A stretch of DNA of 64,000 nucleotides from Macrostomum lignano (Eukaryota): positions 24,883-88,882 of the forward strand of contig NIVC01003225.1 in the NCBI GenBank assembly GCA_002269645.1. Reading direction: 5' to 3'. The translations under genes and the position numbers were made by a program. Position 1 is the first letter of the stretch. The number at the start of each line of letters is the position of its first letter. The notes under the pieces were generated by a model, which saw only the letters and a list, made by a program, of their open reading frames with translations, was not told where the DNA came from and made no database searches. Shown piece by piece: positions 1 to 64,000 of the stretch.

Positions 1-67
1 CCAACAATAGCCCCCCCCCACTTTGAAATATTTTCCGACACTGCTGCTCGAGGTCTCTCTTTAATTC

Positions 68-693
68 TCTCACACTCTCTCCACTCTCACCCTCTCTCCA
101 CTCTCACCCTCTCTCCACTCTCACCCTCTCTCCACTCTCACCCTCCCTCCACTCTCACCCTCCCTCCACTCTCACCCTCTCTCCACTCTCACCCTCTCTC
201 CACTCTCACCCTCTGTCCACTCTCACCATCCCTCTACTCTCACCCTCTCTCCACTTTCAGCCTCTCTTTACTCTCAGCCTCTACTCTCAGTCTCTTTCAA
301 CTCTCACCCTCTCTCCACTTTCAGCCTCTCTTTCAACTCTCACCCTCTCTCTACTCTCACTCTCTCTCCACTCTCACCCTCTCTCCACTCTCACCCTCTC
401 TCCACTCTCACCCTCTCTCCACTCTCACTCTCTCTCCACTCTCACCCTCTCTCCACTCTCACCCTCTCTCCACTCTCACCCTCCCTCTACTCTCACCCTC
501 TCTCCACTTTCAGCCTCTCTTTACTCTCAGCCTCTACTCTCAGTCTCTTTCAACTCTCACCCTCTCTCCACTTTCAGCCTCTCTTTCAACTCTCACCCTC
601 TCTCCACTCTCACTCTCTATCCACTCTCCGAGAAACAATGGGTGAGAAACAGTGGGTGAAACAGTGGGTGAAACAGTGGGTGAAACAGTGGGT
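68..693. repeat. CT-rich ~17-bp minisatellite (ACTCTCACCCTCTCTCC)n followed by about four 12-bp GAAACAGTGGGT units
   Basis: Tandem units visible directly; the 540-764 ORF is a by-product of the repeat. Confidence 0.9.
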
Positions 694-890
694 AAGAAAC
701 GCTCTTCCAAAAATGCCAGAACTCTCATTGGCTGGGCGCTCATCAAATAGCAGTTATCCTCCACTGATACGGCCCCGAATTTGAATTTTCTGTTTATCTA
801 TAATTGTATTAGAATAGCATATCTATACAATAAAAACTGATTATCTGATATCGGAGCTTAAATAGTTTTTGATCAAGAAATATCATTAAA

Positions 891-2749
891 ATGGCAGGTG
901 CATACCCATGTGTAGTGTGTGTACAGCCTGTTGTCAATGGAGAAGAAGCCATTGAGTGCTCGCAGTGTAGCGAATGGCAGCATCGTGCGTGTAACAGTCG
1001 CGTTACACCGGAGCAGTACGCTGCGATGAAACGTGTACGCGAGTTTTTCTGGCTGTGCAACCGATGCCTTAGGCCAACTACAGGTGTGCCTTCATCTGCA
1101 CCCTCAGCTGCCCCAGCAGCTACTGTGCCACCAACCTTTCCAGGATCAGGACCAGGGGTGAGCCTATTGACCTAGAGGAGCCATTGCTTCCAGTCCCTCA
1201 TGTAGAAGTGGAAGAGAGGTTTTTATTTCAGTATCCCGATTTCGCTGACGCTGAACCTGTGCTCGAAGAATCAATTCACGAGCCTCCAGCAGAGTTGGCG
1301 CCGCCTCGTAGCCCACCTCCGCAGGCTTTTGAGCATTTTCCAGGTGCTGGATTCAGCCACGGCAAAGACTTGCTGGTGCAGTACGTCAGGCGTGATCTTG
1401 GCCGCTTGATGCATGTCAAGAGCCGGCGAAACGGCAACACTTACTACCGTTGCAACAAAACTGCACCGAAATGCCTGGGCTCAGCCGTCAAGCGACAAGA
1501 CGGAACCATTGAAGCCTTGAAAGAGCACACCTGCGATCCAGTCGATCAGCCAGTTAAAAAACGACGTATTGCAGCTCAGGTAAAAGCGGAAGCAAAGCGA
1601 GCGCCATTCAAATCTGCTCGCATCATCGCTGAGGAGAAAGTAAGAGAGCTCCCCCAAGAAGTGCAGGCAGTGATTAATATAGATTCCTTAAGTCGCAATG
1701 CTAATTATTCTCGTAAAAAAAGCCGCCCCGCGGAGCCAGCTAACATCCATTTTCAGGTTGATCCCGAGCACGTGCCCCCAGAGTTCCATTTGCAGGACGT
1801 TACTGTGCCAGAGACAAATGGACGGCACTTTGTCTTCATGTCTGCGACACAACGGGAGATCCTGTCCACACGACGCATTCTGCACTGCGATGGCACATTC
1901 GGCATTGTCAAGGCGCCTTTCATGCAGCTGTACAGCCTTCATGGAGCCATTCGCTGCAACAATCAAGAGCGTCTGGTACCACTGGCATTCTTTCTGATGT
2001 CAGGTAAGGCTCAGGCTGACTACCAAGCCTGCTTCCGGCAGGTATGGGAGTTGACTGGTAATGCACCTGTCCAATTTATCTGCGACTTTGAGTCGGCCGC
2101 CTGGCAAGCCATTCGGCTAGTTTATCCAGCAGCCCAAGTTCGTGGCTGCTTTTTTCATTACTGCCAGGCTGTTTTCAGGCGAGTCCAGTCTCTTGGATTG
2201 CAGGTGCAGTATGCGACTTCCCCTGCGGTAAAGTTATTAGTACGCATGCTGCTTTCGATTCCTTGTCTGCCGGCTCCTTGCATGCTAGATGGCCTTGCAG
2301 CCTGCACTGCAATGGCAGGAGAGAATCAGCGCCTTCTAGAGCTAACGGAATACGTGCGTGCAACCTGGCTACAGCACCCTGTGTGGGACCGGGATGCCAT
2401 TTGCGTCTTTGAGCGGTTCACAAGGACGAACAATGCCGTGGAGGCTTGGCACGCGCAGCTCAACAAGCGTGGAGAGAAAGCGCTTAATTTCTATCTTCTG
2501 CTGACCCTGCTTCAGCGTGATGCAGAGCGGGTGCAACGTCTGCTGCAGCAAGTTCATCAAGGCCAAGCTGTCACGCACCACCAGCAAGTACATGCTAGGT
2601 ACGCGCGAGTGAATGTCTGCTTTGAGACATTCTGCCGACACCTGAGAGAGGGCACTATGTCGATTGCAGCATTTCTCCGGGCCTGCAGCCATATTCATGC
2701 GCAACCTGGATGGCAGCAAGAGGGCGAGAATGATGCGCAGCAGAATTGA
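891..2749 (+). pseudogene. Mutator-like (MULE) DDE transposase with N-terminal PHD finger, one frameshift at about 1155-1158
   Basis: 891-1175 has C4HC3 PHD spacing (CVVC...CSQCSEWQHRAC...WLCNRC). 1184-2749 has MULE motifs: LHCDGTF, VPLAFFLM, FICDFESA, GCFFHYCQAV, RTNNAVEAWH. One extra G in the GGGG run joins them as PGGEPIDLEEPLLP. Confidence 0.85.
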
Positions 2750-2864
2750 TCGCGATCTCTCCGTTTTGCCTGATTCAAGTGGAAACTTTTAATAATTAAC
2801 CATTTTACTTAAATCGAGTTATAAATCTCAATTCATTGCTTGCTTAGCAAATAGCTCCCTCATT

Positions 2865-3203
2865 ATCATTTTTCGCACACCATTATATTCTGCACTTTTA
2901 TTTCAGTCCATATGCGGCGCACAGGTAAAGCTATTAATTATTACCCTCTAAATGCCATCATTTTTCGCATGCCATTACATTCTGCACTTTTATTTCAGTC
3001 CATATGCGGCGCACAGGTAAAGCTATTAATTATTACCCTCTAAATGCCATCATTTTTCGCATGCCATTACATTCTGCACTTTTATTTCAGTCCATATGCG
3101 GCGCACAGGTAAAGCTATTAATTATTACCTTCTAAATGCCATCATTTTTCGCATGCCATTACATTCTGCACTTTTATTTCAGTCCATATGCGGCCCACAG
3201 GTA
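2865..3203. repeat. 92-bp tandem repeat, about 3.7 copies, downstream of the MULE ORF
   Basis: ATCATTTTTCGCA recurs at 2865, 2957, 3049 and 3141. Confidence 0.9.
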
Positions 3204-3747
3204 AAAAAGAAAAAATCTGCGTATTCGCTAAATTTGCTTGCATCTTATCCACTGCCCCTCCAGTTTTATTTCACTGCACCCTGCACTTCACTGCACTCAC
3301 TGCAAAAGATTTGGATAGTAACGGATTTTTTACGAGGGGCCGGCGTTAGAGATATAGCTATCAAATATTTCAAAATAGCTGCGGGTATTCAATATAGTGT
3401 GATCAGATTGAATTCAATTAAATTCTGAGCAACGTACGAGGGTATGTGGGCGTGGCATCTACATTGCAGTTGGTGTTCCCATGTGTAATAGTGCAACCAA
3501 GCGAGGTCCCTGGAGCTGGTAAGTTTGGTATATTTTGAAGAGATGTCAGAATTGTCAAAATCAGTATTTATCGATCAGTACCCTTTGAAAAATGCATGAA
3601 CATGTAGCTCACACTGTACCTGTGCAAAGTTGCCGCAGTGCGCGAGAGTAAAGGATATTTGCATTTAAAAATCGGAGGCAAAAGATCAAATGTGTGAAAA
3701 ATTCTGTAATTTATTATAGTGCCTGAAATTCAGAAATGAATTAAAAG

Positions 3748-3860
3748 CGAGAGAGTGAGTGAGTGAGTGAGTGAGTAAGAGAGTGAGAGTGAGAGAGTGT
3801 GTCAGTGTGGGAGTGGGTGTGAAATGAGTGAGACAGAGAGAGTGAGAGTGAGAGAGATTG
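3748..3860. repeat. (GAGT)n/(GA)n microsatellite
   Basis: Direct inspection. Confidence 0.85.
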
Positions 3861-5904
3861 AGATCTCTTAACCCCTCTCCATATATTCTCTCATTACATG
3901 TGCATGTAAATTTACTCTCATCCCCTCCCTTTGCTTTCTCCGAAATTCCCGGCTTTGAGTACACAATGAAATACACACAGTGCTCGTGCTCGTACATTTC
4001 CAGACATGTAACATATCATAGGCATTGGGCCTAAGATGCGCTTTTTCTGTTATGTGAGTGAACGATAGTTGTTAACTTGCTTTCGTCAAAATACATGTAA
4101 ACCTTCGTCAAAATGAATGACACCTCTAAATCCACATACCATAGCACATATCAAGACGCTTAGATTTGTTTGTCCGTAATGCACTACGCACCCAGACGCC
4201 GAATATACGAATGTGCGAGCTCGTAAAAAACTTTTCAAATTACAGCAACCTGCAATTGCATTTTGAGAGGCGCTTTTTGAAAGTGAAGTTAAATCTAATT
4301 ACTCAAGCTTTTGCTCTCAAAAGCATTATTCATGCTCATCTACTGCTAAAAGTAACAATATGTGGTTTTGTTAAAGATATTGGTAAAATTGCCTGGTTGA
4401 CTTGCAATCGTTTTGGGCCACTTATTCGTGACCAATCTTGGGACGCTTCCTCCTCATCTAACTCCACAACCCATCACAACCAATAGCAATGCTGGAAGAT
4501 TAGTAGCTCCCCCTCAATTCCAGTAGCCAGTAAGAGCTGTGGCGGTCTTGGTGTGTGGCGGTCTTGGTCATGCGCCAGTCAAATATTCCCAAAAAAGGTT
4601 TCTATGTTTTTAATGTGTTTGAATTTGAATGCCCCTATAACTAAGGGCTTAATGTGCTAGGCCTAGTGAATACTAAAATACACTCATCATATTTATAGTT
4701 CAATTGAAACTACTACTTAATGCAAATGCACATAATGTGGAAATTTTGAACATTTTAACCTTCAACACATTTTAGCCTACTTGCACTGCCCGCCTTGTTA
4801 TTTTTTTATTAGTTTTTTTTGAAAAAATTGATTTTTTTCAATTGTTTATTTTACAACAGACTATAATCACAAAACTTTTGGCAAAACAAACAGATTTCTT
4901 TCAGCAAATTGACCTTTTTAGCAAATAACAAATTGATTTGCTATTCTACTCATACACTGACTAAACACTGCCAGCTTGCACGCTGGTCTAGTACTCCACA
5001 CAAATTTATTGATCTCTGGGCTTAGGTTCTACTTCTACTTTATGTTATATGAAGTTCCAGAATTTTCAAACAGGCTTCTAAGGCTAGCAATACAACTAAG
5101 TTACTACTTACTAACCATGTTGTTGCCGAGCTGTTGGCCTTGCTGTTGCTCTTAGTGATGTGATAAAAAACAAATAATTATAGGCCCTACTACTGCTACA
5201 TATTTAATATTAAAAATACTACAAAAATTATCAAATATAACTGTATCAAGGCAAGAGGCAACAGACAGATAGACCTCTTTATGGTAATGAAAGTTTTAAC
5301 TTTCGAACAAAGAAATGTAATTTCAATTGTGGAAAATATTTCGTGTAAAAGTAACAATAAAAGCAACAAATCGATATTCACAAAAATTAAACTTTGAGAA
5401 GTATCTGTTGTATAGCAGTTCTACTTATTAACATAGATAATTTCATTTTTCGTTTTGTTATTTTTGTTACGGTAGAGTCTTTACAAAAAAAACCCGTTTA
5501 GCAAAAATTTATTCATTTCAACGACTGCTACTACCTTCTAGGACGTGACTCGTAAGCAAAATGCATAGCGAAGAGCGCAAATACCAAATGAAAACTTCAC
5601 AACGGGTTAAATTTTAATTAAGAGAGTTGATACGTCTGTTCCGTCAATTTGTTGCGGTTAATTTTTCAAATGTAAACTTTCTTAGAACTTCCCGTTAGTC
5701 AATTAACAGAAATAAACAAAAAATCTGATGCGGATATGGTAGGACCCTGTCTGCTGTGGTTCCTGATATCCAGAAGAGAAGTAACTGCAGAGAACTGAAG
5801 AGAACTAAAAATGTTTCTTTAGCAGCAAACAGTTAACAAAACACGCGAAGGCATCATGCTAATTTGAATTGTTGCATGCATGCCTTGCCGACGGATATAC
5901 ATGT

Positions 5905-6775
5905 CACAACAACAACAAAAACAAATTACGCAGCCCCGCAAGCAAAGTCACAAAGCAAGGTGCGTCAGATGGCGCCCCGCAGAGCCTGAGAGCGGACAAA
6001 GTGTCGGTAATGTCGGGCGCCCCAGCGTCGCAGAGCAGGCAGTCCACGTATCGACGGGTTCGGGCCTGACCCCGCCTGAACGGGCTCTGCAAGGTGAGCT
6101 GGACGTCCTGAACAGGTTGGGGGCAGTAGCCCTCGGCCCGGATCACGTGGCCCGCCAGTTGAAGTCGCCGCCGGCGCAGGATGATGAACGGGCGCTGCAG
6201 CTTGGCCCGATCGTAAAGGGCCTCGGTCCCGACGCTCTCGTCAGCTCGCAAGGCCGCACGGAGCAGCCCTGAGTGCGCTGAGTCCAGCTGCCGCTCTGTA
6301 GCGTAGCCGTCAGCGTCCACGTCTCGGCGTTGTAGAACTGGACGGTTTCGACCACCGCCAGCTGCCACAGCCGAGCCCTATGGCGGTCAGGCAGCCCCTT
6401 CAGAGTCCGGACGGCCGTCCACACTGCCGGGCTCTTCACGTCAGGGCTGGCTGCAGTGGTAGACCAGACGGCGTCGTCGACAGCGGCCTGCTGCCGCTCA
6501 TCTAGAAGGCGCTCAAACGCGTCTTCAGCGTCGCCCGTGGGCCGCCGGTTTCTGCGGAGTCGCTCGGTGTTGAGCCGCGCCTGCCTGATGGTCGGGTCGA
6601 TCTGCCAGACGGGCAGCAATTTCTGCGCTGGCTGTCTCTGCGCTGGCGAGACGGTCTGCTCCACAGCGGCTCTAACGGCGGTGCTGATGTCGGAATACTC
6701 CGCCTCGCACTGGTCTCCAAGCGCGCCGACGAAGGCGCCGGCGAATTGACGCTTCACGCGGGTGTCCGACAGAGC
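5905..6775 (-). mobile_element. RTE-like non-LTR retrotransposon remnant, internally deleted
   Basis: C-terminal RT-associated motifs YNAETWTLT and LRRRRLQLAGHVIR; (TTG)n tail at about 5905-5920 on the minus strand; GC-rich island; shares its 3' end (CTGACGCACC..TTGTTGTTG) with 15690-16650. Confidence 0.7.
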
Positions 6776-8200
6776 GCGATAGCTCTAGACATGTAGCTCT
6801 AGATCTACATGTACTTCGTCTGTGAAATGCACATGTATCAGAAACATGTTCTAGAAGTTTTAGAAGTCGAGAATAAGCATATAAAATTACCTTTCCTGCT
6901 TTATAATTATTACTTGCAAACCATGCGAAAGAAAAAACTGCCGCGATTATATACATTTAATTCCCATTTAGTGCATGCCATAGTATAAAAATAACATTGT
7001 CCATCACGTTTACTTAACTTGTTTCTGGCGTAAAATTGGCTTGCAGAAATTATATAGCAGGAATCCAGGGAACGCGCGGCCGAGGAGCCTTGAGTATTTA
7101 ATAATATCGCTGGCTCGGATCAAAGATGGTCTTGGATACGCAGTACTTTAACTTTGAATTTTTCGTGCATGGCTCTTTCAATATTTACATTGTAAACATG
7201 GCTAAGTACAGCGGGATCGAGGGACCAAGACAGGAATCGACGATCGGGGCCTGGGAGAGGCCAGACTATGGGACCAGCTTTGGGTGCACTAGGAGAGACG
7301 TACTGTACATATGTTCTACATTTAATCGATCGGCACACCGTGTCAAGGGACTGCAAACACGGTACACACACTCACAATAAAATACAAATTAAGAGAAACG
7401 CCAAACAGAAAGCAGCCACTTACGCAAAATACATGCGAGCGTACATATAGCACAACAAACCTCGTACGGCGAACAGTAAATCTAGCGCGCGTCGAACCAA
7501 CACGTCACAAATACATATACACAAAATATAGGGACTGAGGTAAAAAGATCGAATACGAGTATGGCGGGATTACGTAACCTTTTCTAAGAAAAAATCGTTT
7601 TTTTAGAAAAAAATTTATATTTCCTTGTTGTCCTATATTGTGAGACGAGGGCGGAGACGTGACCTTTGAGACGAATTCTCAAAATTTACAAAACAAATAC
7701 CATGCCAGTACGTCGACGATATGCAGTTGGCCTATCGACATCGCTGACAAATGGATACACGTACTTTTGCATACACCAGCGTTTGCATAGCGAACGTCGC
7801 CATTCGTCGTGGCACGTCGATAGTACGTCGGCGGACGTCGGATTAGTAAAGGCGGCTTTTTTAATGTTAAAGAATTTATTGTTGGCCCAACATTTAATGC
7901 CTGTGTAAAGTCATGTAGAAAGTTTGATCATTTTAGCGATTTACCAGCTGCATGCCTGCAGCTTCAAAAAGTTACGTCATGTGTGTTATTTATAGCTGCA
8001 TGGATTTCTCGCAGAGAATCCGCAGTTGCTTCCTTTCTACGCCACAGACAAAATTAATTATAAGATAATCCTCACTTGATTTCGTTGTCTATGGCCTAGA
8101 ACGACTTTGGACTGCGCTTCTAGGCCGAGGCGAAGCTTCTAGGCCTCGGCTTCGTCCTTAGCCGTTCCTAGGCCAGAATAAGATCAGAAAAGCTTCAGTT

Positions 8201-9584
8201 GTGTGTAGCTTGGTACCGAATATGGGTGACATCTCTGCTGCTGTCGTTGTTGAAGCCCCGCATATGGAGATTTCGCCGGACCTAGTGGATTTCATCCTGA
8301 AGCCCGGGGATAACGCTGGACCTATTGAAGCCGCTCTCACTGGCCGGTTTGAGCAACTTTCGGAGAATGAAATTGCCAGACACATTGAAGAGACCGTGCC
8401 GAAGACCACCAAGAAAAAGGCGCAGTGGGCCTTTTCCGTCTTCCGCGAGTGGCATGACGAGAAGAAGCGTGCCTGGGCAAATGGGTGAAGGCCCGTCACT
8501 TATGGTTCTCGCTGAGCTGGAGGATGCTAGCAAATGTGACCTGAATTACCTGCTGAAATTTTTTGTTATGGAGGCCCGGAACAAAGATGGTGAGCGCTAC
8601 TCTGCGCCGACGCTGAAGGATCTGTATTCAATGCTACAGTATCACTGGCAAAACACGTTTAAGAAGAATTGGAGCTTCTGGCTTGACAAAGAGTTCGCCG
8701 ACAGTAAACGTGCTCTAGATGCCGCCATGAAAATCTCGACCAAGGCTGGAAAGGGTGCAGGATTGCGGAAGGCAGATGTGATCCCCGAGTCTATTGAAGA
8801 GAAGCTTTGGATCGAAGGTGTGCTTGGAGTGAAGGAACCCAAGATGCTGGTGATCACGCTTGTTTGGCTCGTTGGCAAACATTTTGCATTGCGTGGTGGC
8901 CAGGAGTTACGAGATCTGCTGTTCGATCGCCAAATCAAGCTTGAGACAGTTGACGATGAAGAGTATCTGAAGTATGTGGACAATGCCGTGACCAAAACTC
9001 ATCAGGGCGGCTTACAAGGACTACGAAGGGACCCCAAAGTCGTTCGTACTTTCCACACTGAGAATCACCAAAAATGCATTGTGGGTCTACAAGCAGTACG
9101 TCTCTGTGCGTCCTAATGAGTGCAACGAGGCGCTGTTTCTGGGATGGAATCGAAACTGGAATGGCCAGCCTGGATCTGCCTGGTTGACAAGGGCACCGAT
9201 TGGACGTCATTCATTGGCAACCGTCGTCAAGGACGCCGTGGCCGTGGTTGCTCCCTCTGACACTGGACGCTACTCGAATCAGAGTCTCCGTAAGAGTTGC
9301 ACAACCCGCCTCCGCGAGGCTGGTTGGAACGGGCGGATATCTGCCGTGTGACTGGCCACAGCTCCAGTGCAGTGGAGAAGTACATCGGTACCTCGGTGAC
9401 CATGGAGAAACGCACGAGTGCACTGTTGAGTGGTTCCTCAACCGGCCAACCGGTGAGTGAGTCTCGGGTGACTGCGGCGCAGGTGCAAGTGCCCTTGCCT
9501 CCTCTGGAGGTGCAGGCTCCTACGAAGAAAATGCGCATAGAGGCTTTTGGAGACAGGAACAGAGTGGTGTTCCACTTTAATTAG
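8201..9584 (+). pseudogene. Crypton-like tyrosine recombinase (DUF3504/ZMYM/KCTD1-related), about three frameshifts
   Basis: Four overlapping ORFs reconstruct VPKTTKKKAQWAFSVFREW, FFVMEARNKDGERYSAPTL, HFALRGGQELRDL, TKTHQGG, YSNQSLRKSCTTRL and TGHSSSAVEKY, the R-K-(H)xxR-H-Y layout of this family. Confidence 0.8.
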
Positions 9585-10723
9585 TTTCATCCTCCCTCCT
9601 TCGCTGACTCCCTCTGACGCTCTCTGATACAAGACTGCTTATAACTGTTCGTTGTTAGATTTTTCACTTTCGATCCCCATTTGTTGCTATTCAGTTTAGT
9701 GAAACCGGTCTTGTTTCAAAATTATAACAGCATCTTTGTGTTTCTACCATAGACAATTATTTCTTGGCCTCCAAGAAACGCCTGATGGGAGTCTCAACTC
9801 ATTTGAAAGAGTGTTTTTAGCCATAGACAATTATTTCTTGGAGTCCAAGAAATGAAAATACACAGAGGAGATAGGCAGCTGGCCGGGCCAAAGCGGGGAT
9901 TAAATAGCTATCTACATCCGAGACTGTTAACCAATATTTTCCCAACCCTATATGCTATAAGTTCCGCAAGCAAATATTCAACAACTGACAATGTCGCAGT
10001 ACATGTATTTGGTGCCTGATAGAGGAAAATGCAGTGACTGCAACAATTCAGCAGAATTGCAAGAGATCGAAATTTCCTTGATTAGTGCGCCGGTTCTCGC
10101 AGTCGATGCACTCCAGGTAGCATTCTGTCTCTTGGCTAGCCAATCCGTCGCTAAAAATACTACTAGTTCTTCATCGCCAACTGACCTATCAGACAAGGGT
10201 AAGCTGAACTTCAGTCTATATTTAGCTGTCTGTAGTTACAATTATGGAACCAATTCTTCAGCAGTTTCTTCTGGCTTTCTGCTTGGTTCTGCCTGACATA
10301 TATAGAAAGCCTAAAAATAGACTGATTTTAAAACTTTTGTTTAAATATATATTTAGGAACTATACATCGATCTGGGATTAACCAAAAAGTACTGCTGAGT
10401 CATCGCAGTTCACTCTTCTCTATTATCTTTGCTAAAATTCATCAAAATGCTTCATTTGAGGACTATGACCACGAGAACTGTTCTCCGGGGACAACAATAC
10501 GTTTACAGTGTAGTTCAGTGTCTTACAGTTTACTGGCTCAAAGTTCTATGTCAAGGCTCTGGGTCTCAAGATTCTAGTTATGAATAAATAATTGGTCTCG
10601 GCTTTGGTCTTTAGCCTTTGCGATTGAACATGAACATTACAGTCTTTATGGGTTTGAGAGTCGGTATGCAACAGCCTTTTTTGTCAGTTCCAACGTTCTA
10701 ACAAATTATCAATGCTGTTACCA

Positions 10724-10900
10724 CTGCTGTAGCCTAGTGGTTAGAGCGTCGGACTCACGACTTGAAAGTCGGAGGTTCGATTCCTGATCCCAATGGACCA
10801 ATTTGTGTCCTTGAGGAAGACACTTAACTCTGCATTGCTTCAGTTCACCCAGCTGTAAAATGGGTGCCAGCATTAGCTGGGGTAATTGAGGGTGTGTGGC
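10724..10900 (+). mobile_element. tRNA-derived CORE-SINE
   Basis: Pol III A box (TAGCCTAGTGG) and B box (GGTTCGATTCC, 10774-10784), then TGTGTCCTTGAGGAAGACACTTAACTC...CAGCTGTAAAATGGG, which resembles the MIR/CORE domain. Confidence 0.75.
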
Positions 10901-11394
10901 GACCCCCCCAGTCCTTGGACTGGACAGCAGCACGCAGCCTTCAGATGCGCCGCGCAATAGCTGCGGCTGAGCTGTCGGTTGCACGTACCAGCAACAGATC
11001 GAAAGAGCTGCAGCCTCGGCAGTCAACTGCTGCGCCTACAAGACGTGGCGATCTGTTGAGCGCATTCGCCGCGGCAACGGACGCTCTACGCAGGCACAAG
11101 TCAGCGTGTCCATCGAATGCCTGGAGAGAAACACTCGTTGGCAGGTGGTCAGGCTCAGTGACTGAGAGAGAAAACCGAATTGCGGGTTTGAGAACTTGAC
11201 GATCGGAGATTACGGCGGCCTGAAGTCTAATTTTGCTGCAAAATTGCATTTGGGACACTGGAATTTATTCAGATTTAAGTCGACAATTTATCGACAGCCT
11301 CTGAATTTCCACGAAAAGGCTCATGCATTGAAATTGGCATAGATTTGATTTACGAGCTTGTCAATTTAAATGTCGAAAAAACACAGTTCCCTTC

Positions 11395-11790
11395 TATATT
11401 CGCTCCTCTCTTCCTTCTCTACTCTTCCCTCTTCTCTCCCCTCTCCTCTTTCCTCGCCTCTCTCCCCTCTTCTCTCCCCTCTCTTCTCTCCCTTCTCCCC
11501 CTTCTCCTCTCACCCTTTTTCTGTCCCCTCTCCTCTCTCCCCTCTTCTCTCTCCTCTCCTCTCTCCCCTCTTCTCTCCCTTCTTTTCTCTCCCCCTCTCT
11601 CCTTTCTCTCTTCTCTCCTCTCTTCTCTCCCCTCTCTTCTCACCCCTCTTCTCTTCCCTCTCCTCTCTCCCTTCTTCTCTCTTCTACCCCTTCTTTCTTC
11701 TCTCTCCTTTTTTCTCTTTTATCTTCTCTCCCCTTCTCTCTTCTCTTAACTCTTCTCTCTTCTATCTTTCCTCTCCTTTCCTCTCCTATC
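11395..11790. repeat. CT-rich low-complexity tract
   Basis: Almost pure pyrimidine tract; overlapping S/L/P-rich ORFs are artefacts. Confidence 0.9.
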
Positions 11791-12119
11791 CGGGCCTCAG
11801 CCTTGACCTGCATTCTTTACCCAGTCGAGGTAAAAAATTTCTACCATGCTCTACAAGCAATCAGACTTTTACTAAACTGAAATTTTATAAAGTAACGCCC
11901 TGCTAATTGTCTCGGACTAAGTCAGGACCGCGGAACACATTCGTCAAGAAATTAAGCTTTTTTTCAATTTTTTCATAGATTTCCAGATCCTAGTAGGAAT
12001 TGGATAAAATGTGCAATCTTTGAGGCATTGGCAAACATTTTTCTTCTCAACCATTGAGTTCTCTAGCTGAAATTGCATCCCTTACAAGATGTATACTCAG
12101 CTCATCAAAGAAGCTTGAT

Positions 12120-12510
12120 TTCAAAACTCATGACCGGGAATCGCTAAGACGTCAATGATAATGGGGGAATTGCTGAGATGTCAAGGCTCATGGGGAATTG
12201 CTGATATGTCGAAACTCATGAGGGAGATGCTGAAATTCTGTGGCTCATGGGGCTGCTCAGATGCTTTGAGTTAAAGCTAATATAGTGGATGCTGATGGCT
12301 GAGGCTATATTTAATGACTTTCAGTGTGAATATGTTTTTTAGTTTTAAACATCATTAATTTCCGTAAGAATTAATACTAATGACTGTACAAGGTCAAAAC
12401 CGATGTGAATTTTATGCAAATTACTCGTCTATTTTTTTTCGTTTCTGTGTTGCCTCCCCGAACGGGGGGGGGTTGCGCAAATTGCTAGTCCAGATACTAA
12501 AAATTACCTC
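12120..12510 (+). mobile_element. Helitron-family remnant: 3' end (hairpin + CTAG at 12488) directly followed by another 5' end (TCCAGATACTAAAA)
   Basis: CCCCGAACGGGG hairpin upstream of CTAG. The junction is the reverse complement of those at 51315/57620/61867. Internal GGGAATTGCTGAGATGTCAAG units match the reverse complement of repeats at 51440-51940 and 63120-63520. Confidence 0.65.
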
Positions 12511-13284
12511 TATAATTGAATACATGTAGTTTTCATGTTTGAAAAATTCGTGAAGTTAAAAATAGGAACGAAGTTACTCCGTAATGAGGTTTTCTATCGC
12601 ATTTTTACATTGATGCAGTGGGCGGACAAGGAGGCACTGGCGCACAAATTTCGCTTATTTCGCATGTCTACATGAAAATGTAAACAAAACCTTAGCGTAC
12701 AAATGTTCCTTGAATTTTCGAATCTGGCGTATCTTATGGTGCAATTTGATTAATTTTGGTTTTTGCCGGGATAAAAATAGACAAGTTGGTGCCTTTGCTG
12801 ACAGGCTCAAATTTGTATAAAAGTTGATGGAATTGAGAGATGAAGCCGCCAAATTTAACAACTCACAATCAAGCCAACTGTTAGCAATTAGTGTCTAATA
12901 GGACAAATTCTTTTAGTTAGCTAATCCAAAGATGTGTTCGGTGATTGCGTTTTGCATACTGATTGCCAGCATTACCTGCACCTGCGGGGCCTGCGGCAGT
13001 CGCTTGAAGAAACCGTGCGAAATCAAGAAGGCTGTGGAAACTGCGGCGCCCAGAACACGGTTGCTGCCAAGGGTAAGTTGTTGCTAATTGGCTTTGGTTA
13101 ATTATATCGCTGCTAATTGTATCAGATTAAGTACACAGGCTGTCTATCGGCCAGCCCTGGCTCTCTTTTTGAGTAGAGCAGGGGTCAGCAAACATATTAC
13201 CTCAAAAACCAGTAGAAAATACAGCTTATGGCTGCAGTCTATGGAAAGGAAACTAGAAAGGAAACTAGAAAGGATAAAAGATCA

Positions 13285-13470
13285 GAGGTGAGATGAGAGA
13301 AAATGGGAGAGTAGGGAAGGCAGGGAGGGGAGAGAAGAGGAGAGAGAGAGAAGAGGCGGGGAAAGAGGAGAGGGGAGAGAGGAGAGAGATGAGAAGAGAT
13401 GAAGGGGAGAGACGGGGAGAGAGGAGAGGGGAGAGAGAAGAGCGAGAAAAAGAGAAAGAACTGCATGAGA
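13285..13470. repeat. GA-rich low-complexity tract
   Basis: Direct inspection. Confidence 0.9.
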
Positions 13471-13892
13471 AGAGACACAAACCTTGAGTGGGCCGGATTG
13501 CTATTGCGAAGTTTCAAAGGATCCGAAGGCCGGTGGCCCGCGGGCCTCAGTTTTCCGAGCCCTGGAGTAGAGCATTATGTAGGAATCCAACCCAGGAACT
13601 TTCTATATGGGTATCGAATACCGTAGCCCATACATGTCAATCATACATGTAGGTCTAAGTTATATGTTCTATTTATTTAACGCTTCATCGATTTTCAGTT
13701 GTAGCTAAAAATACCTTTTGTTGAGCACATATACCTCTACGCTATATGTAGTTAAATAATGTATTAACATGACATGTTACGCATGCAAAATGTCTCCATT
13801 GATTGCAACCTTAAATATTGTAGATAAGCGTCGGAGTAGTGGGTGACGATGAAATCAGACCAGATGGTAAGAGAATTTTACCATTTTAACAA

Positions 13893-14417
13893 GTGTTTTT
13901 TGTCTCTATGCGCCTGAATATATGTCACTTTGGTGTGCTGGCACCCCTGGTGCTGGTGCTAGTTTATTTGTACTTCTGGAGTATTAATGGGCCAAGCGTT
14001 ATTTACTCGATCCCCGCAGCTTTAAGCGCAATTGGCCCGCTAACTTGCTTCAATCCACTGGCGCTCGTCCGTTTGTCAGAGCAAATACCAGCGCAAAACT
14101 GTAGCAACTTGTCTGACACTTTCCGAGTCGTGAACGATTCCTTGATCGTCCGAGTTACAGGTGTCTACCTGCTCAAGGCTCGATTGTCCGGTAATGTGTC
14201 ATTCGAAATTCGCTTGAACAGCCGAGACACTGTGCTGAGCTGCGACGCTCAGCGGACAAACAGCTGTCGGATTGTGGACTGGATCGAGTTGCGCGCCGGG
14301 GACGCCCTGCGCATTTTTGCTATGACGGATGCGAGCTCCGTGAGAACATTCTTTGGCGAAACCAATCTCAATCTTATGCTGATGCCCAAGATTGATGCTC
14401 GTCTTGATCAACATTAA
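13893..14417 (+). CDS. Putative type II membrane protein with a TNF/C1q-superfamily-like C-terminal domain (possibly a last exon)
   Basis: Hydrophobic segment GVLAPLVLVLVYLYFWSI, then NDSLIVRVTGVY, IELRAGDALRI and TFFG, which match TNF-homology strand motifs; non-repetitive sequence. Confidence 0.5.
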   Translation: MFFVSMRLNICHFGVLAPLVLVLVYLYFWSINGPSVIYSIPAALSAIGPLTCFNPLALVRLSEQIPAQNCSNLSDTFRVVNDSLIVRVTGVYLLKARLSGNVSFEIRLNSRDTVLSCDAQRTNSCRIVDWIELRAGDALRIFAMTDASSVRTFFGETNLNLMLMPKIDARLDQH

Positions 14418-15689
14418 CTAGCCTGCTGTTTATCGCGGGCTGTGTGTTTTCTAGCGCATGTGTTAGCATTGGGAATTGAACCATGATTGAAATTGATCGA
14501 CTCTCTTAGATATCAGGGATGGGATAGCTCACAAAAATTAAATTCAGTTTTCCAGCCTTGTATATGCGCGTCAGTTTATCCAATAGACAATATATGTGGG
14601 TCCTGAAGGGGATCAAAAGCGATAATTTGTTGGGTAGCTGAACAGTCGCTTAAAAATTGACTCATAACTTGTACTTTTGAGGTGCTTCTGTGCTTTATCC
14701 TTTAAAAATTTTAAGGGCTGCGATCGATGGATCGATAAAACAGTCACGGAGGCTGCCCTGGAAAGCAGTAGATGGATACTGTTGCCAGTTAACTTTTATT
14801 GTAGTAAATTCCCTCAAGTTATATTTATTCTGCTTATAATTTACATACGACTGAATACGTACTAGATGTAAATCATGGGCACGCTTCCTTCAAGGATTAC
14901 TGCAGCAGGACTTTTTTACAAATGAATTTCAGAACTGATAAAAAAGTATTTGATTTTTCTATAACTTGCTCAAGTTGTTTTAATCGATCCGGCTGTTTTG
15001 TTTGATTTGTTATAAATCAAATTCCGGATATTTTTTATTTAGCTAATTACTGAAGTATAATGCAATGCTTAGTTAGAATACAATTTAATTACAAACTGTT
15101 CTTGTTAATCAACTTTAATGTGACATTACGGCCAATAACAGAGCCGATCTCTCGCTCATCTGATTATGTAATCCCTTTGGTATTGTTTTAGCTTATAATG
15201 TGAAATGAAAGCGTGTTGTACATATATTCCAGTCCATCTCTCTCCTGCACTAATCCTTATCAACATGCTTGAAAACATGCTTTAATTACAATTATACAAG
15301 CAACTTCAGCTTTCGATTAGTATATTGCTAATTTTTCCAACCATCGGAAATTGCATGTCTGTGCATCCTGCGTATTCCATGTCGACATGGTACATGTACG
15401 TCATGTGTGAATTGAAACGGTTCTAATTCATCATCATTATGCCGTAGCTAATTTGTCATCTCATGAAATATCATGCTCAAGTAGCTACTATTCTATAGTT
15501 TGTACAGTATGAGTTTCAAGCAAAAAATCTATAAAAGTCGTTTTAATTGATAAACGATACGGCAATAGTGGCGTAAAAAATAATATCCACGTAGAAGCGA
15601 CGCATTGCGAATTATCTGACAGTCAAACGTAACAACGTACATGTTATTATAGTGTACATGTACATGCATGCATACATGTACATGAACTA

Positions 15690-16650
15690 CTGAATCTGGT
15701 TCCGGCGCCGGCACTGAACCTGGCCGGCGACACCCCGGAGAAGCGCAAGAATAAACTGCGCGACTTCTTCGCCGGCATCGTAAACGCGCCCGCGTCGCCG
15801 CTGCCCGCCAGCTTTGCGCTTCCACTGGACACGCCGCTCCCAGCTGAGGAGGACTTCTGCGCCCATCAGTCACCACGGTGGACGTTGTGCTGTTCGCTCG
15901 AAAAACATCAGGTGGCAAGGCGCTCGGCCCCGGCGAAGTCCCGGTCGCGACGATGCGGCTCCGCTATGTGGCCTCCCAGGTCACAGGCGTCATGAGCCGC
16001 CGTGCTCGCCGGCGCCCCGCGCCCACCGAGTTGACCGTCGCGCATCTCGTGCCGACCCCAAAGAAGGCAGGGACAAAGCGGAAAGAAGACCACTGCGGGA
16101 TCTCGCTGATGTCCTGCACCGCGAATCTCTTCAACAGGCTGCTGCTCGATCGTCTGCAGTCGGTGCTGGACCTGCGGTACGAGCAGAACGGATTTTGGCC
16201 CCAGTACAGTGCCTCAGATCCTCGCATTCTGCCGTGTCATCGAGGAGGCGCGCATCCGCCATGCAGTCTACGCCGATCATTTTCTTCGTTGACTTTCGAA
16301 ATGCATTTGACTCGGTGCTGAGAGCCGCGCTTCCCTTTGTCCTTCGAGCCTACCGGGTACCCCAGCAGCTAATTGATGCTGTCATGGCACTGTATTGCGA
16401 CACTCTCGAGCTGCTGTGGTGACGGCGGTCGGCCTGTTTGACCTGTTCGACACTTCATCAGGAGTTCTACAAGTGGGCCTGTTCTAGTGGGGTCAGGCCC
16501 AAACTCGTCGATACGTGGACTGCCTCTTGTGCGACGCTGGGGCGCCCGACACTGCTAACGGGGTGGACTTTGTTTGGCGCGGAGCTCCCAGGCTCTGCGG
16601 CGTGCACCATCTGACGCACCCTTGTTGTTGTTGCTGCTATTGTTGTTCAT
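15690..16650 (+). mobile_element. RTE-like non-LTR retrotransposon remnant (N-half of RT plus 3' tail)
   Basis: AHLVPTPKK, GISLMSCTANLFNRLLLDRL, EQNGF, FFVDFRNAFDSV and VMALY are RT subdomains; frameshifted; ends in (TTG)n. Confidence 0.8.
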
Positions 16651-16829
16651 CAAAATTGGAAGCACAGTACTAGTATCCAGTTAAAGTTACTAGAGCTAAT
16701 CGAACGAGAACAAGGTCCCCAGGTTTGCTACACTGCTAAGAGCTAGGGCGGTATTCCATTATACAGAAATGTCTTGTCTTGTTGCCAGAATCAATAAGGC
16801 TAATCTGGTAGCGATGCTCGTTTAATAAA

Positions 16830-17650
16830 TAATAGAGAAATGAAGGCCAACACCAACATATAAGAAATTATTATAATAGCCAACGCGTTTCGACACAAGC
16901 GGTCATCTTCAGGGCTTGCACTCATGATTCACAGTTCAGTATACTTAAATAGAGAAAATCAAAAACTGTACATGGCAATAGACAAATGGGTTCAGTCCGG
17001 TCGATAATTGTACATTAAGAGACGAAACTATAATAAATTATTTGGCCATCACACAGAAAACGCAACCACAGAGCAAACAATATTGGCGGGGAGAGAGCCT
17101 CAAACCCACACCAAAGCCTAGAAAACCTTGAGCTGTAAACTGGCTCCTCCACCTGCAAGCTGAGTATTCAAACTAGGTCTATGATGCTTAATGTGCAAGG
17201 CTTCCAGCACTCTGAGCTTGCCATCAAATCTACATCTATCCAAAACAGTGAAAAGCTCAGTCGGCTCATGCTCGGCATTGCAACTAAGCAAGTGATCATG
17301 CACAGCAGAGTTATTCATTCTATGCTCCCTAGCCCTAGTGTACAGGTGCCTTTTGGTTTTTCCGATGTAGGAAATGCTCTGATCACCAGAGCAACAAAAT
17401 TGATAGATGACACCAGCAGACAGAGCTCTAGGGGCCTTCGACTTCAACTTGCTAACAAACTGGCCAATTTTGGCGGTCTGAAACACAACCATGACCCGAG
17501 AGTTGAAATACTTCAAGAAAGTTCTTTTAAGCTTCTTTTCCAGACTCAGGGACGGGACTCCAAGGAATGGGAGTTTGCGTTTGTGTCGAAACGCGTTGGC
17601 TATTATAATAATTTCTTATATGTTGGTGTTGGCCTTCATTTCTCAATAAG
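16830..17650 (-). mobile_element. 5'-truncated Penelope-like element: GIY-YIG endonuclease fragment (17118-17516) with inverted pseudo-LTR copy
   Basis: GVIYQFCC..SYIGKTKRHLYTRAREH...LEALHIKHHRPSLNTQ. About 16835-16899 is repeated in inverted orientation at about 17582-17647. Confidence 0.85.
16878..16916 (-). ncRNA. Minimal type I hammerhead ribozyme motif in the PLE 3' end
   Basis: Minus strand reads AGCC-CUGAAGA-U-GAC(cgcuugu)GUC-GAAA-CGCG-UU-GGCU: conserved core, 3-bp stem II, palindromic stem III (ACGCGU) and 4-bp stem I. Confidence 0.65.
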
Positions 17651-18279
17651 GCTAATGTTTTATGCATACTAGTTATAATGTTTATGCTTATGTTTATGCA
17701 ACATAAGTTATAATGATACTGGTTTGGTTTATTGCTTAAACTAAAGTATGGTTTTAGTATGTAAAGACGGACAAAGTATTTGTAAATTGTATTTTTTGTT
17801 ATATCTATCTTAAACTTAAAAAGTTCCTGGAAAACAGAAACGGCTATTAGACAGGCCTTTTGTGGTAGGCGCGGCCTCCCACTGCTCCCACCGAACGAAA
17901 CTTTGTTTCCGCCGAGTGGATTTGCTCACCCAGTGAATTGCGCATTTTTTTGACGTCATTCCCTGTGAGGAATCCGCTTTTCGCCTAATGTAAATTTCCC
18001 TTCCCACCTCCCGTAATGTTTTGTTTTACAAACATCCCGTGTTTTTCCCTAGGGTCCACCCGGTGTTTATTCGTCACCACCCGGTGTACCCTCCTCTCTC
18101 CCCACCTGGTGTCTCTCCTGTCCCACCCGGGGTAAGCCCTTTTTCCTCCCGGTGGCTCATAAGAGCACGTTTAAGAGTCTGCGCCCCTCCTTTCCAGCCA
18201 GACTCTCGACTGGAACCCCCCTTCTCATTTGAATTTCACCCGTCCCGAACTCCGAGCTCCAGATATTCGAGGGGACCCT

Positions 18280-18655
18280 AGTAGTATATACGATACAAAA
18301 TTGCCAGCAAACCGTTCTCATAATTCAATCAATTTAACCCTTTATCAGTGTGAAATGACTCATTTTCCCTTCACATCGCTCGTCTTCACTTCGCTCGTGT
18401 TCATTACCGCTCGTCTTCACTCCGCTCAACTCGCTCCGCCCATCCTCGCTTCATTTCTGTCAATTTCCCAATTTCACACTTACAACACTTCCCAACACTT
18501 CCAACACTTCCAACACTTCCAACACTTCGAACACTTCGAACACTTCCAACACTTCCAACACTTCCAACACTTCCAACACTTCCAACACTAACAAACACTC
18601 TATAACCCCAGGCCGCGCCGCAGGCGCGAAGGGTCTTTTTCTGTTACTAAAAATA
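18280..18655 (+). repeat. Left TIR of Maverick copy 1 with an expanded 9-bp (AACACTTCC)n array at about 18483-18590
   Basis: Matches 30887-31255 and the reverse complement of 48400-48770. Confidence 0.85.
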
Positions 18656-18662
18656 GACAAAA

Positions 18663-19073
18663 ATGACACACGTTACACATATACAAAATCTGAATGAATT
18701 TCAAATAGGAGACCCAGTTGAATACCGAGGTGAGGGTCTTTTTGATGTGGTTGGAACAGCAGCAAATTTCGTTAAAGATAATATGGGTCTTATAGGCCAA
18801 GCAGGCTCTGCAGCAGGATCTATAACAAACGCTGTAAAGGGCGGAATCGAAGCAGCTAGGGCAGCAGAAGAACTAAAGAAATTGAGAGAATTTAACGACA
18901 CCCTCTCACAAATAAAAGCAATAAAAGATTTGAAACTAGCGCAGGAAGCAACTCAAGCCGCACAACCAACAGAAACCCCCACGAAAAGCACACCAATAAG
19001 TAATAAAGATATTCAGGATTTTAATAAAATGTTAACCACAATTAAAGGCGGAAAAGGATTAAAGAAATTTTAA
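18663..19073 (+). CDS. Maverick small putative core/structural protein (136 aa)
   Basis: Intact homologue of 47984-48389; YRGEG-LFD followed by an amphipathic helix; ends IKGGKGLKKF. Confidence 0.7.
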   Translation: MTHVTHIQNLNEFQIGDPVEYRGEGLFDVVGTAANFVKDNMGLIGQAGSAAGSITNAVKGGIEAARAAEELKKLREFNDTLSQIKAIKDLKLAQEATQAAQPTETPTKSTPISNKDIQDFNKMLTTIKGGKGLKKF

Positions 19074-19083
19074 CAATATAAAA

Positions 19084-20073
19084 ATGGACTCAGTTAATAA
19101 CGATCGGCTATATTTTATAGGAGAAATTGTGGATACTTTAAATCTAGACGATAACAAACATAGTCACGCAATGTTAAAAAGATTGGATCGCTTAGGCAAA
19201 AAACTTGACTATGATATCGATACATTTAAACTTGCTTCAAAATATGCAAAAGAAGGAAGGCCAATATCCTTTAAGAATCACGGTAGAAACTATAGGCTAA
19301 CAGACTCCGATGTGAAATTTTTATTGGAGACTCACACTAAAAAGGACGGCGGGTTGCTACCCATTTTACCAATACTTTTGGGTCTCGGAGCAGCCGGAGC
19401 AACCGGATTAGCAGCCAAAAGAATTCACGATAACAGAAAACAATTAGCTGAATTAAAAGCAAAAGAAGGGGGTATATTACCCCTCGCAACTTTGCTCCCA
19501 ATAATTTTTGCAGGAATAGGAGCAGCCGGTGGAATAGCGGGAGGAGCCGCCGGAATCACAAAGGCAGTAAATGACAAAAAAGCAGCGGATGAAAAAGCTT
19601 AAAGAGATGCTGAATTTCAAAGACAGCAAATAACGCAGGACGCACAATTCAAACAAAAACTTATAGATACAATTAATAGTATCTCAGCAACAGCAGAACA
19701 AAAAAGAAATGCAGAAGCTAAATTAGCAGCCGGAAAAGGTTTAATTTTAAAAGGTACAAATCACGGCGACGGTTTAATTTTAAAAGGAACAACCCAAGGA
19801 AGCGGAGTTGTCGCAGATAAACTACATGAGTTTGGGCAAACTTTAGAAAAAACGGGTGAGAAAGCTAAAGGATTTTTTGACAATATTGGAGCTAATTTTA
19901 GGCCAGCCGTTCAGAAGATTTTTAATAAATTGGGAAAAGATTTTAACATAATTGAAAAACACGACGGAAGTGGATTATATCTCGAAATGCGACCAAAAGC
20001 AGGTTCAGGAATCTTCTTAAATGCAAACGTTATGGGCAGCGGACTACTGTTACCGAAAGCGGATCTCGAATAA
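19084..20073 (+). pseudogene. Maverick protein with tandem GG-LLP hydrophobic peptides; in-frame TAA at 19600
   Basis: Homologue of 47014-47973, which has AAA (Lys) at the stop position. Confidence 0.8.
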
Positions 20074-20099
20074 ATATTATATAAATTTTATTCTATAAA

Positions 20100-23000
20100 G
20101 TGGAACAAAGACTGACCCCAGATCAGATTCGACAACTTCTTGCAAATGAGCGCGAACAGTTCAATCGATTACAAAGACAGGTTGAACAAATTGAACAGCG
20201 CCAAAGACAAAGAGAAAGACAGAGAGCAAGAGAAAGACAGAGAGCGAGAGAAAGAGAAAGGCAAAGACAAAGAGAAAAACAAATAGAAGATCAGCAAATA
20301 AAAGAATTAGCAAATAATATAAGGGCATGAAATGAAATGAAGCGTTTAATAGAAAACGCTGAATATGAAAAAAGAATAGCAGAATTAGAAAAAAACCAAA
20401 AGAAACCCATACGTCGGAAACCGCGGAATAAATCGGATGAAAAACCACTAGAAGAGTTTATTAGGGTTTATCGATTTGAACCAATGCAGAACGTCCTAGA
20501 TTGAAACCCAACTTTCAAACGGATATAGTGTTGAAATTACAAACGCAAGAGTACAATATTTTTATAACAAAACCGGAGATGATCGCGAAGAGATTAATCA
20601 ATACCTAGCAACATTTTATAATATAAGTCAGTTTCAAGCTTGGTTTAAACATTTGGTAGAAAACTACGACATGAATTTAAGTGTGTTTTACGGAAGACTT
20701 AAAATGACACCAAATGAAATTACACTTAAACACGAAAGGTCAAAGCAGGGTATGGGCACAAACGTCATGTGTGAAATTAGTGAATATCAAGACGAGTACT
20801 GTTACATACCTAGTGATGGAAATTGTTTCTACAAGTGTGTTCAATTTATTTATGGTGATAAAGCCCCATCCAAAGACGAATATTGTGCTTGGTTGTACGA
20901 CTCAAGAACCCAAAGAGGTTTAATGACAAATTCAAGAATTGGAAAATTCAATGAATATTTTAATCTGAACATAGGGTTGTATAATCCTAATAATCGTGGA
21001 ATTGAACCGAAGTCTCAAAGAGGGATTCACCACGACTGGCTATTAATAAATTACTATCACACAGCCGATTATCACATTGGTCATTATTGCCTTATATCCA
21101 ATAAACAAAGAGGAATCGCCCTCGATCGGATAAAAGACAATTATAAAGTAGTATTTAAAAACCCAACGTCTGAAAATGTTAAAGAGCTAAAAATTTTCAA
21201 CACATCCACAAATCCCAATAAATCAAATGTATACATATTTGATTTTGAAACATATTTAAATTATAATCAACAAGCATGCCCGTATGCAGTTGGTCTTTTA
21301 AACTATAACGACTTTTCTAATAATTGTAACGAAAGCCCAGAGACAATAAAGAAACTAACTAAGATCTTGATATCAGATCGCGGTTGTGATTTTCAAACAG
21401 ACGGAGCTAAGGTTGACTGTGTTAGAAAAATGTTTAAATACCTTGGTACAGTTAGGTCAAAAAAGATTGTTTTGATGGCACACAACTCATCCCGCTTCGA
21501 TTCGTACATACCACTATTTTGTAATATAAAACCAATTAAAATTCTTAAAACCCCAAGAGGAATATTATCAATCACTTTTGTAAACGATTACGCGTCAAAA
21601 GCGGTTAGGGCGTTTATAAACAAAGATAAGAAGAAGAATCACAAGGATTCGAAACAAACCATTATGATGCTTTGCTCATATCAACACGCCTCAATGAGTT
21701 TAAAAAAGTTTTGCTCGTCAATGACAATTAGAGAGGATTTGCGCAAGACCTCAATGGTTCATGAAATTACCGAACACGACTACCTAGAGCGCATGGATGA
21801 ATGGTATGAATATTTACAATTTGATCTTATTTCTTTATGTGCCTGTATTCATAAGTATAATGAAATAGCATATGAAATTGGAGGAATGACAATGTTTGAT
21901 ACTCTTACATGTTCGAGTTTAACATTAAAATGTTGGTTTAAAGATTTTGTTAGAGTTGAAGACAAAATGAAACAATACCTAAAGACAAAAGAAAAAAGTA
22001 ATTACATTAAAAAAGTTGAAGAAATAATATCTCCGTTGAAAATCGAAGATTATTTTGACTTGAGCAAACTTGAAAAAATGAAATACCAAACACTATTAAG
22101 AAAATAATTTTCGGTTCACTCTCATACCAATCCTTATATAGGAAGGTTTATGCGGGACGCAGTCAAAAGAGGCAGAGTATTTGCATTAATAAACAAATAC
22201 GAAAGCGACTGTTTTCAAACAATCGTAGACATCGTAAAAGATCATTTAAAAATACCGACAAGCGAGCCATGTGAGGTTATATCAACTTATCTCAAAAGCG
22301 ACATGGAAGAAAAAAAGAAAATCGCAATTAAACTAAAAAACCAATTGGGTACTGTATCAGATTGCTTAATGAATTTTGATGGAGTCTCATTGTACCCATC
22401 CGCCATGTCTGATAAGGATAGTGAATATCCAAGAGCAGAAAAGGCAGAGTTTTTGATATAAGTGAGGAAAATGATTTTTTGACACAATTTAATTCACAAA
22501 CCTTTCGACCAAAAACAGCGGTTTTAAAGATTATGTATGAGAATCCCACCAGCGTTTTTCTTCAACATCTCCCATCGAAAGATAAAGAGAAATTTTATAA
22601 TCCGGAAACAAAAGCAAATGAAACAAAAGCATTAAATAGGTTTAGCAACGGAAAGGTAATCGACACCTTATGTTCCGTAGACATACAAGAAATTGTAAGA
22701 ATGGGTGGAAAAATATTAAAGATATACAGCGGAATTGTATATGAAAAAAATTACGTTTCAGAATTATATTACAAACCTTTTTGAAATGAGAAAAGTATTT
22801 AAAAAAGAAAATAATGAGGCGGGTTCTGAATTGGTAAAAACATTGTTAAATTCCTTATATGGTAAAACAGTTCAAAGAGACATTACTTTCACAACTCATC
22901 TCTGGAATTTGCTAACATTAAAAAAAGAATACGACGACATAATCAAGTCTAATGAGAAAATATGTGATGACTTATTTTATGTTGAAAGAAAGAAAGACAC

Positions 23001-23665
23001 ACAAGAATATTTAGATGACGACGATATTCCTACAACAGGCCTTTGTCCGGCGCAATTAGGGATATTTATCTTAGCTCATTCAAGAAGGATCATGAATAAT
23101 TTTATCACGTCTATAGACGGCTCAAAGACTCCAGAAATTTATTACGGCGACACCGATTCGTTATATATACATAAAAAACATTGGGACACATTAAATAAAA
23201 ACGGGCATGTCGGGAATAATTTAAGTCAAGGAAAAACGATTATGGCGAGGGTGGAATTCTATTCGGATATTTTATCGCTCCTAAAATTAAATATTGTCTT
23301 TTGTTGAAAGACGATTTTATTATGGAAGAGAAAAAACATTTAAAGGATGTGCAAATGATAAGGTCAATTTTGCATCGTTTAAAACTTTATATGATGGACA
23401 ATCAATAAAAGTAAATAATAATGCTCCGTGGAAACGATCGTTTGAAGGTGGTATAACAATCCCCCAAAGCGGCTCAACAATATCAAAAACATATACTTCT
23501 ACGATAAACACATATAAAAGAGAAAAACCGGATAAAAACGGAGTTATGAAACCATTCTTTAAAAACTATTTTGATGACAAACCACAGCATGAACACTCAA
23601 TTGAATATTATAACAGTTTACTATTTGACGTTGACTATAATTGTTTTGAGTTCGATATGAACTAG
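20100..23665 (+). pseudogene. polB: Protein-primed family B DNA polymerase (terminal protein - vOTU - exonuclease - polymerase), disrupted
   Basis: GNCF...GHYCL (OTU); FDFET, HNSSRFD, YLQFD (Exo I-III); DGVSLYP, KTLLNSLYGK, YGDTDS. Stops at 20328 and 22105, a 4-bp and an 11-bp deletion relative to copy 2, and several 1-bp losses. Confidence 0.93.
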
Positions 23666-24445
23666 CACTTATCAAAAACTAAAGCATGTAATTGTTTAAG
23701 CATAATATCCTTTTCAATTTCAAATTTTATAGAACACCAATTGTCTTCACAGTCGGCAGGATAACTTAAACAATCTTTTATTTTTTTCCTAAGTACTTTT
23801 ATTCGTCTAACCAACCTATCAATTTCAATTTCAATTTCGTTCTCCGAATCACTGGTTTCGTATGAACTATTTGTTGAGTCGGAATCTTCTGAACGAACCT
23901 CCCAATCGTCTGAATTTAAATAATCTCCAAGTTGAAATATTAACTCACCCTCTTGTTCTAGATCATACTAGCAATCTAGTGCCCCCCTTCGGGGTGGCCA
24001 ATAAGCAAGGGACGAATCCTTTAAAATGAAAAGAATTCTTAGGGAGGGGGCTAGGAATCGAATTCTCATTTTAATTCTGGGGCTTATGTACCAATAAAAC
24101 ATGCTTGTTTAGAATTTTAAAACTGACAATTCAACCTACTTGCCTTCTTTCAGAGCAATAGCGTACTACTTCTGTTGCGGTGCAAGCAGTACGCTCTGCA
24201 ACGACTGGAAAAGCAACTACAGCTAAAAAAAGTCTATTAAACTGAACAATATCGTCTTTATTAATTTCCAACGAATTATCGAATAAAGACAGAACAGTTC
24301 AAAGCTATAGTCAAAAGGATAAGAACTAAGATGTTTTTGCAGAAGGCTTCGCCAACAAGATTTGTAAAATTAATAAACAGACAAGAAAATATAGCTTTCA
24401 CAGAGATCACAGTCATTACCCCTAAATAGAAAATATTCCCAAGAC

Positions 24446-24720
24446 AGCAAGCATCCCCCCCAGTAGCAAGCATCCCCCCCAGTAGCAAGCATCCCCTAAT
24501 ACTCCTAGCAAGCATCCACCCAGATAGCAAGCATCCCCTAATACTCCTAGCAAGCATCCACCCAGATAGCAAGCATCTGCAGATAGCAAGCATACCCCAA
24601 AAAATGTAGAAGCATCCTTCCAGATAGCAAGCATCCCCCAAATAATGTAGAAGCATCCTTCCAGATAGCAAGCATCCTGCACAAAGCAAGAATCCCTAAA
24701 TAGCAAGCATCCCTGGATAG
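24446..24720. repeat. Degenerate GATAGCAAGCATCC tandem repeats inside H1
   Basis: Same unit as the array at 57765-58600. Confidence 0.85.
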
Positions 24721-24744
24721 AAATAATCCTATACATGTAGCCAA

Positions 24745-34652: not shown

Positions 34653-36894
34653 ATGGCTGAAACAAAAACTATATGGAGTGATAAATTTCATTTCAAAAAG
34701 CATCGTCAGTATATTAATGAGGTTAGGGCAAAAGATTTAAATTTTACTCTACCAACAAGTGATAATTCAAATAACTTTACTACCGGAACGGTAACTTTTG
34801 ACATTGGCGCAGCCGACAGCGTTTTGGATATGAAAAATGCGTTTTTCCGCGTTAGATGGTTGTATACCAGAAATGATGGAACTGCTCTTGCAGCCGGTGA
34901 TATCGCAGATCGTTCTGGTATTATTATAGAAAATGATTGGTTTTATAAATGTTTTTCCCAAGCCCAACTAACAGTTAATGGAGCCGAGGTTGAGACATCA
35001 ACAAACCCAGCAGAGATTAATGGAGTTTTGAAACATTTAAATTATACTTATTTATCAAAACAAGTTGGTGATAGTGTTGGGTGGATGCCGGATAAGGGTG
35101 ATGGACGAGCACTAGTTTTCCCTAACGTACAAAACGCAGCTGGCGCAGATACCGCAGCTCTTATAGCTTATCTTAATACCAATATAGTGTGACGTTGTCA
35201 GTTTAAGGTGGTCCCGAAAAGGGCCGCTGGACTATATTTTCCCTTGTAATTTCTCATATTAATTTCTCCAATAGTTTATTTTAACGTTTACTTATAGTAG
35301 AGCCCAACGATTTTGTGGCAATTTCTAATTCACTGTATATTTTGCTATCCTCTCTCGCGGCCGTATAAAATTGGCACGATCGATAATTTTAAGTTCTCTC
35401 GCCAGCCAATGAAAACCACTCGTGCTTCGCGCTACCCCCCTCTGCGCTCCTTTATTAAACCCCCCGCCTGGCGGCGGCACTCCTCTCTCCCGTCCTTATC
35501 TGTGCTTCTCTCTTCCTCCCGGCCTGTCCTCGGCCTTGTTTTCCTTCTCTCTGTCTGGGCCAGCCTGTTTACACTGCCTGCCACTGTCTGCCACGGCTAA
35601 CGCCAATCTCACCACTACGCATCTGCCACTGTTGTGCTCATCGCCGTTACTCACCACGTTGCATCGTCTTGCATCACTCGCCTACCACTCAACTACAATC
35701 TCTAACTCACCTTCAATTCAAAACCATTGTTGAAGCCGCCAGTGCCCCAAAAGCGCAATAAGTTCTATATTGATATTAACCGCATCGAATATTGATCTCA
35801 ACAATAATAACCAACTACGGCCAGTTTCCGGCCTTGTATGCCAAGTGCTCCGCTACGCAAATCCGCTATCAAGACTTGACTCGATTCATTTGGGACTAAA
35901 ACGGCCCTTTTAAGGGTCACGGACAACATCAAATAACGTGACAATAGTTCCAGTTGTAACCACCATGACTAACACAAAAGATATTAATACTGGTTTTATC
36001 GATCGTCAGAATAAATTCCCAGTCGCGGTTTTAACCACAGCAAGCGCATATGAGCAGGACTTTTCAATCTTCCCACTATTTGGGTTCTTCTCACCAAATC
36101 GGGTATGGAAAGGATTAAAATTTGGGATACAGTTGCAAATATCTGGCGGATATCAGCCTAGGATACTTTATGGAACCTCGATTTCAACCGATATCGCAGT
36201 TCGCATAGCATCAATTCAATTAGTCGTGCCAAAACTCGAGCTAACGGCACCGCTTTTAAAACATGTCGATAATCAGTTAATGGTTGATCAAGAAATATTT
36301 TATTTGAATCGTCGACACTTTATGCGAACCATTAATAATAACCAGGATTCATTCCAGTGGCAGATAATTACATCAAAACGTCGGGTTAGATATATTTTTG
36401 TTTGGTTTAAGATAACAAACAGAAGGAGTAAAAGAACAAATGGAGATTTATATTGGCTTCAATCGGGTGACATACCAGCACAAGCAGCCACCGCAACAGA
36501 CAATGCGGCTTCGGCTATTAACGAGTTTAATGTTCAGAATATCCGCCTGCAGGTTGATGATCAATATTATCCGGTTAAAGACCCCCTTAATCTAAATCTT
36601 GCAAATAATAATGTTAATGATTTTATAAAATATTATCTGGATTATGTCAAAAATGAAGCGTATGCTGTTCCTCAGTACACACCCACAGAGTTTATAAACA
36701 TTCACCCAGTGGTTGTTTTTGATCTAACGGCACAGAAAGAAAACGTATCCAATGTTGGACTTAATTATATGTTAGAGATTAATAAAACCGGTAATCAGGC
36801 AATAGAGGCCCACGTATTGTTTCTAGAGGAATATATGTCAATTGCTAAAGCTGATGGCACGATTGTTCGGGATGTGCCCTTAGATAAAAATTAG
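34653..36894 (+). pseudogene. Double jelly-roll major capsid protein (about 493 aa restored), interrupted by a solo-LTR-like insert
   Basis: VTFDI...LDMKNAFF...LTVNGAEVE, PLFGFF, RYIFVWF, YYP, VVFDLT resemble Maverick MCP. Removing 35188-35947 rejoins NTNIVPVVTT in frame. Confidence 0.82.
35188..35943. mobile_element. 756-bp solo LTR-like insertion (alternative: non-autonomous Ginger-like element)
   Basis: TGTGACGTT...AACGTGACA termini; 4-bp TSD ATAG (35184-35187, 35944-35947); AATAAA on the minus strand near 35455; no coding capacity. Confidence 0.8.
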
Positions 36895-36913
36895 ATAAAT
36901 TATTTCATTAAAA

Positions 36914-37681
36914 ATGGTAAAAGCAAAACACAATATTATATTTCCAACTGATCCTTTTCTTTGTTTAGTAATTGGTGGGTCGGGTAAAGGAAAAACACAC
37001 TTTGTTTACGATTTATTAACAACAGATGGAATGTTAGACTATAATAATTTATTAATCTATACTAACAAACCTAGAATAAAATATTATGAATTTCTTAAAC
37101 ATGGATTAAAAAACAAATGAAAAAAATATATCTTGTTTAGAATGTTAAGGGCTTATGAGAAATATGAAGACGACGACGAACCAAAATTTACACTCGACGA
37201 CATTGAGGATTTATGTAAAACAACGGCAGAAGATCCAGAAAACACTAACAACCGAGCCCCAACTGTTAGAGTATCAACCCGATTATCCTATGATCAAATT
37301 CCAAAACATGATAAAACATTAATTATTTTTGATGATTGTATTAACGACGGCGATCAAGAATTGCAAAAAGAAATTTTTGTTAGTGGCAGAGGTGATGGAA
37401 TTGGAGCTTTTTATCTAACACAGTCCTTTAGAGAATTAGAATCGATTATAAAAAAGAATGCAAGTTGTTGTGTAATGATCGATTTAGATAACTATGATCT
37501 ACAAAATATACATGCGAGATTTAATCCTGGGTTGGATGCAAAACCATTCAAAAGTATGTGTAAAAAAATTTGGGATGATAGTCAATACAAACATATTTAT
37601 ATCAATCCGAGGTTAGAAAGGAAACATAGAATCTTAACAAATTTGATAAAAGAAGATAACGAGGAAGAGGAAGACCAATAG
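36914..37681 (+). pseudogene. A32/FtsK-like genome packaging ATPase with one in-frame TGA (37118-37120)
   Basis: Walker A GGSGKGKT, Walker B IIFDD, GRGDGIGAFYLTQS; the two ORFs share one frame. Confidence 0.9.
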
Positions 37682-37700
37682 CACGTTTCCCACTATAAAA

Positions 37701-38403
37701 ATGGCTACAAATTTGGATTCAATTACGTAATGCACTAAATCTTGATCAATCTCTAAGTTATCAAATAGGTTTGATACTATTTTCAGTTTTTAACATGCCT
37801 CAATTAATTAATGCAACAAACAATCAATTTAGATATTCTAAAGATTCGGGAGCAAATTGGACAACCATTACTATAACGCCGGGTGCATATAACTATACTG
37901 ATTTGAATGCAGTAATACAAGCGGATTTAACAGATAATGGTGATTGGGTAGCAGATGCGATTGTTATAGGAGTTGATTTACCCTCAGGAAGATTCACGCT
38001 TACATTAGCATCTGGATATCAGGTTGATTTTACAATTGCAAATTCACTTAGAACCATACTAGGATTTAATTCCCGAATCGTTACTGCATCAACAACGGGC
38101 GACACCGTGGGAAATATTGAAGGCGGAGTCAACACAATTAATATTACAACCGACATTTCAAATGGTGGTTATATAACGGACGATAGTGGATTTTTGGTTC
38201 AGCGAGGAATTATTTATTCAATCCCCTTTTTAGCTGTTCCAATCGGAGATAAAATGATAGTTGCTCCGCAAACCCCAATATATTATCCTCTAAAGCAATA
38301 TAATTTACAATCAATTTATATACGAATAGTGGACGATTCAGATCGTATAATAAGTTTTGGTGGACAAGCAATAACAGTAATTTTACGTATAAAACAGGTT
38401 TAA
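37701..38403 (+). CDS. Minor capsid (penton-like, single jelly-roll) protein; frameshift near the start
   Basis: LNLDQSLSYQIGL...MPQLINATNNQFRY, ITITPGAY, SLRTILGF, INITTDI, IYYPL, IRIVD; located between ATPase and protease. Confidence 0.75.
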
Positions 38404-38447
38404 TCGCCCTGTAGGGTCGCGTGCTTTGCACGATTCCCATAGTAAAA

Positions 38448-38621
38448 ATGGGTAATAATAATGCGTTAAAAAAACAATCAGATAAAGTTCAAAACGCAAA
38501 GGATAATTATGAAATTGAACTAACAAAATTGAAACAACTTCAAGCAGAAAAAATCCGAAAGGAGTTGTTAAAACCCACGGCTACAAAACTAACTAAAACC
38601 AAGAGTTTTTCAGGAACATAA
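38448..38621 (+). CDS. 57-aa basic coiled-coil protein starting MGNNNA
   Basis: TAAAAATG start; closely packed between penton and protease genes. Confidence 0.55.
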   Translation: MGNNNALKKQSDKVQNAKDNYEIELTKLKQLQAEKIRKELLKPTATKLTKTKSFSGT

Positions 38622-38622
38622 A

Positions 38623-39117
38623 ATGACTATGAGTTGGGGCGAGTTCAAACAAAGATATGGAACAGACACAACAAGCAATATCGAATTAACAAATTGGGCA
38701 AGGCAATTAAAAATAAAACCATTTAGATGTGTTATGCGGGATGAGATCAAAGATTTACCACAATATGGATCTTACATAGTCAATATTGAAACGACAAAAG
38801 AAAACGGCGTTCATTGGTCAGCAGTTTATTCCAAACCCAAACTTGTTTATTTTTTTGATTCATATGCCCTTCCTCCATTACAGGAAATAAAAGACAAATT
38901 TAATCATACTAAAAATCGTTTATGTGGAGATTATCACGAACAGTTTCAAACCTTTGACAAAAGTTATTGCGGACAGGCGGCGCTTTATTTTTTTTATCGA
39001 CTTTCGAATGAAGCTCGTGTAAACCCAGAAGTATTTAAAGCTATTTTAGACTCCATAAAAAAGACAGTAAAAAATGTTATTTTCTGGAACACCCTCATGG
39101 AACGGAACAACAAGTAG
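38623..39117 (+). CDS. Adenain-like (clan CE) cysteine maturation protease
   Basis: GVHWSA (His), YFFDSY (Asp), FQTFDKSYCGQ (Gln/Cys); intact ORF. Confidence 0.92.
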   Translation: MTMSWGEFKQRYGTDTTSNIELTNWARQLKIKPFRCVMRDEIKDLPQYGSYIVNIETTKENGVHWSAVYSKPKLVYFFDSYALPPLQEIKDKFNHTKNRLCGDYHEQFQTFDKSYCGQAALYFFYRLSNEARVNPEVFKAILDSIKKTVKNVIFWNTLMERNNK

Positions 39118-41118
39118 TGGTGGTGGCACTTCTGGTGGGATTAGTGTTACATTCGGAGATAATCGATATATTAATGAAGATGAAGGTTATAAAAAAACTG
39201 AAATTGATAATAAACTAAATTTGAAACGGAATGTTGCAGATTCCTATACCAAAACTCAAATAGATGATTCATTAAATTTAAAACGCAATACAGCCGATTC
39301 TTATACCAAAACTGAAATCGACACTTCATTAAATTTGAAACGGAATGTTGCAGATTCTTATACCAAAACCGAGGTTGATAATTCCTTAAATTTGAAAAGA
39401 GATATATCTGATTCCTATACCAAAACAGAGGTTGATAATTCCTTAAATTTGAAAAGAGATATAAGTGATTCCTATACCAAAACAGAGGTTGATAATTCCC
39501 TAAATTTAAAACGGAATGTTGCTGATTCCTATACCAAAACAGAGGTTGATAATTCCTTAAATTTGAAAAGAGATATAACTGATTCCTATACCAAAACAGA
39601 GGTTGATAATTCCTTAAATTTAAAACGGAATGTTGCTGATTCTTATACCAAAACCGAAGTTGATAATATAGTTGGAGGTGGAGCCCCAAAACAGGATCGA
39701 TTCCAAACTGTTGAAACTGGCCACATACCTACCATGTCAGATTGGAGTGGAAATGGTTTTACAATAACCGCAAGCACCGCATTTAATACAACTGATTTTG
39801 CAAGTTGGAAAGCGTTTGATGGTAATGATTCAACAGATTGGGCAACAAATAATACCCAAACTGATTATTGGATTCAAGTCCAATGCCCCTCCGCGATAAT
39901 GTGTTATAAAATTGATTTGCGTGGGAGACCGTCGCCTTCAACCGAGCACCCCGCATCATGGCGATTTGAGGGGAGTAATGACAATACGAGCTGGGATGTT
40001 TTAATACCTGCGGATAGTTCTGTAGAAATAAATAACTCAACTCAAACAATTAATGTCACACAAAATTTTGATAAAACATATTTATATTTCAGATTGTTCT
40101 GTCTTACGTCAACATCGGGTTCTACCAACCCCGGCCTGTCAACCTTTCAGATTTATAGGCAGACTTTCACAGTTCTTGATTTAAATTTGGGAGTAGTTAA
40201 TCAATCAATTGATATGGGTGGTAACACAATTACTAATATCTCTACTATAAACGATAACAGCTCTGTTGTTACTAAAGGTTATGTTGATACTGTTGTAACA
40301 CAAACGTCGGATGGCCGAATGTCTTTTAACGATAAAATAAAATTGGATGGAATACCTGCAATTGATGCCGCTTTGTACGAACCCGTAATTTGCAATTGGA
40401 CTGGATATCAAAACCCAACCACCGCCGGTGATATTTTCCAACAGGAAGTTTTGTTGGAGATGCTTTATATATTGATTATCAAAATGGAGCTAGAATTACT
40501 GATGAAGCATCGGGTCGGTCTGGAGCGTTACAATTTAATTTAACACATTTTCGTAATATATCCTACTCCTTCTATTTCCGAGTTGCTAATGCCACAGGTG
40601 ATGGAGCTGATGCGGTTTGGTTTTATGCATACTGTCATGAACGACCAACAAGTGAATTTGGATCTGGATTAACAACCAACGCCGGCTTGATAGTGTTTGC
40701 GAGTGAATGGCATGACAGAGTTGGACTTCTTTGGAGTAATTTAAAATCAGACGGATCAACAGTTCGTAATGATGTTCTTAATGACGCAGATCAAACTATA
40801 ACCTATGCCGATATTGATAATGGTGATTGGTATCTGTTTGAAATCAATATTCTTAATCAAAGAGTTTGGTATCAATTAAGCTCATTCAATGTTTCAACTA
40901 AAGCATATACGCTAATTGGGCAAAACTTTTTTACATATGATAGTGGAACTTGGGGAGAGTTAGATAAAACGGGAACTCTTATGGGTTTTGGTGCTCGAAC
41001 TGGAGGATCAGATGCTGCACATTTTATTCGTGGCGCGGCCGTTTGTGGTAGCACATCAGCAGGATATAGTTTTGCTGCGACCGCATATTTGGAACAACCA
41101 CCCACTCAGATAACTTAA
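39074..41118 (+). CDS. Putative fibre / receptor-binding protein (about 681 aa after restoring one T at about 40436)
   Basis: 8.5 x 19-aa DSYTKTEVDNSLNLKRxxx repeats; discoidin/F5-8C-like domain (ASTAF..WKAFDG...W..WIQV...W.FEGSND..W); DMGGNTITNI..TKGYVD fibre motif; L-lectin-like FVGDA...ARIT...GADAVWF. Confidence 0.72.
39181..39670 (+). repeat. 57-bp coding tandem repeat (fibre shaft)
   Basis: In-frame repeat with mostly synonymous variation. Confidence 0.9.
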
Positions 41119-41133
41119 ATATTTCTATATAAA

Positions 41134-41460
41134 ATGGCTTTTAGTAGAAATCCATCGATGCGACAAAATAATGTTATTATTCCGATTCCTAAACAAGAAT
41201 CAAATATAAAAACTTTTAAATCTCATACCAAATTTTTATTTAGTACTGTAAATGTCCAGGATAATAAGAAACTTCAAGAATTAATTAAATTGTTAAAAAA
41301 CCATATTATACTTCAAGAGTTTTGGAAAATAGGATTTAAATGGGAGAAAAAAGAAAGAATCACTCCAATGCAATACTTATTGAGCTCGGGGCAGATTCCC
41401 AAAGAGCGTGGAGAGTTCATTTTGGTGCTATTAAAAATAGACGAAAATGTCGGTGTCTGA
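41134..41460 (+). CDS. Hypothetical protein (108 aa)
   Basis: TATATAAAATG start; overlaps the next ORF. Confidence 0.6.
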   Translation: MAFSRNPSMRQNNVIIPIPKQESNIKTFKSHTKFLFSTVNVQDNKKLQELIKLLKNHIILQEFWKIGFKWEKKERITPMQYLLSSGQIPKERGEFILVLLKIDENVGV

Positions 41461-42130
41461 AGCAGATAAAAGGGAACGTGACCATTTTAACCAACGTAAA
41501 GGTCACATGTTAAGGAATGTTGATCGTATTAACTATGATTATGATTTATATAGTAAAAAAGTAAGAAGAGTTTCAAACCATATCAGAAATATGGATTTTT
41601 TCAATATTGGATTTGGAAGTTTATCGATGTTATGTGTAATAGTTTTAGGTATTTTACAGTCAGTTCCAACTCTTAATTTATCTCAATTATTTTTAGGTAT
41701 TTCAATTGGTTCAATATCAGGTTTTGAATTAATCAGAAACTTATCAATACTTTTGGCAATTAAATTATATCTTAAAAAACGAAAAGAAAAATATAAATCA
41801 TTAAGAGATATTGCAAAACAATATAAAAATCAGTTATATTTATATGTGCAAAAAATATTGGATGATGGAGAGATAACAATTCATAAGTTATCAACGGCGG
41901 TTGAATTATATGAAAAATATTTAAAAGATAGAAATCGAATTTTGGATGTTGAAACTTTTACCGATATGGAGTTAAAGGAATTACGTTTGGACAAACCCAA
42001 AGTTCCGCCTATAGAAACTATTGAATACAAGCCGGAAATTATCGGACGAAGTCCGCGAACCTCCGGTTCGATGTCTACTGGGGTACAAAGCCCGCGGTCA
42101 GGAAGTACTGTAGAACTTCAGGTTGTTTAA
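41447..42130 (+). CDS. Two-TM Maverick protein resembling adintovirus GasderminX-type proteins
   Basis: Two hydrophobic helices then KKRKEKYKSLRDIAKQYKNQL...KILDDGEIT...ELYEKY, recalled as similar to a conserved Maverick membrane-protein pattern. Confidence 0.5.
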   Translation: MSVSEADKRERDHFNQRKGHMLRNVDRINYDYDLYSKKVRRVSNHIRNMDFFNIGFGSLSMLCVIVLGILQSVPTLNLSQLFLGISIGSISGFELIRNLSILLAIKLYLKKRKEKYKSLRDIAKQYKNQLYLYVQKILDDGEITIHKLSTAVELYEKYLKDRNRILDVETFTDMELKELRLDKPKVPPIETIEYKPEIIGRSPRTSGSMSTGVQSPRSGSTVELQVV

Positions 42131-42610
42131 TTTATTTAATGCATATGTTATATATTCTTCCCAAAGTGGTAACTCTCTTATAATCCTAGGTTTAATTTTT
42201 TTATCAATACATAAAAATTCCAATGACTTTTTCAATAACATTTCGTTAGGTATGTTGCCTATCCTTATAAACTTTGTATTCTGTCGCAAAAGAAAATTGA
42301 AATAATATCCAACTAAAATTAAAATCCTTTCAGAGTCTTTCGAACTTAATCCCTTTCCTTTATTTAAATGGAAAAAGTTATTATATAAATAAACATTATT
42401 TCCATGAATTAAAATTGGATTAGAAATGTCCCTTGTAAGATTTTTTATAATTGTGTTTTTGAAATAGTAATATGAGTTTTCAATCTTTTTTGTTTTTTCA
42501 AATTGATATATTTTAGAACATGAATAACACATGTGATATATATCTCCGTTTGCTGTTTGACCTCTATGCATAGTAACATTACATTTTTTACATTCGTAAA
42601 TGTCTTTCAT
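42098..42610 (-). CDS. Zn-ribbon hypothetical protein (170 aa)
   Basis: CKKC...CYSC at the N-terminus; AAAAATG start. Confidence 0.55.
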   Translation of the reverse strand: MKDIYECKKCNVTMHRGQTANGDIYHMCYSCSKIYQFEKTKKIENSYYYFKNTIIKNLTRDISNPILIHGNNVYLYNNFFHLNKGKGLSSKDSERILILVGYYFNFLLRQNTKFIRIGNIPNEMLLKKSLEFLCIDKKIKPRIIRELPLWEEYITYALNKLNNLKFYSTS

Positions 42611-42637
42611 TTTTTTTGTTATTTTTTTAGATTAAAA

Positions 42638-42973
42638 ATGGAACGCTGGTTCAAAACCGATTCTAATGTGATTAATTTTCTCACACCCAATATGTTGGAG
42701 AATAAAGAATATGATATTATATGTTTGAGACAGGTTAAATTTATTGGAATTCAATCGATATTTTCACAATTGGATGGTCATACTGTCCTATGTCTAAGTG
42801 GGAATGATGTTAAAAATTTTCCAGTTTTAGTTATTAATAAACCGAAAAAGTTTGTTATGAAATATAGTCTGGGCGACAGTGGCTTGCAATTTAAACTAAA
42901 ACAAACAAAAAATAAAAAGAGGGACAGGACTGTAAAGTTGGCTTCCGTTTGGGAGGACAACGACGAAGACTAA
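42638..42973 (+). CDS. Hypothetical protein (about 111 aa)
   Basis: TAAAAATG start inside the tracked ORF 42533-42973. Confidence 0.55.
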   Translation: MERWFKTDSNVINFLTPNMLENKEYDIICLRQVKFIGIQSIFSQLDGHTVLCLSGNDVKNFPVLVINKPKKFVMKYSLGDSGLQFKLKQTKNKKRDRTVKLASVWEDNDED

Positions 42974-42988
42974 ATTTTTTATAAGAAA

Positions 42989-43332
42989 ATGGAGACACTA
43001 AAGATCTTTATAACTAAAGAGCGCGAACTTGAAGATATTAATAAAAAATAAATAAAATATGTTATAGTGATTATGGAGAAGATATGTTTCCTATTCGATA
43101 CGAGTTGGATAAAAGAAAGCGTTTTATACAAGCTGCGATTGCTTATGCTGAAACAGTAATTGAAATTGAAATCGATCGACTTGTTAGGAGAATAAAAGTA
43201 CTTAGGAAAAAAGTAAAAGAATGTTTAAGTTACCCTGCCGACTGCGAAGACAATTGGTGTTCTATAAAATTTGAAATTGAAATGGATATTATGCTCAAAC
43301 AATTACATGCTTTAGTTTTTTATAAGTGCTAG
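42989..43332 (+). CDS. Hypothetical protein; one extra A at about 43050 joins the 42989 ATG to ORF 43084-43332
   Basis: C-terminal part conserved in copy 1 (about 23660-23835, minus strand); stop overlaps the polB stop at CTAG. Confidence 0.55.
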
Positions 43333-46300
43333 TTCATCAATATCGAACTCAAAACAATTATAATCAACGTCAAATAGTAAGCTGTTATAATATTCAATTG
43401 AATGCTCATGCTGTGGTTTGTCATCAAAATAGTTTTTAAAGAATGGTTTCATAACTCCGTTTTTATCCGGTTTTTCTCTTTTAAATGTTTTATCGTAGAG
43501 GTATATGTTTTTGATATTGTTGATCCGCTTTGGGGGATTATTATCCCACCTTCAAACGATCGTTTCCACGGAGCATTACTATTTACTTTTATCGACTGTC
43601 CATCATATAAAGTTTTAAACGATGCAAAATTAATCTTATCATTTGCACATCCTTTAAATGTTTTTTTCTCTACCATAATAAAATCATCTTTCAACAAAAG
43701 ACAATATTTAATTTTAGGAGCAATAAAATATCCGAATATAATTCCACCCTCACCATAATCATTTTTTCCTTGACTTAAATTATTTCCGACATGTCCGTTT
43801 TTATTTAATGTATCCCAATGTTTTTATGTATATATAACGAATCCGTATCACCGTAATAAATTTCTGGAGTTTTTGAACCGTCTATAGAGGTGATAAAATT
43901 ATTCATGATCCTTCTTGAATGAGCTAATATAAATATTCCTAATTGTGCCGGACAAAGACCCGTTGTAGGATTATCGTCGTCATCTATATATTCTTGTGCG
44001 TCTTTCTTTTTTTCTACATAAAATAAATCGTCACATATTTTCTCATATGACTTGATTGTGTCATCGTATTCTGTTTTTAATGTATTCAAATTCCAGAGAT
44101 GATTTGTGAAAGTAATGTCTCTTTGAACTGTTTTACCATATAAGGAATTTAACAATGTTTTTACTAATTCAGAACCTGCCTCGTTATTTTCTTTTTTAAA
44201 CACTTTTCTCATTTCAAAAAGGTTTGTAATATAATTTTGAAACGGAGAGAAATCGTAATTTTTTCATATACAATTCCACTGTATATCTTTAATATTTTTC
44301 CACCCATTCTTACAATTTCTTGTATGTCTACGGAACATAAGGTGTCGATTACCTTTCCGATTCGAAACCTATTTAATGTTTTTGTTTCATTTGCTTTTGT
44401 TTCCGGATTATAAAATTTCTCTTTATCTTTCGATGGGAGATGTTGAAGAAAAACGCTGGTACCAGTAGGATTCTCATACATAATCTTTAAAACCGCTGTT
44501 TTTGGTCGAAAGGTTTGTGAATTAAATTGTGTCAAGAAATCTTTTTCCTCGCTTATATCAAAAACTCTGCCTTTTCTGCTCTTGGATATTCACTATCCTT
44601 ATCAGACATGGCGGATGGGTACAATGAGACTCCATCAAAATTCATTAAACAATCTGATACCGTACCCAATTGGTTTTTTAGTTTAATTGCGATTTTCTTT
44701 TTTTCTTCCATATCGCTTTTGAGATAAGTTGATATAACCTCGCATGGGTCGCTTGTCGGTATTTTTAAATGGTCTTTTACAACGTCTACAATTGTTTGAA
44801 AACAGTCGCTTTCGTATTTATTTATTAGTGCAAATACTCTACCTCCTTTGACTGCGTCCTCATAAACCTTCTTATATAAGGGTTGGTATGAGAGTGAACT
44901 GAAAATTCTTTTCTTAATAATGTTTGGTATTTCATTTTTTCAAGTTTGCTTAAGTCAAAATAATCTTCGATTTTTAACGGAGATATTATTTCTTCAACTT
45001 TTTTAATGTAATTACTTTTTTCTTTTGTCTTTAGGTATTGTTTCATTTTGTCTTCAACTCTAACAAAATCTTTAAACCAACATTTTAATGTTAAACTCGA
45101 ACAGGTAAGAGTATCGAACATTGTCATTCCTCCAATTTCATATGCTATTTCGTTATACTTATGAATACAGGCGCATAAAGAAATAAGATCAAATTGTAAA
45201 TATTCATACCATTCGTCCATGCGCTCTAGGTAGTCGTCCTCAGTAATGTCATGAACCATTGAGGTCTTGCGCAAATCCTCTCTAATTGTCATTGATGAAC
45301 AAAACTTTTTTAAACTCATTGAGGCGTGTTGATATGAGCAAAGCATCGTAATGGTTTGTTTCGAATCCTTATGATTCTTCTTCTTATCTTTGTTTATAAA
45401 CGCTCTAACCTCTTTTGACATATAATCATTTACAAAAGTGATTGATAATATTCCTCTTGGGGTTTTAAGAATTTTAATTGGTTTTATATTGCAAAATAGT
45501 GGTATGTATGAATCGAAGCGGGATGAGTTGTGTGCGATCAAAACAATCTTTTTTGACCTAACTGTACCAAGGTATTTAAACATTTTTCTAACACAATCAA
45601 CCTTTGGTTGCGAACCTTCGGTACGATCGGTCTTATCTCCGTCTGTTTGAAAATCACATCCGCGGTCTGATATCAAGATCTTAGTTAGTTTCTTTATTTC
45701 CTCTGGAGTTTCGTTACAATTATTAGAAAAGTCGTTATAGTTTAAAAGACCAACTGCATACGGGCATGCTTGTTGATTATAATTTAAATATGTTTCAAAA
45801 TCAAATATGTATACATTTGATTTATTGGGATTTGTGGGTGTGTTGAACATTTTTAACTCTTTAACATTTTCGGGCGTTGGGTTTTTAAATACTACTTTAT
45901 AATTGTCTTTTATCCGTTCGAGGGCGATTCCTCGTTGTTTATTGGATATAAGGCAATAATGACCAATGTGATAATCAGCCGTGTGATAATAATTTATTAA
46001 TAACCACTCGTGGTGAATCCCTCTTTGAGACTTCGGTTCAATTCCACGATTAATAGGGTTATACAGCCCCATGTTAAGATTAAAATATACATTGAATTTT
46101 CCAATTCTTGAATTTGTCATTAATCCTTGTTGGGTTCTTGAGTCGTACAACCAAGCACAATATTCGTCTTTGGATGGGGCTTTATCACCATAAATAAACT
46201 GAACACACTTGTAGAAACAATTTCCATCACTAGGTATGTAACAGTACTCATCTTTATACTCTGCAATTTCACACATGACATTTGTTCCCATACCCTGCTT

Positions 46301-57764: not shown

Positions 57765-58600
57765 GACAGCAAGCATCCCCCAGATAGCAAGCATCCTCCA
57801 GATTGCAAGCAACCCCCGGATAGCAAGCATCCCCCAGATAGCAAGCATCCCCCAGATTGCAAGCATCCCCTAGATAGCAACCATCCCCCAGATAGCAAGC
57901 ATCCCCCAGATAGCAAGCATCCCTCAGATAGCAAGCATCCCCCAGATAGCAAGCATCCCCAAGATAGCAAGCATCCCCCAGATAGCAAGCATCCCCCAGA
58001 TAGCAAGCATCCTCCAGATTGCAAGCAACCCCCGGATAGCAAGCATCCCCCAGATAGCAAGCATCCCTCAGATAGCAAGCATCCCTCAGATAGCAAGCAT
58101 CCCCCAGATAGCAAGCATCCCCAAGATAGCAAGCATCCCCCAGATAGCAAGCATCCCCAGATTGCAAGCATCCCCCAGATAACAAGCATCCCCCAGATAG
58201 CAAGCATCCCCCAGATAGCAAGCATCCCCTAGATAGCAACCATCCCCCAGATAGCAAGCATCCCCAGATAGCAAGCATCCCTCAGATAGCAAGCATCCCC
58301 CAGATAGCAAGCATCCCCCAGATAGCAAGCATCCCCCAGATAGCAAGCATCCCCAGATAACAAGCATCCCCCAGATAGCAAGCATCCCCCAGATAGCAAG
58401 CATCCCCAGATAGCAAGTATCCCCAAGATAGCAAGCATCCCCCAGATAGCAAGCATCCCCCAGATAGCAAGCATCCCTCAGATAGCAAGCATCCCCCAGA
58501 TAGCAAGCATCCCCAGATAGCAAGCATCCCCCAGATAGCAAGCATCCCCCAGATAGCAAGCATCCCCTACATAGATAGCATCCCCAAATAGCAAGCATCC
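57765..58600. repeat. 17-18-bp satellite (GATAGCAAGCATCCCCCA)n
   Basis: Direct inspection. Confidence 0.95.
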
Positions 58601-58689
58601 ACCAGACAATAAGTAGCTAGTGCGACAATTTCCTTAGCATTATAGTGGCTCCTTTAATATTCGCTTACTTTTACGTTTGAAATTGTGTA

Positions 58690-61290
58690 AATTTTATGTT
58701 TGACATGGTGGCTCTTTTATGTTCTACATGGCAACTCTTTTATGTTCTACATGGCAACTCTTTTATGTTTGAAACGATGGCTTTTTAATGTCTGACATGG
58801 TGGCTCTTTTATGTTTGACATGGTGGCTCTTTTATGTTTGACATGGTGGCTCTTTATTGTTTGACATGGTGGCTCTTTAATGTTTAACCTGGTGGCTCTT
58901 TTATGTTTGACACAGTGGCCCTTTAATGTTCGACAAAGTGGATATTTAATGTTTGACAAGGTGGCTTTTAAATGTTTGACATGGTGGCTCCTTAATGTTC
59001 GAAATGGTGGCTCTTTAATGTATGACATAAAGACACATATATAATTGACATGGTGGCTCTTAAATGTTTGACATGGTGGCTCTTTATTGTTTGACATAGT
59101 GGCTCTTTAATGATCGACAAAGTGGCTCTTTAATGTTCTTCATGGTATAGCTCTTTTATGTTCGACATGGTGGCTCTTAAATGTTTGACATGGTGGCTCT
59201 TTAATGTTAGAAATGGTGGCTCTTTTGTTTGACATGGTGGCTCTTTAATATTCTACATTGTGGCTCTTAAGTGTTCGAAATGGTGGATCTTTTAGGTTTG
59301 ACATGATGGCTGTTTAATGTTTGACATGGTAGCTCTTTTATGTTGACATGGTAGCTCTTTTAGGTTTGACATGGTGGCTGTTTAATGTTCAGTATGATGG
59401 CTCTTTAATGTTCAACATAGTGGCTCTTTAATATTCTACATGGTGGCTCTTTTATGTTTAACATGGTGGCTCTTTTGTTTTACATGGTGGCTCTTTAATG
59501 TTTGACATAAAGTCACTTATATGTTCGAAATGGTGGCTCTTTAATATTTTACATTGTGGCTCTTAAGTGTTCGACATGGTGGCTCTTTTAGGTTTGACAT
59601 GGTGGCTCTTTTATATTCTACATTTTGGCTCTTAAATTTTCGACATGGTGGCTCTTTTTGTTTGACATGGTGGCTCTTTTATGCTTGATATGGTGGCTCT
59701 TTAATGTTTAACATGGTGACTTTTAATGTTCGACATGGTGGCTCTTTGATATTCGACAGGGTGGCTCTTAAATGTTTATATGGTGGCTCTTTATGTTTGA
59801 CATGTTGGCTCTTTTGTGTTTGACATGGTGGCTCTTTCATGTTTGACATGGTGGCTCTTTTTGTTCGAAATAGTGGCTCTTTTTTGTTCTACATGGTAAC
59901 TCTTTTATATCTGATACGGTGGCTTTTTTAATGTCTGACATGTTGGCTCTTTTATGTTTGACATAGTGGCTCTTTAATGTTCAAAATGGTGGCTCTTTTA
60001 TGTTTGACATGGTGGCTCTTTAATGATTGACATGGTGGCTCTTTTATGTTCGACATGGTGGCTCTTTAATGTTCGAAATGGTGGCTTTTTAATGTTCAAA
60101 AAGTGGCTCTTTAATGTACGACATAATGACTCTTTAATGTTTGACAATGTGGCTTTGAATGTTTGACATGTTGGCTCTTTAATGTTTGACATGGTAGCTC
60201 TGTTATGTTCGACATGGTGGCTCTTTAATATTCTTCATGTTATAGCTCTTTCATGTTTGACATGGTGGCTCTTTAATGTTCGAAATAGTGGCTCTTTAAT
60301 GTTCGAAATGGTGGCTCTTTAATGTTCGACACAAAGTCACATTTATGTTTGACATGGTGCTCCTAAATGTTTGACATGGTGGCTCTTTATGTTTGACATG
60401 TTGGCTCTTTTATGTTTGACATAGTGGCTCTTTGATGTTCGAAATAGTGGCTCTTTTATGGTCGACATGGTGGCTCTTTAACGTTCGAAATGGTGGCTCT
60501 TTAATGTTCGAAATAGTGGCTCTTTATGTTCGAAATGGTGGCTCTTTAATGTTCGAAATGGTGGCTGTTTAATGTTCGAAATGGTGGCTCTTTATGTTTG
60601 ACATAAAGTCACTTATATGTTTTACATGGTGCCTCTTAAATATTAGACATGGTGGCTCGTTTAGGTTTGACATGTTGGCTCTTTAATGTTCGACATGGTG
60701 GCTCTTTAATTTCGAAATGGTGGCTCTTTAATGTACGACATAATGGCTCTTTAATGTTTGACAATGTGGCTTTTGAATGTTTGACATGGTAGCTCTGTTA
60801 TGTTCGACATGGTGGCTCTTTAATGTTCGAAATAGTGGCTCTTTAATGTTCGAAATGGTGGCTCTTTAATGTTTGACACAAAGTCACATTTATGTTTGAC
60901 ATGGTGGCTCCTAAATGTTTGACATGGTGGCTCTTTATGTTTGACATGTTGGCTCTTTTATGTTTGACATGTTGGCTCTTTTATGTTTGACATAGTGGCT
61001 CTTTGATGTTCGAAATAGTGGCTCTTTTATGGTCGACATGGTGGCTCTTTAATGTTCGACATGGTGGCTCTTTAATGTTCGAAATGGTGGCTGTTTAATG
61101 TTCGAAATGGTGGCTCTTTTATGTTGACATAAAGTCACTTATATGTTTTACACGGTGCCTCTTAAATATTAGACATGGTGGCTCGTTTAGGTTTGACATG
61201 GTGGCTCTTTTATGTTTGACATGTTGGCTCTTTAATGTTCGACATGGTGGCTCTTCTATGTTTGACATTGTGCTTCTTTTATGTTTAGCA
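58690..61290. repeat. Diverged 22-23-bp satellite (TGTTTGACATGGTGGCTCTTTWA)n
   Basis: Direct inspection. Confidence 0.93.
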
Positions 61291-61867
61291 GTTTCGTGTT
61301 TTTAAGGTGTTTTAATAAAAAAAATCTTTTTTGCACTACTAAGATTCGAACCCAGGTCGCTACATTAGCATTCCAGTCTGTTCGCAACAGAGCTATCTTT
61401 TTTCATTTGGAAATTGGGGCCCTTATAACTCAATTCTTATAGCAAGTCGGTTAGAGTAAAAAGGTATGACATAATCCATTTCTCAGTCAGCCAGTATCAG
61501 TCCCAATTTAAGTTAGCAATACGGTTACGCAATTTAAATCAAGTCTTGTGTGCATTTCTTCGGCACTGTTTTCAACTTGTTGTGATGCAATCTTTATCAC
61601 AATTGAAATTCAGTCAGTCAGTTTTTTCTCTAGCATTCTTACAATGCATTTCAAGTCAAAAATTTGGCTTGACCTTTGCAAAAAAACATGTTTTTCGAAT
61701 ATTTAATCCCTTTAGAATTGAGAAATTTCTTAGCCAAGATGCATGTACCGTCCCAGGAAAATTTCTGATCGAATGGTGCAAGTTTGAAGAAAATCGGTTG
61801 AGCCATTTTTTCTGAAATCTATCGCATACCTACCTACCCACAGACAACTCATTTTTAGTATATAGGA

Positions 61868-64000
61868 CTAGCCAATTCCAACCCCCGTTGGGGATTTCCG
61901 TCCAAACTCCAATCACAGTTTTCCCACGCAATAAAATTTCACCCCACTGAATCCCACATCCAAAGAATCCCTCATCCAAAAAAATCCCCCATCTATAAAA
62001 TCTCTGATGCAAAGAATCTCACATGCAAAGAATTCCCTATCCAAAGAATCAGCCATCTAAAGAATCTCCATCGATAGAATCCACTCAATTCCCCACTCCA
62101 CACAATCCACACAATCCCCACTAAAGGAATCCTCCTATCTGAAGAATTCCCCATCCAATGAATCGCCATCCATAGAATCTCACATGCAAAGAATCCTATA
62201 TCCAAAGAATCCTCCATTCAAAGAACCACCCATTGATAGAATCCTGATTCGAAGAATCCCCATCCAATGAATTTCCTATCCAAGGAATCCCCCATACACA
62301 GAATCCCCATCCAAAGAATCTCAAATCCATCCCTATCCAAAGAATCCCCCATCCATCCATATCCAAAAGAATCCCAAATCCATCCATATCCAAAAATCCC
62401 CATCCATCCCTATCCAAAAAATCTCATCCATCCATATCCAAAGAATCCCAAATCCATCCCTATCCAATGAATCCCTCATCCATCCATATCCAAAGAATCC
62501 CAAATCCATCCCTATCTAAAGAATCCCCATCCATCCCTATCTAAAGAATCCTCCTATCCATCCCTATCCAGAAAAACCCGGCATCCATTCCTATCTAAAG
62601 AATCCCCCAATCCATCCATATCCAAAGAATCCCCATCTAAATAATCGACATCCAAAAATCCCCATCCACAAAAATCCCCATCTAAATAATCCAAAATTCT
62701 CAAATCCAAATTCCCTTATCTAAAAATCATTGACAAAATAATCCCTGCATCTAAAGAACCCCGTCCAAATAATCCCAATCCAAAGAATCCAAAAAATCCC
62801 CCTCCAGAAAACCCCCCTCTAAAGAATCCACATCCAAATAATCCCCATTAACAGAAACCCCAATCCAAAGAATCCAAAGAACCCCCCATCCAAAGAATCC
62901 AAAGAATCTCCCATCCAAATAGAATCCTTGGCCAAAGAATCCCTCATCTACAAGAACACCCATTCCAAATAACCCCCATCTAAAGAATCCCCTCATGCAA
63001 ATAATCTCCGTCCAAACAATCCAAATCCAATCCAATCCAATCCAAAAGATCCCTTTATCGAAAACCTCTTCATCGAAAGAATCCCCCATCGAAAATTCCC
63101 AATGAATCATTCTTACCAAGCTTGAAATCTCAGTAATTCCCCTCCCCAAGACTTGACATCTCAAAATTACCCTTAAGCCTTGACATCTCAGTAATTCCCC
63201 CCCCCCTAAGACTTGACATCTTAGCATTCTCCCCGTCTCAAGTCTTGACATCTCAGAAATTTCCCCCACGCCTTGACATCTCAGAATTCCCCAGTAAGCC
63301 TTTATATCTCAGTAATTTCCGAAGTAAGTCTTGCCATCTCAGCAATTCCCCTCTGTAAAGACTTGACATCTAAGGAATTCCATTAAGCAATGAAATCTCA
63401 GTAATTCACCCAGTAAAAGTCTTTATATCTCAGTAATTCCCCCAGTAAATCTTGACATCTTAGCAATTTCTCCCAGTCAAAAGCGTTGACATCTCAGCAA
63501 TTCCCCCCCCCCTAAGACTTGACCTCCACAGAATCTTCGTTCAAAGAATCCCTCATCCAAAGAACCCCCCATCCATCCCTATCCAAAACCCCAGATCCAT
63601 CCCTATCCAAGAACCCCCCATCCATCCCTATCCAAAGAATCCCCCATCCACCCCTATCCAAAGAATCCCCCTCTTAAGAATCTCCCATTCAAATAACCCC
63701 ATCAAAAGAATCCTGGCCAAAGAATCCCTCATCTAAAGAACCACCGTCGAAATACTCCCCATCCAAAGAATCCCTCATAAAGAATCCCCCCCCAAATAAT
63801 CTCATATCCAAAGGATCACTCTATAGAAAGAAGCCTTCATCTAAAGAATCCCCCATTCAAAGAACCCTTCATCGAAATAGTAATCCCCCAACAAGGAATT
63901 CCCCAATGAATCACTATCCAAAGATATATATTCAGAAGCACCCTCCCTCATTCAAAGAATCCCCAATCCATAGAATTCCCCCAAAGACATGACATCTCAG
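61868..64000 (-). mobile_element. Helitron H4 3' portion (continues beyond the window) with CCAAAGAATCCCC and CTTGACATCTCAGCAATTCCCC repeats
   Basis: CTAG plus CCCCCGTTGGGG hairpin at 61868-61893; internal repeats shared with H2 and with 12130-12260. Confidence 0.7.

Follow-up and report, generated by a model that had tools for sequence, protein, structure and literature searches.

A Maverick element of Macrostomum lignano carries a gene for a probable attachment fibre built from phage-type modules

Results and discussion

In the analysed window of 64,000 nucleotides from Macrostomum lignano (contig NIVC01003225.1, positions 24,883 to 88,882), a Maverick/Polinton element carries a gene, positions 39074-41118, whose product is probably a trimeric fibre of phage-type modules that sits at the capsid vertex and serves attachment. 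The type of the element, the order of the domains, the continuity of homologues across a frame break in the gene and the fact that this break is not universal were all established, as were the folds in the form of models. In the proposed mechanism, three chains would wind in register through 19-aa repeats to form a thin shaft of about 160 residues, and a short N-terminal tail would dock on the penton at the capsid vertex. Outward from the penton, the order would be tail, shaft, discoidin ring, neck and lectin tip; the three discoidin-like and the three L-type lectin domains may then bind glycans of the host surface or mucus, and this avid two-site attachment would precede uptake. We infer the trimer, its location on the virion, the sugar binding and the role in entry from the evidence presented below.

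Table 1 Features of the Maverick/Polinton copy and domains of its fibre gene, in window coordinates
Feature	Position	Strand	Basis or remark
Left terminal inverted repeat	30887..31260		begins AGTAGT
Retroviral-type integrase	31836..32939	-	Pfam rve, E 1.7e-7, 31.9 bits vs cut-off 32.6
Major capsid protein (MCP), two pieces	34653..36894	+	homologues P0154/P0155 match both pieces, 45-51%
A32-like packaging ATPase, partial ORF	37142..37681	+	Pfam Pox_A32, E 0.0048, below cut-off
Probable minor capsid (penton) protein (mCP)	37795..38403	+	size and position; two sub-threshold Pfam matches
Probable adenain-like maturation protease	38623..39117	+	ORF overlapping fibre start
Fibre gene, one frameshifted gene	39074..41118	+	pieces A and B
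N-terminal 36 aa with Gly/Ser/Thr linker; candidate capsid-vertex anchor	39074..39181	+	anchor role suggested by position
Shaft, 8 full 19-aa repeats and a partial ninth	39182..39670	+	translation, repeat search
F5/8 type C (discoidin/CBM32-like) domain, internal	39704..40168	+	Pfam PF00754
Phage-fibre neck, DMGGNTIT...TKGYVD and GRMSFNDKIKLD motifs	40211..40348	+	PHROG matches, lectin homologues
C-terminal L-type (legume-type) lectin-fold head, frameshift near 40433-40437	40370..41118	+	homologues, structure model
Protein-primed DNA polymerase B, several frameshifted pieces	43449..46564	-	Pfam DNA_pol_B_2, E 2.5e-11, one piece
pX-like core protein gene	47014..47973	-	Pfam Adeno_PX, E 1.3e-4, below cut-off
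Right terminal inverted repeat	48395..48770		96.6% to left repeat over 377 bp

The fibre gene and its frame break

The gene is present in two pieces: piece A (39074-40543, 489 aa) starts with an ATG, and piece B (40432-41118, 228 aa) runs from stop to stop in another frame. The original prediction was that repairing the frame would yield one ORF of about 681 aa, and indeed the pieces sum to about 680 aa and natural homologues run through the break, showing that A and B are one gene. In the homologue P0002, residues 38-105 align up to position 40435 in the frame of piece A and residues 107-331 from 40438 in the frame of piece B; P0008, P0011 and P0027 are also uninterrupted at this position. 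Since P0002 and other homologues pass from the neck into the lectin domain, the break must cut the lectin head, whose first ~20 residues are encoded in piece A.

Two separate products, or a programmed frameshift yielding short and long fibres, would be compatible with piece A being open over 489 codons and with the part of the contig depth that has no length difference at the break. We nevertheless consider this very improbable, as the break falls inside the lectin domain, the four homologues named above are continuous over it, piece B lacks an ATG in its first three quarters, 29-100% of the contig depth is length-variant at the break, and further core genes of the same copy are broken too. 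A programmed frameshift was rejected: no slippery heptamer of the form X XXY YYZ was found in 40381-40480, and the break cuts the lectin domain.

Four sequencing runs, each from a different study, yielded contigs that covered all 30 bins of 34600-42200 in many divergent versions, as expected for a many-copy family. A run presumed to be of RNA covered every one of the 30 bins, a pattern that carries no information on transcription. At the break, 59%, 29%, 64% and 100% of the depth (5, 3, 3 and 2 contigs) differed in length in the four runs, and no length difference was found in the remaining 0-71%. Because length differences occur in all four runs and homologues are continuous, the break is a lesion absent from many copies, as the proposed repair of the frame had presumed. 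Some contigs bear other lesions in the fibre gene, and the family is a mixture of copies differing in integrity. All 5 contig differences listed for piece A are at third codon positions, and the 6 listed for piece B comprise three first positions and one whole codon, in a tally that covers 40 of 845 differences.

Three contig joints (38431-41109, 38434-41492 and 41483-38413) join sequence at the end of the mCP gene to sequence beyond the fibre gene; they were seen in 2-3 of the 4 runs, at low depth and with sides of 22-29 bases, and are possibly variants that lack protease and fibre here or have another gene order. Relatives of the Maverick were not found in the viral contigs (one weak locus and one jumbo-contig locus), in the metagenome contigs (18 loci, nearly all through the short neck motif alone) or in the genome contigs searched.

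The shaft repeat

Translation showed 8 full repeat units and an 11-aa ninth, in line with the predicted ~8.5 copies. The DNA of the shaft has a 57-bp period (7.9 copies, 84% match in a tandem repeat search), and identity at lag 57 was 0.83, compared with 0.30 ± 0.03 (maximum 0.37) in 161 other windows of the Maverick. The sequence DSYTKTEVDNSLNLKR occurs exactly in 5 of the 9 units, the first of which is divergent. Pairwise comparison of the 8 full units gave pS 0.52 and pN 0.12 over all pairs, which are not independent of each other. The units thus differ mostly at silent sites, which indicates that the repeat has been shaped as a protein. Contig joints occur within the shaft as well, but contigs this short do not settle the number of tandem units.

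A search with piece A retrieved 560 proteins, the best 120 of which were examined: 103 of these have at least three copies of the motif, spaced by 19 residues in 56 of the 103. The homologues listed include Streblomastix proteins and others in which Pfam recognises phage fibre or baseplate domains. Among annotated phages, the repeat is found in T5-like L-shaped tail fibres, with 35% over 133 columns to LtfA of phage DT571/2, and also in a short SPO1-type protein that one record calls a tail fibre.

The shaft was modelled over residues 30-212 as a complex of three copies, a number chosen beforehand. The model is a parallel in-register bundle, as the idea of a trimeric fibre called for, and scored 0.74 (runs: 0.74, 0.51 and 0.74; best of three controls: 0.00), although similar solved fibres were possibly remembered by the predictor. 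The contact agreement between runs was at least 83% and the pLDDT at least 62. In calibrations that contained two-copy cases only, 21 of 30 solved microbial homo-pairs reached this mark, as did 17 of 29 eukaryotic ones; of the monomers, 0 of 23 microbial and 0 of 30 eukaryotic did so. The models present the shaft as a parallel homo-oligomer, the copy number being imposed.

The discoidin domain and the neck

The discoidin/F5-8C-like module of the original prediction is matched by PF00754 above the curated cut-off (E 4.5e-11, 43.4 bits compared with 28.2; aa 231-345 of piece A), and PHROG 17517, a 'tail protein', covers aa 211-379 of piece A (E 1e-18). The closest matches of this domain are phage carbohydrate-binding and tail proteins (28-35%); in the PDB, it showed weak matches to CBM32-type modules. 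We conclude that the middle domain is of the F5/8 type C (discoidin/CBM32) family, and it may bind galactose-type sugars. The protein does contain two folds of the sugar-binding type, but they are not "two heads" as proposed: the discoidin domain is mid-chain, so there are one terminal head and one internal domain.

The phage-fibre motif DMGGNTITNI...TKGYVD was likewise located, at 40211-40288. The neck region matched eight PHROGs at E ≤ 0.05, four of them named tail fibre (E 0.003-0.03). The same neck is present in 4 of the 32 lectin homologues (E ≤ 1e-3), each continuing into the lectin domain. The Peptidase_S74 chaperone is absent from the fibre gene, as judged by a Pfam scan.

The lectin head

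At the sequence level, piece B had no Pfam match, L-type profiles included, no PHROG match, and no match in the PDB, in phages or among longer proteins (the last search being weak evidence). The lectin profile A1 gave short laminin-G-type matches only in the PDB, and no lectin match was found in the search with the lectin homologue P0018. An exhaustive search with piece B detected 32 proteins at E ≤ 0.001, the best full one being P0002 (56%); for the family as a whole (P0003-P0032; L002:9761-10591), sub-threshold Pfam L-type matches were seen in 3 of the 25 members scanned.

Piece B was folded with a 22-sequence alignment to a pLDDT of 83.7 and a pTM of 0.84, compared with a pLDDT of 33 from the single sequence. 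In Foldseek, legume lectins, VIP36 and ERGIC-53 were on top (E 3e-10 to 7e-10). Structural alignment gave Z 20.4 for ERGIC-53 (rmsd 2.7 Å, 191 residues aligned), 18.9 for VIP36, 18.4 for the M. jannaschii legume lectin domain and 17.1 for peanut lectin, whereas no glycoside-hydrolase-type fold scored above Z 13. An L-type lectin was also what the Atlas feature search indicated (0.93), and matches among viral models include phage tail and tropism proteins (E 1e-7 to 1e-6). We conclude from the model that the head has the L-type beta-sandwich fold, so that both predicted domain types, the discoidin one backed by Pfam, came through the fold check.

The Asp of the GAD motif is kept in 21 of the 22 rows of the lectin alignment, the GFGARTGG loop is conserved, and Glu75, Glu92, Arg189 and His197 are invariant. 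The Ala-Asp of the GAD motif and GFGARTGG presumably occupy the positions of the sugar loops of L-type lectins; the head may bind sugar and calcium. Its metal-binding loop reads SEWHD, and legume lectins have another pattern there.

Lectin folds often have non-glycan roles. The protein may accordingly be a capsid-bound fibre or decoration protein in which these folds play a structural part or have proteins or a helper virus as ligands in place of host glycans, and the deviating SEWHD loop would fit this. We consider this unlikely, because the GAD Ala-Asp and the GFGARTGG loop are conserved at what we take to be the sugar-binding places, and because a single chain holds two independent carbohydrate-binding folds. 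In favour of a helper virus as the target, several Polinton-like viruses need giant viruses, according to excerpts of a recent study (10.64898/2026.06.19.733378).

The lectin family is small, with members among prokaryotic proteins of fibre-like, pilin-like and surface type, and extends to a large viral contig. Its named or annotated members are prokaryotic or viral: one is from Patescibacteria, one is pilin-like and one is encoded by a 320-kb viral contig. SpaA/CarboxypepD-repeat surface proteins and the pilin-like protein are among the 32 homologues. By sequence, the family is thus not limited to fibres, which counts against reading the present gene as one. A relative with neck and lectin is encoded in the 320-kb viral contig (L002:10001-10552, 28%), and the adjoining ORF looks fibre-like.

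The capsid block

The genes for MCP, ATPase, mCP, protease and fibre are consecutive and all lie on the plus strand. This place in a co-oriented block makes a receptor-binding fibre likely. The predicted receptor-binding function is accordingly upheld by shaft, folds, neck and gene position, while its glycan-binding part has the standing of a prediction. Hydropathy revealed neither a signal peptide nor a membrane segment in the fibre protein (no hydrophobic segment in piece A; best 19-aa Kyte-Doolittle mean 0.97), and glycans outside the cell would thus be within reach only on a particle or after lysis.

A soluble multivalent lectin that modulates host defence or trafficking, carried as non-virion cargo by an element spreading inside genomes only, appears slightly less probable still than a virion protein with non-glycan ligands. 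It would agree with the excerpted statements that Maverick virions have never been observed and that Mavericks carry cargo genes (10.64898/2026.06.19.733378), and that discoidin-domain genes of Polinton-like viruses are transcribed from integrated copies in Tetraselmis (parts of PMC9356565); the phage tail-fibre shaft and neck, the location in the capsid block and the missing secretion signal speak against it. The attachment fibre therefore remains our preferred reading.

The MCP was recognised through its homologue P0154, which is 47-51% identical to both pieces and whose Atlas model matches a double jelly-roll-like cluster (TM 0.77/0.84); a word-limited search found 2 MCP relatives at E ≤ 0.001. 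The MCP gene is split by a GC-richer (47%) insert of ~750 bp (about 35190-35940), with ends reminiscent of the short inverted repeats that flank small non-autonomous DNA transposons. In 3 of the 4 runs, there were contigs joining across it. Pfam, PHROG, NCBIfam and PDB provided no informative match for mCP or protease, and none at all for the protease ORF, in which we take the order of His, Asp, Gln and Cys motifs to be that of an adenain-like protease. Both are candidate assignments, the mCP by position and size and the protease by position and motif order.

Outside this block, the frame of the integrase opens with a weak match to a parvovirus-type PLA2 (Phospholip_A2_4, E 0.014). A 193-aa ORF at 33301-33882 on the minus strand, with a CxxC pair, YNKEY repeats and a HIDH motif, had no Pfam match; we assume that its motifs resemble those of an HNH-type endonuclease. 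After the fibre gene follow an ORF at 41447-42130 on the plus strand, with two hydrophobic segments and basic stretches, and one at 42098-42610 on the minus strand, with paired CxxC motifs; both lacked informative Pfam or PHROG matches. In adintoviruses, PLA2 is described as joined to a pX-like domain and not to the integrase, and pX and PLA2-like genes are described as animal-restricted (PMC8502044, in part). The weak pX-like and PLA2-like matches of our element suggest that it fits this animal-type gene set, as far as sequence can tell.

Relation to known fibres

The adenovirus fibre consists of a tail, a repeat shaft and a head and is mounted on the penton, and that of porcine adenovirus 4 ends in galectin domains. 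The layout here is similar, but there is no adenovirus shaft or knob Pfam match, and repeat and head belong to other families. LtfA of the T5-like phage DT571/2 (AJA41761.1) shares the 19-aa YTKxEVD repeat and, after it, a related motif of the 'vtKxxVd' type; it differs in having about 3 repeats, 1039 aa, collar and S74 chaperone domains, another head and a bacterial host.

In the original prediction, the architecture was no standard one for a Maverick gene. Its novelty was overstated, since fibres that combine a repeat shaft with a lectin or discoidin domain are already on record in Polinton-like viruses (PLVs) of protists. The relevant sections of PMC12220804 describe LamG arrays, one fusion of phage-tail repeats with H_lectin, and discoidin (F5_F8_C) domains, and propose that the fibres are trimeric, penton-bound and used for host attachment. 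The Macrostomum fibre is similarly modular, with phage tail repeats and carbohydrate-binding domains. In contrast, those sections mention discoidin alone, paired or fused to patatin and no L-type lectin heads, many PLV fibres end in the Peptidase_S74 chaperone that is missing here, and the PLV hosts are protists (PMC12220804).

Another small Polinton-related virus, Gezel-14T (PgVV), has an Ltf fibre that was detected in purified particles and that is, like ours, repeat-containing and similar to T5 pb1/T4 gp36; it belongs to a tyrosine-recombinase PLV of an alga, a PLV that depends on a giant virus, and the portion of the text consulted mentions neither lectin nor discoidin (10.1101/2022.07.28.501842). 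Oomycete Polintons resemble our Maverick: besides pPolB, integrase and protease, they have a conserved gene of the phage-tail-fibre type with a proposed role in host binding, but that candidate has a beta-helix fold instead of a repeat shaft with lectins; nematode Polintons carry a fusogen in place of a fibre (both from parts of 10.1101/2023.08.22.554363). Fibres tipped with lectins, and phage-tail-fibre-like genes in Polintons, have thus been described before, in protists and oomycetes, respectively.

For animals, adintoviruses and Mavericks share pPolB, rve integrase, ATPase, protease, capsid, pX-like and PLA2-like genes with our element; section 3.2 of PMC8502044, on other adintovirus genes, lists no fibre, and the names 'Fiber' and 'Lectin' (galactose-binding-like) are found in its part on non-animal datasets, in the legends to Figs 5-6. 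A study whose excerpts mention no fibre or lectin already treats Mavericks as capsid-encoding viruses and states that no Maverick virions have been seen (10.64898/2026.06.19.733378). The main text of a paper on coral polintoviruses (PMC11131425) contains none of the words fiber, fibre, lectin or discoidin. In the open-access literature, main texts being the scope, we found neither a lectin-tipped fibre in animal Mavericks nor the pairing of discoidin and L-type lectin in a fibre. We put forward, tentatively and at somewhat less than even odds, that the gene encodes the receptor-binding fibre of a Maverick family that has spread recently in an animal genome; this fibre would combine phage tail-fibre modules with two different glycan-binding folds in series.

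If true, this would be the first concrete attachment protein of a non-enveloped animal Maverick and would point to glycan-based entry; besides the nematode fusogen (10.1101/2023.08.22.554363, in part), no entry protein is named for animal elements in the literature covered. The question of the Maverick virion would become testable in a host with many copies: the fibre would be a marker to seek on particles and would predict the kind of receptor, and its maintenance in a many-copy family would argue for an extracellular stage. It would also be a case of phage tail modules at work in a virus of eukaryotes. Since the general idea is established for protist Polinton-like viruses, the surprise is limited.

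The element and its insertion site

The Maverick/Polinton copy spans 30887-48770 (17,884 bp), with both termini and the target duplication present. Its size is within the 15-20 kb typical of such elements, and the terminal inverted repeats are flanked by the 6-bp target duplication GACGAC at 30881-30886 and 48771-48776. Pfam identified the protein-primed PolB and the rve integrase, the latter with bits just under the cut-off, and the double jelly-roll MCP was found through the structure match of P0154. The copy is decayed: fibre and polymerase genes contain frameshifts, and the MCP gene is interrupted.

The Maverick interrupts the pol gene of a Gypsy element, with the reverse-transcriptase Pfam match divided between the two flanks. 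This Gypsy occupies 28400-30886 and 48771-50800 on the minus strand, with repeats of ~194 bp at 28381 and 50630 that are 98.5% alike, which suggests that Gypsy and Maverick are both fairly young. The window also has Pfam matches to DUF3504, MULE, GIY-YIG and Gypsy; with the pX-like and PLA2-like genes, these suggest an animal as the repeat-rich host. A second, partial copy of the same Maverick lies in opposite orientation at 18280-23970 on the plus strand; 90-94% alike, it has the terminal repeat, the pX-like gene and pPolB, lacks capsid and fibre genes, and stops before a 24-bp satellite at 24747-28216. Long satellites with 23-bp and 18-bp units were found at 52455-56993, 57764-58606 and 58692-61286, the 18-bp unit being similar to repeats at 24446-24729.
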